Origin: Chlorokybus atmophyticus
Taxonomy: Eukaryota; Plantae; Mesostigma and Chlorokybus algae
DNA: 64,000 bases
Assembly: GCA_009103225.1 (NCBI GenBank)
Contig: RHPI01002090.1
Coordinates: forward strand, 830,414 to 894,413
Direction: 5' to 3'
Shown here: one piece after another, positions 1-64,000 of the stretch
How the letters are laid out: every line of letters begins with the position of its first letter
Numbering within the stretch: the stretch's first letter is position 1
Program-made: the position numbers and the translations under genes
Notes under the pieces: generated by a model
Databases searched by the model: none
The model's input: only the letters and a program-made list of their open reading frames with translations
Told to the model about the DNA's origin: nothing

Positions 1-1101
1 TCTGCAGTCCCCTCTCCCTCCTCTACGCATAGAATAGCTTGGGGCATAAGAATTTGTTTATTTATTTTACACACGTTATCAACAAATTATGTAAATAAGA
101 ATGTTGCTATGCTGCTAGACTATTCCACTATAGTTGTCGTTGTTTTGTATGCGATAGCTCATATTATCATCATCGATGCTATTAAAATATCCAACAACAA
201 CGAATAATCAACAATAAAAAGTTAGTGGTATAAACTCATCTTACATGACTTTAAACATGAAACAATGGGACTTGCATGAAGTGGAACGTGTACGACGTAG
301 GCAGGCACTGTCGAATGCTGACACGCAGTTGGTACGTTAAGGCATGACAGTGTCATATTGACGGTGTCAATGATGTGTCTGCGGGCGCGCCGGCGCACTT
401 TTACCGCCTGTTTCTTTGTTTTTGAGCCTGTGTGGCGCCCGCGCAGATTCACAATAACAACAACATCAGCAGGGGTCCGAGTCAACTGTCGACGCCTTGC
501 ATTGGTTTAGCGTACTTACCGCGCTCTGTCGCATCGCAGCCGTCGACAGTACGAGATCTCGGCTCGTGATCTGCCGGGCTCCGGTCTTAACGCGGTGCAA
601 GAGCCACTTGCAGGCTAGAACCCTTGCAGCAATGTGGTGCGGGCGATCGCGCTCGCTGCACTGAGCAGGGATGGCTGCAGCACCGTCTGAGCTGCAAGAC
701 CGGCTGGAATCCCTCATGCCCCGCCGCCGTCAGCAACTCTGCGCGGGATACACGCCCGGTCAGCAGCAACTGCCGCACTACGCAATGCGTCCGGCAAACC
801 ACACTGTGTTGTGGAATAACCACAAAATGTCGCGGGTGAAGCGCGGTTAAAGTCATCAGAACGGCAGATCTTGGTTTCACTGACCGAAAAGAGTTTTAGC
901 AACAGTCCGTTTCACGGTCAAACCGAGGCCGCGTCCCTCGGATATTCTCGCCAGTTTTTGCCGCGCAGGCTGAACGCAAAGCGTTGGCCACCTTCGTAGT
1001 TTTCGCAGTCGGGTAGTTGTTGTTGCAAGGCGGCGGCGGCGGTAGTAGTGGCGGTGAAGGCTGCGAGGAACACCGACGCACCCACCCGCATTCCTGTTAC
1101 C

Positions 1102-1939
1102 ATGGCGGAAGGCAAGAAGACCGGAGTCGTCAAGTGGTTCAACAGCAGCAAGGTGAGTCTACGACGGTGTCGTCGTACTAGCTGGGGTCGCCTCGCCTGT
1201 TGCATGCACTGTATTTGCAGCTGCGAGTTCTTTAGCTCTTTAGCTTGCTGTAGACAACCTAGCGGCCATGTCACGCTAGTTTTCGTCGCATGTTGCTTTC
1301 GTCGTTTGCCTTGCCTGCGGGCATGTAACACAGTGCATGCTTCCAGGGCTTTGGCTTCATCACCCCCAGCGATGGAGGCGATGATCTCTTCGTCCATCAG
1401 ACTGTGATTCATGCTGAAGGCTTCCGGTCCCTCCGTGAGGGAGAGGCTGTGGAGTTTAACGTCGAGAACAGCGACGATGGCAGGACAAAGGCCCTTGACG
1501 TGACTGGACCCAACGGAGCCTATGTTCAAGTAAGGATGCTGCTTCACACTGAACCTGGCCACATGACACGGCCGCTCATCTGCCCTATTGCCTTTTGTCA
1601 AGCAACAGCTTGAATTCATTGCAGTGTCAGTGCCTGCTGCCCTTGGCGACGTTGGTACTGTAGGCCCGTGTAGTTTACACGTGCTGCCTGTTGCAGGGTG
1701 CACCCAGGCGCGATGGCTACGACCAGCAAGAGGACCGTCGCGGTGGAAACGGTGGTGGTTATGCTCCTCGCGGAGGCTACGGCGGCGGCGGTGGTCGCGG
1801 TGGTGGAGGTGGTCGCGGTGGCGGTCGTGGCGGTTACGGCGCTGGCGGCGGCGGCGGCGGCGGCGGCGGCGAGCGCAGGTGTTACAACTGCAACGGAAGC
1901 GGGCATATCGCCCGTGACTGCACTACTGTTGCACAGTAG
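1102..1939 (+). CDS. Plant-type cold-shock domain protein with Gly-rich region and one CCHC zinc knuckle (CSP/GRP2-like), 3 exons: 1102-1152, 1347-1529, 1697-1939
   Basis: Spliced [20 protein letters not shown]|[18 protein letters not shown]...[10 protein letters not shown]|GAPRR...[17 protein letters not shown]1/RNP2-like CSD motifs and GT-AG introns in phase. Confidence 0.93.
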
Positions 1940-3043
1940 ACCTGTGCTTTGCTGGCGTCTGCTTTTCCTTGGGTTCCCTGGCCGGTGCTAGTTCACCTGT
2001 CTGTCTTTTGTTGAGAACTGAAAATGCGCCTGGCCCAGGGAGTACGACCGAGAGCAGTACCAGTAGCTGTGGGCTGAGGGGTGAGTGAGGAGAAGAGAGA
2101 GTGAGAGAGGGAAGACAAGAGATGGAGGGAGGGAGGGAGGGTCTCTGCGTCGAGGGTTGTTTTTTGGTTTGCTAGTATTGTTGTAATTGCAGTAAGTGGC
2201 GGCTGGATTGGTTTGCCGCGCGGGTCTTTCCTACCCTTCCTTCACGGCATTGCGCTGAATGGATGACAGGCTCTCTACCCTACTCAGCTGCTAAGGCACG
2301 GCTTCAAGCTGCGCGATAGCGGCGGTATTAACGCTGGAGAATTGCTGCTTAGATCCGCTGTGCAGCACTGGTGCAGTTCGGTTGTTCACGGTCAGTCTTG
2401 CATAAGTTGTACTTTGGCTTTGGATTTCATCACGCTTCGACGGTGTAATTGTGGGAAATATCAGCTGCTGCTTACACAATGTGTCTGTGCTTTGTGTACC
2501 TTGCCAACTGCTATCACCTGTGGAGCATGCATGAAGTCAAGCTGACAAGTTCTTGCATGGTCCCTTGTATGAATCTCGCAACGTGAAAGTGAAGGATGTT
2601 TGTGTTGGTATGTGATACATTTGCAGCCAAGGCACAAAGTGGCCAGGGTAAATACTTGCCCGTGTCAGCATGCAATGCACGTGATGCTGTTTCCATGCAT
2701 GACAACTTGTGCATGCTTCAGTGATTGGAGATAGGTTGAGCAACCAGCTGGTTCGCTGAATGCTGTCTGATCAGGGGTAAAGGCTATTTACGCAGGCGGT
2801 GTATGAAAGATGGTAGGCTAGATTGTTGTGCATGCTATGGTGCAAGTGAGGTGCAAAGGGGATAAGATGCAGATTGTATGATGTAATTCTGCAAACCTAT
2901 GCAACAACCCAATCATCGCAATAGTCACCAACTGGATCACTGCGCTAGAACGTGGCTACGCGTCATCTGCTAACTGCCCCTAACTCTACCACTACCACTA
3001 CTGTATATTATACGCTCTGCAGGAAGGTGTGTGCTGATATACA

Positions 3044-3495
3044 CAACCCCACCACCCAACCCCACCGCAGCACCTGACTGCCACTGGCACCCCAACCCCT
3101 AGCACACTGCACTGGCAGGACTAGCGGCATTGAACCACTACTGCCCGTGAGGGCGAGTCGCGGCAGGCATGCCAGCAGTAGCATACTGCTGACGTAGGCG
3201 ATGCAACCCTGGCTGCGTCAACAGCAGCACGTAGTGCAAGGAGCGCACGTACTGCAAGCAGGGAGGCGGCAGGAAAGAGGCGGAGAGAGAGGGAGACAGA
3301 GGAGGGGGAGTAACTACGCATGTTGACTAACGGGGCAAGGGCTTAGCGAAGGTAGCTTCCTAGTATGTATAGGTAGCCCGGTGGTGTAACAAGTTGTTGT
3401 TTGCTGGCGTGTGCGAGTGCGCTTGTGTTTGCATGTGTCATGCATGTGCACAATGCAATGGGGTCACATGCATAGCATTGCATATACGCTACACA
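3044..3495 (+). repeat. 5' pseudo-LTR of the PLE (452 bp, intron-less version)
   Basis: By eye identical to 6737-7267 except for a missing 75-nt block and a 4-nt indel. Confidence 0.95.
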
Positions 3496-3784
3496 CACTG
3501 CCCTGGTTGGTCAGTCCGACCGTCCCAAGCCAGAGGCCAGCCCAGCGCGCTTGCGCCATTTTGGGTAAGCGGCTGGCTACCCTATGCTACGGCATGGGTT
3601 CGTGCATGACACACATGCGTTGTGTTTGACGGATGGTCATGGGTGTGGGTGTGCTGTACGTGGTGAGTGCTTGACCGGGAGCACTCTGCATGTGGAATTA
3701 CTTTAGTTGGCCAGTGTATGGTTAGCTGCAAGTAGTGCCCACCCCGTTGGCTCATACATAGCAGTGCTACAAGGGAGCAGCGCC

Positions 3785-6625
3785 ATGGCGTCACCGACAT
3801 GAGATTGGCAGAACATCAAGGCTCGTGTGTTGGATGTGCATGGGCATTGGCAGCTGCCAGTGTTGAGGAGGCTACGCAAGCGAGTCCTACACATTTTGCA
3901 CACACCCTGGCGCCTGTCACCTACTGAAGACGACCACGTCATTTACGTCATCTACCTTCTGACTGGTTCAAAGAAGTGTTACGTTGGCATGACAGTGAAT
4001 TCGGCATTTCAGCGGTTCCAAGGACATTGGAGAGCTGCACAGCATGCTACTGCTACGTTGCTGGAACAAACCATGTGCAAGATACCGGTGCAGTCGTGGG
4101 GAGTGTCACCGGTGGAGCACATCCCGCCCTTGCCCAATGAAACCAACGATGATTGGCACCACCGTGCTGCACAGAAGGAGTGGTTGTGGACCCAGCGTTT
4201 GCGTACGCACGTGCCTCGCGGATACAATGTGGAACATAGCCCCTACAAAAGTGCAAGACTACCACACTGGAGACGCCAACAGTTGAGGAGGCAACCGCAA
4301 CCACGGCCTCATGAACGACCTGGCAGAATATTTGGCTACAGAGATTTCTTCAGGCGCATCCAGAGACTGGCTGAGCGTGTACAACAACAACGCCTGACTC
4401 TGGCAAGTCTGCTCAAGTTCAAGCAGCTGAACTTGTGCAAAATGTTAAACGTACTACAACATACAGCACCACAAGACCTGCACGTGCTGCCCAGTCATGC
4501 TGCAACACTCAAAGAAGCCCTACAGCGTCTACTAGCCAACTACCCAACTGCATTGCCGCAAACCCGCAATGCCAGGTTGCTGATAGCATGCCCGTTTGCG
4601 AATGGCGCTGCTGAGGAACTACAGCTACAAAAACTGCTGTCACACCCCTTGCTGCTGGCAACGCTGCCTGCACACCTGCAAGCACGCCTGGGCCAACCAC
4701 TAGTGGTATGGCGTTGTAGTCAAACGGTGGGAAGAATGCTGTGCAATCGCACAAGGGAGCTCCTGACATCAACCGCCCTGCAGCAAGTACACATCATGTC
4801 GGCTGCGCAGTGTGTGTGTCAACAACCCAAGTGGAGAACACAGCTGCATGCAGATCTGCATCATGTAGTGAGCTGTGATTACAACCGTGTGACATGCTCG
4901 GACGTGCTGCGCACCATACTGCAGCGTGGGGCCAAGTTTCGGAGCCAGGTGCCGGCTGACGTCGCCGTGTGTTGGCCAGCAATCACATCAGCGGTGTCGA
5001 GTTTTGCAAGTGACCTGGAGGAGAAGTGGGGCCAACCTTTCGTGCTACAACAGTGGGTAACAACATTGTTGTCGCTGGTACGCCAACGTGCGGATGCCAT
5101 TGCCGCAATGCCTGAGTACCAGAGACAAAGCCAGGCACCAGATACTGTGGCGCCGTGGGATGCTGCAGCTTTGAAGCTCTTGCACCGTGACTTTATCATT
5201 ACGGAAGTTGACAAGTGCACCGGCACTCTGGTGGCGGTCTGCAAGAAACATTATTGGCTGTGCTTGACACAAGAGCTGATGACAGAGACATATGAACGTG
5301 AAGATGCACCAGCCCAAGCAGTGCTGCAACGGCATGAACAATGGAATCAACAGCACAACTACTGTACAGCGAAATTGCGCCAACAGCCAAAGCTACCGCA
5401 CTTGTACCTGTTGTTTAAGCTGCACAAGAATCCGCCTCAGCCGCGCTTCATAGCAGCGGCGCGTGACACTTCGCTGGCGGATGCTAGTGTGTGGCTGAGC
5501 AGAGGCTATCAATGTATGACACCTATTTGGCATCAGCTGTGGGAGGAAGTAGTGGGACTGCCAGCAATACAGCACAACTGGATTATGAAGGATTCAGGCG
5601 CTTTTGGGAGACTGCAAACGGCATTGAACACCACACGCACGCTGCGAGACAAGCGCCAGCATTTGGTACTGCGCACTTTTGACTTCTCCACCCTGTATAC
5701 ACGCATACGACACAGCGATTTACTCCAGCGCATGCGCCGCTTGGTGGATGCCACGTTTCACATGCGGCACCAAAGGACCTGTGCTACACACTTGCACTTG
5801 ACCGTGAAACAAGATGGCTCCGTACAGCACCATTGGACAGCAGCAGCACAGTACCGAACGGATGAGGAGGGCCATTGGCGAACATTCACTGCTGCGTCCA
5901 TGCATGAAGTACTGGCGTTTGTGTTGGACAACTTGTTTATACGCACGGCGAGTGATGAGCTGTACAAGCAGCGCGTGGGCATCCCCATGGGCAATAGTGC
6001 GGGCGTACACTTAGCCAACGGAGACTTGTTAACATATGAGTTGGAGTTTATGCAGCGCTTGCGTCAGCAGGGACACGTACAACTGTTGCAACAATGTGCC
6101 CACGGCATCTTGCGCTACATTGATGATCTGTTTGTCGTGGGAGTACCAGATTTTCAGCAACTGCTGTGCATGGATCCGCATGTGCCCGGAGGAGGCTTGT
6201 ACCCGCAAGACAGCCTCACCGTCACACAAACAGCTGTGGGTACAAAACTGCCATTTTTGGACTTGGAGGTGTTTCAAACTGAGGACGGCATCTGCACCAA
6301 ACTGTACAGTAAACGAGACTTGCCAGCCTACTCCGCTATACCGTGCCACCGCGCGCCGTTGCCAACCTCAAACACCCCACGCGCTGTGCAGCTGGGTGTC
6401 ATCAGCTCGCAGTATGCGCGCTTCACCCGCGTTTGCACATACAGAGCACACTTCCTCACAGCCATGACGGACTTATTGCACGCCATGCAACATGATGGAC
6501 ACCCTTTGAACAAGCTGCTGACTACCCTGAGGCAACGCCTACTGCGCAGCAAGGACTATGTTTACTGTACACCACCAATGCTGTTGTACATGATGGTGGT
6601 GAAGAAAGTCAAGCAGCAACCATAA
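3785..6625 (+). CDS. PLE polyprotein: GIY-YIG endonuclease + CxC + reverse transcriptase + thumb; one in-frame TGA at 3800-3802
   Basis: VIYVIY..CYVGMT..RF..H and E..W..RLRTHVPRGYN (GIY-YIG); AQCVCQ (CxC); RTFDFSTLYT, QRVGIPMG, LRYIDD, LPFLDL (RT motifs). The frame is open from 3803 to 6625. ATG 3785 (gccATGg) is in the same frame. Confidence 0.88.
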
Positions 6626-6736
6626 CGCTGACGACACAGTGCATCTGCCGGCGTTACACACTGCTGGACAAGCATCATGCGCGGGGAGCAAGCTGCATGG
6701 TAATAGCAGCTTGCCCGTGCGAAGGACGTGTCACTC

Positions 6737-7267
6737 CAACCCCACCACCCAACCCCACCGCAGCACCTGACTGCCACTGGCACCCCAACCCCTAGCACAC
6801 TGCACTGGCAGGACTAGCGGCATTGAACCACTACTGCCCGTGAGGGCGAGTCGCGGCAGGCATGCCAGCAGTAGCATACTGCTGACGTAGGCGATGCAAC
6901 CCTGGCTGCGTCAACAGCAGCACGTAGTGCAAGGAGCGCACGTACTGCAAGCAGGGAGGCGGCAGGAAAGAGGCGGAGAGAGAGGGAGACAGAGGAGGGG
7001 GAGTCCGTCTGCTGTCTGCTACTGCTACCGCTCAGCCTCACCCGGTGCCTAACTGTTGGAATCGCCATTGTGTACAGGTAACTACGCATGCATGTTGACT
7101 AACGGGGCAAGGGCTTAGCGAAGGTAGCTTCCTAGTATGTATAGGTAGCCCGGTGGTGTAACAAGTTGTTGTTTGCTGGCGTGTGCGAGTGCGCTTGTGT
7201 TTGCATGTGTCATGCATGTGCACAATGCAATGGGGTCACATGCATAGCATTGCATATACGCTACACA
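6737..7267 (+). repeat. 3' pseudo-LTR of the PLE (531 bp, retains 75-nt intron-like block 7003-7077)
   Basis: Direct repeat of 3044-3495. Confidence 0.95.
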
Positions 7268-7936
7268 GCTGAATTGTTAACATATTCTGTGGACAAACGC
7301 CACCAGCCAATGCTTGGTCGTGCAAGTATATGTTTGCTATAACATGTGAAATATGCTAGACGAAGAAGTCATCCACAAAGCGAGACACACCCTGCACTCT
7401 TTGCCCTATAACTTATATACCTTATGCACATAATGCAAGCGCCGGCTGACCGGGTCTCCAACGCTGAATGAACTCAAACTCATGTGTACAAAAAACTCAT
7501 GTGTGAGTAGGAAGAAATTTGCAACGAAAACACCTGCGGGTACGCCCATGGGGATACAATTGACTTGCTTGTGAAGTTAATCATGCGCTGTTTGAACATG
7601 CTATCACGAACATGAACTAAATTTGTGCGGCCGCTCACTGCATGCACCGTCTTTATGCTCATGAAGGGATAAGGGGTGGCGTTGGGGAGTATAAAACGCA
7701 TTTGGCTTGACTTCACATTGTCCATGTCCCATAGGATATGCATGTGGAGTACCGTATGAATGCAACATAAGCGCACTTGGGCTGGTAAAAGGCTGCAGAT
7801 TACCAGCACACTCTGCAACAGTTTAAAGCAGCGCAAAGTACACCAAAACTATCCTGAGGTACAAGGCAACTGTGCAGTGGGTGTAGCTGTAACAGCCGGA
7901 TTGGTCAAACAATGTTACATAGATGAGCTACCAACG

Positions 7937-9946
7937 TCAAGCCATGCGCAACTCATAATTGCCAGCCATGGTAATATATCGGACCCATGGCAGAGCCTGA
8001 TACCCACTCTTCTCTATGATTTTCAAATAACGCACCTGCGCAATGTGTAAACAAGTGAGCTGCTATGAAGACAGCCTGCTGGCAAACTCGTATGGTGGCA
8101 TTGCGAACCAGCAGCTGCAGCAGAATAAATGACAAGCAGACCTGAATGCCAGACACCGTGAAATAAGGAATCTCGAACTTGACACGAATGGGTGGCTTCT
8201 TCTCCGGAGCACCATCATCTTCCGCAGCAACGGACGGCAGGGAGAATCGTGCACGAAGCACATACTCCTTGCCACCTGGAAACGACTTGATCTTCCACAG
8301 CAGCGCTTCTTGCTCTGGGGCATATGTTGCACTGCCCATGCTCGCACGCACAGCTGGTGTGGTTGCATCAGCCGGCACCGGTAGTACAATCTCCACACTC
8401 TACCGTGATGTGGACCACATCAGTGTCCACGCCACCAGAATGGGCGCTGCAGCAAAAATGACAATGTCTGCTCATGCTTGCCTGTGCTGTTGAGCGCTCT
8501 TTAAATTGACTGCGGGCCTTGACCAGATACTCCACGCGACTCCGACTGTGTCTCTCCACAGTGCACTCAACCCAGATCAGGGGACGCACCTGGGTGCCAA
8601 TTGGGGTAAGCTTTCAGGTACTGGCGACATGCAACCCAACAGATATCACTCAAGGACTCCATGTACCCATGCAGGAACTACTGTTCCCAACCCACCTGTG
8701 TGCTCAGCCGGTATGTCATGAGATCGAATGCTCCATCCGGTGGTATGAATGATATAGTGCGGTCATTTTCAAATCGCGCCAACCGCACGCACCTGTGAGT
8801 TGATGGTGACTGTCAGCTGGGGCTTTGTATTTCTGCCACTACTTGGCTGACAGGCGGGTACTAGCATTCAACTAAAGCTTACTGATGAAACTTGATGTCA
8901 TCCAGCTCCACCGCTTTCCCCTTGGAGTTCCTGCCCTGGGCTTCCAACAAAACCTTATCGTTGAGGCCAAGCTTGCACTCAGGCATGCCGCTAAGGTATG
9001 TCCTGAGTTTGAGTGCGCCAACAACCTCAGAACGTACAAGGGTGCCATTGCTGTTCACCAGCAGGTTGACACTTTCTACTACATCCAGGAACACCTGTGC
9101 CAGCACTGACATGAGCTTGTATGGATCATGCGCATGCGTGGCCATATAGTGCAGTCTACTTGTCAACAAACCTCGTTCTTCTTGTATTTGATGCCCTCTG
9201 AGCGCCAGGATACTGCATTTGTGACAGCCATTGGTGGGCGTTGTGTAATTTCTGCCCTGTGAGCATCTGTCTTAATAAATTCACTGAGGATCTTAGCCTC
9301 TGTGTACTGGGGATAGCCATAGTCCATCATTTCATCCAGCAGCTCGTAAACAATCACAAAATTGTCACGCAGGGACTCTTCATTCAGCTCTTGAAAGTAG
9401 TGGTTGAACACCTGCAGATGCATGCAATCAGGATGTCCGGCAAAAAATGCAGATGGCATGGCGTAAGAGTCTGCATGCCTACCACAGCCAAATGCAATGC
9501 AAGCCTCACCTCAACAAGCTTATGCAGGAAGAGCAGCAAAGCTACTACATTGGCGTTGACACGAGAACACGCCATCAAGAACAGATTGGAGTGACGAATG
9601 TACACGTAAGTGACACCATCGTCGTGAATGACGGGCCGGAGGTCGCTCTCATTCTGCATGGCACATACGATCAACAAAATAGACTGGCCAGAGATAACAT
9701 TTACATGCAGTGGTTGTATCATGAGAAGTTCAAGTGCACCGGCAACAGGTTGAGGGTATGCGTCAGGCTGTGCGGTATCATGTTCAACCCTAGACGCCAG
9801 TCTGCATTGCATTGGATGCTCACCTCGGCCTCTGTGACTTTGGCCATGAAGCGCTCCACAGTGTGGTTGGAGACATCTCCACGGTAATCACGTGAGATTA
9901 AAATGCGACCCTTCAGATCAAGGACGTACACAGCAGACGCAACCAT
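7937..9946 (-). CDS. AP1M: AP-1 adaptor complex mu subunit (mu1-adaptin), multi-exon
   Basis: MVASAVYVLDLKGRILISRDYRGD; EESLRDNFVIVYELLDEMMDYGYPQ; VFLDVVESVN; LSGMPECKLGLNDK; YFTVSGIQ|VRYLKIIEKSGYQALPWVRYIT. Confidence 0.95.
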
Positions 9947-9998
9947 TGCAGCTGCTCTTGTAGTCTAGCTATGGCGTTTAATTTCTAGCTCTGCTTTG

Positions 9999-10656
9999 CT
10001 ACACGGCCTGGAGGGACGGTTCCTTCTTGTTTGGCGGCCTCGCCTTGACGGCAAGCGACTTGAGCACTTGGGATATGGCTGTGGGAACAACGTCCAACCG
10101 TACCAGTTCCAACAGCTGTTGAGCACACAAATCCCAAGTCAACAATAAAGTGCTATAGTGCAATTCGCTGACCGTTGCTATGCAATGACCATTCCTGTCT
10201 AATGCCGTGCGTCCAATGCTTGCACACGTACCACGTCGAAGATGTCTTGACGTAAATTGAGCCCGCTCAGCAATGTCAGTTCCTTAAGAGCCACAGCAAC
10301 TGCACCATGCACACATGATGTAAGCAGCATGTCCAGCTGCTTATGTCACGAACACTCCAAGCAAGCTACTTGCCAAGGTCAAAAAATCCCTCAAGCCAGT
10401 ACCAAAGCAAGATTGCCACGATCTGCGATGCTCGACAAATGGATAACCTACACAGTCCGAGGAAGAGGCAACGCACTGACGATTGGACCACTCTCAGGAC
10501 GCTAACTGAGGTGTTAAAATAAGTGCTACGATTCTCAGACTCAAACCGTTGCTGCACTGCAGTGGACAGCACCAACAGCTTGCAACGGTGGCAGGATCTA
10601 GTTGCAGTACCTTGCTCAGGGGTGAGAGGCTGTTGCACCGAAGGCAGATCGGCCAT
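9999..10656 (-). CDS. MZT2: MOZART2/MZT2-like gamma-tubulin ring complex microprotein, 76 aa, exons 10656-10611, 10299-10232, 10115-9999
   Basis: Three exons join in phase at GT-AG sites to give MADLPSVQQPLTPEQVAVALKELTLLSGLNLRQDIFDVLLELVRLDVVPTAISQVLKSLAVKARPPNKKEPSLQAV*. The core matches the recalled MZT2 pattern L.ELA..AG..ID.DVFKILVDLLKLNVAP.AVFQMLKSM. Confidence 0.78.
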
Positions 10657-10979
10657 GCGTAGTTGATTCGGATGTAATGTCCCTCTCTGCTTGCTCCCCC
10701 TCGTCAGCTGCCGCCGCCGCCGCCGCTACCAGGCCCCCCGAGCAGGCCTGCTACGTGGCAGTGCTAGGGTTTCCAACCAAGGAAACGAGGTAGTTCGTGT
10801 CAGCGCAGTGCGATTGCTGGCCTCAATGACGGTGGCGGGCAGCGCAGGGGTGCTTGCCGCGGCACACAGGCAAGTCAGCGGCATATTGCACAGGCGGGCA
10901 GCACAACGCGCAGTTGGTTAAGCTCGTGACATTCTTGTGCTCGACGGAAATAACTCGCTCCCTGCGTGCTCCCTCCCCC

Positions 10980-11027
10980 ATACCCATGAATCACGGACCA
11001 AAGATACCCATGAATCACGAACCAAAA
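10980..11027. repeat. 24-bp two-unit tandem repeat
   Basis: atacccatgaatcacg(g/a)accaaa(g/a) twice. Confidence 0.85.
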
Positions 11028-13313
11028 ATTATGCCCCTAAATGGCTTCGCACTGAAAAGTTGCAGTACCATGCATGGTGAATTGCATACATAGGCAAAAC
11101 TGATGAACAGACTGACTGGAACATGCGATTTGTGAGCTGTGTTTTGGGTAGTAGTTGCACACGTCAGCAGATAGTCGCACCGGTAAGTAGTTGCATAGTT
11201 CCATGCAATGCAATTAAATGTTATATATTTAACGATGTTGATGAATGAATGTATATACAGAACTTGACAAGCCAGGAAGTGTGTATACATCATTAAATAT
11301 ACACACTTGTAGCGTGTTTAAACTCGAGTGATGTATCGTACCTATACATACGCAAGCCCCGTTTCAAACTCTTCGCAAAAAGCCTCGTATGAAACGCGTA
11401 TCAAACTTTTGCAATGCTTACCCACCTCCCCCCCTCGGCTCCCCCTTTCAACCCCATAAACGTCTGGTGAAGGTCATGTGATTACGTTGGTCAGCATCCG
11501 TGCCATTAATAGATCCGACCGATTGTTGACACTTTCGATTAAAATACTCGTCCGCCTTCCATTTTCGCATTGTGCTTAATCAATTTAATTGTACAATAAC
11601 ATACGTAATTAATCAAGTTTGTATACGCAAAACAGAGTAAGACTATACAAGATATGGCAGTACATGCAATAGGCAAATAGTCACATCAACATCCGATGTG
11701 ACATCACTCCCATGGCACATGCATTGGCAATAGCAATTTAGGCCAAGCGGTATAGCTTTTTACCTAGTGCTATACTGCGCTCTCTAGCCTACGCGAAGGT
11801 GTGCTGCGCGCAATGCAATGGGATGGGAAGAGAACGCGAAGGGCAAGACGCTAGGGGCTGCACCTGCGGGAAGCCGAAGAGGAGGGGGCGTGCGCGAAAG
11901 TCCAGTAGCGAGGGCAAAGTGCAAACGTTTACAAGCAAAGTCAGAAGTGTGTTGTGCTGTGGTGTCACAGCACAACAGCAGCGGCTGTGTGTGTGTGATG
12001 ATAGGAACTCCCACGCCCCCACCGCCGCCCTCACTGTCCTGTTAGAACATAATGTGCTGAATAGACGTTTGGATCAGACGCTAGGGTTAATTACGATCTC
12101 GCCATTGCATGAAATGCAAATCTCATAAATCCAACATATTCACATGCGATGCCATACACATGCAACTCAAGGCACGTTGCAAGTGTCACCAATGACTCAC
12201 TATGCGGACATGGAGTGCTCCCCGCATTTACTCATCTGTTCTTACCTCATTTTACCTATGGCAATCGTGTTATGGCTTGCACATCCACAGACATCCATGT
12301 CCAACCCTGCACACAATCCAGAACATGTATACCCCCGCACATTCATATCACAACTTGTTGGCCAGGCAGCATTGCAGTGTAGTCATTAAACGCATGCGAA
12401 CACCCTGCACGTACCCAGTCGTCAACTAAGTGCACGCCCTCTACCTAAAAGTGAGCATGGTAAGTGCTCCGCATCATAAACCAGTGTGCCTGTGACACTA
12501 TACTGTTGAGCAAAATACCATCGTAGCAAAGGATGAAGCCATATTTACGTCTTAATGTCATGTTTAATCTTGATATCATGCATGTTGTTCATTCGCAACG
12601 CATTGATTAGTTTTGTTGGATAATAAATTACTATTACGATTATTCATGATTATTGATAATGAGGGTGCATTCCTTGCGCGTTGGGATTGCAACATACGTA
12701 AGTTACCAATTTATGTATTGTCGTGTATTGTATTGCAAGTCACCTATACGATGCGCGAGGTACAAGCGAGAGGTGTTGGTATAGTCATGAATTATATTAT
12801 ATTATATTATAGTGCTTTTTTCATCACCTATACATCTCATCTCACGCTGAAAGTCAACACCCACCAAGTGCCAATACGCCCACGACAACAGAGCACAGTA
12901 CTCAGCACACCCACGACCAGTCAAAGGTCAGGTAGGCCTACAGCCAAGACAACGACCACCTCCCGCCACCGCAGCGACACTCCATCACCGCCGCTAGCTA
13001 CCCACATGCTGCATTTCTGCGACTCGTCCACGTGTGTGCTGTGCTGTGCTGTGCGAGTGTCCGGTCTTACCACTGCCCCGCGCGCTGTGTGGGCGACTGC
13101 GGGCCCCTTATCCCGCTAAAGACCGGACGGCCCTAAAAGCGCGACGTGAAAAGCGCTTGCCACGTATGTCCATACCTGCTGTTATCATGAGGCTGGAGTG
13201 AAGCACTGTAGGCAAAAGGGCAAGCGTTGCTGGTCAGGCGGCGGCGGCGGCGGGCGGTAGGGTGGTGCTGGCGTTGGCTGTCGTGGGCGGGTGGGTGTAC
13301 GTTTCGGGGTCGG

Positions 13314-15975
13314 ATGGCGGCACCCATGGCGAGCACGCACGCCCAAAGTGTGCTGCTGCAGCACCATACTCTGTCGGTCAGCTCGCCGTCGCATGCTGTC
13401 GGCCGACAGTCCCGCCGCGGACGGCCGGCGACGAGGCGGCCGACGAGTATGGTGGCCTCGCCGCCCAGGCCTGAACAGGCAACGCAGAAGCCCGGCGGCT
13501 TTTCAGGTTTCTGTGTGCATGTGTGTTAACAGGTTCCGCTTAAGTGCTATGCGTGGCCTGACACCTTCAGTTATGCTGTGAATGCCAGGTTTAGGACAGA
13601 AGCTACCAGACGACCAACGGCTGAAAATAGCCATTGTTGGCTCAGGGCTTGCAGGTAAGGTTATGTGTGTGGTGTTGCTTCCTGACATTGCAATGCCATT
13701 CTAGTATTGTTTCTGCAAGCTCTTGTGGTATCGACATCTTCACCCACTCATTTAACTACAGGCATGTCAACTGCTGTTGAACTGCTCGATGCCGGGCATG
13801 ATGTTGAGTTGTACGAGTCAAGACCTTTCATTGGAGGCAAAGTTGCGTCATTTCAAGACAAGGACGGGAACCACATAGAAATGGGCTTGCATGTGTTTTT
13901 TGGATGTTATTTCAATTTGTTCCGTTTGATGACCAAGGTATATCCGTTTCCCATCAGTCCCATGCGCATGTGTGTCGTTTGCTAATACCAGATTTATTAT
14001 TGCAGTGTGGCGTTTTGGACAACCTTCTTCTCAAGGAGCACACACACACATTTGTAAACAAGGGCGGGGATGTGCGCGATCTGGACTTTAGGTTTATCGT
14101 TGGTGCCCCTTTCCATGGGCTCAAAGCATTTTTTACAACACCCCAGTTGACGGCCCTTGACAAAGCACAGAATGCACTTGCCTTGGGTCTTAGCCCAGTT
14201 GTCAGGGCTTTGGTTGATCCCGATGGTGCCATGCGTGACATTCGCGAGCTTGATAAGGCAAGTGGTTTTCTTTTGCTGTCTTTACGCATGCAGCACCGCA
14301 TTTTGTGCATCACACATTGCTGGTGTGTGTAAGAGATTGTGTAGCAAGTGGGTTAGACTCTGACGTGCTGACATGTCCATCAGGTGAGCTTTACAGACTG
14401 GTTCAAATCACATGGCGGGTCACAAGGCAGCATTGACCGCATGTGGGACCCAATTGCCTATGCCTTGGGCTTTATCGATTGCGATAACATATCCGCGCGC
14501 TGCATGCTTACAATTTTCCAGGTATGCCTTTCAGACTGTTAGCTTCATCGTGCTGCGCATTTCTGTCATTCTCTTCCAACACTTGTGCGAGTGCAATTCA
14601 TCATGTAGGTCGACCAATGCATTGTGTCTACAGTTTTTTGCGACAAAGACGGACGCTTCCAAATTGAGGATGTTGGCTGGGTCGCCTGCCGATTATTTGC
14701 TGGCTCCCATCTCTAAGTACATCACAGAACGAGGAGGCACATTTCACATACGCACAGGTTGCCGTGAGGTGCTGTACGATGAGGATGCTGCGGGGGTTCC
14801 ACGGGTTACAGGGTTGTCTGTCAGCAAGGTAAGTTCTCGCACTCATTGCTCATGGCGGCAACATTGAGTTTGTTGTTTTTCCCCTCTCCCTCGTTTTGGC
14901 TGACCGCATCCACTCTCAAACAGGCTACTGAGAAGTCAGTCATCAAGGCTGATGCTTATGTGGCCGCTTGCGACGTGCCTGGCATCAAGAGGTTGCTTCC
15001 CCAAGCCTGGCGCAAGTAAGTAGCACTTGTGTACTGTCAATAGGTCATTTCTCGAGGACATGTTGCTGTATTTTGCATGGCTCTTGTTTGCTACCTGCAA
15101 GGACTTTTGACGCTGTAGTTGGTGCAAGTAGATGCAGCTGACTGAGTGCCTGGCACTGAGTTTCTTTGTCACGCTAATGCAGGATCGACATGTTTGACCG
15201 GTTACATGTGCTGGAGGGTGTGCCTGTCGTGACCGTGCAGTTGCGGTATGACGGATGGGTTACCGAGATGCAGGATACTGATGGGATGCGTGACACCAGC
15301 AAAGCAAGGGGTTTAGACAACCTGCTCTACAGTGCGGATGCCCACTTTTCATGTTTTGCGGATCTTGCATTGGCCAGTCCCAAGTCGTATTACAAGGAGG
15401 GTGAGGGCTCGTTGATGCAGCTTGTGCTGACACCTGGCGATCCCTATATGGGCACACCGAATGAGGAGATTGCTGAGATTGTGGACAAACAGGTAACCGC
15501 AGCATGCACGCATGCACAGCCACTCAGAATTGTTGTATAGCTGTATGTGTGGTTTTTTGTGGCGATTGTTTATGTTGCACGATTGTTGGAGCTTGTTGCC
15601 GGTGGTGATTCCTGTTTTGCCCTCTGGTCGGTCAGGTGAAGGACCTGTTTCCTTCTGCACGGGATCTGAAAGTGACGTGGCACAGTGTTGTCAAGATTGC
15701 ACAGAGTCTTTATCGCGAAGCCCCTGGCATGGCAAGTTGCTGCTGCGTATCACAGTACTTGTGTGAGTCATAAAGCCCACTCATAACGGGGTGTTGGTTT
15801 GCAGGATGTGTACAGGCCAGACCAGGCAACTCCAGTGCCCAACTTCTTTCTTGCCGGCAGCTATACGACGCAAGACTACATTGACAGCATGGAGGGTGCC
15901 ACACTATCCGGCAGACAGTGTGCAGATGCCGTCCTGAAGGCTGCGCCAGCTCTCCTTGCTGCCCGCCAGTCATAG
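13314..15975 (+). CDS. ZDS: Zeta-carotene desaturase with plastid transit peptide, multi-exon
   Basis: [56 protein letters not shown]; [23 protein letters not shown]. Confidence 0.95.
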
Positions 15976-17063
15976 TCGTGTAGAGGTGTTGTGAGTATTA
16001 TCTTTCTATGTACCTGTAGACTGCTGGGACTTTACTCCAGCAGCATATGCCTGCGCAGCAATCTCATTGTTACTGAACGAGACACACCTGACACCAATGA
16101 CTTCTGTTTTTCAAAGCAACAGCAACATCTGCTCTGGAGAAGGTTGACCCCTCTGCTGTCAGAAGCCTGCTGTCAGAAGCCTCGGCTTTACTTACCTCAT
16201 TAAGCTTTGCGGAAAAGCAGTAGACAGCCAAGCAGCATAGAAGACAGCACCTTGCTGGCACGAAAATGAGGCAGGTTGACGCAAACTGCCTGGTTACTAA
16301 TTTGTGTGATACTTGAGACATGCTGTGAGTTGTGTTATGTGCTAGTTTTGCCGCAAACACTATGAAGTTCTTGTGCTGATGTGCACAAATGGCGCAACCA
16401 GCAAGTGAGACAGTACGCGCCCACTTGGAACTTGATTATGACACGTCTGCAACATAATGCCGTTGCCTGCGGTGTGTCACTATTTGTCACTCATGTGTCA
16501 TTGGACATACTGCACTTCCACATGGCTCCTGCAACGCTGTATCCAGCCTAGCCGGATCTGCTGCAACTATTCTGTGACCTCTGTCAGTGACCAGTCTGGC
16601 AACGCTGTTGACCTGCAGATGGCATATGAACTTGGTTCATATTATATTCTGTGAAAAGTAGCAGTCCACAACTTCTGCCAAAGTCTACCGTTGCTACCCA
16701 TGCAGCTGAACCTGTCCTTCAATTTGCGCCTGCCCTGGCGACTGTGGTTTGTGTCGTGAGTGCTTGCGTGTGCATGCAAATCATTGGAACATGAGGATGA
16801 AGCAATTCATGACTAAGGAAGCCTTCCGAAACAGATGTGGTGCAACCAGCAGACAGACAACCCATGCAAAGGCTGATAACAAGCGTAGAAGGAATGACCC
16901 AGCTCCCAAACGCTGAGCCCGGTCTTGCGGTTTCCAACATCACATCAGCGCGTGGTATACTACAAAAGAGTCACTTGATACTCTACAGACCATGCAACAT
17001 TCATTAGGAGCCACTCAATCAAGGCTTTGCGCATACCTGCCCACTAGCCACCAACAGCTACAA

Positions 17064-19724
17064 CTACTCCAAGTAAGGATTGAGTTTCTTCTTGCGGATA
17101 TCCCTCAAGAGGAGCAACGTATAAAATGCGGTTTCCTCTGGGTTGGCCACCCATCTGCACGCCAAGAATGGCGCATGAGCAGCAGCAGAGCGCCATGTTC
17201 AAAAGTAAGATTGGCAAACTTACAGGATAGCGCAGATGTTGCGAGTTGCATTGTCGTTGCCACTGATGGTGAAGCGATCGCCGCAGTGGAGTGCCTCATG
17301 TGGAGCGCAGCGCAAAAACTGCATCAATGCTTTGAGCCCGATGCTCTTATTGCCAATGTCAACAAAGACATCATTGCCGCCATTGAATGCACAGAACGGC
17401 AGCGGCATCCCATCCAGCTGCGTCTGCACTGCCAATGCAATGTCTTCCAAAACCTGCCACGCAGGTGGTGAGTGCAAACACTACCAGCCCGGTAGTTTCA
17501 AAGGCAAGAATAACACGCATCAGCCTGTGGTAGTAGTCCGTAGCATGTCAGTGGTGTTCATGCATACAATAAACGCATACACCAAGCCAAAAGCATTGTG
17601 TGTACCGTGCCAGCTGTTGAACACAGTGTGCAGCGTACCTCATATGTCGTTTCATGGGATGGGATAATACCGACACACCGCTCCTTCCTGACCATCCCGC
17701 AGTCCAAGCGCAACCGAGCAGCGCTCGCTGTCAGAATGCCCTCCGCTTCAGCAAGTATCTTCTGGATGTCCTCGTCTTTCCAGCGCAGCATGTCCTCCGT
17801 CTGTATACAACAAGTGCAAGCAGCTTCAGAGCAGCTTGCATGGCATGCGTGCACTCAGCTGGAGAATCACACTACCTTCCACAACTCGTCCGGCACAAAC
17901 GCCAAGTGTCCAGTGGCGTGACTGTACTTCAACAGGTAGTTGCATTCACCCCCCATGACATAGAATAGATCAGTGACAACCTCGGGTAGTGCGAGGGCTT
18001 TGAATGCAGCCAGCAGCCCGGCAAGCCTAGCTTCGAATCTGGCAGCCTCTCCTGGATAACCTGTCGACACACACCACACTCAACTTTACATTGCCGACTT
18101 GCACTGCAACCATTGCAATCATTTTGTGAAGAACCCATATCGCAAGGATGATCACCTGCTGCGGTAACAATAGCCACGCGCACGTTGCTGCGGAGCAATG
18201 CTATGATGTGTCCTATCATGGCATTGTCGTGCTGGAAGTGAGCGCCGTCGGCATACAACGTGCCGTCAGCATCAAAGGTAATTAACTTGAGCGTGTCGGC
18301 GGAAGCGTGTACTTGCGCAATGTTGAGAACGTGCCTGCTGACCATGTGTCACACACACCGCCTGCTGCCACAATAGCTGTATACTGAACACACCTTATCT
18401 CTGCAAAATTGGGGGGTACATAGAGGCGCCGCGACAGGGACGCAAACTCGTCGTATTCCTCAAGTGCGGCAGTCAGCTTCAGCGTGTTGTGCATCTTGCC
18501 GATGGCTGGTACCAGTTGCTTGAGCCGGCTGCTGCGCTGATCTTGAACGTGTTCACGCATCCACTTCTCCATCTTCACCATGACCTGATTATGACATGCC
18601 ATGCATTGCAGTCCTCACGCATTTTGATACGCATGGGACAGGCGAATGCCACCGTGCACCAATGCTTGCACTCACCTCCATAGGTGTGTGCGTTTTGTGC
18701 ATGCTGATCATGAACTCGATCAGTTGATCCTGCACAACAGCACGTCCAATGAGACGTCAAGTGTTTCAAAAGCTACTATATGTTGTCATGACAAACATGA
18801 GCATCCCATGACACAATCCAATATGGTTGATAAGCGTGAGCTGCATGCATGGCCCACCTGCTCCTTGAGGTGGCCCTTTCGTCTGAGCACGCGGGCCTCA
18901 TTGCTCATGCTGGCTCGTCCTCGCGCTTGCGCGTCCTGCATGTCCAGCAGCTCACCCCAAAACGCCGGATCCGTTACAATTGAGTTGGAGCTGCCGGAAG
19001 CAGCAGGAATCGGCGCAGATACCATGGCAGGCACTGCAGCACCTGCAGTTGCAGTTACAGGCCGATGCTTTGCTGGCTTGCTGGTACTTGTGCTGCTGCT
19101 TGAAGGCAATTGGGACAATGCTTGGCGTGGCCATGACGATGATGCTGACTGCTGTGACTGCTGTGACCTTGATTGAGGTGCTGGAGAAGACGAGCGTGCA
19201 AACAAAGGCGAGCTCGGTCGCGCGGGTGAAGGCGTAGCCGGCCTGTTTGCTTGTGACGACGAGGCTACCCGCACTGCAGACCGAGCAGCGTTTGTGCGGG
19301 AAGTTGATGCTGAGGAGGAGGATGTTGGTAAAGATGTTGATGTTGACGGTGGAGGTGGAGGTGGAGGTGAAGTCGAAGTGGAAGGCGAAGGCGAAGGCGA
19401 AGGCGAAGGCGAAGTTGAAGATGGTGAGGGCTGGGAGGGCAAACTGCTGCCGCTGCTGCCGCTGCTGCTGCTGCTGCTGCTGTGAGTGGGTTCAATCCCA
19501 GACAGGCTGGATTGCGCTGTGGTTGAGGCATGCCCATCAACGACAGAGCAGCAGCGGACAATGGCACGGCGAGAAGGAGCCCTTGCTGCTGTTGTTGGTA
19601 CTGGTACTGCTACTGCTAGTCTGCCCCGTAGCTGCTGCTTCTGCTTGCCGCATGCAACGTCTGGTGCTAGAATGGATGGAGACGACGCTAACACTGTGCT
19701 TACGACCGCTCGCGCAGTCAGCAT
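17064..19724 (-). CDS. ISN1: IMP-specific 5'-nucleotidase (ISN1 family, HAD) with long N-terminal transit-like and Ser/Pro low-complexity extension
   Basis: LKLITFDADGTLY (HAD motif I), VAIVTAAG|YPG, FCAFNGGNDVFVDIGNKS, HCGDRF..SGND, WVANPEET. The start codon is inferred. Confidence 0.88.
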
Positions 19725-20044
19725 TGCACAAGTCAACAAGAACAACAAGGCCGCATCAACTCAGCAGTCTCCCGCCCAAACACCAACTCCGACCTCGCCA
19801 CCACAATGCCACGTGAGCTAGCACATGTTCAAGCCAGCGTCCTTCCGTCAAGCACGCTGTACTTTACTTACACCCCTACGACGACGACCACCAATACAAC
19901 GACAACCACCGCCGCCGCCGCCGCCGCGATCACTGAACACCTTCCTCTGATTGCTTTCGTGTTCGCTTCGGGTTCAGTTCTGGTTCAGTATGGCACATTG
20001 CCACTCCTCCTTGTAGTCGGTTTGGATTACAGGGCGGCGGCGGT

Positions 20045-21227
20045 ATGGAGGAGGCGGCGGCGGTGTTTGAGGTGTTTACGGAGCAGATCAGGGGGAAGCT
20101 CAGGGAGGCCAGGGAATTCGACTGGTACGAGCACGTCAGGGGCTTTGCTGCCGCCGTAGACTGGAAGGTCAGATGAAACTCAACTCCCGCTGTGCTGTTG
20201 AAAAACAATGTACAACAGCGTCACCACCTGTAATGCGGCAGCAGCAACGCGCACAGCACAGTCTGAATTCCACCACGTTGCTTTGATGTCAACCGTATAC
20301 ATTCCAGGCATGCAGAGTAAAGCCTGCATATCGGGTTGCATGTACTTGTTTACTGTGCATGCTTTGCGTGTATGCAATCGATGTAGGCGGTATGCAAATT
20401 GTTTATACACTGTTCGCTGTATGCACTGCATGACCTGTTCGGCAGAACGTGGCTGTCAACAACTACACCAGTTTGCGAGATATCGTCGTGCTCCAACTGT
20501 AGATTGTGTGAGCAGCAGCAGCAGCAGCAGCAAGTTTCAGCTGTTGCCTAACATGCCGAGCGTTGAACGTAAACGTATGCAACTGATGGCTTGGTTTTTC
20601 CAGGAACCATGGCTGGTGACTTTGCTGCTGGCTCACGCCTCGCTGCTGTTATTCACGCTGCGCACACGCAAACAAGGCAACACGCAGACCATCCTGTTCT
20701 TTTTGCTATGTGAGTGTTCCAGAAAGTGGACCACTTGTCACTACTGATGGGTGGCATGCACCTTTGTCAAGCCCAGTTGGCATCCCTTCAATCTGTTGTG
20801 TCTTTGTACATTCTGTCCTGTCCCTTTTCGAATTACTAATTTTTCCATGCGTGTTGTTGCATGTGATTGGTTCCGCAGTGACCGCCATCTACTTGGCGGA
20901 GCCTCTCAACACGTTCCTCAGACGGCATTGGCAGAGCTTTTCCGGCCAGAACTACTTTGACAAGAATGGGGTCTTCCTGTCTGTGGTGTATTCGGGTCCC
21001 CTCCTACTCATAGTCTTCGTCAACCTGGCAAGCGCTGCTGTATGGTATCCATATGTGTGTGCCTTGTCTGGTTGTTATTTACCATGCATGCATGCATGTC
21101 CGCGCAGGTGAATATGCTAATCACAACCTCAGAGATGCTGATACGCTTGAAGAGGACGGAACTGCAGATGAAAAGGAGAAGAGCCACGCAGAACGGGACG
21201 AACAAACCAGAAACCAAGCAAGAATAA
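20045..21227 (+). CDS. TMEM18: Transmembrane protein 18 homologue, 4 exons
   Basis: FAAAVDWK|EPWLVTLL; YLAEPLN..HWQSFSGQNYFDKNGVFLSVVYSGPLL; basic C-terminal tail. Confidence 0.9.
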
Positions 21228-21295
21228 GCTTGCTTATTGGTATGCACAGGCAAATGTCTAACTAGTGCGCAAACTTCCTGCAGCCTTGGGCTATG

Positions 21296-24200
21296 CTAGT
21301 GCATGTGCAGTTTCTGTTTGCTGAATTGGACATAAGACACTGCCAGCATGCCAAGGACGCCAAAAACAATGATGAGAACAATGAGAATGCCCAGCCAGAG
21401 AGGCATGGGCGCGCCGTACACACGGACAGCAAACTCCGCCTCCAGCTCGCAGTGGCTGTAGCTGTTGTCCAGCACGCGTGCCGCGAACACAAACAGACCG
21501 TTTTTGGTATGTGCGTTGAAGCTGATTCCATTTCGGCCTGACCCGTTGAGAATCTGGTAGTAGGCTCCCTGCTCAAGCTTGCCGTGCACTGAACTTGACG
21601 AGTTGAAGCAGCTGTAGTAAGGGACCGCAGCCCAGTTGATGTCTGTGTGTTGGGAAGACTTGCGGATAGGGGAGGTTTTGTTGGCAGCATTGCCCAAGCT
21701 TTGCGCCAGTTCTATTGTGATGGGTGGCACCAAGCATCCGGCCTGCATGCATGGGCACATCAGCTGCATTACCAAATGTGACATGTTGTGTTGGTGTCTC
21801 AGAATTGATTGTGCATGCAACCATGAGAAATACAACATTAAGCACAGTTTGCGAGAGTGTCCTATGCCAGGTGCTATGTGGTGTACCCACCTGGTGTACT
21901 GTGGTGTTGAATAGGTAGTCGGTTCTGCCATTGATGGACCACACAAGGAAGTTGGCGTGGTCCGCAGTTTTCACATACTCGTCGCCATGCCATATCTCTA
22001 ACGTGGGCAGCAAGCCTGGCACTAGCTGGTAGATACTGGCAGGGCAGTCTTTTGTCGTGTAGCCAAGGACAGCATCTGGATTGCTGCTGCATTGTGTTGG
22101 AGGTGTAATGCCGTCTTCATCTCGCACACGCACGCGCAAATACCGTCCTGGTGGGCAACCCACATACACTCGGCCCGTTTGCTGGACAACTGCACGAGCA
22201 GAAGTTACTATCAGCGGTAATTTTGGTCATCTTCAACAGACATGATAGGCACATTGCAGAGGTAGCCAAAGGCACAAACCAATAGCGTACCATCACAAGC
22301 CAGTGCTGTGTGCACCGCAGAAACTCGTATGTCAGTCCATCCTATGCTTTGCTGGGATTCTGGAGGCCCAACCTGCACTTGGTAGTTGTTTTGCACCATG
22401 CGCATGGAACCGGTATCTCTGAATGTTGCCGTCTGCACCGTGTGCGTAGAGATGTACCCGGGATGAGATACCGCCACAGAGAGCATGACATCAGGCACCG
22501 GGCCCCCGTTTGCCCAGTCTGCCAAAGGCACAGCCGCAGTCAATGACGTGTTGAAGGTGGCCTGCTCGTTGGCGTCCAGCATCATCACTTCGGGCATGGA
22601 GTCCACCCATTGAAGCTGCGGGCATGCAGGCAGCTGGCCATTCATCACGGCTGCAGCAACGTCGTTGCCGACTGGTAGTTCCCAGATGTCCAACGCTGTT
22701 CCATTGCTTGTCAGCATGATGGCTCGCAGGCTTTCTGTAACGTCAAAGTCCAATGCAAAGGGCACTTTTTCAGGGAGACCAGACGTCACTTCCACAGCGT
22801 AAGGCACGCCAAGTCTACCCACAAGCACCGCGCCATCACACATGACAACAGCGAAGCGTCCACCTTCACTGACCACGACATCCTCAATCTCTTCATCTGT
22901 TGATGGAGATGCTGCTGAAGCCCTTCGCTTCAGTGCCACAGGTAGCAAGCTCATGCCAAGCATTGGGCTGAGAAGCAATGTGCTCCCAACCCACGCCAGC
23001 ACTTCACCGCTGCTGCATTCAACAAGGCCAGCATGCTCGGTGCTGCTTGCACTGTCCACTTTCCACAGCTCACCAAGCAACCATCTGCCTACTGGCTCTC
23101 CGAGCGTTTGCGTGCCATATGGCGACACGCTGTCTGCAACGGTATGCAAGGACATTGCATCAAATTGGCATCGCATCAGTGCAAAACCGTTCGTGCTGCC
23201 TGCTTGCACGCCGGCCAACCCCAGCAGGTACGGTTGCAAATGCAGAGGAAGTACTTCATGCATTGCAATAAGTGTCCAGAGGCGGCCTCCAGAATCCTTG
23301 TCTGCCACAGCATGCAGTATGAGACGCATTGCAGTCGGTTTGACTCGACACAACTATCGCAAGAAGTGCCTGAAGGCTCAATACTGTGCAATGTTGGGTG
23401 ATGAAAATTGCAACCAAGCAGTATGCTCGTTACCTTGCAAAGGGCCACATGTGACAGAGGTAAACTGCCGCGCTCCATCCGCACTCAAGTAAAACTGCAT
23501 TGAAGCACCAGCAGCAGGCGTCATGACCTGCTGCGGGGCATATGCCGCTAGCAATGGCTGCGGCGGAGGTCCTTGCAGAACTAGCGGGAAAGGGACAAAG
23601 GTGTTGTTGACAATAGACGAGAGGATGGAACTAGAAACGCGCACTGGCGGCAAATCTGCGCTCTCACATATTGTCAACATCGCAATTGCTTGTATGGCCT
23701 TTTGTGAGCTTGGTGGTGATGAAGCTACCCACCTGTTGAGTCTGCACCCATCGCGTGAGAGCATGTAGATGACATTGAAAACGAGTATGCAACACTGCTA
23801 GGGGTTCCTCCCAGTAAAGTGCTTTCATACAAAGCTGTTATGGCATCGTACCGACTCATCTACACACATGAAAGCCAACACGTAAGTATGACAACCAACT
23901 GGCACAGCGTGCTTGTAAGCAACATTGCCCATGCTGGAACTCAAACTGGCATATAGTACCTGTCCTGTTTGATAACTTACAACAGCACCATCTGTTACTG
24001 GTAGAGCATCAAACACGGTCGACTCTGATGTCAGTAGCCTGCCAGCCAGGGCGGACGTGAAAGCGTCAACTGAGAGGAAGGTATGTTGCGTGTTTGCGCT
24101 GTCTGTAACGACAAGCACTGCCATGGTTGGTGCGCAAGGGTTCTTGCGCAGTCGACAGCTGGCAGGAATTGGAGCCGTGTAGCTTGATGTTGTGTCTGGC

Positions 24201-25996
24201 ACTGCAGCCACTGATGCCTGCACAGCACGTGAGTAAGCGTGGGAGAGAGAAATTGAAAAAGCGTAATTGGATACTGACATCGTGCTTATGCATCCGGGCA
24301 AACACATATACAGCCAGTCACCTGCAGTAAGCGTGGGGCCACCCTACAAGCCATGATTGTAACTCCGTTTCCATCAACAACCTGTGGCAAAGACAGATAC
24401 ATCATACCACGCAGTTGACTATGTATATCAAAACAAAGAAGCCGTGAGCATAGCGCGACTATACATAGCATAAATTGTGTGTACACCCATACCACTATAC
24501 ATGCTGCAAGGCATGCGCACCTACCAAGGGCACCAGCCCGGGGCCAGTTGTACGTAAAGTTGCTTGCCACATGCCCAGTGTTTCATTCATGACAAACGGC
24601 TCCTCGACAATGACCTCAGCAGCCAGGGGAGACGGTGCCGTCTTTCCTGGTAATATTTGCTGCCCTAGCGTGGGTTTCTCGCCTGCGACATGGCACTAAT
24701 GGCACATAAGTTTCAAGATGGACAACACGCTTGCCATGCACCATGGTTCGCTTAGCACAAGTCACCTGTCCTGTAGTACAGCAAACTCAGTGTTTTGGAG
24801 AACTCGGAAGGAGAGCTGGCTGTTTGAGCTAGTTCATCTGGAGCAGCAGCATTAGAGTTCAACACCCAGGCGCTGACTCGTATCCTGCATGGGCGCGAAA
24901 ATTGAGGAAAAGGCGAGCTTTCTTCCTGCCACATGTTGCGTCTGCGTTTGCCGGCTTGTTACCTTGAGTATGCAGGCAGAACTAGTCGCGGCAAAGCTAA
25001 GCTCCCTGCTGTTGTGTTTGTTGCAGCAGCTAAGAACCAGTCGTAACACCCAATGTCTGCTGAGAACCTTACGCTGACAGTTTCCAGAACATGCAGGCCA
25101 TCAGCAGCGGCTACTGACGTATTGTAACAAGCGACCTGCCGTCCGCAAGCCAGCACTTAGTTCAATTGCGTTCAAGTGCTGCATGGGCACCGTCTTGATA
25201 CCTGAAATACGCTCAATCCAGCAGGACAGCGCACGGTGGCTGCCACACCAGCTGGCTGAACTCCTGTAGAGCTTTCTAGCGTGCAGGTTGCAGGCACCTT
25301 CCACACCAACTGGTCTCCAGCATAGCCACAGACAGTGGACGCACCGCCATCTGTGCGTGTGCAACAATATTGGCGTTTATGCAGCATGCATGCATACCAA
25401 GCAATGTTTGACTGTTGGTGTTGTCAACTTGTGATGTAACTTTCTTCAACAGCAGCCAATGATGAACCACCACCTGCATGCAGGCATCATCACCTGCAGA
25501 AGTGGTGGCAACCAGTCGTGCTGGAACACTTGCACTAAAACGTGAAGGGTCTGCCGCAAGGCTGGCATATCTCACCTGTTGACAGCTCATGCAGTAAGGT
25601 AAGCAGCACAGAGCAGTTTGCAGTGCGCATACACAGTTGCTGCGCAAATGAAACCGTGCTGTTCAGGGCAGGACTCGGTGCACACTATAACAAAGCTGGG
25701 TTGCAACCTAACAGCTTTTCCAACTAAATGTGCAAATGCAACAGTTCTCCAGCTGTGCTGATTTGCATGGAAGTAAGTTGAGCAAACAACAAAAAAACAA
25801 CGCCTGCTAACAACTGACGCGGTGAGCATTTTGGCTTGAAGTAGTAGCTGCATTGCATTGCATGGTCTCAAGCTGACACACCAACTTCCAAGTTTCCAGC
25901 TGGTAGCAAACTGACCTGTACATTGCTGCCAGCAGCAGCAGCCGTAGCGCTTGCCACACAGACAGCAAACCAGACTGGCAGAAGCAGCGCCACCAT
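21296..25996 (-). CDS. CATSPERE: CatSper channel auxiliary subunit, epsilon-like (signal peptide, large ectodomain, single C-terminal TM helix), multi-exon
   Basis: Signal peptide MVALLLPVWFAVCVASATAAAAG. Spliced C-terminal region VYVGCPPGRYL..DCPASIY..LLPTLEIWHGDEYVK..ANFLVWSINGRTDYLFNTTVHQ|AGCL..YQILNGSGRNGISF..GLFVFAARVLDNSYSHCELEAEFAVRVYG, then TM, aligns colinearly with the recalled mammalian CATSPERE C-terminus. Epsilon versus delta/gamma is not certain. Confidence 0.75.
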
Positions 25997-26309
25997 CGCT
26001 GTTGCTGAGGGTCAGAGCGGAGGCTGCTCCTGTCGCCGCATTCACCTCATTGTAGCCTTATGGCATAGACACACAGATTCCGGCGGAGCAGCCTTGCCCC
26101 CCAGCTCACCAGCCCCCTCCATTGTGCATACGCTCGCTCCCCCGAGTCCCTCACATCTTAACGCAGCCGTCCCTCGCCATCCTTGAGCTGTACCACATAA
26201 CTACTACTTGTAGCAGCTGTACAGTAGTAGTAGCCTATTACTCAAACTTCGTGCTCGTAGCTTGATGCTTACTCCCGCAACCACACCGCCGCCGCTGCCG
26301 CCGCTTCAC

Positions 26310-27665
26310 ATGCGCACAGGCGCTCGTGCCGTTAGCTGCCCACCCGCTTGGCACCGATTTCGAGTTCGGGGTTTGAAACAAAAGCTATATCGACGCTCGG
26401 TTGATATCGACGAGTCAAGAGTCTGTACAAATAGAAGCTTGTGCTGTGCAAGTTGCACAGTGCTTCGCGCAACTTGTGTTGCGCTGTAATCGCTGAGCTC
26501 GGTTGTTACCATGCCAGAAAGGTGGCCCCGGTGAAGACTACATCAAGCAAAGAACCTCCATACAGGTAAGCAAAGCCAAGGAAGGTAAGTGCGAGTGCAG
26601 AATTCACCACATCAGTTGTATCAAATTCTGCATGCGTGTCGTGGACGTGCGTGCAGTGCCCGTCATGCTCTCAAAACACGTACACACACTCTTACGCTAT
26701 ACATGTGTAGCTGGGCGCAAACCTCAGCACAGCTCCTTCCCATGAGCACACACCTGTGCATGCTTGTTACTTTTGGCCCAACGGCTGCTAGCTACCGCAA
26801 CGAATACGCGTACAGTGCAAAGTGAAACATTACACCCGCCCTTCTCGGCAGCGCATAAGAGAACCAGAGGCGCTGGATACCCTAGGGAGGCCCACAGCAA
26901 TCGTGCATGCTGGCGCCAAGCTGCAGACCAGCAGGATCCCTTGCTGATGCTCGCCTCTCCCTGCTGTGCTGTGCTGCAGGTACTCCCCCTGCAACAATTG
27001 AATTGCCTAACCTAACCTTGCTTCTCCTTAGCTAAAGCACACAATCCGGGGCATGTCTTCGTCTCGCGTTGCATGCAATGCAATAACTGCCCACTACGGC
27101 GTTCTTCCTCTGTGTTTTGTGAGTATGACACACTTGCACGGAGCGTCCTGTCCAAATGGTTGCACAATCCACCTTAACCACCGCATAGCTATGCAGTCAA
27201 ACGATGACACTACTACTCCGCCTGGCACCTGCCCCCCACCCACCCAACCGCAGCCGCTGACAGCCACACTTCAGGACGGTGCCACGCACCCGCAAGAGCA
27301 GTATGCCAACTGCGTTTCAGCGACCAAGCCACCAACTGCAACGACGGGACTACGCGAAGCTCAGGTGCAAGCCTTTGGTCATTTGCTGTGGTATGCATGA
27401 TCGACCTAAAGCAATGCATAGCTATGCAGTATAACGGTTACACTACTACTTCGCTGCTTGGCACTTGCCCGCCCGAACCCGAACAGCCGAAGCTGTTGAT
27501 GGCCACTCTTCAGGATGTCGCCACGCACCTGCAAGAGCAGAACCCCGACTGCATTCCAGCCATCAAGCCACCAGCTGCAACGAGTCAATCAAGCTCAGCT
27601 CAGGTGAAAGCCTTGGGGCTTTTGCCGAATGCATGAACAAGATGCCAGCTGGCGGGTTGCAGCGT

Positions 27666-27716
<51 letters not shown>

Positions 27717-28546
27717 GCGTGCAACACACTTGCACAAAACGTTATGTTTTGGCTGCAAGCGGAGGTGCATGGTGTGCATGATCCACCTTAGCCAATGCTT
27801 AACTACGCAGCTAAACAATGACCCTGCCACTTCTCTGCTTGGCACCTGCCCGCCACCCGACCATCTGAAGCTGTTGACAGCCACTCTCTCGGGTGCCTCC
27901 ACACACTCGCAAGCGCAGGATCCCAACTGCGTTCCAGCAAAGAAGGCACCAACTGCAACGACTCAACTAAGCGAAGCTCAGGTGTCTCATATCATTTACT
28001 GCATTCATGAGCAGGTTGCAGCTTGTGCCAGATAATACGTAGCAGCTAGTTCACGTAGTTCTTGCCTGCATTGCCAGTTAGCTGACTTTGACTGTTCAGA
28101 AAAGCGCGCTGATGGCAGACTGCTTTACGAGCATGGCTGGCGCACTATCCAACATGATTGCATTGTCCCCAGACGACGCCTTCAAGCGCGAGTGCATACG
28201 CATCATGGGCCTGCAGGCGGATGACACGGACTTGCACGAGAGCACTGTCGCAGCATGCCTGACGCAGCAGATGAACATTGCATGGCATCATGATGGTATA
28301 GCCAGCGCCAAGCGCAGCCATAGGAAAGGGCAGTCTAACAGCAGCAGCAAGCCGAAGTCAGCCTCCACTCACCCAACACCAAAGGAGCATCCCGCCACGT
28401 TGCCCGAATCGATTAACGCACAAGTTAATCGTGGTGCTACACAGCGTGTTGATGTTCCTGAGCAGGACAGCTTGTGTATGCATGCAGCAGCCGGTGCAAG
28501 GGCGACGGTTGAAGCCGGTGGATGTGATGGTAGTGCTTGTTGTTAG
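26310..28546 (+). CDS. Orphan protein containing three tandem exon-encoded 56-58 aa repeats; 5' exons uncertain
   Basis: Phase-0 exons 27197-27364, 27430-27603 and 27811-27981 splice in frame to terminal exon 28100-28546. No family recognised. Confidence 0.4.
27160..27990 (+). repeat. Triplicated exon plus flanking acceptor/donor sequence
   Basis: Three similar units encoding TT..LGTCPP....L.ATLQ..ATH.QEQ.PNC.PA.KPP.AT.....AQ, each preceded by a similar ..gcatagctatgcag acceptor and followed by CTCAG|gtg. Confidence 0.9.
27667..27712. repeat. (CT)n microsatellite in intron
   Basis: Seen directly. Confidence 0.95.
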
Positions 28547-28888
28547 TGTTCTCACAGATCATGCTGTACAACATTTACAGTCATGCCACCAGTACAGGGC
28601 TCGTAGGCAGTTTCATCATGCTTCATGCTCCTCCATGTGCTTAATGGTCAGCTGATGCCCACATGCACCGACAAGCAATGAGTAATCACAGGAAGGGCGA
28701 CACACACTTGTGAAGCAGTATCCACATAGGATGCGGTGTGCCATGCATGTGCTGCTATGTGGATGTCTCATTGCATGTCCTATGCATGCGCATGCGTGTC
28801 CTGCATTTTGTGTACAAGCAGTCCAACCAGACAAAGTCAATGGGTAGAGCTGCAAAATTGAAACAGGTAGAGGGGTCCAACGTCTGCG

Positions 28889-29171
28889 CTACAACGAGTC
28901 ATCCGGGCCGATTTCTTCACAGAAGAGGCAGTAGTTGTTGAGCACGCGGTACATCAGCGAGCCGGGCTCCGGGACCAGAGCCTGCGTGATCTTGTTCCAG
29001 TAGTGAAACAGGTACGTCTCGCGCGCCATCCCCTCCCACACCTCATGCTGGTCATCCATCCCCTCCAACGTAAAGTACGTGTTCACCTACTCAGTCATGT
29101 GTCAGTTGGACTTTTGCACAGAGAGCAGCACCAGCAACAAGAATAGCAGCAGCAGCAGCAGCAGCAGCACG

Positions 29172-29202
<31 letters not shown>

Positions 29203-31191
29203 CTCACCCTGGCCCAGTGGATGGGGTAGAAAGCCATGGTGCCGAGAACGCGCAGGCCCTTTCCGCCCTTGGGGAAGCGTCCGGCCACACGCGTGACGAG
29301 CTCCGGGCCGTTCCAACCCCACGAGTCCGTGCGGTACGTCGTGTTGAACTCCACAAGACACTGCAGGATGAAGTCTGCACCGCGGTCAAAGATCAAGATC
29401 GCCCCATTCAACACCTGTAATGTGTGCAAGTGTTATAGAGGGAGGACGCAACTAAGCATGTACACATGTATGTGGTATGTGCGTTGCAACTCATTGTAGA
29501 TCATGTACGTAATCGTGTACGTAAATTGTTGTGAGCAACAAATCAATCTTACCTTTGGTTCGCCTCTTGGACCGGCGAGTTCGGTGCCGATGCTGTTGCG
29601 GAGTCCGCTGAGGTCGCGCATGACGACGACGTCCGTGTCGAGGTACACGCCGCCATACTTGTAGAGCGAGGCCAGCCGGATAATCTCCGTGATGTGGCTG
29701 AAGAAGTAAGGGCCCTTCTTCCACGTCTCAATACCGGAGTACCATGCCTCTGCCAGAAAGACAGACACAACAACAACATCACTCATCAGCTCCCTTGCAT
29801 GTGGGTGTTGTGCCAGATCAGCCATGCCAAACTGCGTTGCCTTGTCTTCAAGCACACAACTAAGCACCCTCTTTACCTGCAGGTGTGCCGGCCAGCAGCC
29901 ATGGCACATCTGGTCTCTCAACTATAATGTTGTAGCCCGCATCCCAAAACCTCTGTTGAATTGAAATTAGCAATAATGTTAGTCTTGAGTGCTCGCAGCG
30001 GCAAGCCAATGCGCGTTGCTGTCGAACGTGATGTGGACCTGAAAATGGTCTTCTGAGAGGGTGGGCGAGTACACTATGATGCATGCTGTGGGATGGAACC
30101 GAAGCGTGCTCTCAATCTGGTTTGCGTAAAGGGATACGACAACAAATAAGTGATATCGCATGAGAGTAACACGGTACACCCAAAGTACGAGCTGAGTTCA
30201 GCAGCGTACCGTGCGGCGGTAGCGGAGGGTAAACTCGCTTTCACTGGTTGTCCAAGCGAGGAAAAAGTTCATAGTGCACTGCGCAAGACGGTGTATCAGC
30301 TGCATTGACACACACAGGATCATGCACACCGCAATGTTACTTCCACGCAGCCCGCTTACATTGGATGCCGCAATGAAGCGCTCAACACGTGAAGGGGACT
30401 GTGCCTGCGTGAGCATAGCCGCAATGAGTTACTGCGGCAATTAACATTGCAGAGCCTCGAACGGACACATGTTCATGCGGGTGTGATTGACAAGCCTCTA
30501 TTTTTGGGACGCTAACCAATTGTTGCGCTTAGGACTGACAGCATGAAAGCAACACGCATGCACACACTCGTGCGTACCCACATGCTCAGAGAGGTGCACA
30601 AGGAGCCCAAATCAAGTCAGCCTGCCAGCCATGCGCATGCAATCCGCATCATGCTGAGCACCCGTTGAGAGAGTGTCTTGAGTACATCCCTCGAGATTGC
30701 TTCACTAGCCTCTGGGAAGCATGCACTCAGTGATCGACTCTTTCATAAAAATAAGGGTAGATTGGTCAGACAAACAGTCAGATATATTATCAAATGATTC
30801 CACCAGCCAGGCATCACTCCCTCATAGAATGTGGCGATCAATTCACAGCTTGATGCATCAAGCGTTGAATCAACCACAATCAAGGTATGCATTCATCCCA
30901 TTCATTCCATCAGTCAAGCCATCCCTCTATCCATCTTACTATTCAATGAGTCATCAGGCAGTCATCAGACAACCTGAACCGTGTTTTCTCCTTTCGCACA
31001 AAATACAAGACGCTTACCAGGGTGGTTGCATCTGCGGCGCTTGTGAGCAACAGCAGTAGGGCGGTGATGAGCACAGACACGACGCAGCAGTTGCGGGAAC
31101 CATTGCAGCCTCTTCTACTCCTGCTGAACACGACTGAGGATGGAGAAGCTGACGATGACGACGGTGACGTCGGGGAGGAGGAGGAACCCAT
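28889..31191 (-). CDS. GT32 alpha-1,4-glycosyltransferase (lactosylceramide 4-alpha-galactosyltransferase-like), type II membrane protein
   Basis: EIIRLASLYKYGGVYLDTDV (DxD), LNGAILIF, WGWNGPELVTRV, YLFHYWN. N-terminal TM segment VVSVLITALLLLLT. Confidence 0.88.
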
Positions 31192-31799
31192 CCACCCCGC
31201 CGCCTGCAAGGCATTGACCAGACCAGAGCGGGACAGGCTAGCCCCCGTCGTCGTCCTGGTCCCCTCTTGCTATCTCCTCCACCGAAACATAGCCTCGCAG
31301 CTACTTAGCAGCCAAGGCAAGAACGCCTTCAAACAATATTGTCGACAACAGTACAGACTCACGCCAACCACACCCGCAGCAACAACCTCGCTGACGGCGG
31401 CAGCCACACAGAACGCAACACGGATGCCAAGCACCAGCTCAGCCCGCAGCAAGGCTCTCTCCAGGCCTGACCTGCCTTACCACCGCACAATCACCTCTTC
31501 TGGGAGATTGTCTTGCTTGCCGTTGGTCCCAACTCGTGCCTCCAGTACCACCATACTAACAACGGCGGCGGAGGCGGAGATAGCGATGCTACGTGGCGCG
31601 AGCAGGAGGCCGTTACCGCCGCCTCATGCGTATTTTTAGCATGTTCATATATTCGCTTGGGTGCACGTTGTGCCCGAGAAGCCGGCTGGCCGCATGCTCT
31701 AAGCTTGAAGCCGGGCCAGCGCATGAAGCTGTAATCAGTGATCACGTTCACAACGTTCAGCGATCACACTCAAATTACACTCAGATCAGTGATCACGCT

Positions 31800-34258
31800 A
31801 TGCCGGCGGCGCCGGCGGCGGTGGCGGTGGGCAGGTTGTGGCTGCTGCCGGTGCAGCCAAGGCTGCTGCTGCATCCTGGTGTTGTGGGCATGCAGGCACT
31901 GTGTTCCGCAGCCAGTGCGGCAGTGCAGGAGGTGAGAGGAGGAGCTTCTGCTGGCCTGGTGCTGGCGGCGTGGCGAGCCGGCCAGGTCAATGAGAACAGA
32001 CTGTGGGGAGCCAAGGGACCATGCAGGCCTGACCCTGGAGGAGGTTCTGCTGCAGTTCAGATAGTCGCCTAATCACGGACTCTGAAGCTTGACCTATCTA
32101 AGCCAGCAGCCGTGTGCTGGCTTTGTTCTTAGATCACATCTGAACTGCATGTGTGTAACGTGAAAACAATTGTGATGAGCCTAACGTGCGTTGAACGAGA
32201 AGGCTATCTCGGTATTGTGCGCTAAAGACAGTTCCAACAACTGCAACTCTGCAAGCAATAAATGTTCATGCGGCCCCCCAAACACACCCAAAATGAAACA
32301 AAAGAAATAAAGTTAAACAAAAAACACTGTACTTTAAGCAGTAGCATCGGTACTGTTGTTTCACAGTGCACCTCGGTACTGCGTACCAATCCACAAGCTG
32401 ATCATGGGGGCTATTGCATTGAACAGCAGGTAAGAACCCACTGAAGGACGTTGATGAGGCACGGCTGCCGCCAACTCTCGCCGAGTGCGGGCACTTGGTA
32501 TTAACCACGCCGGATCCGCTGAGCAAGGCCGCTATCACGCACGCCGCATTCCGCGCTTACAGCCATGGTATGCTCGTGCATGCATGTCTCTTGGGCTTCT
32601 AATGGGCTTGGTCGAATGTTTTCATTACACTGAGACTTTTGCCATTAACAAAGGCAGTCTTCCTTTGGGAACAGCTGCAGCTCCCGACAGACCCGCCAGG
32701 CCGCCCAAGCCTATGCTGGTACCACCCCAAGCTTTGCAAATTGTCTATAGGGTGGCTGTGAGCGCTTGCGCATCGTAAAGAATGTCAACGTGTTGCTCGA
32801 TCTGCAGGTGCCACCGAAAGAGGTACCCACGCCCAAGCAATCGCCGCTGCCTCTAAACGCGCACACTTTGCACAACCTCGCACATATTGAGCTGAACGGT
32901 GAGGGCAATTAGTGCTGCAACCTCCTCGTGTCCTCTGGTGGGCTGGGTGACATGCATGTACACAACAATGTTCACAGCTATCGACCTTGCGTGGGATACC
33001 GTTGTGAGGTTCTCCGACAAGCACGGGCGCAGCTTGCCGGTAACAGTAAAGTAGCATCTGGCGTGCACTCGTATTCCGCACGTTATGCAACCAGACATGT
33101 GAGAGTCTGGTTGCACCTCAGGCCCTCAACGCAAACACGTGATCTTCCTGACGGCAGGAGCAGTTTTATGCGGACTTTGCACGGGTTGCAGATGACGAAA
33201 GCCGCCACCTCAGTAAGGCTTTCGCCAATGTGTGCGCATCGCTTTGTTAATGTGTCCTCCTGCCTGCTGCTCAAAACCGTGCAACGTGTCCCAATGCATG
33301 GTTGACAGGTTGGTGTTTACAGCGGTTGGGCGAGCTGGGCTTCTCCTACGGTGACATCCCTGCACACAACGTCCTATGGGAGGGTGCTGAGGTAGGTCTG
33401 CATGGTTGTTACCAAGATGCAAGTTTCAGGTATGCCCTTGAGGTTATTGCCTGTGTTAACATTATTGTGTGGCAACGCACAGAGTACACGCAAGGTTGTT
33501 GCTGCACGGCTGGCTGTCATCCCCATGGGTCAGGTAAAGTGCACGCGCAACCACACACAGACTGAAGCGGCTTGCAACCAGTGTCAAACAGGAAGACAAC
33601 TCAGCTTCTTTCAGGAGGCCAGGGGATTGGATGCGGGTGAGCGCCTTGCGGACAGGCTGGTGGGGGTTGGGGACGCGAGGACGGCGCGCTTGGTTCGGCA
33701 GATCGCCGTGGAGGAGACCGCGCACGTCGCTGTGGGCGTGTTCTGGTTCACGCGGCTTTGTGATGCCGCTGGGGTGGAGGCGAGTGCAGGGTTTCAAGGT
33801 ATGACTGGGTGGGTTAGTCCTGTCAACGGCATGGTTTGAAACTGGACCAATGCGACGTTTGATTGTTGCAGCACTAATAAAAGAGTACCAGCCAGAGTTG
33901 CTGAAAGGCCCCTTCAATCATGATGCCCGCGCTGGAGCAGGCTTGCAGCGCCACTGGTATCGATGCTATTGCACAAAATGTTGCGGACGTGACGATGGCG
34001 GTTGCACATTGCATGACACAGTCTTGAGTAGCATATGGTGACACGTTTGATTGTGGTGACACAGGTATGATGTATCGGAGCATGCGTCATTAGCTCAGGT
34101 TGCAGAGGGGACACCCGCTGACATGAATCAGGTACACAAAGCAATGTGACAAGGGCGTCAGCACGTAGCATGGTACTTGATACATAATAGTTCGACATTA
34201 ACTGCAGGTGCGCACGAGGCTTGAACACCTGTTGAGTCTAGAGCTCAGCAGCATATAG
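31800..34258 (+). CDS. DUF455 ferritin-like domain protein, multi-exon
   Basis: PDRPARPPKP; HNLAHIELNA|IDLAWD; FARVADDESRH; YGDIPAH..LW; EARGLDAG; EETAHVAVGV.WF; KGPFN..AR..AG. The first exon is tentative. Confidence 0.85.
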
Positions 34259-34434
34259 CAGGTTCGGCAGGCAGCGATCTGGTGTGACCATGTCACCAAC
34301 AGTAGCACCAGGCATTATTTGCCCATGGGGTAGAAATCACTGACATTGCGGTCTAGTAGTCACCTGATTCTTAGACGTAGTAGTCAAGTGTTAGACATGT
34401 AAAGCGAGAGACAGAGAGCGTGCAAATGCTTGCG

Positions 34435-34436
<2 letters not shown>

Positions 34437-34512
<76 letters not shown>
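34437..34512. repeat. (AG)n microsatellite ending at a single-N contig join (34513)
   Basis: Seen directly. Confidence 0.95.
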
Positions 34513-34513
34513 N

Positions 34514-34821
34514 CGACATCAACATGCTGGTGTCATGCACTAACTATGCTTCTCGCCTGCGTGTCATACCATGCCGCGTAAAGGCTTGAGAGCGACGAGA
34601 CGCTGAGGAAGCTCTGCTGCACAAGGCGAGAGTGTTCCTTCCGTCCGCTTGCAGCTCCATCCCCTGCCACGCTCCCCGCAACACCCCCGCAGCTTGCACG
34701 CCATGCCCTCGCCTGTGCTGCGCAAAGCGCTGGTGCGCCGCAGCGGGAAAAGACGACAAGGCAGCTGCGCTCGTCGACGGCGCCGACACGCTCGCCGACA
34801 ACACCGCCACCGTGGCCATGA
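34514..34821 (-). repeat. 308-bp exact copy of GET3B start codon, exon 1 and part of intron 1 (source 38515-38822)
   Basis: Identical by eye at an offset of 4001 bp. Flanked by the N at 34513 and a G-run from 34822. Confidence 0.9.
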
Positions 34822-36218
34822 GGGGGGGGGGCACCACTGTGTATGCGTGTATGTGAATGTACGCAATATAAGGTTGCTGTTGTGTACAAAAGACCAAATG
34901 CATATGCAATATTTGCGTGTGCTATGTGTAGTTAGAGTGGTTGTGCAGTCATATTATGGTCCTTGCGTATGCATGAGCCAAGCCATGGCAACTTACAATT
35001 TCTTGCAGTACATGCTCCAGCAACGGGCTGCGGCACTTGCTTGCATGCGGCCTACCCACTACTCAACTCCATCATTATGGCCCCCCTCTTCAGTCAGCCA
35101 GTCATGCATGGCAATGCTGCGACGTAGTTGATACTGCCATGCTGGTTACCCACCATAATATGATCGCCGTCACTACATACATATTGCCAATGACAAAGTG
35201 TACAAACAATGCGAAACGGAAATGTGTTTTGGTTGCAACAAGTAGCGCGCAGCATGCATGATTGATTGTGCTGCCTGCTTGCTCGTACCCACTGCCCTGC
35301 CTGCCTGCTGCCCCATCTTGCATTTGCACATAGCACATTAGAGCACCTAGCCTAGGCACAGGTGGTTAAATTTGATGTGTAAAGCGTGTGTATGCTTGTG
35401 CTGATGCATGCCATTCGCATTGTCCACATGCATGCTGCCACCGTACCATACCCCTTATATACATTAGAGCACCCAGCCTAGGCCCCTGGTGTAATTGAGT
35501 ATGCCCATGTTGTGTTGTCTTGCCAACAGTATGCGTAGGTGTGTGCATGACTGTGCATTACCTACCCGACTCTATACTCGATGCACGCATGCAGTGTGCT
35601 GCGTACATTCCCAATGTATGCAAGACAACGCGTTTTGTTCACGAACTGTCGCTGTGCGCATTGCACTGTCGTCACAGTCTACACTGCCAACAGTCTACGA
35701 TTTCTAACCAATAGGTTCGCACACACAACCCCTTTGCCTGTTTGTACACACGGTGTCCCCGGCCAAGCACCAGCTACCCAAACCCGCGTGCGTAATTTCA
35801 CCCAATGCATGGTCATGCATGCATACTGTCTCAACAATCACATCCCACAGCTCATGATGTCACGCTGAGTATGCTACCCTATGCCGCCACATAGGGCAGC
35901 CAGGCGCACACCTTTACAAGTAAGGGCTAACCTAGCTTGCCTCCAGGATGGTGTACAACATATCGGATGCAGGGATGGTGTGTGCATGTGAGTGGCTACC
36001 TGTCTCTGTTCTGTGCTATACTGTGCCTGCTTACATTCTAGGCATCTTCGTTCAACCTAGGCACACGCATTCCCCAGGCAAACCGAGACACCACACCAAT
36101 ACAGTCCCAGTAGGTTAAAAGCAGGCGTTTACAAAGATGGCCTTCAAACCATGCACAGCAAACCTCACTGCATGACCAACCTGTTTTCCAGCAGCACCTG
36201 ACCCTACACCTAACTCAC

Positions 36219-38820
<2,602 letters not shown>

Positions 38821-38891
38821 GATGGCAACAACAGACTTCTGCCTCTCACTTGCCTAACTCGCCAAGCTCAGCTACACCAACCCTCAAACCT

Positions 38892-38926
<35 letters not shown>

Positions 38927-39568
38927 TAACAAGCTAGATTGGCATGCCCTTCCTGCTGCGCAAAACCCCACCGCTCTTCTGCATGCAAGCGTTACACGCA
39001 GCCTGTTACGGAGAACGCTGCCCACAGAGGCTGCAGTTGACCGGCGCCAGCGCCAACAACCACGACGCCGACTCCGCGAAGCACTAAAGCTCGGATGACG
39101 CCGGCGTTAGAGAGTGAAGCAAATTACGCACGTCAACGTCTATAACGTGCGTCGACACAAACGCCCGCCCTAACGTGAGCCTTGCCGTTACTGCACATAA
39201 CGTGGCTTTGCGCTGACGTTAGTAGGGTAGGTCCTATGTTGACGTGGAGAGAGACAAACACGAAGGCAGCGTTTGTCGAGGCAGTACTTGTTGTCGGCGT
39301 CCAGGATGGCGACAATGTCGGGGCCGCCGGTGGCGGGTGTGTCCGGCGCGTCCACGCTGAGCGCCGTGGGAACGCGCTTGCGCAACGCAGCCGGCGTCCC
39401 GGCGTTGCCGTCCCCGTTAGCGAAGTCATCGCCGTCACAGAGGTTTGTGTGACTACTTCTATTTACCCCTTGCCTGCTCAGACCTCCAACGGTCTCGAGT
39501 AATTTTAACACGCGCAGCGTACGTACGACGCCGGAGGCATTCAGGGTTGACCACTCGCATCTATCAGC

Positions 39569-41366
39569 ATGTTAGGCATGCTTACAACACCAGTTCCAGC
39601 CAATTTTGCACGCAGTGTCGATGCCCGCAAGCTTTATTGTGACAAACCAGCAGCACAGCTGTTCGTTGTCTTACCTAGCTGCTGCCGAGCTAGTAGCGGT
39701 AGGCACGTATGCAGGCAGCAATTGTGTCAAGCGAGCAAGCACTCACACGTGTGCAGGTGTCTGCTCTTCAAACTGCTTGTCGTCATTGTGCGACTTCCCA
39801 GCTGTTAAGTGACAGCTACTTTCTCACTACTTGGCACTGTCAGCAGGCACAGTCAGCGAGCGCAGGTTGCGTCGTCGAGCAGCAGGCGGCGTGCATGCCG
39901 AGCGGAGCAGGGCGCCAGCAGCAGTGGCAGCGGCAGCGGTGGTGGCGCCGACCGCATACCCGACACTCTGCCCTCCGCCTCCGCTGACACGGACTGGAGG
40001 GAATTCCGTGCAAGGCTGGTATGTGACACGTACAGACAATGTGGCAGTGTGGGGTTGGTTGGTTTTTCAAGGTTGCGCGTTTGGCTGTTGCGCTCTGTGT
40101 GACGGAAGGTCACATCACATGCACCCCAAGGAACAGCGTTTGGCAACTGAGCTCACTGTACTGCTGTTGGTCCGCCATCTGTTGCTCTGCAAATGCTGTT
40201 CTGGCGGCTGAAGCGCTGTGTAGGTCGCAGCTACTTCTGCGCCGCATCAAGCCAGTGCAGGACACTGGGCACATCCCTTGCCAGCGCCAGAAACGGGATG
40301 CATCCTCATGGCACACCCGTCGCAGTTTACGCAGTTTCAGACCTATTTTCATCAAGCCGTCATCTACATCTTTGACCACAGGTGCCTATGCGTGTGCACT
40401 GTACAGCATTGCGTCATCAGCAGCATACATGTCGGTTGCAACTGAGCTGAGCACTGTGTGTGGCTGCAGGGCTTCCGGGAGTGCAGGCCTGATCATCAAC
40501 AAGTAAGTTCTGGCGTTTATGACTGCTGCACAGCTTGTGCAGTTGTAACAAACATCAATGCTGCACTGTTGCATCGTGCTTGTTGAAGCTGCATCGTGCT
40601 TGTTGAAGCTGGCGTGTGGGCTGCATGTATTCTGATGCACGTTGCAGGCCGACAGAAAGGACGATAGGATCGTTATCTGGTGCAGAGGCCTTGTGTCCAG
40701 AGTTTTCAGAGAACCGGTTATTCCTTGGCGGTGATGTTGGTAAGTCCAGGCACAAGGGGTCTGGGTTACCCAGCTAAACATTTCAACACCGCTTGACATG
40801 CTGCATGGCAGGCGTCACGACAGTGCATGTCGTGCATCGAGTGAAGGGCATCAAAGGCTCCGTTGAAGTTATGGATGGCATCTATATGGGAGGTAAGTAC
40901 TGCACACACAGTGCCCGTGCAACGACTGCAACAGTGTGACAGTGCTGAGAGAACATAGAGGCTTGTTACTGGTCGCACTGCGACATTCCAAAGCTACGGT
41001 CTCAGCTGTTCTGCACTGTGTGGTTAGGCTTTGAAGCAGCCAAAGAGGCTGTGCGGACAGGGGTTGCGAAAGCCAGTGACTTCAGGTGGTTCAGTCGCTA
41101 TGCTGGTGAGTTGAACCTGCCATGGATGATTAAGATGACACAGTATACATCTTTTTGAATGTATGCAAGCTGATTTATCATGGGCAGGTTGGGGACCAGG
41201 GCAGCTTGAGAGCGAGTGTCAACGCGGCGTGTGGGTGGTGGCTGCTTGCGACAAGGGGTCGGTGTTGGAGGATGACCTGAAGAGGTCGAAAGACCTTTGG
41301 CCGGAGATATTGCAGTTGATGGGTGGCGAATACGCTGCATTTGCAAAGAAGGTAGACGGGTTGTAG
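39569..41366 (+). CDS. DUF179 / UPF0301 (AlgH/YqgE-like) protein; start uncertain
   Basis: DWREFRARLV, GLIINK, LFLGGDVG, GIYMGG, RWFSRY|AGWGPGQLESEC..GVW..AAC, LWPEILQLMGGEYA. Confidence 0.8.
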
Positions 41367-44130
41367 CCGCTTATTGCGATTGAGCGTATTGTATTATACT
41401 ATGCAGGTAGGCAGCATGTGCGCATTGTTTGGGTGGGTGGTATCCGCTGGGTGCAAGGAAGTTGTGTCAATACATGCTTACTTGTAAGCAAGCAGACAGA
41501 GTCTTCTTGTCAGTCTTCTGATATCCGCCTTGAATTATTGACCACACGCTGTGCAATGTATGCGTTTGGGTTGAACTTGGCGCACTTATTGCACACAAGG
41601 TGTTCTTATGCACACTGAGCTGCGCATGCGCTGCATACTAAGCATGACAGCGCGCGAATGGGGGAACCAGTGTGTGAATGTAAGCATACTAAGGTAGAGG
41701 GACCATAAAGACAAATGCATGGGCGCAGTAAAGCATGCAGCACAACTCAGCAATCAACAAAGCAACGAGTATGCTACTTAAACCAAGGGCGCTGGGTCCT
41801 GTGTAGAATGTATGCAATGCTGTGCATAGAAACCACATGATACTGCGCTGCCCTGCTGGTCGTCGCCTGCCAGTCTATTTTGCATTGCACACACAGTTTT
41901 GCTCTACGCATGCACCAAGTTGGTACGACCAGTCCTTGTATATAGCCTATCATAGGCAAGGCCAAAGTAAGGCGTGTGGCTTGTAAAGTAAAATCTAATC
42001 GGAAAACCAATGATGAGGTGACCACTACGCAGGACATTCTACCACAGTGGTTGCTTATTGCCACTCTTTTGAATATGGCGAGCCATTACGCATGTGTTGA
42101 CATGCTTTATTATTAAAGGTTTAACCGTCATGCTATTGACATCGCAAGAATACGACAGGCTGCTAAGCGACCATTGCTTTTTTAGACTTGTGTCCATTCA
42201 TTGTAACATCGCTGTACCGTTGCTATCAATTGCACTGGCTAACTCATCATAACATGACAATGTCATTTTCAACATTTAAATGAAATTTGTAGTTCACTAT
42301 AAGTATTCATACATATTGCATATGCAATGTGTACAAACGGCTATCTTTGATTGAATCTTAATGCCACATAATAGCAAGCAGTACAAATCAATAATCATAG
42401 CATTATCATGAGTTTGATTGAATGACTATTATGATTTGGTTGTCCATGTAACATACTACGTACATATAATGTATATACTATAGGCACAAATGCAATGGTG
42501 TGCTACTATGTGCATGAAATGCGTAACTAGCATGTATTGATTGTTTGTAGTGGTTTTAAGTGTGCATATATGATATCCATTCTTTAAAGTAAAGTGAACA
42601 TAAATTACAAGTGAATCACGATCGACGCGTTTAACGTCACATATTGTGCATTGTTGATATCATATCTATAAAAACATATCATCAACATTAGCCACATTGA
42701 CGATAACACCCATCATGTGTGCGATACTTCCAAACTTCAAGCCATCAAGGCATCATGTTTCTTAACTGAGTGGGGGAGGGGATTGCCGACGGCGACGAGA
42801 GGGTGGGGGGGTGGGGTGGGCTGGCAGGGGAATTATGTTGCGGTATTCATGATGTACATATATATATATATACATAATGACCCAGATATTCATATTAGGA
42901 GAATGACGGCGCCATTCTCCTTATGATACTCCATAACTTACGTGTATGCATTAATGTTGATAGCTTATATCTTGGTGATGATCACATGAGCACTCACACT
43001 TTTGTCAAGCCATTGCGTTTGTCTATCGCAAAACACTTCGCATTGAAATGATATCGATGCAATAGTGAAAGCCTTCGTGTGGAGGTTCCTCCTCACGAAA
43101 ATGCCAATGTATTACAAATCATGACTCTAACTAAACCTTTTAATTTGTACCTTACACTTTACCCTCGTTATAGTGACCACAGATGTGTTGATGCATCGCA
43201 TCACTATAAAAGATGTCGTTCCTTCAATGTAATGACAATAAGTCACTGTAATGCAGTCATGCTATATAGCAACATGTTGTCATTGTAATGAGGGGTTTAT
43301 TACACAAACTTCTTTATGGTATATGAAGTGCATGTAATCCATTGGTCAAGAATTGAACATTTTGGTACAATACCGATCGATCATTACATCGAATTGTTTC
43401 ATACCATCACTCGTAGTGACAACTGGCTGCTATAGCAAGGTATCACAACCCTAATCAATGGACATATATATATACAAATATATATATATACAAACCAACC
43501 TCGCTTTCATGACCTTGCTTTTAGCACCAACTGTCCTTTTAAAGAGTGTGATAGTCATCGAAAGGGCAAAAATTGCCCTGCGTAAATCGGTCATTCAAAG
43601 CATTTGTCATAACTGCGAGGCTGTCGTTCAACAGAGTGTGTCATTACAGCGAGGGTAGACTGTAGGTAGGGTGTGTGGAGCTAACTTCGGACGATTGCCC
43701 AACTTCGGACGATGGCTACAGTGACCTGCTTGGTCGGTGGTTTTGGGCGATTTTGGCGGTCAAATTGTGTGTTTGTTGTCTCATTGGCTAGCTAACAACC
43801 AATCAGATGCGTGCCTTGAATTTCAACATGAACGGCCAAGTTTTGGCGCCATGGCAGTGTTGTAACTGACGTGCTGGGGGTTTGCCAGCAGTGGTAGTCT
43901 GACTTTTAACCGCTAACGATAGGCCTGTGGTTAACCATTCCGGGTGCTTGTAGAGTCTGTGGATAGCCCTTGGAGTCTAGTTAAAGCCTATAAAAAGATT
44001 TGTTTAACAGTGTATGCATTTGAAAGTTTTGGCGGGCAATGCAAAGGTATGGTTGCGGGGTGCATACTTAAGCCAGTGTCCGAATAATTCTGCAGTTGTG
44101 CAAGTGTGGGCGTGAGGGAGGGATTGGGTG

Positions 44131-44850
44131 NNNNNNNNNNNNNNNNNNNNNNNNNNNNNNNNNNNNNNNNNNNNNNNNNNNNNNNNNNNNNNNNNNNNNN
44201 NNNNNNNNNNNNNNNNNNNNNNNNNNNNNNNNNNNNNNNNNNNNNNNNNNNNNNNNNNNNNNNNNNNNNNNNNNNNNNNNNNNNNNNNNNNNNNNNNNNN
44301 NNNNNNNNNNNNNNNNNNNNNNNNNNNNNNNNNNNNNNNNNNNNNNNNNNNNNNNNNNNNNNNNNNNNNNNNNNNNNNNNNNNNNNNNNNNNNNNNNNNN
44401 NNNNNNNNNNNNNNNNNNNNNNNNNNNNNNNNNNNNNNNNNNNNNNNNNNNNNNNNNNNNNNNNNNNNNNNNNNNNNNNNNNNNNNNNNNNNNNNNNNNN
44501 NNNNNNNNNNNNNNNNNNNNNNNNNNNNNNNNNNNNNNNNNNNNNNNNNNNNNNNNNNNNNNNNNNNNNNNNNNNNNNNNNNNNNNNNNNNNNNNNNNNN
44601 NNNNNNNNNNNNNNNNNNNNNNNNNNNNNNNNNNNNNNNNNNNNNNNNNNNNNNNNNNNNNNNNNNNNNNNNNNNNNNNNNNNNNNNNNNNNNNNNNNNN
44701 NNNNNNNNNNNNNNNNNNNNNNNNNNNNNNNNNNNNNNNNNNNNNNNNNNNNNNNNNNNNNNNNNNNNNNNNNNNNNNNNNNNNNNNNNNNNNNNNNNNN
44801 NNNNNNNNNNNNNNNNNNNNNNNNNNNNNNNNNNNNNNNNNNNNNNNNNN
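44131..44850. other. Assembly gap (720 N)
   Basis: Run of N flanked by G-rich sequence. Confidence 1.
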
Positions 44851-44881
44851 GGGGGGGGCATAGTTTTGGGTGGAGAGAGCG

Positions 44882-47831
44882 ATGGTGGGCACACGGGCAA
44901 CCACCACCCAAGACACGCACGACAATGAGGTATACTGTCTATGCAGGTTGTGGAGATGCATTAAAGTAGAGGGATGTCTGCCTGCGCTGTCTATGCATTC
45001 TATGCTATACACACTATGCTGTCTATGCTATCTGCTAGGGTGGCTGCCTGGTGGGGACTTAGAGCTGGTGGTTAGGCAGCTTAGGCGCTGTTTGATTGTG
45101 CACCTTGTCATCCTTGCCCCCCTTAGCATATGTGGATTTGTTTGCAGGAGAGCACTCCAATCGGGAGCAAGCGAGCAGCATCAACCCCATTAGCCCCGTG
45201 CCCTTCCAAGCGTGTGAAGAGTCGCAGCAAGCAAGCCCTGCGTAGTTGCATTGGCAGCGCCCGTCGCAAGGGCATGCAGTACATGAACTACCATGGTGAG
45301 GGGATGATGTTGCAGTTGGGTGTGGCGGTGGAGGAAGTGAAGGCTGGCATGAGCCTGAGGATCGCATCTGGCAAATATGGAGTGCCACGTTCCACGCTAT
45401 ACGACTACGTGACCTACCCTTATAAGTTACAACTGCCGCGAGGCCCTGGACGCTCCCCTGTTTTGACCCCACAGGAAGAGGAGGAGCTAGTCACTTGGGT
45501 CAACTGGATGGCGGACAAAAAGTATGCCGTCACTCGGCCTTCACTGTTCCAGAAGGTAACGGTTAGGACTTGGATTAACTATCGTTGTCTCGGGATGCAT
45601 GTGTGTGCTATTCGCATGCATGTGCATGTGCGTGCTGGTGATGCATGTGCTGTTGTGATGCAGTGAGCCCTATTAAGTGCAATGTGTGTTCAAGCCACTC
45701 ATGACCTGTTGCACTTGCTGTAGGTTGTGCACATGCTGCGGAGTGATCCCACTGGGCGCCTGCAGCGTTTTGGACCGCGTGGCATACCTGGTTATAAGTG
45801 GCTTCGCATGTTCATGGCACGCCACAATCTGGCCTCCCGTGTTGCTGAAGGACTAGATCGCAGGAGGTGGCAGGCCTGTACGCGAGATAATGTCAACGCG
45901 TTCTTTGAGTTGTATACAAGAACGTTAGAAGAGCTTGGCATTAATGATCCCACTAGGATCTTCAACGCGGACGAGACAGGCTTTGAACCTGATAACCTGG
46001 GTAAGTCCTGCAAGGACCAAGTGTTAGCTATGATTGCGTGCATGTAGCATGTGAACAATTGGCTTGTGCAGGCACTGTCAAGGTCATTTGCAGCCGGGGT
46101 TACAAGAACCCCTATTACAACCAATGCGGAAGTCGAGAGCATATGTCCGTCATGGCTTGTGTCAATGCTGCGGGCATGTGGATGCCACCTATGTACATCT
46201 TGAAGGGTACCCGCTATACAAAGAACTACATGAAGGTCGCTCCTTATGGAAGCTTCATGCGCATGCAGGAGAACGCCTACATGACCATCGACATATTTGC
46301 CGATTGGTTTAAGAAGTTTGTGGAGTTTGTACCTGGAGGGGTGTCGGTAGACAAACCCGTGCTGCTTTTGTTGGATGGGCACTCCTCCCGTATGAACCCG
46401 GAGCTGCTGGAGCAGGCCAGGACGGCCGGTGTGCACATGTTGACCTTTCCTCCTCACATGACACACCTCATGCAGGTCAGTCAATTGACTGCACGTGCAT
46501 GCTGTTCAGTTGTTGTGCACATGCATATGATTTGCGGTAGTAAACAATGCAAATCTGGCCTACCTGTGGCAGGTGTTGGATGTGAGTTGCTTTCGGCCTT
46601 TGAAAGAGCACTACCGGAAGGAGTTTCTGGCGTGGAGAGTGGAGGAGCCAAACGCACCCATCAGCAAGCTGCAATTTGTGAAGCTGACTTGCGTGCCATT
46701 CCTATTGGCTATGACCCCACGCAACATCACCTCCGGCTTCAGGAGAACAGGTGTGATTGCACATATGTTCAAATGCAAATGCATGTGGACGTATGCCCTC
46801 TCAACCATCCCGCATAGAACATCAATGCCAACATGCACGCAGGAGTGTGGCCTGTGGACGTACACGCACTCGATGATCGTGTTCCGGACATGCCCAAGCC
46901 TACTGCTGATGAAGTCACGCCAGACCTGGCTCACGCCCAGGTGCAGCATGAGTTTGGCGGACCTGCCCTGTATGGTAAGGGTGTGCCTCACCATTCTGAT
47001 CACGAGGACTCAGATGCCACCGAAGATGAAGACAGTTCCTGCGAGAAGGAAAACCGCTCTCCACCTCCATCTGCAGCGCCTCAAGTCAACCACAACAGCC
47101 ACAACACCAATCAGAACAACAATAACAACAACAACAACCAGAACAACAACAACAGCATGAACAACAACATCAATAACGGGGCAGGGCCTTCATCTGGCAA
47201 CATCAACATCCAAGTTAGGCAACCCACCGAGGGTGTGGAGGGGTGGAGGCAGAAGAAAGCTCCGCAGCTGCCAGGCTCTGTGCTTCTGACATCTCAGGGG
47301 TACATCAACATGTTGGCAGAAAAGGTGGCTGCAGCGGAGCAGAAGAAGGCGGGGATTGCAGCGAGGAAGCAAGAGGCTGCCAACAAGCGAGTTGAAGCTA
47401 CCAAGAAGAAAGAGATAGCAGCGCTGGAGCGGCAGGCAGCCAAATCTAAGAGGGAACTGTTGGCAGCACAAAAGCAGCAAGCCAAGGCAGCGAAGGATGC
47501 TGCCAAGCAGCAAAAGTTGGCAGCACAGCAGCAGGCAGTGGCACGAGCAGGCCCAACTCATATCCAGACTGCTTCAGGTTCCAGAGCATGCATTGTTGAT
47601 CTGGAGACACAGGCAGAGCCATCTCACCTGAGCTACAGCCCTCTAATCTGTCTGTCACCAATGGCCAGCCCTGTTGGCAGCCCACAAGCACACCGCATCT
47701 TGTCAATATCTCCAACACCTTTTGAACTGCAAGAGGCCACCCGCGCAGTGGATGCCTCAGTTGCTGCAGCAGCAGGCCCAGCACGGACCCTGCTCAACCT
47801 TAAGGCAGCCATGCGGTCACGCATGATGTAG
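44882..47831 (+). CDS. Intron-containing transposase: HTH_psq + CENP-B HTH + DDE_1 (DD35D) + Asn-rich and K/A/Q coiled-coil tail
   Basis: MSLRIASGKYGVPRSTLYD; VLTPQEEEELVTW; RIFNADETGF; LLLLDGHSSR..(35 aa)..Q|VLDVSCFRPLK; SGFRRT|GVWP. Exons join in phase. The start may extend into the upstream gap. Confidence 0.9.
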
Positions 47832-47954
47832 GCCTAGTTAGCCTAGTTAGTACACTACTGACTTGAGCACTCTTCAGACCTTGTACACACACACCACTTG
47901 TTCCCTTTAACTGCTCCTGCCTTGGCCTCATGAACACGTTGTGCATGCCACATA

Positions 47955-48754
47955 NNNNNNNNNNNNNNNNNNNNNNNNNNNNNNNNNNNNNNNNNNNNNN
48001 NNNNNNNNNNNNNNNNNNNNNNNNNNNNNNNNNNNNNNNNNNNNNNNNNNNNNNNNNNNNNNNNNNNNNNNNNNNNNNNNNNNNNNNNNNNNNNNNNNNN
48101 NNNNNNNNNNNNNNNNNNNNNNNNNNNNNNNNNNNNNNNNNNNNNNNNNNNNNNNNNNNNNNNNNNNNNNNNNNNNNNNNNNNNNNNNNNNNNNNNNNNN
48201 NNNNNNNNNNNNNNNNNNNNNNNNNNNNNNNNNNNNNNNNNNNNNNNNNNNNNNNNNNNNNNNNNNNNNNNNNNNNNNNNNNNNNNNNNNNNNNNNNNNN
48301 NNNNNNNNNNNNNNNNNNNNNNNNNNNNNNNNNNNNNNNNNNNNNNNNNNNNNNNNNNNNNNNNNNNNNNNNNNNNNNNNNNNNNNNNNNNNNNNNNNNN
48401 NNNNNNNNNNNNNNNNNNNNNNNNNNNNNNNNNNNNNNNNNNNNNNNNNNNNNNNNNNNNNNNNNNNNNNNNNNNNNNNNNNNNNNNNNNNNNNNNNNNN
48501 NNNNNNNNNNNNNNNNNNNNNNNNNNNNNNNNNNNNNNNNNNNNNNNNNNNNNNNNNNNNNNNNNNNNNNNNNNNNNNNNNNNNNNNNNNNNNNNNNNNN
48601 NNNNNNNNNNNNNNNNNNNNNNNNNNNNNNNNNNNNNNNNNNNNNNNNNNNNNNNNNNNNNNNNNNNNNNNNNNNNNNNNNNNNNNNNNNNNNNNNNNNN
48701 NNNNNNNNNNNNNNNNNNNNNNNNNNNNNNNNNNNNNNNNNNNNNNNNNNNNNN
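47955..48754. other. Assembly gap (800 N)
   Basis: Run of N. Confidence 1.
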
Positions 48755-49842
48755 CCAAATACAGCGACTCGGTCAACTCCTGGTCCATGGTGGCGAGCGG
48801 ACGTATGGGCATGCAATCTCTGCGCTTCCGAGCCTGCGACGGACAACCCTGCAGCTGCTCACCACTGCTGCCATCAGACGCCATCTGTGAGCAATTGCAA
48901 GCAACCATTATACCAGCATGCATGACTAACTCATTATCTTTTGGGGTGACCATGCACAGCCACGCCTATACATGCACATGCACATGTTAGGAACAGAGAG
49001 GCAAAGGCGTCGAGTCAGCAACCCCATGCACACACAAACATCTACTCTACAACCCCTGCGTTCACACACACAACCACACATGCAACCACCCACACGCTCA
49101 ACCACACATGTGTGCACAGATCAAGGGACAGGGAGGGGTGGACAGTAGTGGCGAGGAGCCACAACGGTGAGCCACGCACCTGCGCCAAGTGGGCCACCGT
49201 CGCCGTCGCTGGACCCTTTTGCGCCACCTGTGTAGGGCGCACACACACTCCGGACAGCGGACTACAACCACCCCACCAGCAACCTCGCCGCCCACAACCC
49301 CCAAACCACTAGGGTTTGGGGGTTTTCCGGCCGTGACATGCAGCCAAGTGTCAGCACAGCACGTCAGCACAGCCCTAGACCTGTCTGACGCCACCTTACC
49401 GCCACAAATGGCTGCCAAGCAGTCATTTGAGGCCGTCCGAAGTTAGGCAAACCTAAACTTTTCGAACTTTTTACCCACCCCGCACTTTGGCAGGAAGGTG
49501 AGGACGCTATAGTTATCCGTTTGAGGTGCCGTCAAGCACATCATGTCCGTCAACTCCTCAGCTATCCAACGTGCTATTACCCTCCCTAAACTGACCACCA
49601 AGCCGTAAGCTACGACCTATCCTTAAAAAGTCGTCCGAAGTATGGTCCACACACCCTAGTGTGCAGCACACTGTGTGCTCTGAACTGATGTCTCTCACGG
49701 TCACGTGACGAGCAGCGACGTGGCGACGAAGAAAAGAGTGAGAGAGCGCTCCGCCAGCAGTTTCCAGGCCGGCCAAATGCGGCGGTGACGGCGGCGGGCA
49801 GATAGCGCGGTAGGGTGGTATTGGATCCTTTGCCAACAAGCG

Positions 49843-49844
<2 letters not shown>

Positions 49845-49892
<48 letters not shown>
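49845..49892. repeat. (GA)n microsatellite upstream of the TTLL start
   Basis: Seen directly. Confidence 0.95.
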
Positions 49893-49896
<4 letters not shown>

Positions 49897-49964
49897 CGGG
49901 TAGTAGGCTTTGCAACTATCACCGCATACAACACACTTGCGTGTGTCATCAGATCTCCAGCACC

Positions 49965-52900
49965 ATGACAGTGGCATCAATGACTCGTTCAACATCAGCA
50001 ACATCGTCATCCACGACCACCTCATCCACAGCAGCAACGACTGCGTTCATTGCGGGGCTCGAGAGTCTGCACCTCTACGACACGCCGCACAGCTCAGGGA
50101 CCCCTTGCACCTCATCATCATCGTCGTTCAAACCATGTACCAACATTGGCTCGATCGCATCATCAGCAATAGCCGCAACAACGACGACGACGACGCGGGC
50201 TAAGGCGACAGCGGTGGTAATGCTGGCGTCGTCCGTGCTCCCGGGCCTGCAGGCCACAGTTGCCTTCCGCTCCGACACTGCAACTTCCCCTGACGTATGT
50301 GTCTGTTGGGTACATTTGGTCGTGCCTGCGTGCGGCTGTGTACATGCGCACGTCTACACATACGCAGTTGCGCGGGCATCCATATTGGGGTGCGCGCATG
50401 CATGCAAGCATGGCTGCAGGCGCGCTTGTACATGGGTGCGCCATGTACACAATCGTTTGTAAATTGTTTGCAACCACGTTGGCACCATATGCACATGTGC
50501 CTGAGTTCGCGACCATGGTTGGTGAAATGTGTGAATGTGGTGACGCAAGCAACCGAAAAGGCAAGTTGTGCGCAGGCAAGCTTGGTCGTATGCAAGAAGC
50601 CCAAGCTATACGTGAAGGTACAAATACTGCGCGTGCTCACCCTTTTAGCTCAAGCATCCCCTTCCCATTTACTCAACTCGCATCCACAATATACTCATCA
50701 ACACCACCTCTCGCAGTACGGCGACCTGGCGGCCAACTCCGTGAAGGCGACCTTCGCGCGCGCGGGGTTCCGCGTCATAAAAGACAATGACGATGATGAT
50801 GACGTTGACGACGACAACGCCGGCACGGGCGCGAACAAGAAGTGGAACGTGTGGTGGGGAGGAGCACTCAAGAGCGAACACTTTCGGGGACTCGGAAGGC
50901 TGCAAAAGGTGCACACGTGCACAGTCGTGCAATGCTTGTTTTATTTTGTTCTCTCCGTTCTGCTTCACTTCATCCATCACCAACTCATTAGCAACCAACT
51001 CATCGACTTTGCATCTCCTCGGACAGATCAACCATTTTCCGGGGACATGGGAGTTGGGGCGAAAGGTGAGTTCACTGCACATTGTTGGGGTCAGCGTGTC
51101 ACCGTTACTGATTGTTTTGGTGTGTTCTGGAGGGGATCAGCTTATCAGCAGCCAACACCACCGCAATGCCCGCAGGACAAGTTGTACCGCAGCGTGGGGC
51201 GCATGCGGAGGCGGCACGGGGACGACGCGTACGACATCCTGCCCAGGTTCTGGCTGCTGCCGGAAGAGGCAGGTGAGCGCCGCAGCTGGAGGAGGCTTTG
51301 TGGTGTGCCAGCGGGAGACGCGTGCGTGCGTGCGTGCGTGCGCGCGGTGGTCTTGGTGGTGTACGCTTGTGTACACTGGAGTGGAAGCGTTTGCGCAAAA
51401 CTGCCTGTGCGCGTGTGTGTGCGCGCGTGTATGTGTGGTGATGGTTGTGTGCATGCTTGCGACAATGAGTCTGCCTGCGTGTGCGCGCACGCAATCAGAC
51501 AACAAGTGGTCACCTCCACAGGTGAGTGGGCGGCAGACTTGGAACGCAATCCCGACAGCATATACATCATCAAGGTGGTGCAAGTTTATTATTTGTGGTG
51601 ACAATGAGGATGTTAGTTCGACTATGCGTATGCATGAATCGCATTTGCACAAACTCACTTCATCTTTGCGCACAGCCGCGGTCGTCATCGCGTGGGCGTG
51701 GCATCAAGCTTGTGCGCAGGCCATCGGTAAGTGAGTGTATGACCTACACACCGCATAGCTATTTCCTGACAACAGATGTGCAAACAGTGCAACCACAATT
51801 GTAAAAAGAAGTGTCTGAAGCGTGATAGCAAACAAAACATCACTATGAATGACAGGAGGTTCCGAAAGACAAGGAGTGCCTTGCACAGCGCTACATTCGG
51901 CAGCCTGCCCTCATCAACGGTTACAAGTACTGTGTCTCAACCACCACGACAACAACATATGATTATCATATCATTATTGTTTATTGTTGCTAAGCACCCT
52001 TGATCACACAGTTTACAGTTACAGTTCATTTCCCCTGAAGGTACGACCTGCGCGTGTACATACTGGTGACGTGCTTTGACCCCCTCATCGTGTACATATA
52101 TGAGAACGGACTCGTGCGCTTTGCCACTGAACAGGTGCGCACATATGCAAACGACATGAATGTGTTTGAAAGCTGAAAAGACCTATGATGACATGTGTCT
52201 TGCTGCATCTGCCACCAGTTTATCCCAGGTGGGCCCATCAAGCGCCGCCGCATGCACATCACAAACTACAGGTCTGTGCGTGAGAGTGGTACACGGCACG
52301 CATAATACAACAAAGACTTGAGATGTCTTCAAACCACACAACAGAAACTCAATACTGTAGCCAGCTGGTAGCTAGTGTGCTACCACAAAACTGGGCTTGC
52401 ATGGCGTTTGCTACTTATCACCAAAGTCGACGTGTGTTTGCACAGCGTCAACTCGAAGAGCGCCAAGTTCGTTGAGATAGACAACAGCGAAGCCGATGGC
52501 ACCGGGTCAAAGGTACACTCTTCGCACTTGAGGAAACAAAGAACATGGTACTACTGGATAGGAGAAGTCAGCTGACCTGATACAAATGTGACGGACATGT
52601 CCTTTGCAGTGGACGTTGAAGGCCCTGCAAAAACATTTTGCTGAGACTGGGCAGTCCTTCTCAGCAGTGTGGCAACAGGTGAGGAGAGGGACATGCCCTT
52701 TGTGTAAGTATGATTACGGAGAATCTGTGTGCATCGCTTGAGATAAGCACACCCCAAACCAATCAGCGGTTTGGTATTGGCAGATAGGCGACATTGTTGT
52801 GAAGACCATGCTGGCTGTTGAAGAGCAGGTGCACACTAGGATGAACCCCGTTGAGTTGTAGCGACAAATCATACATTGCACACGCGGTGGCCGCGAGTGG

Positions 52901-53969
52901 CTCATCATTTGACTTATACATGACACTGATGAACAGGTGAATACGCTCTGCCAGTTGCACGTGACCCATCCCTTCAATTGTTTCGAGCTGTACGGCTTCG
53001 ACATCGTGCTGGACCAGAGTATGCGTGCATGGCTGCTTGAGGTGCGCAACTCGATTGTCCATATCACAATAGAGGCCATGCGTGCATCCGTCACCACAAA
53101 ACGATTGTAGTAGGTAAGCAGTAAACAAACGTACAAGTGCTTTCTCAACTGCTTCGTTCCTGACAACAGGTGAACACTGGCCCGGCTCTGAACTGCCCCT
53201 CCCAGCTGGACAGGACGCTGAAACACGATATGCTGGCCAATGTCATGAACCTGGTCAGCACTAGACCATAACAAGCAACTGGGTTGATTAAAAAAGGAAG
53301 AGTCTGAAATCTCCCTGCGTGATGGACTCGTTGAACAGGTGGGTGTTGTGCCCTACGATCGCGTGCGCATGCGGGCGGAAGAGAAGGGCGCCAAGCGGGC
53401 GCGTCTACTGGGTCTGGGCGAGAAGCAGCAGAAGCTGCTGCGCAGGGACGTCAAAGACATCGAGGGGATGGACCTGCGCTCGATAACACCGGAGAACCTC
53501 CCGCCGATACTGAAGGTCAGTGAGACAAAATTGCATAGGATGCGCTGCATAGCGTAGAGTCACTGTCTTTGTCTATAATGAGTATCCTGCCTGTTCAGGA
53601 AGCTGAGGGTCAGTACTTGAGACGCGGACAGTTCCAAAGGGTGTTCCCGATGGCCAACACGCATTCAAGGTATGATGTGGCCTGCTGCCACCACATGCTT
53701 GTACGGGTGCAAGCAGGTGGTGGCAGCAGGCCACATCATGCACTCTTTACAAATGAGGCGTTTGATCCTGAGCTGTCATATAGCATCGACTCATCAACAC
53801 TGACCATGCCGCACGTTGGCTGATCAGGTACTCCAGGTATTTTGCAACACAGCGATACAACAACACGCTGTACGGGCTTTGGCTCCAGCAACGGCGACCG
53901 CAATCGGCATTGTCACCAAAACGAGCAAAGTCCCCAGAAAAGAACAGGCGTTGGTCAGAACCAGGATAA
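49965..53969 (+). CDS. Tubulin-tyrosine-ligase-like protein, TTLL4/TTLL5-type polyglutamylase, multi-exon
   Basis: WNVWWG; [13 protein letters not shown]|DKL; YIIK|[10 protein letters not shown]; [27 protein letters not shown]; HITNY|SVN; [18 protein letters not shown]|VNTGP. Confidence 0.9.
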
Positions 53970-54142
53970 TGAGCGTTGAGCTTTCATACACCCATTGCGT
54001 ATGCACTGTTCAATAACAAGTCACGAAATGGTGTGCATATAAGTAACAAGCGTTGAAGCATGAACCTGAAAGCATTTATTCAGCAAGGTGGCAAAAGTTT
54101 CAGAGTATGTACAGCAGCGATGATGTAAGCAAACAGTTGTGT

Positions 54143-56986
54143 TTAGAAAGACAAGTCCGATGGCTGAACGTCCGCCAGCAGATCGAAGCCGTCGCAGTTG
54201 ACTTTGTCAAACATCGCAAACCATCGCGGCGACTCTGGCATAGAATCGCGCGACGTCTTCTGGGATGTGCGCGGGCCGTGCTGCTTGGGTGTATCATGGC
54301 TTGAAAGACCATTTGCGTGTGGCTTGCTTGGCATGCTAAAGTCCAGACAACGCGCAGTCACGCGGCTCGGACTCTCTGTGGTGATGCCCATGTTCTCTTT
54401 CCTAGCAGCGTGCCGAAGCGTGTGTGGCTCTGAATGGGGTACGGTCAAGTTGCGTCTTGCCAGCGTGCGTGTGTGCGTGCGTGCAGATTGACCTGCATGG
54501 CAAGCATCGTTTGCAACTACGTCATAGTTACATGCAACTGTGGCTGTGATGTTCAGTTACTTACTTGGTTGAGTTAACCGCGAGCGTGCTGGCGCAGCGC
54601 CACTTCTGCTGAGAGTTTCTGCTGCTAAGTTCAGTGCGGCTGCGGCTGCGTGCAGTTCTGAGGTGACGGTTGAGTTGTTTTGCGAAGGGGTCGGTTGCGG
54701 GGCCGCTTGCTTCATGGGGGTTGTGGCGCTGCATGGAGCAGGCCAATGCAGTTTCGACTGCAGCTGAGCGGAGGGTACCAGGGGGAGGGCGTCACAGTCG
54801 CCTGAGGCATCTGCAAGATTGCCCTGAATGCAGGAACCCAACACACATGTCAACAGTTGGTGAACATTCAATCAAGGATAATCCCTTAGTACAGCAAAGC
54901 ACGCTTCACCTCTGCCTGCGTGGTAACAGCTGCCTGATCGAGCTCCGTGGCCTCTTTCTGCAACGTTGATATAGATTCCTGCAGCTGCGGTAGTGTCTGT
55001 TCTAGCTTGGTGACCAGTGTCTGCAACAACCAACTTGAGCGTCTGCAACTTGAGTGTCTGCAAACAACAACAGCCGCAATGGCACGTGCCTGCAAGCTGG
55101 CCAGGTGGTGCTGGTGAATGTCCAGGTGCTCCTGCAAGGCGTCCTTGTGCTCCTCACTCTGGTGCAAGAGTGTTGAGCTACCACTGCTGGTTGCTGCTCG
55201 CGCCTACAGTTGTGTGAGATAAGTGTGAGATAAGATGCAGTTACAGTGGCGGTCACTGCACGATTACAAGACATGCGCTACCATGACAGCCGTGGCGCGC
55301 AGTTGACGCACAATGTCTTGAAGCCACTTGCGAAGCAGCTGCGTGATGTCCAACTCCCCTGGTTTGTCGTTGGTCCCGGCCAGTGTAGCGCCATCAATGG
55401 CATACCTGTAGGAATGGTTGACGTTTGCATCAAATCGTTGCACCTGCTTGTGATTGTATTCATCGCTCATTGTGGCTTACCTGTGCCTGCGCTTCGTAAC
55501 GGCAATTTCCAGCAAGTCCTTTGCGCCTTGTGTGACATCTACCACAACCAGGGTTCAGCCGTTGATAGCAAGCTTGTTTCGATGACATGCACGACATTCT
55601 GTACGTGACTAGCGAGAACAGCTCAATGCCGCTGCACATAAGTCTCGTGATGAGCCCACCTGCATAACGCAGCAGCGATGACCACATCTCCGTTGCGTCC
55701 GCTACACTCTCATCTACATTATCAAGCGTTTGAGACTCTAGCTTTCTCTTTTCCAACTCCTCAGCCTGGCGCTCCAATGTTGCCTGTGGCCCTCAGCATC
55801 GTCAGCAGTTTGTGACGCCATGCCTGTGGCATTCAGACTCTCTGGCGTGGCATACCTGTTCGTCGCACAATGAATGATACTCGCGAGTCAGCTCTTGAGC
55901 AAGTTCAGCCCAGCGAGCCTGCTCAGATGCAGCCGTTGCTGCAGCAGCAAGAAACCGCTCCCGCTCCTTTGCAACTTTCTCCTGCAAGACTCAAACATCG
56001 GCTACAACAACAATGTGCTTGCTGGTGGGAAAACAGTTGTTTGAGTGTGTGTGTTAGGGTTCACGTGCGCTTGCGCGTGCGTGTTGGTGGAGACCCCACC
56101 TTGGTAGTTCTTAGCAGAGCTGGCAGGTCTGACTCGGTAGTCGTTGGGGTTGGATGCAGTTGCGGTAACTCTCGTGAGCTGGTAACGCGCAACACGTGTG
56201 CAGATAGCTGCCACATGATCTCAATGAACCTGCTCAGCAATGGACGAGTTGACACATCTATCAGCACACACTGTAGCACGTGTGAAACACAACAGTCAGT
56301 ACCGTTCGCCGCAGCATGAGCGCAAAGCCGATCCGCGCGAAGTGTTACGTGGCAGGGCCGAAGCATCCTCCAATTCATTCAGCCTCTGGCGCACAATCTG
56401 TTGCAAGAACGCTAGCCTTGGTCTACAATCATCGCATGCAAAACTTCTCCATCTCGCAACCCTCCAAGCTCGCTTTGCTCCTTAACAACATGCAGCTACA
56501 AGCTTTGCAAGATACTTGCCTTTTGGAACTCTCGGGACTGCTGAAGATCGACAATCGGCCAGACTGACAGAAAATCCTGTTGTCAGGTGCAAGCTGAGTC
56601 AGGTTGACAAGACAGGCAAGAAAACATGCTTGCAGCTGGAAAAGGACACTGTACGTGACTCCAAGCAGGTTTGAGTGGGACCATTGTGTTCGTGAATAGC
56701 AAGCTCATTCTACCTATGCCAAGCACGCGTGTATGAAATTCATCTCAAGCGTAATCTATTACGGTAAGCTCATCATGTTTGGTCCGCTCACCTTCTTACT
56801 TTGCTCAGGATCCAGCTTTGTGAGCAAGAAGTGAACGACAATCTCCATAGCCTTGATATTGGACACCCTGAACATTCGCTCGTGCAGCTCCACGCCGTAG
56901 CGAGCCTTCACCTGCTCCGGCTCCAGCCCCAGCAGCAGCAGGTTGCTCATCATGGCGGACTCCAGCTCCTGCAGCTCAGCCGCCAT
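54143..56986 (-). CDS. HAUS6: Augmin/HAUS subunit 6 (AUG6)
   Basis: ELESAMMSNLLLLGL; F..SN.KAMEIVVHFLL; DFLSVWPIVDLQQSREFQK|IVRQRLNELE..ALPRN.SR; RFIEIMWQLSAH. The 3' exons are less certain. Confidence 0.88.
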
Positions 56987-57028
56987 GACGCCGAGCAAGA
57001 AACTAGCTATTCCAACACGACGGCGCCC

Positions 57029-57047
57029 AAACCCTAACCCTAACCCT
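57029..57047. promoter_or_regulatory. Telo-box / (AACCCT)3 just upstream of the HAUS6 ATG
   Basis: AAACCCTAACCCTAACCCT about 43 nt upstream of the start codon. The plant telo-box is AAACCCTA(A). Confidence 0.45.
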
Positions 57048-57954
57048 GGTCCTAGCGCCAGCAACAGTGCCACCGCCGTCCTCCGCCGCCACCAGGTTGG
57101 CAACCAACAGACGCAGGGCGGTGTGTGCCAGCGATAATGTGTCTGTGCTGAGCTTTCCCGCGCTGAGTGATATTGCCCTGGCGATTTCGGGATCCCGATC
57201 GAGCGGGCTCACGTGCCTGTCAGCAGACGAGGGCACGTCATGTCATCCATCGTGCATAGGGGCATGGATGAGTCGTCAGTGACAACTTGTCGCAGCACAG
57301 CCACATGTCAGCTCAAATGTGGCTTGCAGGCTTATCCATACAACATACTCATCAAACGTGAGTTGCAACAAGGGCAAATCTTAACATTGTTCTAGACCGA
57401 TAACTCAACTTTAATAACACCCCATAAATCAAGTGGTGCTATATTTGAACACAATGATCAATTTGTCATTATAATTGGTTATGATAACATGCCGTGTATG
57501 TATGAGCAACTGTATATTTGTTAATACAACCCGAAAAGGAAGGATGCAACATCAATACAATACACATATAATGTAATACATAGTATGTCCAAACAGCATG
57601 AATTTAACCAAACATGCGCGTTCATAGCAAAACATTATTGCACACATATATGCATGCTTTTGCGATATCCTTTTACAAAAAACCTCACGTATGATCACGG
57701 TGTCAACTTTGTCATATACAATCGATATACATGGGATTTTATATTAACAAGCTTCATATTTTAGCTAAGCATAGGATTATTTGCGCAGGTCGGCGCTTCT
57801 TAAAACACTTTCTTCATGCAGTAACTCACTAACTTTGTTGATTGCATCCCGATATGTCATTGATTATAAGGTTGCGATGAAGCGTATGGACTCACCCCTG
57901 ACACTCAATGCAAGTCCGGTAGCTGTTGACATATGTTGCTATGGCTAAGGCAGT

Positions 57955-58138
57955 GGCTATAGGTAGCGCATAGCCTGGGCTATCTAAAGCCCCCCCCCCC
58001 CCCCCAATCCACGGTGCTTGCATGTTTGCCTTGTGTGTTCTGTATGCATGGCTATAGGTAGCGCATAGCCTGGGCTAGTTATTGAGCCCCCTCTAATCCA
58101 CGGTGCTTGCATGTTTGCCTTGTGTGTTCTGTATGCAT
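57955..58138. repeat. Two-unit tandem duplication (about 95 bp)
   Basis: Units start ggctataggtagcgcatagcc at 57955 and 58050. Confidence 0.9.
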
Positions 58139-58285
58139 TGTGTGCACACATGCATGATGGAGCACCCAGTACACAAACAACTTTTTTGATGTGCATCACA
58201 CTTTATACATTACCATAGTGCTGCTCATTAAATGACTATGTTTTAAACATCAATCATGTCCGCTTTGCAGCCTATAGCTAGCAAA

Positions 58286-58533
58286 GCTCTTCAGTGGCAC
58301 TCGGGTGGCAAACACCCGGAGGTAGCAATCAGCCGTACACCGGCTAATAGCAAGCACTGACAATGGGTTGGCCCAAGCCTCTAGTTTCCCACTGGCACAC
58401 ACAAGTTAGGCTGCTCTTCAGTGGCACTCGAGTCGCAAACACCCGGAGGTTGCAATCAGCCATACACCGGCTGATAGCAAGCATTGACAATGGGTTGGCC
58501 CAAGCCTCTAGTTTCCCACCGGCACACACAAGT
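58286..58533. repeat. Two-unit tandem duplication (127 bp period)
   Basis: Units start gctcttcagtggcactcg at 58286 and 58413, with a few substitutions. Confidence 0.9.
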
Positions 58534-58662
58534 GCTTACGCAAGCACAGATGCAGAATTTTATGGTATGCATGCAGAGCGGCAGCTGCACACTCTTATGG
58601 CATTGAATGACACGCAGTGCAGCGCTTGCGTGTAGCCAAGAGTTTCATGTAATACAATCTCA

Positions 58663-60109
58663 CTACGTATAACACAATAGATACATCCGCCACGATGCAA
58701 GTGCCAGCACAGCTGCAGTGGCAAACTCCACTGCAAGTAGGGAAGTGTTTGAAAAGCCAAGCACCATTCGTAGATACCTGTGGCACGGTTTTCTGCATCA
58801 AAAGTCTGCCATATCAATAACAGGCAAATTGCAGAATGACTTACGTGAAGCTGCTCGGCAAAAAGGCGTGTATGAGTATGAGCGTGTACAACACGGGCGC
58901 AAGTGCAGCCTGGCGGTTCTTGCGGCTCCACGCGCAGGCACCAACGGTTGCAAGCGACAGTGTGATTATCTGCGTGTGCAGTACCATTCTCATCATATGT
59001 ACATATCATGACAAATGGTGGAATGAGGTGATGAGGCACGCACCAAGTTCACGTTGGTTTGGAGCGCTTGGTGCACATAGTCCCAAGTGAACTCCTGCTG
59101 CCTGACCGCGAACGTCAACGGGCCGAGTCCTTGCATCAACGCCTCCGCTGAAGCCCAGCCTGCAGTAACCAGGGAACGAAGAAGAAGAAGAAAAATCAGC
59201 AGGCATGCATTGAGGAAAAGCAACATAATATACCTACAACATCCCTTACCGAGTCCAACAGCTTGAAACCTCAGGCTCTGAGACATAGAGTGGTACGACA
59301 CTTGTGTAAGCGCAAAGTACAGACCCACCACATCCAGCAGCCCGATCATCGCCTTGCCAAACTCCTACATTGGCCAATGGATGTACAGCTGAGCATGCAC
59401 AGAGCACAGACTTGAAGGTCATAGAGACTCCTTGTATGTACCTGGTTGATGTCGTATACACCTATGTCCGACGCTTGCAGGAAGGTCGCTACACACACCA
59501 ACTGCAAAACTGAGCATCACAACCTTGCGAATAGAGACACCGACAGCAAGTGCATTCCTTGTTCAGCAGTGCTTCTGAACTGCGTGCTGGCTTACCTTTA
59601 TTAACGCAGTGAAAACGTACACCAAACCGGCCTTGAAGCACGAGCCTCTCGCGTCATACTCCGCCCTGGTGGTCACACACCACACCGCATTAAAGCTACA
59701 ATGCTTGGGTGGTCACAACCAACAACGGTAGCGCTCAAGTGCAAATGCAGCGTAGCTGTGCTCCAAGACCAAGAAGAGACCCTCCTTGTTGTTAATGCTC
59801 ATAGCATGTAGCGACAGTACAGGAAAAGCTGCATGCAGCGAAGGTGAAGACTCAACGTTTTGTTATGCGGATGTGCGCAAACCATGCTGGAAACGCATGG
59901 ATGGTTGCAGCGCGAAAAAGAACCCAAAACATTGAGCATCACATGAGTGAGACTATACATGTCATGGTACGCCATCAACGACCATAGTAGAATAAACAAC
60001 AGCAGCAGCAACACCAAAATAATGCTGCTCACAGCGGCGTCGCCTTGTAGTACACGACGTGCGGCATGAATGCCAGCGCAGCACAGTTGATAGCATGGAA
60101 CAATGCCAT
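58663..60109 (-). CDS. TMEM147: Transmembrane protein 147 (BOS complex subunit), multi-exon
   Basis: MALFHAINCAALAFMPHVVYYKATPL|..EYDA..CFKAGLVY; DVVGLYFAL; FQAVGLG|WA.AE; EFTWDYV.QAL.TNVNL. Confidence 0.9.
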
Positions 60110-60492
60110 TGCGCGGCACTCAGCCACGGCCTCCCCCGCTCCCGCCGCCGCCGCTGCGGATCAATGAACTCCTCAGTTCCTGAACTGAGTTTGATCAGTC
60201 CGCTTCACTGATCATCGAATTGAGGCTTCATTCAGCAGCTGAGCTGAAAGCTAGCCCCTTCCGTTAAGGTGCTGAACGCCTGCGAGAGATTTTATCCTGT
60301 CTCGCAGATCGCGAGCGTTCAGCGACCTAATGGAAGTGGGCGCCGCTGCAAGTCAGTGGCTTAATGCGGTGGGTTAATGGCCTGAGGTTTACGTGGCAAA
60401 AGTCAGCAAAGGTTAGCTGAGGGTAGCGTGCAGCGGCGGCGGTGGTGGTGGTGAGCACGGCGAGGTGGTGGTCCTGTGCGGTAGCAGTGTTG

Positions 60493-62933
<2,441 letters not shown>

Positions 62934-63945
62934 ATTGCAGCTGTTGCGACCACACTTCTCTGTACCATAGAAAAGGCTCAAAAGGACAGCATGTAAATGG
63001 TTTGCGTGTAGCATTAGTAGGCGACATGTGGTTGCTGTGTCTGTAAACCAGCGCTTTTTGCGTAAGCACTTTTTTGCTGCAAGTGGACTTTGCAGCCGAC
63101 TGGCTGTTCACCAATGCATGAATGTTGTACCCACAACATGTACCACAGTGTTTGCACAACTCGGCATACCTTCATCAGCAACAGTGGCTTTCGCAAGAGG
63201 TCGTATGAGAGGTTTGTATTGCAGTCTTACAAACGGGCCCCTTGGTAATAATTGAGGTCGCAGGCAGTTTGGTCTCTGCTGGCATCTTTACCTAGCCGCC
63301 AAGCTTGCATGTGTACTATGTTGGATTCATATTCATACGCAAAGCATGATGTATGTGCTTTGTACGTGATTGCCAAAAACATGGTGGAAGAGTCATCTTC
63401 ATGTAGGACAGTTGTTCGCAGACACAGGTGAGATGGGATCAAGACGTCCATGCCAAGCACTATGCATAGTAGCCGGCAGAGTTGTATTCGTGATGCCGCA
63501 CGCAAGTGACATATGCCAACTTTTCTCAAAGCGCTAGCTTGGTGAGCAGATGTCCAAAAGTTTATCGGCAGTATTTGTGCTGAGATCGTCACACTCTTGA
63601 CGTGAATCGTGAATCCTACGGATGGCCGTTGCTGCAAGGCAAGTTGCATCACCTTTGTAAAATATCTCGGAGCCAACCACGACTACCTCGCAATGCACAG
63701 CAGTGCATCACTGCGCCAGTCGAGGTCAGAGGCAGCCTGTCCTTTGGGATGGCAGACACACCAAAGGATCCAGCCATGTTGCAAACAAGCCCTTACTGCT
63801 CGCACTTGTTGACACAAGTGTTGTTCAAGATTATCATACATCACATGTACATGTGAGACAACCCGGCTAGCTGCAGTCAGTAGTTTATTGCTCAATCATA
63901 GTAGAGGGGCGGGTCGATTCAGCAGCGAAGGCGCGCGCAGCCAGC

Positions 63946-64000
63946 ATGGACGCGTCCACCCCGGCGCCATCCTCGGGTTCCTCCTCCAGCATCACAACCG
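63946..64000 (+). CDS. Possible 5' end of next gene (MDASTPAPSSGSSSSITT...), runs off the window
   Basis: ATG in cagcATGg context after a GC-rich leader; only 18 codons visible. Confidence 0.25.
   Translation, partial: MDASTPAPSSGSSSSITT

Follow-up and report, generated by a model that had tools for sequence, protein, structure and literature searches.

Does the minus strand of this locus in Chlorokybus atmophyticus carry two neighbouring genes, or a single gene with two cistrons, and by which route would ribosomes reach the second of them? In the window, i.e. the whole stretch of 64,000 nucleotides that was analysed, a three-exon ORF for an MZT2-like protein of 76 aa (10656..9999, minus strand) is followed on the same strand by the coding region of an AP-1 mu subunit (eight exons, 426 aa). 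An earlier note on this DNA had proposed a bicistronic mRNA bearing the signatures of leaky scanning. On the evidence presented here, it is quite likely that Chlorokybus possesses a true bicistronic gene here, located in the nuclear genome, and that MZT2 and AP-1 mu are produced from one mRNA by leaky scanning.

Layout of the locus and evidence for one spliced transcript

All coordinates refer to the window, and all features lie on its minus strand. The 5' UTR (10657..10742) comprises at least 86 nt, as delimited by the ends of the RNA contigs, and leads to the ATG of ORF1 at 10656-10654 (context ACGC-ATG-G), which is the earliest ATG along the transcript. ORF1 has a total length of 231 nt (76 aa) and consists of exon 1 (10611..10656), exon 2 (10232..10299) and exon 3 (9999..10115). 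The conserved MOZART2 core is divided between the last two, with its first half in exon 2 and its second half in exon 3, which also holds the tail and the TAG stop codon (10001-9999). Both introns of ORF1 are of the GT..AG type, and their splice joints are confirmed by the RNA contigs (10611|10299 behind exon 1; the joints of exon 2 are found in all four runs). A spacer of 52 nt (9947..9998), which is 54 nt long in the relative X4, separates ORF1 from ORF2. The latter starts with the ATG at 9946-9944 (context GCA-ATG-G) in exon 1 (9824..9946) and continues in exons 2-4 (9653-9507, 9408-9170, 9092-8881) and exons 5-8 (8790-8693, 8586-8482, 8399-8140, 8033-7937, the last one including the stop codon), all of them joined in RNA. 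Its coding sequence amounts to 1281 nt (426 aa), and the intron at 8400-8481 is of the GC..AG type. The 3' UTR (7761..7936) has a length of about 176 nt, with contig ends at 7761 (X1), 7771 (X2) and 7739 (X4).

The coordinates on which the proposal of a bicistron had been built proved to be correct: the MZT2 stop codon (9999-10001) lies 52 nt before the AP-1 mu ATG at 9946, on the same strand and out of frame (283 mod 3 = 1). An in-frame TAG is located 21 nt 5' of the AP-1 mu ATG, and a second stop codon follows six codons past the stop of ORF1, so that no fusion protein is possible. We considered a fused or frameshifted MZT2-AP-1 mu product and rejected it, since the spacer contains stops in both frames and since neither the length of the spacer nor the frame of one ORF relative to the other is constant between lineages.

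The RNA evidence comes from four short-read runs (X1 to X4) of two studies, with X1 and X2 belonging to different ones, in the form of Logan short-read contigs. X3 and X4 are 90-95% alike and represent divergent relatives that share the structure of the locus. In X1, X2 and X3, the whole locus is covered by a single spliced contig each (1847, 1799 and 1802 nt), from which nine introns have been removed and which spans 10742-7761, 10725-7771 and 10665-7818, respectively. For X4, one contig holds the MZT2 exons together with the spacer and exon 1 of AP-1 mu. The section from ORF1 exon 3 across the spacer to ORF2 exon 1 (9824-10115) is uninterrupted in the contigs of each of the four runs. That two genes are bridged by one contig is no proof of a single transcript; furthermore, rare isoforms are dropped from short-read contigs, and neither transcript ends nor transcript levels can be read from them. 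The contig of X1 ends at 10742 directly at Illumina adapter letters and that of X2 reaches 10725, and the 5' end of the RNA is probably located near 10742. The spliced contigs of four runs and two studies thus support the proposed single transcript with MZT2 followed by AP-1 mu, and we infer that both ORFs reside on the same individual molecules throughout.

Identity of the two proteins

Exon 3 of ORF1 alone has MOZART2 (PF12926) as its sole Pfam family match, with 13.5 bits (E 0.066) at a gathering cut-off of 23.3. Its PDB matches are MZT2A/B only, and its ten best Atlas matches all belong to the MOZART clan. Exon 2 alone gave no Pfam or PDB match and no usable match in the Atlas look-up. Both exons are related to the ORF1 of a Pyramimonas-type contig (L001), with 74% identity over 19 aa for exon 2 (tblastn E 9e-8) and 74% identity over 31 aa for exon 3 (E 2e-11). 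This full-length relative matches Pfam MOZART2 with 43.9 bits (E 2.1e-11), a full-length ORF1 relative has MZT2A/B as its only PDB matches (E 1e-7), and PF12926 is carried by 31 of 34 relatives. An identity as MZT1 was considered and rejected, as the HMMER matches are limited to MOZART2 and MZT2A/B; the Atlas features give a joint MOZART1/2 clan. A further protein, P0034, is a weak relative encoded on an intron-rich contig and gives no information on this question.

Comparisons between algal lineages reveal the constraint acting on this protein. The cores of ORF1 from L009 and L014 differ by 15 synonymous and no non-synonymous changes, and omega is 0.27 between L001 and L026. These substitution patterns indicate purifying selection on the protein encoded by ORF1. 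ORF1 thus encodes a real MZT2-type protein, and the selection lends indirect support to its translation.

Human MZT2A/MZT2B (GCP8) is a microprotein of the gamma-TuRC and binds to the N-terminal helical domain of GCP2. Like the human protein, the algal ones are small and helical, and the MOZART2 core can be aligned without gaps (algal residues 19-62 to residues 54-97 of 7fad_B). However, the algal proteins have only about half the length (69-76 aa compared to 158) and lack the long basic tail, and the methionines in the core of animal MZT2 (..QMLKSM..) are replaced by valine or leucine (..QVLKSL..) in the AP1M-linked algal forms. MZT2 has been called deuterostome-only in reviews (PMC6281477), and its presence in chytrids was reported only in 2026 (PMC13358043). 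MOZART2, often termed deuterostome-only, proves to be widespread across green algae.

A word search with the window ORF that holds exon 3 yielded no candidate in the protein collection, and the Chlorokybus MZT2 ORF is therefore absent from this collection. The 38 aa of exon 3 also gave no match among 1.8 billion representative targets, for which purpose the query is too short to be informative. The lack of MZT2 in the Chlorokybus protein set points to an unannotated gene and to upstream cistrons being systematically overlooked by annotation.

The exons of ORF2 match, colinearly and exon by exon, Pfam Clat_adaptor_s and then positions 16-259 of Adap_comp_sub. They score 98-113 bits with AP-1 mu compared to 31-63 bits with AP-2 mu and still less with the mu subunits of AP-3 and AP-4, and they are identical at 423 of 423 residues to an annotated JGI Chlat1 protein of Chlorokybus atmophyticus (P0071). 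By these matches, ORF2, with a longin-type domain at the N-terminus and a mu-homology domain at the C-terminus, is identified as the mu subunit of the AP-1 adaptor.

Distribution of the pair

Conservation of the pairing in related algae, which the earlier note had named as a check, was found on transcript contigs of Pyramimonadales. MZT2 precedes AP-1 mu on intron-free, transcript-sized contigs with spacers of 34-137 nt (L001, L026, L027, L009-L013 and L014-L015). Eighteen contigs in all, among them L009-L013, encode the MZT2 protein P0004; they stem from a number of JGI metatranscriptomes and of Logan runs. Named hosts of the pair are Pyramimonas obovata, Pterosperma sp. CCMP1384 and a Pyramimonas sp. 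of the CCMP2087 type, and it also occurs in two further marine-algal transcript lineages and on one compact genomic contig. Both ORFs are located on one transcript contig in at least five lineages besides Chlorokybus, as judged from short-read assemblies. The poly(A) signals TGTAA and AATAAA, looked for in the 3' UTRs of relatives, told nothing about taxonomy.

The pairing is absent in Klebsormidium and in those compact marine genomes in which MZT2 is followed by DUF6823; the arrangement is therefore not essential. Members of the MOZART2 family also occur as stand-alone genes in other algae, and the relatives found by the word search included none from land plants. The pair appears to have been lost in much of the streptophyte lineage. 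Taken together, comparison of the loci indicates that MZT2-AP-1 mu is an old, selected two-gene arrangement.

Depletion of ATG and methionine and the context of the start codons

Over the 283 nt between the starts of ORF1 and ORF2, there is not a single ATG in any frame, be it in an exon, across an exon junction or in the spacer. The expected number is 3.7 based on composition, 4.3 based on uniform letters, as in the earlier note, and 6-7 based on the local density (32 ATGs in the 1281 nt of ORF2). The gap is the longest ATG-free run of the transcript, the second longest having 163 nt, and each of the 999 windows of 283 nt within ORF2 contains at least one ATG. The probability of finding no ATG at the Chlorokybus locus is 0.02 by shuffling and 0.22 by the conservative permutation of ORF1's own codons. 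For this locus alone, the depletion is only suggestive.

The comparison across species gives a much clearer result. In seven AP1M-linked lineages, one extra ATG was found between the two starts where about 25 are expected (Poisson P ~2e-9 for six lineages), which makes the depletion highly significant. The control loci, in which MZT2 stands before DUF6823, contain 32 ATGs compared to 32.3 expected. Internal methionines are absent from all AP1M-linked MZT2 proteins, whereas the DUF6823-linked ones possess one to three of them. These differences indicate that ATG and methionine are selected against in ORF1 only where AP-1 mu follows. The MZT2 family, being free of ATG and methionine only where AP-1 mu depends on scanning through it, would therewith provide a clean evolutionary control for leaky scanning. 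Internal methionines are also lacking in the MZT2 proteins P0008, P0027, P0028 and P0032, for which AP-1 mu is predicted to lie downstream.

The contexts of the start codons fit into this picture. The start codon of ORF1 in the window is flanked by C at -3 and G at +4, that of ORF2 by G at both positions, which confirms the previous description of a weak and a stronger context, with strength judged by the general eukaryotic rule and not by a species-specific Kozak consensus. The start context of ORF2 is the same in the relatives X3 and X4. Across the lineages, ORF2 always has a purine at -3 and, except for L002, G at +4, whereas ORF1 in every lineage lacks one of the two key features (purine at -3, G at +4). 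Five relatives combine an ORF1 that is without G at +4 with an ORF2 that has this G as well as the purine at -3; the ORF1 of L002 carries C at -3. The suspected signatures of leaky scanning are thus supported by the AP1M-specific depletion of ATG and methionine together with the start contexts across lineages.

Translation of the two ORFs and alternative explanations

From one promoter, one capped and spliced mRNA of about 1.83 kb would be produced, which would contain, in this order, the 5' UTR of about 86 nt, ORF1, the 52-nt spacer, ORF2 and the 3' UTR. Scanning 43S complexes would reach the ORF1 AUG first. Because its context is sub-optimal, with C at -3, only some of them would initiate there and give rise to MZT2, while the rest would keep scanning. 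Because the 283 nt are free of other AUGs, these complexes would encounter none in any frame until they arrive at the optimal AUG of AP-1 mu. Both ORFs are probably translated in this way, with leaky scanning rather than reinitiation as the presumed main route to ORF2. Since the stop codon of ORF1 is located upstream of exon junctions, the mRNA would also be a potential target of NMD.

It is rather unlikely that the locus is only partly polycistronic, in the sense that a monocistronic AP-1 mu mRNA, starting in MZT2 exon 3, in intron 2 or in the spacer, exists next to the bicistronic one and provides much of the AP-1 mu protein. Gallaher et al. describe many loci with both forms (PMC7896298), and contigs are blind to transcript starts and rare isoforms. 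In X4, the contig with the AP-1 mu body has a mean word depth of 147 compared to 107 for the contig with MZT2 and exon 1, but the parts of a gene cannot be ranked by depths of this kind. In X1 and X2, no contig pointed to an alternative 5' exon or to intron retention, and the strong, lineage-specific purge of ATG and methionine from ORF1 would not have been kept unless AP-1 mu depends substantially on ribosomes scanning ORF1. Some of the AP-1 mu mRNA may nevertheless be monocistronic.

That ORF2 of a bicistronic mRNA is translated mainly by termination and reinitiation, following either ORF1 itself or a very short uORF, we consider unlikely. The depletion of AUG would also fit such a mechanism (PMC11892635), yet it spans the whole of ORF1 and not just the region near its stop codon. 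With its 77 codons, ORF1 is long in this regard, as the efficiency of reinitiation drops with the length of the uORF, and in Auxenochlorella the output of ORF2 in vivo is inverse to the strength of the ORF1 context (PMC11892635). The situation differs between the lineages: the 5' UTR of Chlorokybus contains no uORF and no ATG at all, whereas in Pyramimonadales a uORF of 4-16 codons is located just upstream of or across the ORF1 AUG. Because of this adjoining uORF and the purine at -3 of ORF1, reinitiation or uORF-mediated bypass may contribute in Pyramimonadales.

It is very unlikely that two independent, overlapping monocistronic genes have been merged by the assemblers, with MZT2 being polyadenylated via the ATTAAA of the spacer and AP-1 mu starting just 5' of its ATG. 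The hexamer, which had been pointed out as a possible argument against the bicistron, is indeed present 17 nt past the MZT2 stop (9982-9977), but it is not conserved, as it reads ATTTTA in the relative X3. The general caveat regarding contigs that cross two genes applies here; however, the same artefact would be needed in four Chlorokybus-type runs and again in independent assemblies of no fewer than five further lineages, whose spacers measure as little as 34 nt. Moreover, the genome is not compact, with introns that measure 77-311 nt and intergenic distances of kilobase size, and a merger leaves the AP-1 mu-specific depletion of ATG and methionine in ORF1 unexplained. Finally, ORF1 resembles long conserved-peptide uORFs in position and size, but it is most improbable that it is a mere regulatory uORF of AP-1 mu whose peptide serves no purpose in itself, in view of the strong purifying selection on its protein sequence and the membership in the MOZART2 family, which is encoded by stand-alone genes in other algae.

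Leaky scanning from a bicistronic mRNA is hence the reading that we prefer. As to its origin, it is conceivable, albeit somewhat doubtful, that the bicistron dates back to the common ancestor of Chlorophyta and Streptophyta, has been kept for about a billion years in the flagellate-forming Chlorokybus and Pyramimonadales and was broken up elsewhere, and that MZT2 has been reshaped by its role as an upstream cistron, with all methionines and out-of-frame ATGs purged. If this holds true, the locus represents a natural experiment in which constraints of the translation mechanism are written into a protein sequence, and it would hint at a selected co-dosage of components of the gamma-tubulin complex and of AP-1 trafficking.

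Comparison with known bicistronic genes

Bicistronic genes of green algae that rely on leaky scanning are characterized by a short ORF1, a short spacer and a short 5' UTR, a weak context of ORF1 and a depletion of AUG, with published medians of 291-357 nt for ORF1, 40-183 nt for the spacer and 54-83 nt for the 5' UTR; for chlorophyte bicistrons, leaky scanning has been shown experimentally (PMC11892635). The locus described here closely resembles the green-algal bicistrons (Gallaher et al. 2021, PMC7896298; Duenas et al. 2025, PMC11892635) with its ORF1 of 231 nt, ORF2 of 1281 nt, spacer of 52 nt and 5' UTR of about 86 nt. It also shares the weaker context of ORF1 compared to ORF2, the depletion of AUG before ORF2, the colinearity kept across species and the absence of an obvious functional link between the products. 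There are differences, too. The earlier note had referred to the polycistronic loci described in chlorophyte algae, and the hallmarks do match, but Chlorokybus is a streptophyte alga and thus outside the chlorophytes studied there. MZT2-AP1M is known from short-read contigs and not from Iso-Seq or Ribo-seq, and its ORF1 is split by two introns, with seven more following after the ORF1 stop.

The terms MZT2/MOZART and AP1M/adaptor/clathrin are absent from the main texts of both papers and from the portion of their supplementary tables that was covered (PMC7896298, PMC11892635), and a literature search for MZT2 as a bicistronic gene or for polycistronic genes of Chlorokybus found nothing relevant. 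As far as these texts go, MZT2-AP1M is a further example of the known green-algal bicistrons, and the pair itself is not contained in the texts cited. With it, the range of scanning-dependent bicistronic mRNAs, which were characterized in chlorophytes, would be extended to an alga from one of the first branches of the streptophytes. In addition, the 52-nt spacer and the AUG-free ORF1 might serve as a template for two-gene cassettes in algae and plants.

Similarities also exist to the Drosophila loci stoned and Snapin, which, as summarized in PMC11892635, possess an AUG-depleted upstream ORF in a non-consensus context and a downstream ORF reached by leaky scanning. According to the same source, stoned encodes a component of vesicle trafficking, as does AP-1 mu here. 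However, neither the genes nor the lineage are related to the present ones, and in Drosophila the upstream ORFs are much longer (PMC11892635).

A parallel in arrangement is the bicistronic CDC26-TTM3 transcript, which is reported from green algae as well as from land plants (Lorenzo-Orts et al. 2019, as cited in PMC11892635). According to that account, a small protein related to cell division is likewise encoded upstream of an unrelated larger one on a single mRNA, and the arrangement likewise spans the split between chlorophytes and streptophytes. The position of the ORF1 stop 5' of exon junctions, which would make the present mRNA a potential NMD target, is a further similarity. Apart from the different genes, the two cases differ in that MZT2-AP1M has not been kept in Klebsormidium. 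MZT2-AP1M would therewith be the second pair, after CDC26-TTM3, that is common to both sides of this split.

Results

In Chlorokybus atmophyticus, an MZT2-like (MOZART2-type) ORF of 76 residues (ORF1) precedes an ORF for an AP-complex mu subunit (ORF2), both on the minus strand. ORF1 consists of three exons (10656-10611, 10299-10232 and 10115-9999) with GT..AG introns and ends with a TAG at 10001-9999. After a spacer of 52 nt (9998-9947), which contains an ATTAAA hexamer (9982-9977), the ORF2 ATG follows at 9946 in a different frame. An earlier note, made from the sequence alone, had described this gap, the shared strand, the differing frames and the hexamer, and all of them were found again. 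It had also pointed to an ATG-free stretch of about 280 nt between the two start codons. The distance is 283 nt and holds no other ATG in any frame, counting exons, both junctions and spacer (the ORF1 pieces were joined by script for this count, while protein searches were run exon by exon). The contexts agree as well: ORF1 has the weak one (C at -3, G at +4) and ORF2 the stronger one (G at -3, G at +4).

Spliced contigs of the locus were available from four public RNA sequencing runs (X1-X4; one organism label, two studies). In three of them a single contig begins 5' of the ORF1 ATG and finishes in the AP-1 mu 3' UTR: 10742 to 7761 in X1 (1847 nt), 10725 to 7771 in X2 (1799 nt) and 10665 to 7818 in X3 (1802 nt). 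The three ORF1 exons are spliced, the stretch 10115-9824 (ORF1 exon 3, spacer and ORF2 exon 1) is uninterrupted, and seven further AP-1 mu exons follow. X4 has two contigs, one with ORF1, spacer and ORF2 exon 1, the other with the AP-1 mu body, connected by the same splice joint. In total nine introns are missing from these contigs, which therefore represent RNA: eight of the GT..AG type and one GC..AG (8400-8481, minus strand), whose removal is seen in every run. The proposal that MZT2 and AP1M share one spliced transcript is supported by these short-read contigs spanning both ORFs, although such contigs are no proof of single molecules.

The X1 and X2 sequences match the window exactly. Similarity drops to 90-95% in X3 and X4, which are divergent relatives sharing its architecture. 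The spacer hexamer reads ATTTTA in X3, and the X4 spacer is 2 nt longer. Among the differences listed for both runs, none creates a new ATG or alters the ORF2 context, and those in AP-1 mu exon 1 are synonymous. Illumina adapter letters directly beyond 10742 in the X1 contig suggest a real RNA 5' end there; the resulting 86-nt leader contains no ATG. About 500 nt past the AP-1 mu 3' end lies a reverse-transcriptase-type ORF of 932 aa (3827-6625, plus strand, within 3044-7267), and positions 7300-7700 are covered by no RNA contig in any of the four runs.

The ORF2 exon translations match Clat_adaptor_s and then positions 16-259 of Adap_comp_sub (Pfam) in colinear order, and score 98-113 bits with AP-1 mu, 31-63 bits with AP-2 mu and lower with AP-3 and AP-4 mu. 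All eight align in order to residues 1-426 of protein P0071, with 423 of 423 positions matching; EukProt names this protein jgi/Chlat1/3955 (Chlorokybus atmophyticus genome portal). The sequence matches confirm that the host is Chlorokybus, a streptophyte alga and not a chlorophyte.

For ORF1, the exon-by-exon evidence is weak, but consistent in direction. Exon 3 gave MOZART2 as its sole Pfam match (E 0.066, under threshold), three PDB matches in all, each to MZT2A/B (E 0.65-0.77), and nearest Atlas clusters belonging in ten of ten cases to the MOZART1/2 clan. A word search with this exon in a collection of 5.8 billion proteins yielded no protein sharing words, and an exhaustive search with its 38 residues found nothing. 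When the exon 3-containing ORF of the window was used to scan contigs from metagenomes, two loci emerged. The intron-free contig L001 (1784 nt) carries a complete 76-aa ORF with 74% identity to window exon 2 and to exon 3; it scores 43.9 bits against Pfam MOZART2 (E 2.1e-11, cut-off 23.3) and matches MZT2A/B alone in PDB (E 1e-7 to 4e-6). Since this relative passes the MOZART2 cut-off and matches MZT2A/B, ORF1 can be regarded as an MZT2-type microprotein. A word search with a full-length relative returned 34 small proteins, 31 of them with PF12926. Chlorokybus ORF1 (9999-10656, minus strand) is apparently unannotated, as it is absent from the protein collection for this alga, unlike AP-1 mu of the same locus, which is present in EukProt (Chlat1/3955). 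MZT2 is deuterostome-specific according to reviews (PMC6281477); its presence in chytrids was reported in 2026 (PMC13358043).

Retention of the pairing in other algae, proposed in the earlier note as a check, was found in Pyramimonadophyceae (Chlorophyta), to which Pyramimonas obovata, Pyramimonas sp. CCMP2087 and Pterosperma sp. CCMP1384 belong. In L001, the MZT2 ORF (21-251) is followed by a 36-nt spacer and a 427-aa AP-1 mu, which is listed as 100% identical to that of Pyramimonas sp. CCMP2087, although the sequences are distinct. The same order occurs, with spacers of 34-137 nt, on transcript-sized, intron-free contigs: L026 (MZT2 P0002; AP-1 mu UniRef A0A7S0R0U6, P. obovata), L027 (P0013; AP-1 mu of Pterosperma sp. 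CCMP1384 in EukProt), L009-L013 (P0004, found on 18 contigs in total from three JGI metatranscriptomes and Logan runs) and L014-L015 (P0003, two Logan runs). The genomic contig L002 (GC 0.68; MZT2 from 178 to 471, AP-1 mu 106 nt on) indicates a very compact genome that still keeps the pairing. Its MZT2 to AP-1 mu stretch is ATG-free over 400 nt, and the stops of AP-1 mu and of a convergent 218-aa gene lie 25 nt apart (1861-1886). Further MZT2-like proteins without internal methionine are P0008, P0027, P0028 and P0032, the first two and the last on contigs of about 1-2 kb; all four are predicted to be upstream cistrons of AP-1 mu as well.

The pairing is not universal and has been lost or rearranged in several lineages. 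No MZT2-like coding sequence was found in the 10 kb upstream of AP-1 mu in Klebsormidium nitens. In marine contigs of high GC content and gene density, from Tara and other metagenomes, the gene downstream of MZT2 (P0005, P0010, P0022, P0023, P0024) is DUF6823 and not AP-1 mu; it lies on the same strand at a distance of 87-225 nt (L003-L008 and L016-L022, e.g. L021:2084-3094 and L017:6001-7107). This synteny is kept in at least four MZT2 lineages of compact, GC-rich marine picoeukaryote contigs.

In Chlorokybus alone, 3.7 ATGs are expected after ATG1 from local composition and 4.3 from uniform composition (roughly 4 in the earlier note), and 6-7 at the density of ORF2 (32 in 1281 nt) or of the entire window. 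The probability of finding none is about 0.02 (Poisson or shuffling), and 0.22 under a conservative control permuting ORF1's own codons. The gap is the longest ATG-free run in the transcript (runner-up 163 nt), and none of 999 windows of this size within ORF2 is ATG-free. Since the depletion at this single locus is only suggestive, the argument rests on comparative data. Across seven AP1M-linked lineages, about 25 ATGs are expected from composition and one was seen, in L026 (none in the window, L001, L027, the L009 and L014 groups and L002); without L002, the Poisson probability is about 2e-9 for the remaining six. The AP1M-linked MZT2 proteins lack internal methionines; in them, ..QVLKSL.. 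takes the place of the ..QMLKSM.. core seen in animals. In contrast, the DUF6823 control loci show 32 ATGs against 32.3 expected, and their MZT2 proteins have 1-3 internal methionines. Since the depletion is absent there, MZT2 and DUF6823 are probably two ordinary genes, and the depletion is tied to AP-1 mu downstream.

At its start codon, ORF2 shows a purine at -3 without exception and G at +4 in each lineage but L002. ORF1 invariably falls short at one of these two positions: -3 is C in Chlorokybus and L002, and in the remaining lineages +4 is C or A. ORF1 is under purifying selection: its core differs between L009 and L014 by 15 synonymous and no non-synonymous changes, omega is 0.27 between L001 and L026, and the spacers diverge freely between lineages.

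Discussion

Selection for ribosomes that scan through ORF1 would be expected to leave just this pattern of ATG depletion: they would pass through the otherwise AUG-free ORF1 and reach the AP-1 mu AUG. In Pyramimonadales, reinitiation may add to this leaky scanning. Their short 5' UTRs carry uORFs of 4-16 codons directly before or across the ORF1 AUG (L001:11-61, L026:32-64, L027:18-53 and 69-86, L009:11-28, L014:47-61). In L001 and L026 the uORF runs over the start of MZT2 in a different frame. These uORFs could steer ribosomes past ORF1 to AP-1 mu. The Chlorokybus leader, however, has no such uORF. A monocistronic AP-1 mu mRNA may also exist beside the bicistronic one; this would be compatible with the short-read contigs, which span both ORFs, but are no proof of single molecules and are blind to ends, levels and rare isoforms. 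Frame-dependent mechanisms are ruled out, since spacer length and frame relation vary among lineages. A read-through or fusion product is impossible, because a TAG in frame with the ORF2 ATG stands 21 nt before it and the ORF1 stop is backed up by another one six codons later.

Green-algal bicistrons translated by leaky scanning are marked by a short ORF1, spacer and leader, by start contexts that are weak for ORF1 and strong for ORF2, and by a scarcity of AUGs ahead of ORF2 (PMC7896298; PMC11892635). MZT2-AP1M shows the same hallmarks; it is not named in the texts and available supplementary tables of these two papers. CDC26-TTM3 is the sole bicistron described as common to plants and green algae (PMC11892635). 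NMD sensitivity has been reported for it, whereas for MZT2-AP1M it is only inferred that the mRNA may be NMD-sensitive, because termination at ORF1 leaves seven exon junctions downstream. Like CDC26-TTM3, MZT2-AP1M crosses the chlorophyte/streptophyte split, though with the losses and rearrangements described, and it would be the second bicistronic pair to do so.

What the first reader, a model, noticed from the sequence alone, without database searches (positions are those of the whole stretch)
21296..25996. CatSper epsilon-like auxiliary subunit in a green-lineage genome
Seen: a gene of about 4.7 kb encoding a signal peptide, a large ectodomain and one C-terminal TM helix. The spliced C-terminal part reads ANFLVWSINGRTDYLFNTTVHQAGCL..YQILNGSGRNG..GLFVFAARVLDNSYSHCELEAEFAVRVYG-TM. 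Recalled human CATSPERE reads ANFIVWEIHGRDDYSFNNTMAQSGCL..YEIINSS..N..GMYVFRVKILDPNYSFCNLTAMFAIETFG-TM. Established: CatSper is the flagellar Ca2+ channel complex of animal sperm, with scattered homologues in flagellated fungi, apusozoans, labyrinthulids and glaucophytes, and it is generally regarded as absent from land plants and Chlamydomonas. Inference: this alga may retain a CatSper complex in its flagellated cells.
Basis: partly seen in the sequence, partly recalled or inferred. Interest (0 to 1): 0.88.

Follow-up and report, generated by a model that had tools for sequence, protein, structure and literature searches.

The report
CatSper epsilon-type subunit gene in Chlorokybus
The streptophyte green alga Chlorokybus has an intact, transcribed gene for the epsilon-type outer subunit of CatSper, the calcium channel that steers animal sperm tails. 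No CatSper subunit is listed for any green plant or green alga in the published survey I could read.

Summary
A minus-strand gene runs from the ATG at 25996 to the stop at 21296-21298. One RNA contig spans it and shows 12 GT..AG introns. The spliced frame gives a 1061-aa type I membrane protein, identical to JGI model Chlat1/3958 of Chlorokybus atmophyticus.

The reading as a CatSper epsilon-like subunit is supported at family level:
- Pfam CATSPERD/E C-terminal domain: 87 bits against a cut-off of 27.4.
- Direct phmmer to mouse CATSPER epsilon 5.8e-19, to delta 1e-9.
- A confident AlphaFold model (pLDDT 82, pTM 0.81) finds 7EEB chain H (epsilon) best, at 1.7e-48 over the whole length. Delta, gamma and beta follow, then a large gap.
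- The N-terminal domains match epsilon and are absent from delta.

In the tree the protein sits among protist homologues, outside the animal delta and epsilon clades. It is best called an epsilon-architecture co-orthologue of delta and epsilon. A clade with Cyanophora and Rhodelphis is not rejected, which fits vertical descent.

I could not test whether a whole CatSper channel exists. Earlier notes of this scan report CATSPER2, a CatSper3-like gene, EFCAB9, and beta-, theta- and tau-like genes on other pieces of this genome. I treat these as leads only. It is a new member of a known kind.

The parts
21296..25996 (-). Whole coding span (ATG to stop) of the CatSper epsilon-type gene: 13 coding exons, 12 introns, 1061 aa
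   Evidence: RNA contig with 12 GT..AG joints. One open frame after splicing. Identical to P0001 = jgi/Chlat1/3958.
25914..25996 (-). Coding exon 1, aa 1-27: signal peptide
   Evidence: Hydrophobic window at residues 1-22. Helix 5-18 in the model.
25494..25573 (-). Coding exon 2, aa 28-54 (start of first N-terminal beta-sandwich domain)
25200..25350 (-). Coding exon 3, aa 55-104 (N-terminal domain 1)
   Evidence: The animal-epsilon HMM match starts at aa 66.
24962..25133 (-). Coding exon 4, aa 105-162 (end of N-terminal domain 1, start of domain 2)
   Evidence: Near-invariant W137.
24765..24883 (-). Coding exon 5, aa 163-201: core of the CATSPERE_NTD2 match
   Evidence: Pfam PF22843 at aa 165-208, 25.6 bits, cut-off 27. 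Aligned to mouse epsilon 99-236.
24523..24681 (-). Coding exon 6, aa 202-254 (N-terminal domain 2)
   Evidence: Near-invariant G202, P205, W240.
24321..24379 (-). Coding exon 7, aa 255-274
23960..24216 (-). Coding exon 8, aa 275-360 (start of the seven-bladed beta-propeller, from about aa 287)
   Evidence: WD40-type propellers align from aa 286-292 onward, Z about 15.
23733..23859 (-). Coding exon 9, aa 361-402 (propeller)
23434..23655 (-). Coding exon 10, aa 403-476 (propeller, includes a low-confidence loop at aa 396-430)
22291..23301 (-). Coding exon 11, aa 477-813 (rest of the propeller; invariant C703, D719, C812)
   Evidence: The animal-epsilon HMM match covers aa 548-1056.
21890..22189 (-). 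Coding exon 12, aa 814-913 (Ig-like domain and first part of the CATSPERD/E C-terminal domain)
   Evidence: phmmer to mouse CATSPERE 736-786, 3.9e-5. Pfam PF22850 spans aa 856-1051.
21296..21741 (-). Coding exon 13 with stop codon, aa 914-1061 (stem domain, TM helix about aa 1026-1049, 12-aa cytoplasmic tail)
   Evidence: phmmer to CATSPERE 1.6e-8 and CATSPERD 5.1e-7. Model helix 1028-1059. Hydropathy.
25997..26150 (-). 5' untranslated region (the RNA contig runs about 180 nt further upstream)
   Evidence: Contig piece 25914-26150, record positions 183-419. In-frame stop upstream of the ATG.
21150..21295 (-). 3' untranslated region. The RNA contig continues about 390 nt further, into the convergent TMEM18-like neighbour.
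   Evidence: Contig piece 21150-21741, record positions 3077-3668 of 4057.

Best explanation
This is the Chlorokybus orthologue of the CatSper delta/epsilon auxiliary-subunit lineage, in the ancestral epsilon-type form.

Shown: it is a type I glycoprotein. After the signal peptide come two N-terminal beta-sandwich domains, a seven-bladed beta-propeller, an Ig-like domain, a stem, one TM helix and a very short tail. The gene is intact, spliced and transcribed, and it keeps every invariant residue of the family.

Inferred: as in mouse sperm, the protein sits in the flagellar membrane of the alga's biflagellate zoospores. Its TM helix would pack against the voltage-sensor domain of one CatSper pore subunit. 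Its ectodomain would join the other large auxiliary subunits to form the extracellular cage needed for assembly and for ordered arrays of the Ca2+ channel.

The gene most likely descends vertically from the common ancestor of Archaeplastida, and ultimately from an early eukaryote. It would then have been lost in the other sampled green algae and land plants.
For: Gene model:
- One RNA contig with 12 GT..AG introns gives a 1061-aa frame equal to the independent JGI model.

Family membership:
- PF22850 CATSPERD-E_C scores 87.1 bits against a cut-off of 27.4.
- Mouse CATSPERE 5.8e-19 against CATSPERD 1e-9 by plain phmmer.
- Both C-terminal exons hit the same chain in colinear order.

Whole-length fold:
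- The AlphaFold model has pLDDT 82.3 and pTM 0.81.
- Foldseek against the PDB ranks 7eeb_H epsilon first at 1.7e-48 (TM 0.56/0.63). Delta follows at 6e-33, gamma at 1.4e-21 and beta at 4.9e-21. The next hit is an unrelated sialidase at 2.6e-11 with TM 0.15.
- AlphaFold DB clusters give the same picture.
- A seven-bladed propeller lies at about aa 287-700.

Epsilon-type architecture:
- An HMM built only from the animal epsilon clade scores 251.5 bits and includes the N-terminal domains (aa 66-328).
- The animal delta HMM scores 146.3 bits with no N-terminal match.
- Pfam CATSPERE_NTD2 scores 25.6 bits.

Conservation: all invariant and near-invariant columns of a 52-member alignment are kept.

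Descent: the closest relatives are protists of many supergroups, including the archaeplastids Cyanophora and Rhodelphis. A Chlorokybus + Cyanophora + Rhodelphis clade is not rejected (p-AU 0.91).

Link to the channel, from published work:
- Epsilon shares its gain/loss pattern with beta and gamma and with CatSper1-4 (PMC5362262).
- CatSper genes cluster together in a co-evolution analysis of 1952 eukaryotes (PMC12638846).

Leads only: earlier scan notes report CATSPER2, CatSper3-like, EFCAB9, beta-, theta- and tau-like genes in this genome.
Against: - The channel context rests on co-evolution in other lineages and on unchecked notes.
- No data tie expression to zoospores. The RNA runs are coded and their conditions are unknown, and one run of the same study showed nothing.
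- The propeller is too diverged for Pfam to recognise, and NTD2 stays just under Pfam's cut-off.
- The placement in the tree is an unresolved polytomy with long branches, so neither epsilon orthology in the strict sense nor vertical descent is proven.
- The alignment used for the fold contained animal epsilon sequences. No templates were used.
Confidence: 0.7

Rival explanations
1. Orphan or repurposed relic. The alga kept this ectodomain protein but not a working CatSper pore. The protein then serves another role, for example as a flagellar or cell-surface glycoprotein or as a partner of a different channel.
For: No pore subunit was tested here. Every other green-lineage genome in the OrthoDB-based survey lacks all CatSper genes, so loss is the rule in this lineage. 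Sexual reproduction is not known in Chlorokybus (my own knowledge), so the sperm-type role is not available as such.
Against: In mouse the auxiliary subunits depend strictly on one another and on the pore. Their gain/loss pattern across eukaryotes matches that of the pore genes (PMC5362262; PMC12638846). The alga's protein keeps all family-invariant residues over its full length, including stem and TM, which a freed protein need not do. Earlier scan notes list two pore-type genes and several other subunits in this genome (unchecked).
Confidence: 0.2
2. Foreign origin. The gene reached the alga by horizontal transfer from a flagellated fungus or protist, or the scaffold piece is a contaminant of the assembly.
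For: It is the only Viridiplantae member among the 30 relatives whose source I could name. The best full-length identity (26%) is to a blastoclad fungus.
Against: - The gene has 12 spliceosomal introns and the same base composition as its 64-kb surroundings.
- It sits 70 nt from a convergent neighbour gene.
- It is found in RNA runs of the same organism from two studies, 2013 and 2021.
- It is not nested in any fungal clade. The fungi form their own starred clade without it.
- Grouping with the archaeplastids Cyanophora and Rhodelphis is not rejected and scored better than the quick free tree.
Confidence: 0.05
3. Strict one-to-one orthologue of animal epsilon, with a separate delta orthologue elsewhere in the genome. 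This would mean the delta/epsilon duplication predates the split of plants and animals.
For: It scores better against epsilon than delta in every comparison. The malawimonad Gefionella has two paralogues of the family.
Against: Animal delta and epsilon clades are sisters to each other (support 76) and the alga lies outside both. Published work places delta later in evolution than epsilon (PMC5362262). Delta looks like an N-terminally shortened copy, so a higher score to epsilon follows from shared ancestral architecture.
Confidence: 0.05

Closest known systems
Mouse/human CATSPER epsilon (CATSPERE, C1orf101; PDB 7EEB chain H, 9UBW chain H)
   Same: Same order of parts from end to end: signal peptide, two N-terminal domains, seven-bladed beta-propeller, Ig-like domain, stem, single TM, short tail. 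It is the best sequence hit (5.8e-19) and the best structural hit (1.7e-48, TM 0.56/0.63). The motifs around ..ANF.VW.I.GR.DY.FN.T.. and ..Y.ILN.S....G.....LD..YS.C.L...FA... are shared.
   Different: Only about 16% identity over the structure alignment. The propeller is not recognisable by Pfam. The alga branches outside the animal epsilon clade. The host is an alga with zoospores, not sperm. Association with a pore is not shown.
Mouse CATSPER delta (CATSPERD, TMEM146; 7EEB chain G)
   Same: Shares the propeller, Ig-like, stem and TM part and the Pfam C-terminal domain (1e-9; 6e-33).
   Different: Delta lacks the N-terminal domains that the alga has. The delta HMM matches only aa 566-1058, and the family profile aligns to delta from position 254 on. 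Delta arose later in evolution (PMC5362262).
Protist and fungal CATSPERD/E-domain proteins (Thecamonas trahens AMSG_04647, Cyanophora paradoxa, Rhodelphis marinus, Gefionella, Paratrimastix, Sorochytrium, chytrids)
   Same: Same length class (900-1060 aa) and the same two Pfam matches, NTD2 + CATSPERD-E_C. They are 22-26% identical over the full length and sit in the same unresolved part of the tree.
   Different: None of the named ones is from Viridiplantae. The next relative is only 43% identical, and only in the C-terminal domain.
CATSPER beta and gamma (7EEB chains E, F)
   Same: Same general build of propeller + Ig-like + stem + TM, with weaker structural matches (about 1e-21; Z 22 for beta).
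   Different: Different N-terminal parts. The Pfam C-terminal domains of beta and gamma score only 14 bits or less here.

Membership tests
CatSper delta/epsilon auxiliary subunits (Pfam PF22850 family) | CATSPERD/E C-terminal domain (Ig-like/stem/TM region) above the curated threshold | tested here: met
   87.1 bits against a cut-off of 27.4, aa 856-1051, profile positions 29-206 of 215. The two exons hit mouse CATSPERE colinearly.
CatSper delta/epsilon auxiliary subunits (Pfam PF22850 family) | Type I topology: cleavable signal peptide, large glycosylated ectodomain, one C-terminal TM helix, short cytoplasmic tail | tested here: met
   Only two hydrophobic segments (1-22 and about 1026-1049). 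Ten sequons, all in the ectodomain. A 12-aa tail. Model helix 1028-1059. No dedicated signal-peptide predictor was available.
CatSper delta/epsilon auxiliary subunits (Pfam PF22850 family) | Whole-length fold: seven-bladed beta-propeller followed by Ig-like and stem domains, matching the solved subunits better than anything else | tested here: met
   Foldseek puts the four CatSper auxiliary chains first (1.7e-48 to 4.9e-21). The next hit is at 2.6e-11 with TM 0.15. The propeller at aa 287-700 matches WD40 propellers at Z about 15.
CatSper delta/epsilon auxiliary subunits (Pfam PF22850 family) | Family-invariant residues (cysteines of the propeller/stem region and others) | tested here: met
   C703, D719, P875 and C1011 are invariant. 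W137, W168, G202, P205, W240, C812, C825, P826, C916, C958, Y975, F999, D1005, S1009, L1013, F1017 and G1023 are at least 90% conserved. All are present in this protein.
CATSPER epsilon specifically | Epsilon-type N-terminal domains ahead of the propeller, absent from delta | tested here: met
   The animal-epsilon-only HMM matches aa 66-328 at 54.9 bits, and the delta HMM has no match there. BLAST against a mammal-like epsilon representative covers aa 65-354 at 8e-7. Pfam CATSPERE_NTD2 scores 25.6 bits, just under its cut-off of 27.
CATSPER epsilon specifically | Phylogenetic position inside the epsilon clade, apart from delta | tested here: not met
   In a quick ML tree of 73 members, animal delta and animal epsilon are sisters (support 76). 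The alga lies in the protist/fungal half, unresolved. It is therefore a co-orthologue of both with the epsilon build.
CatSper channel complex | Four CATSPER1-4-type pore subunits encoded in the same genome | not tested
   They are outside the window and no remaining tool could search the genome. Earlier scan notes s1-078828 (CATSPER2) and s1-078795 (CatSper3-like) are unchecked leads.
CatSper channel complex | Physical assembly with the pore and localisation in the flagellar membrane | not testable with these tools
   Needs zoospore flagellar proteomics, localisation or co-purification.
CatSper channel complex | Expression in flagellated cells | tested here: inconclusive
   Spliced mRNA is present in run X1 across the full length, with parts in X2 and X3 and none laid in X4. 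The life stages of the samples are not known to me.

The most novel reading that the evidence does not exclude
Chlorokybus retains a near-complete CatSper channel (pore subunits plus epsilon-type, beta-type, EFCAB9, theta and tau parts) that controls Ca2+ entry and steering in its zoospore flagella. This would be the first such complex in Viridiplantae. It would place CatSper in the common ancestor of Archaeplastida, with repeated loss in chlorophytes, later streptophyte algae and land plants, including those that still make swimming sperm.
Probability: 0.5. Interest if true: 0.72.

Novelty: new member of a known kind. Interest (0 to 1): 0.6.

Why it matters
CatSper is studied almost only in animal sperm. 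It cannot be expressed heterologously, and its many subunits have been traced to a few protists and zoosporic fungi.

A survey of 1952 eukaryotic proteomes lists no CatSper gene in any green plant or green alga (PMC12638846 source data). I found no paper that mentions CatSper together with Chlorokybus.

An intact, expressed epsilon-type subunit in one of the deepest streptophyte branches has three consequences:
- It extends the family to Viridiplantae.
- It supports an origin of the auxiliary cage before the major eukaryote groups split.
- It raises a concrete question: which Ca2+ channel replaced CatSper in the swimming sperm of charophytes, mosses and ferns.

It also offers a distant sequence for defining which ectodomain features are truly essential. 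On its own it is one subunit of a known family. Its weight depends on the rest of the complex being confirmed.

Tried and rejected
- Pfam on raw ORF pieces found only the C-terminal domain and no propeller family. phmmer of the 336-aa propeller exon against the PDB gave only chance hits.
- The ESM Atlas search with that exon gave weak propeller-like leads below the trust level.
- All three word-indexed homology searches (whole protein, profile A1, C-terminal region) returned only the protein itself. In two of them alanine-rich words swamped the candidates. They say only that no near relative of similar length is indexed.
- One Pfam call failed on the size limit and was repeated.
- Cai et al. 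2014 (PMC4169769) is not held. The supplement of PMC6509283 is not held.
- One paper search was wasted on a badly chosen term.
- The careful mixture-model tree did not finish in time. I used LG+G4 quick instead.
- The VIA second look lists only one chain per entry and showed beta rather than epsilon for 7EEB. It served only for the propeller boundaries.
- The low G+C at 42-50 kb is caused by runs of N, not by foreign DNA.
- Contamination and gene transfer were considered and judged unlikely (see rivals).
- I could not obtain any CatSper pore sequence by reference, so I did not search for pore subunits rather than type a sequence from memory.
Full report
**The gene**

The stretch holds a minus-strand gene.

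RNA run X1 holds 61% of the sampled words of the 4.8-kb stretch. One of its contigs, 4057 nt long, lies on the whole gene without a mismatch. It skips 12 segments: 21742-21889, 22190-22290, 23302-23433, 23656-23732, 23860-23959, 24217-24320, 24380-24522, 24682-24764, 24884-24961, 25134-25199, 25351-25493 and 25574-25913. Each has GT..AG ends on the minus strand. A second run from another study (X2, 2013) covers the last intron and the 3' end. A third run, X3, covers only the 3' end, about 140 nt downstream of that intron.

Joining the 13 exons gives one open frame from the ATG at 25996 to the stop at 21298-21296. It is 1061 aa long, with an in-frame stop upstream of the ATG.

The exhaustive protein search returned a database protein, P0001, that is identical to my spliced product over all 1061 residues. 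Its source name is eukprot jgi/Chlat1/3958/Chrsp26S04038, the JGI gene model of Chlorokybus atmophyticus. Chlorokybus is a streptophyte alga of the class Chlorokybophyceae. The transcript evidence and an independent annotation therefore agree, and both ends belong to one mRNA.

**Topology**

There are only two hydrophobic segments, residues 1-22 and about 1026-1049, followed by a 12-residue tail. All ten N-x-S/T sequons lie between them.

**Family membership**

- On the full protein, Pfam gives CATSPERD-E_C at 1.6e-24 and 87.1 bits (cut-off 27.4) over aa 856-1051. CATSPERE_NTD2 scores 25.6 bits (cut-off 27) at aa 165-208.
- Plain phmmer against all PDB chains finds only CatSper subunits. Mouse epsilon (9UBW_H, 7EEB_H) scores 5.8e-19 and delta 1e-9, with a weak second alignment of aa 165-313 to the N-terminal part of epsilon.
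- The last two exons searched separately hit the same epsilon chain at consecutive positions, 736-786 and 809-915. The similarity therefore crosses the intron in register.

**Relatives**

The exhaustive HMMER search with the last exon found 175 cluster representatives at E up to 0.001.

I looked up the sources of 30 of them; those that carry an organism name are Fabomonas (ancyromonad), Sorochytrium (blastoclad), Rhodelphis, Cyanophora (glaucophyte), Phlyctochytrium and other zoosporic fungi, Gefionella (malawimonad, two paralogues), Thecamonas (apusomonad), Paratrimastix (metamonad), Chromosphaera (ichthyosporean), Gromia (rhizarian), Mantamonas and a tardigrade. Others are unnamed metagenome or transcriptome contigs. 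None of the named ones is a green alga or plant. The best non-self hit is only 43% identical, and only in the C-terminal domain.

Fifty-two full-length members align with the alga over their whole length at 16-26% identity. The alga keeps every invariant and near-invariant column.

**Fold**

With that alignment, AlphaFold2 gives a confident model with mean pLDDT 82.3 and pTM 0.81.

| Foldseek hit in the PDB | E-value | Note |
|---|---|---|
| 7eeb_H, CATSPER epsilon | 1.7e-48 | TM 0.56/0.63 over about 1100 columns |
| 7eeb_G, delta | 6.1e-33 | |
| 7eeb_F, gamma | 1.4e-21 | |
| 7eeb_E, beta | 4.9e-21 | |
| Bacterial sialidases (next hits) | 2.6e-11 | TM 0.15 |

AlphaFold DB clusters give the same order of families. 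The second-look aligner matches seven-bladed WD40-type propellers to aa 287-700 at Z about 15.

Reading the model, the parts are approximately:
- signal peptide
- two beta-sandwich domains (about aa 26-145 and 156-280)
- propeller (about aa 287-790)
- Ig-like domain (about aa 797-900)
- stem (about aa 905-1022)
- TM helix

These boundaries are approximate and inferred from the model. The alignment contained animal epsilon sequences, which helps the model, but no templates were used.

**Epsilon or delta**

I labelled the animal clades by their similarity to the mouse fragments printed. I then built one HMM from the 18 animal epsilon-clade representatives and one from the 10 delta-clade representatives.

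- The alga scores 251.5 bits against epsilon in two pieces, aa 66-328 and aa 548-1056.
- It scores 146.3 bits against delta, with a match only from aa 566 on.
- The family profile aligns to the solved delta chain only from profile position 254, but to epsilon from position 3.

The alga therefore has the epsilon build.

In a quick maximum-likelihood tree of 73 members, the animal delta and epsilon clades are sisters (support 76). The alga lies in the other half, in an unresolved group with Cyanophora, Thecamonas, Gefionella and others. The tool gave a long-branch warning. This agrees with the published view that epsilon is ancient and delta arose later (PMC5362262). The alga's protein is best called a co-orthologue of delta and epsilon that keeps the ancestral epsilon architecture.

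Holding Chlorokybus, Cyanophora and Rhodelphis together as one clade is not rejected (p-AU 0.91). That tree even scored 49 log-likelihood units better than the short free search. This is compatible with vertical descent within Archaeplastida but does not prove it.

**How it probably works**

[quoted passage not shown] Neighbouring channel units touch through these domains in the flagellar rows (PMC12638846). Expression of the subunits is interdependent. Epsilon shares its gain/loss pattern across eukaryotes with beta, gamma and the four pore genes (PMC5362262). CatSper genes cluster in a co-evolution analysis (PMC12638846).

From my own knowledge of the 7EEB structure, each auxiliary TM helix packs on the voltage sensor of one pore subunit. 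I did not verify this in a held paper.

By inference, the alga's protein does the same job in the flagella of its biflagellate zoospores. This step is not shown here.

Earlier notes of this scan report an intact, transcribed CATSPER2 gene (s1-078828), a CatSper3-like gene (s1-078795) and EFCAB9 (s1-171900). They also report beta-like, theta-like and tau-like candidates on other pieces of the same genome. They fit the inference, but I could not check any of them.

**What is known**

In the source data of Fig. 3 of PMC12638846, all land plants, Klebsormidium nitens, the chlorophytes and the red algae of OrthoDB v11 have empty cells for every CatSper subunit. Chlorokybus is not among the species. 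A review states that Arabidopsis lacks CatSper and asks for more plant species to be examined (PMC5406480). No held paper contains both 'CatSper' and 'Chlorokybus'. The searches with Viridiplantae, Archaeplastida, green algae and land plants turned up no report of a CatSper subunit in the green lineage.

The gene model and its automatic Pfam labels already sit in public databases. What is new is the recognition and the lineage, not the sequence.

**Verdict**

The family assignment is supported, with the refinement above. The claim of a whole CatSper complex remains an inference to be tested on the rest of the genome. It is a new member of a known kind, of moderate to good interest.

Noticed in passing
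window 20208-21230 (+): A convergent neighbour gene has a weak TMEM18 match (24.5 bits, cut-off 26.9). Its stop lies about 70 nt from the stop of the CatSper epsilon-type gene. The RNA contig of the epsilon-type gene runs about 390 nt on into this neighbour, so the two 3' UTRs overlap or the assembler merged two convergent transcripts.
   Followed up: partly
window about 44132-44900 and about 47930-48950: Runs of N (assembly gaps) cause the apparent low G+C at 42-50 kb and the false ORFs in all six frames there.
   Followed up: yes
window 3827-6625 (+): A 932-aa open frame has no Pfam match at E up to 0.001. An earlier scan note calls this region a Penelope-like retroelement. I did not examine it.
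   Followed up: no
protein P0088 (2470 aa): One family hit is 2470 aa long and matches the C-terminal CATSPERD/E exon in six separate stretches. This suggests a protein with repeated copies of this domain. Its source is unknown.
   Followed up: no
proteins P0112 and P0080/P0154: The malawimonad Gefionella okellyi has two distinct paralogues of the delta/epsilon family, so duplication of this subunit is not confined to animals.
   Followed up: no
window 21254, 21262, 21305: A short contig of run X3 (same study as X1) carries three base differences in the 3' end of the gene and then diverges. It may come from another strain, an allele or a chimeric contig.
   Followed up: no
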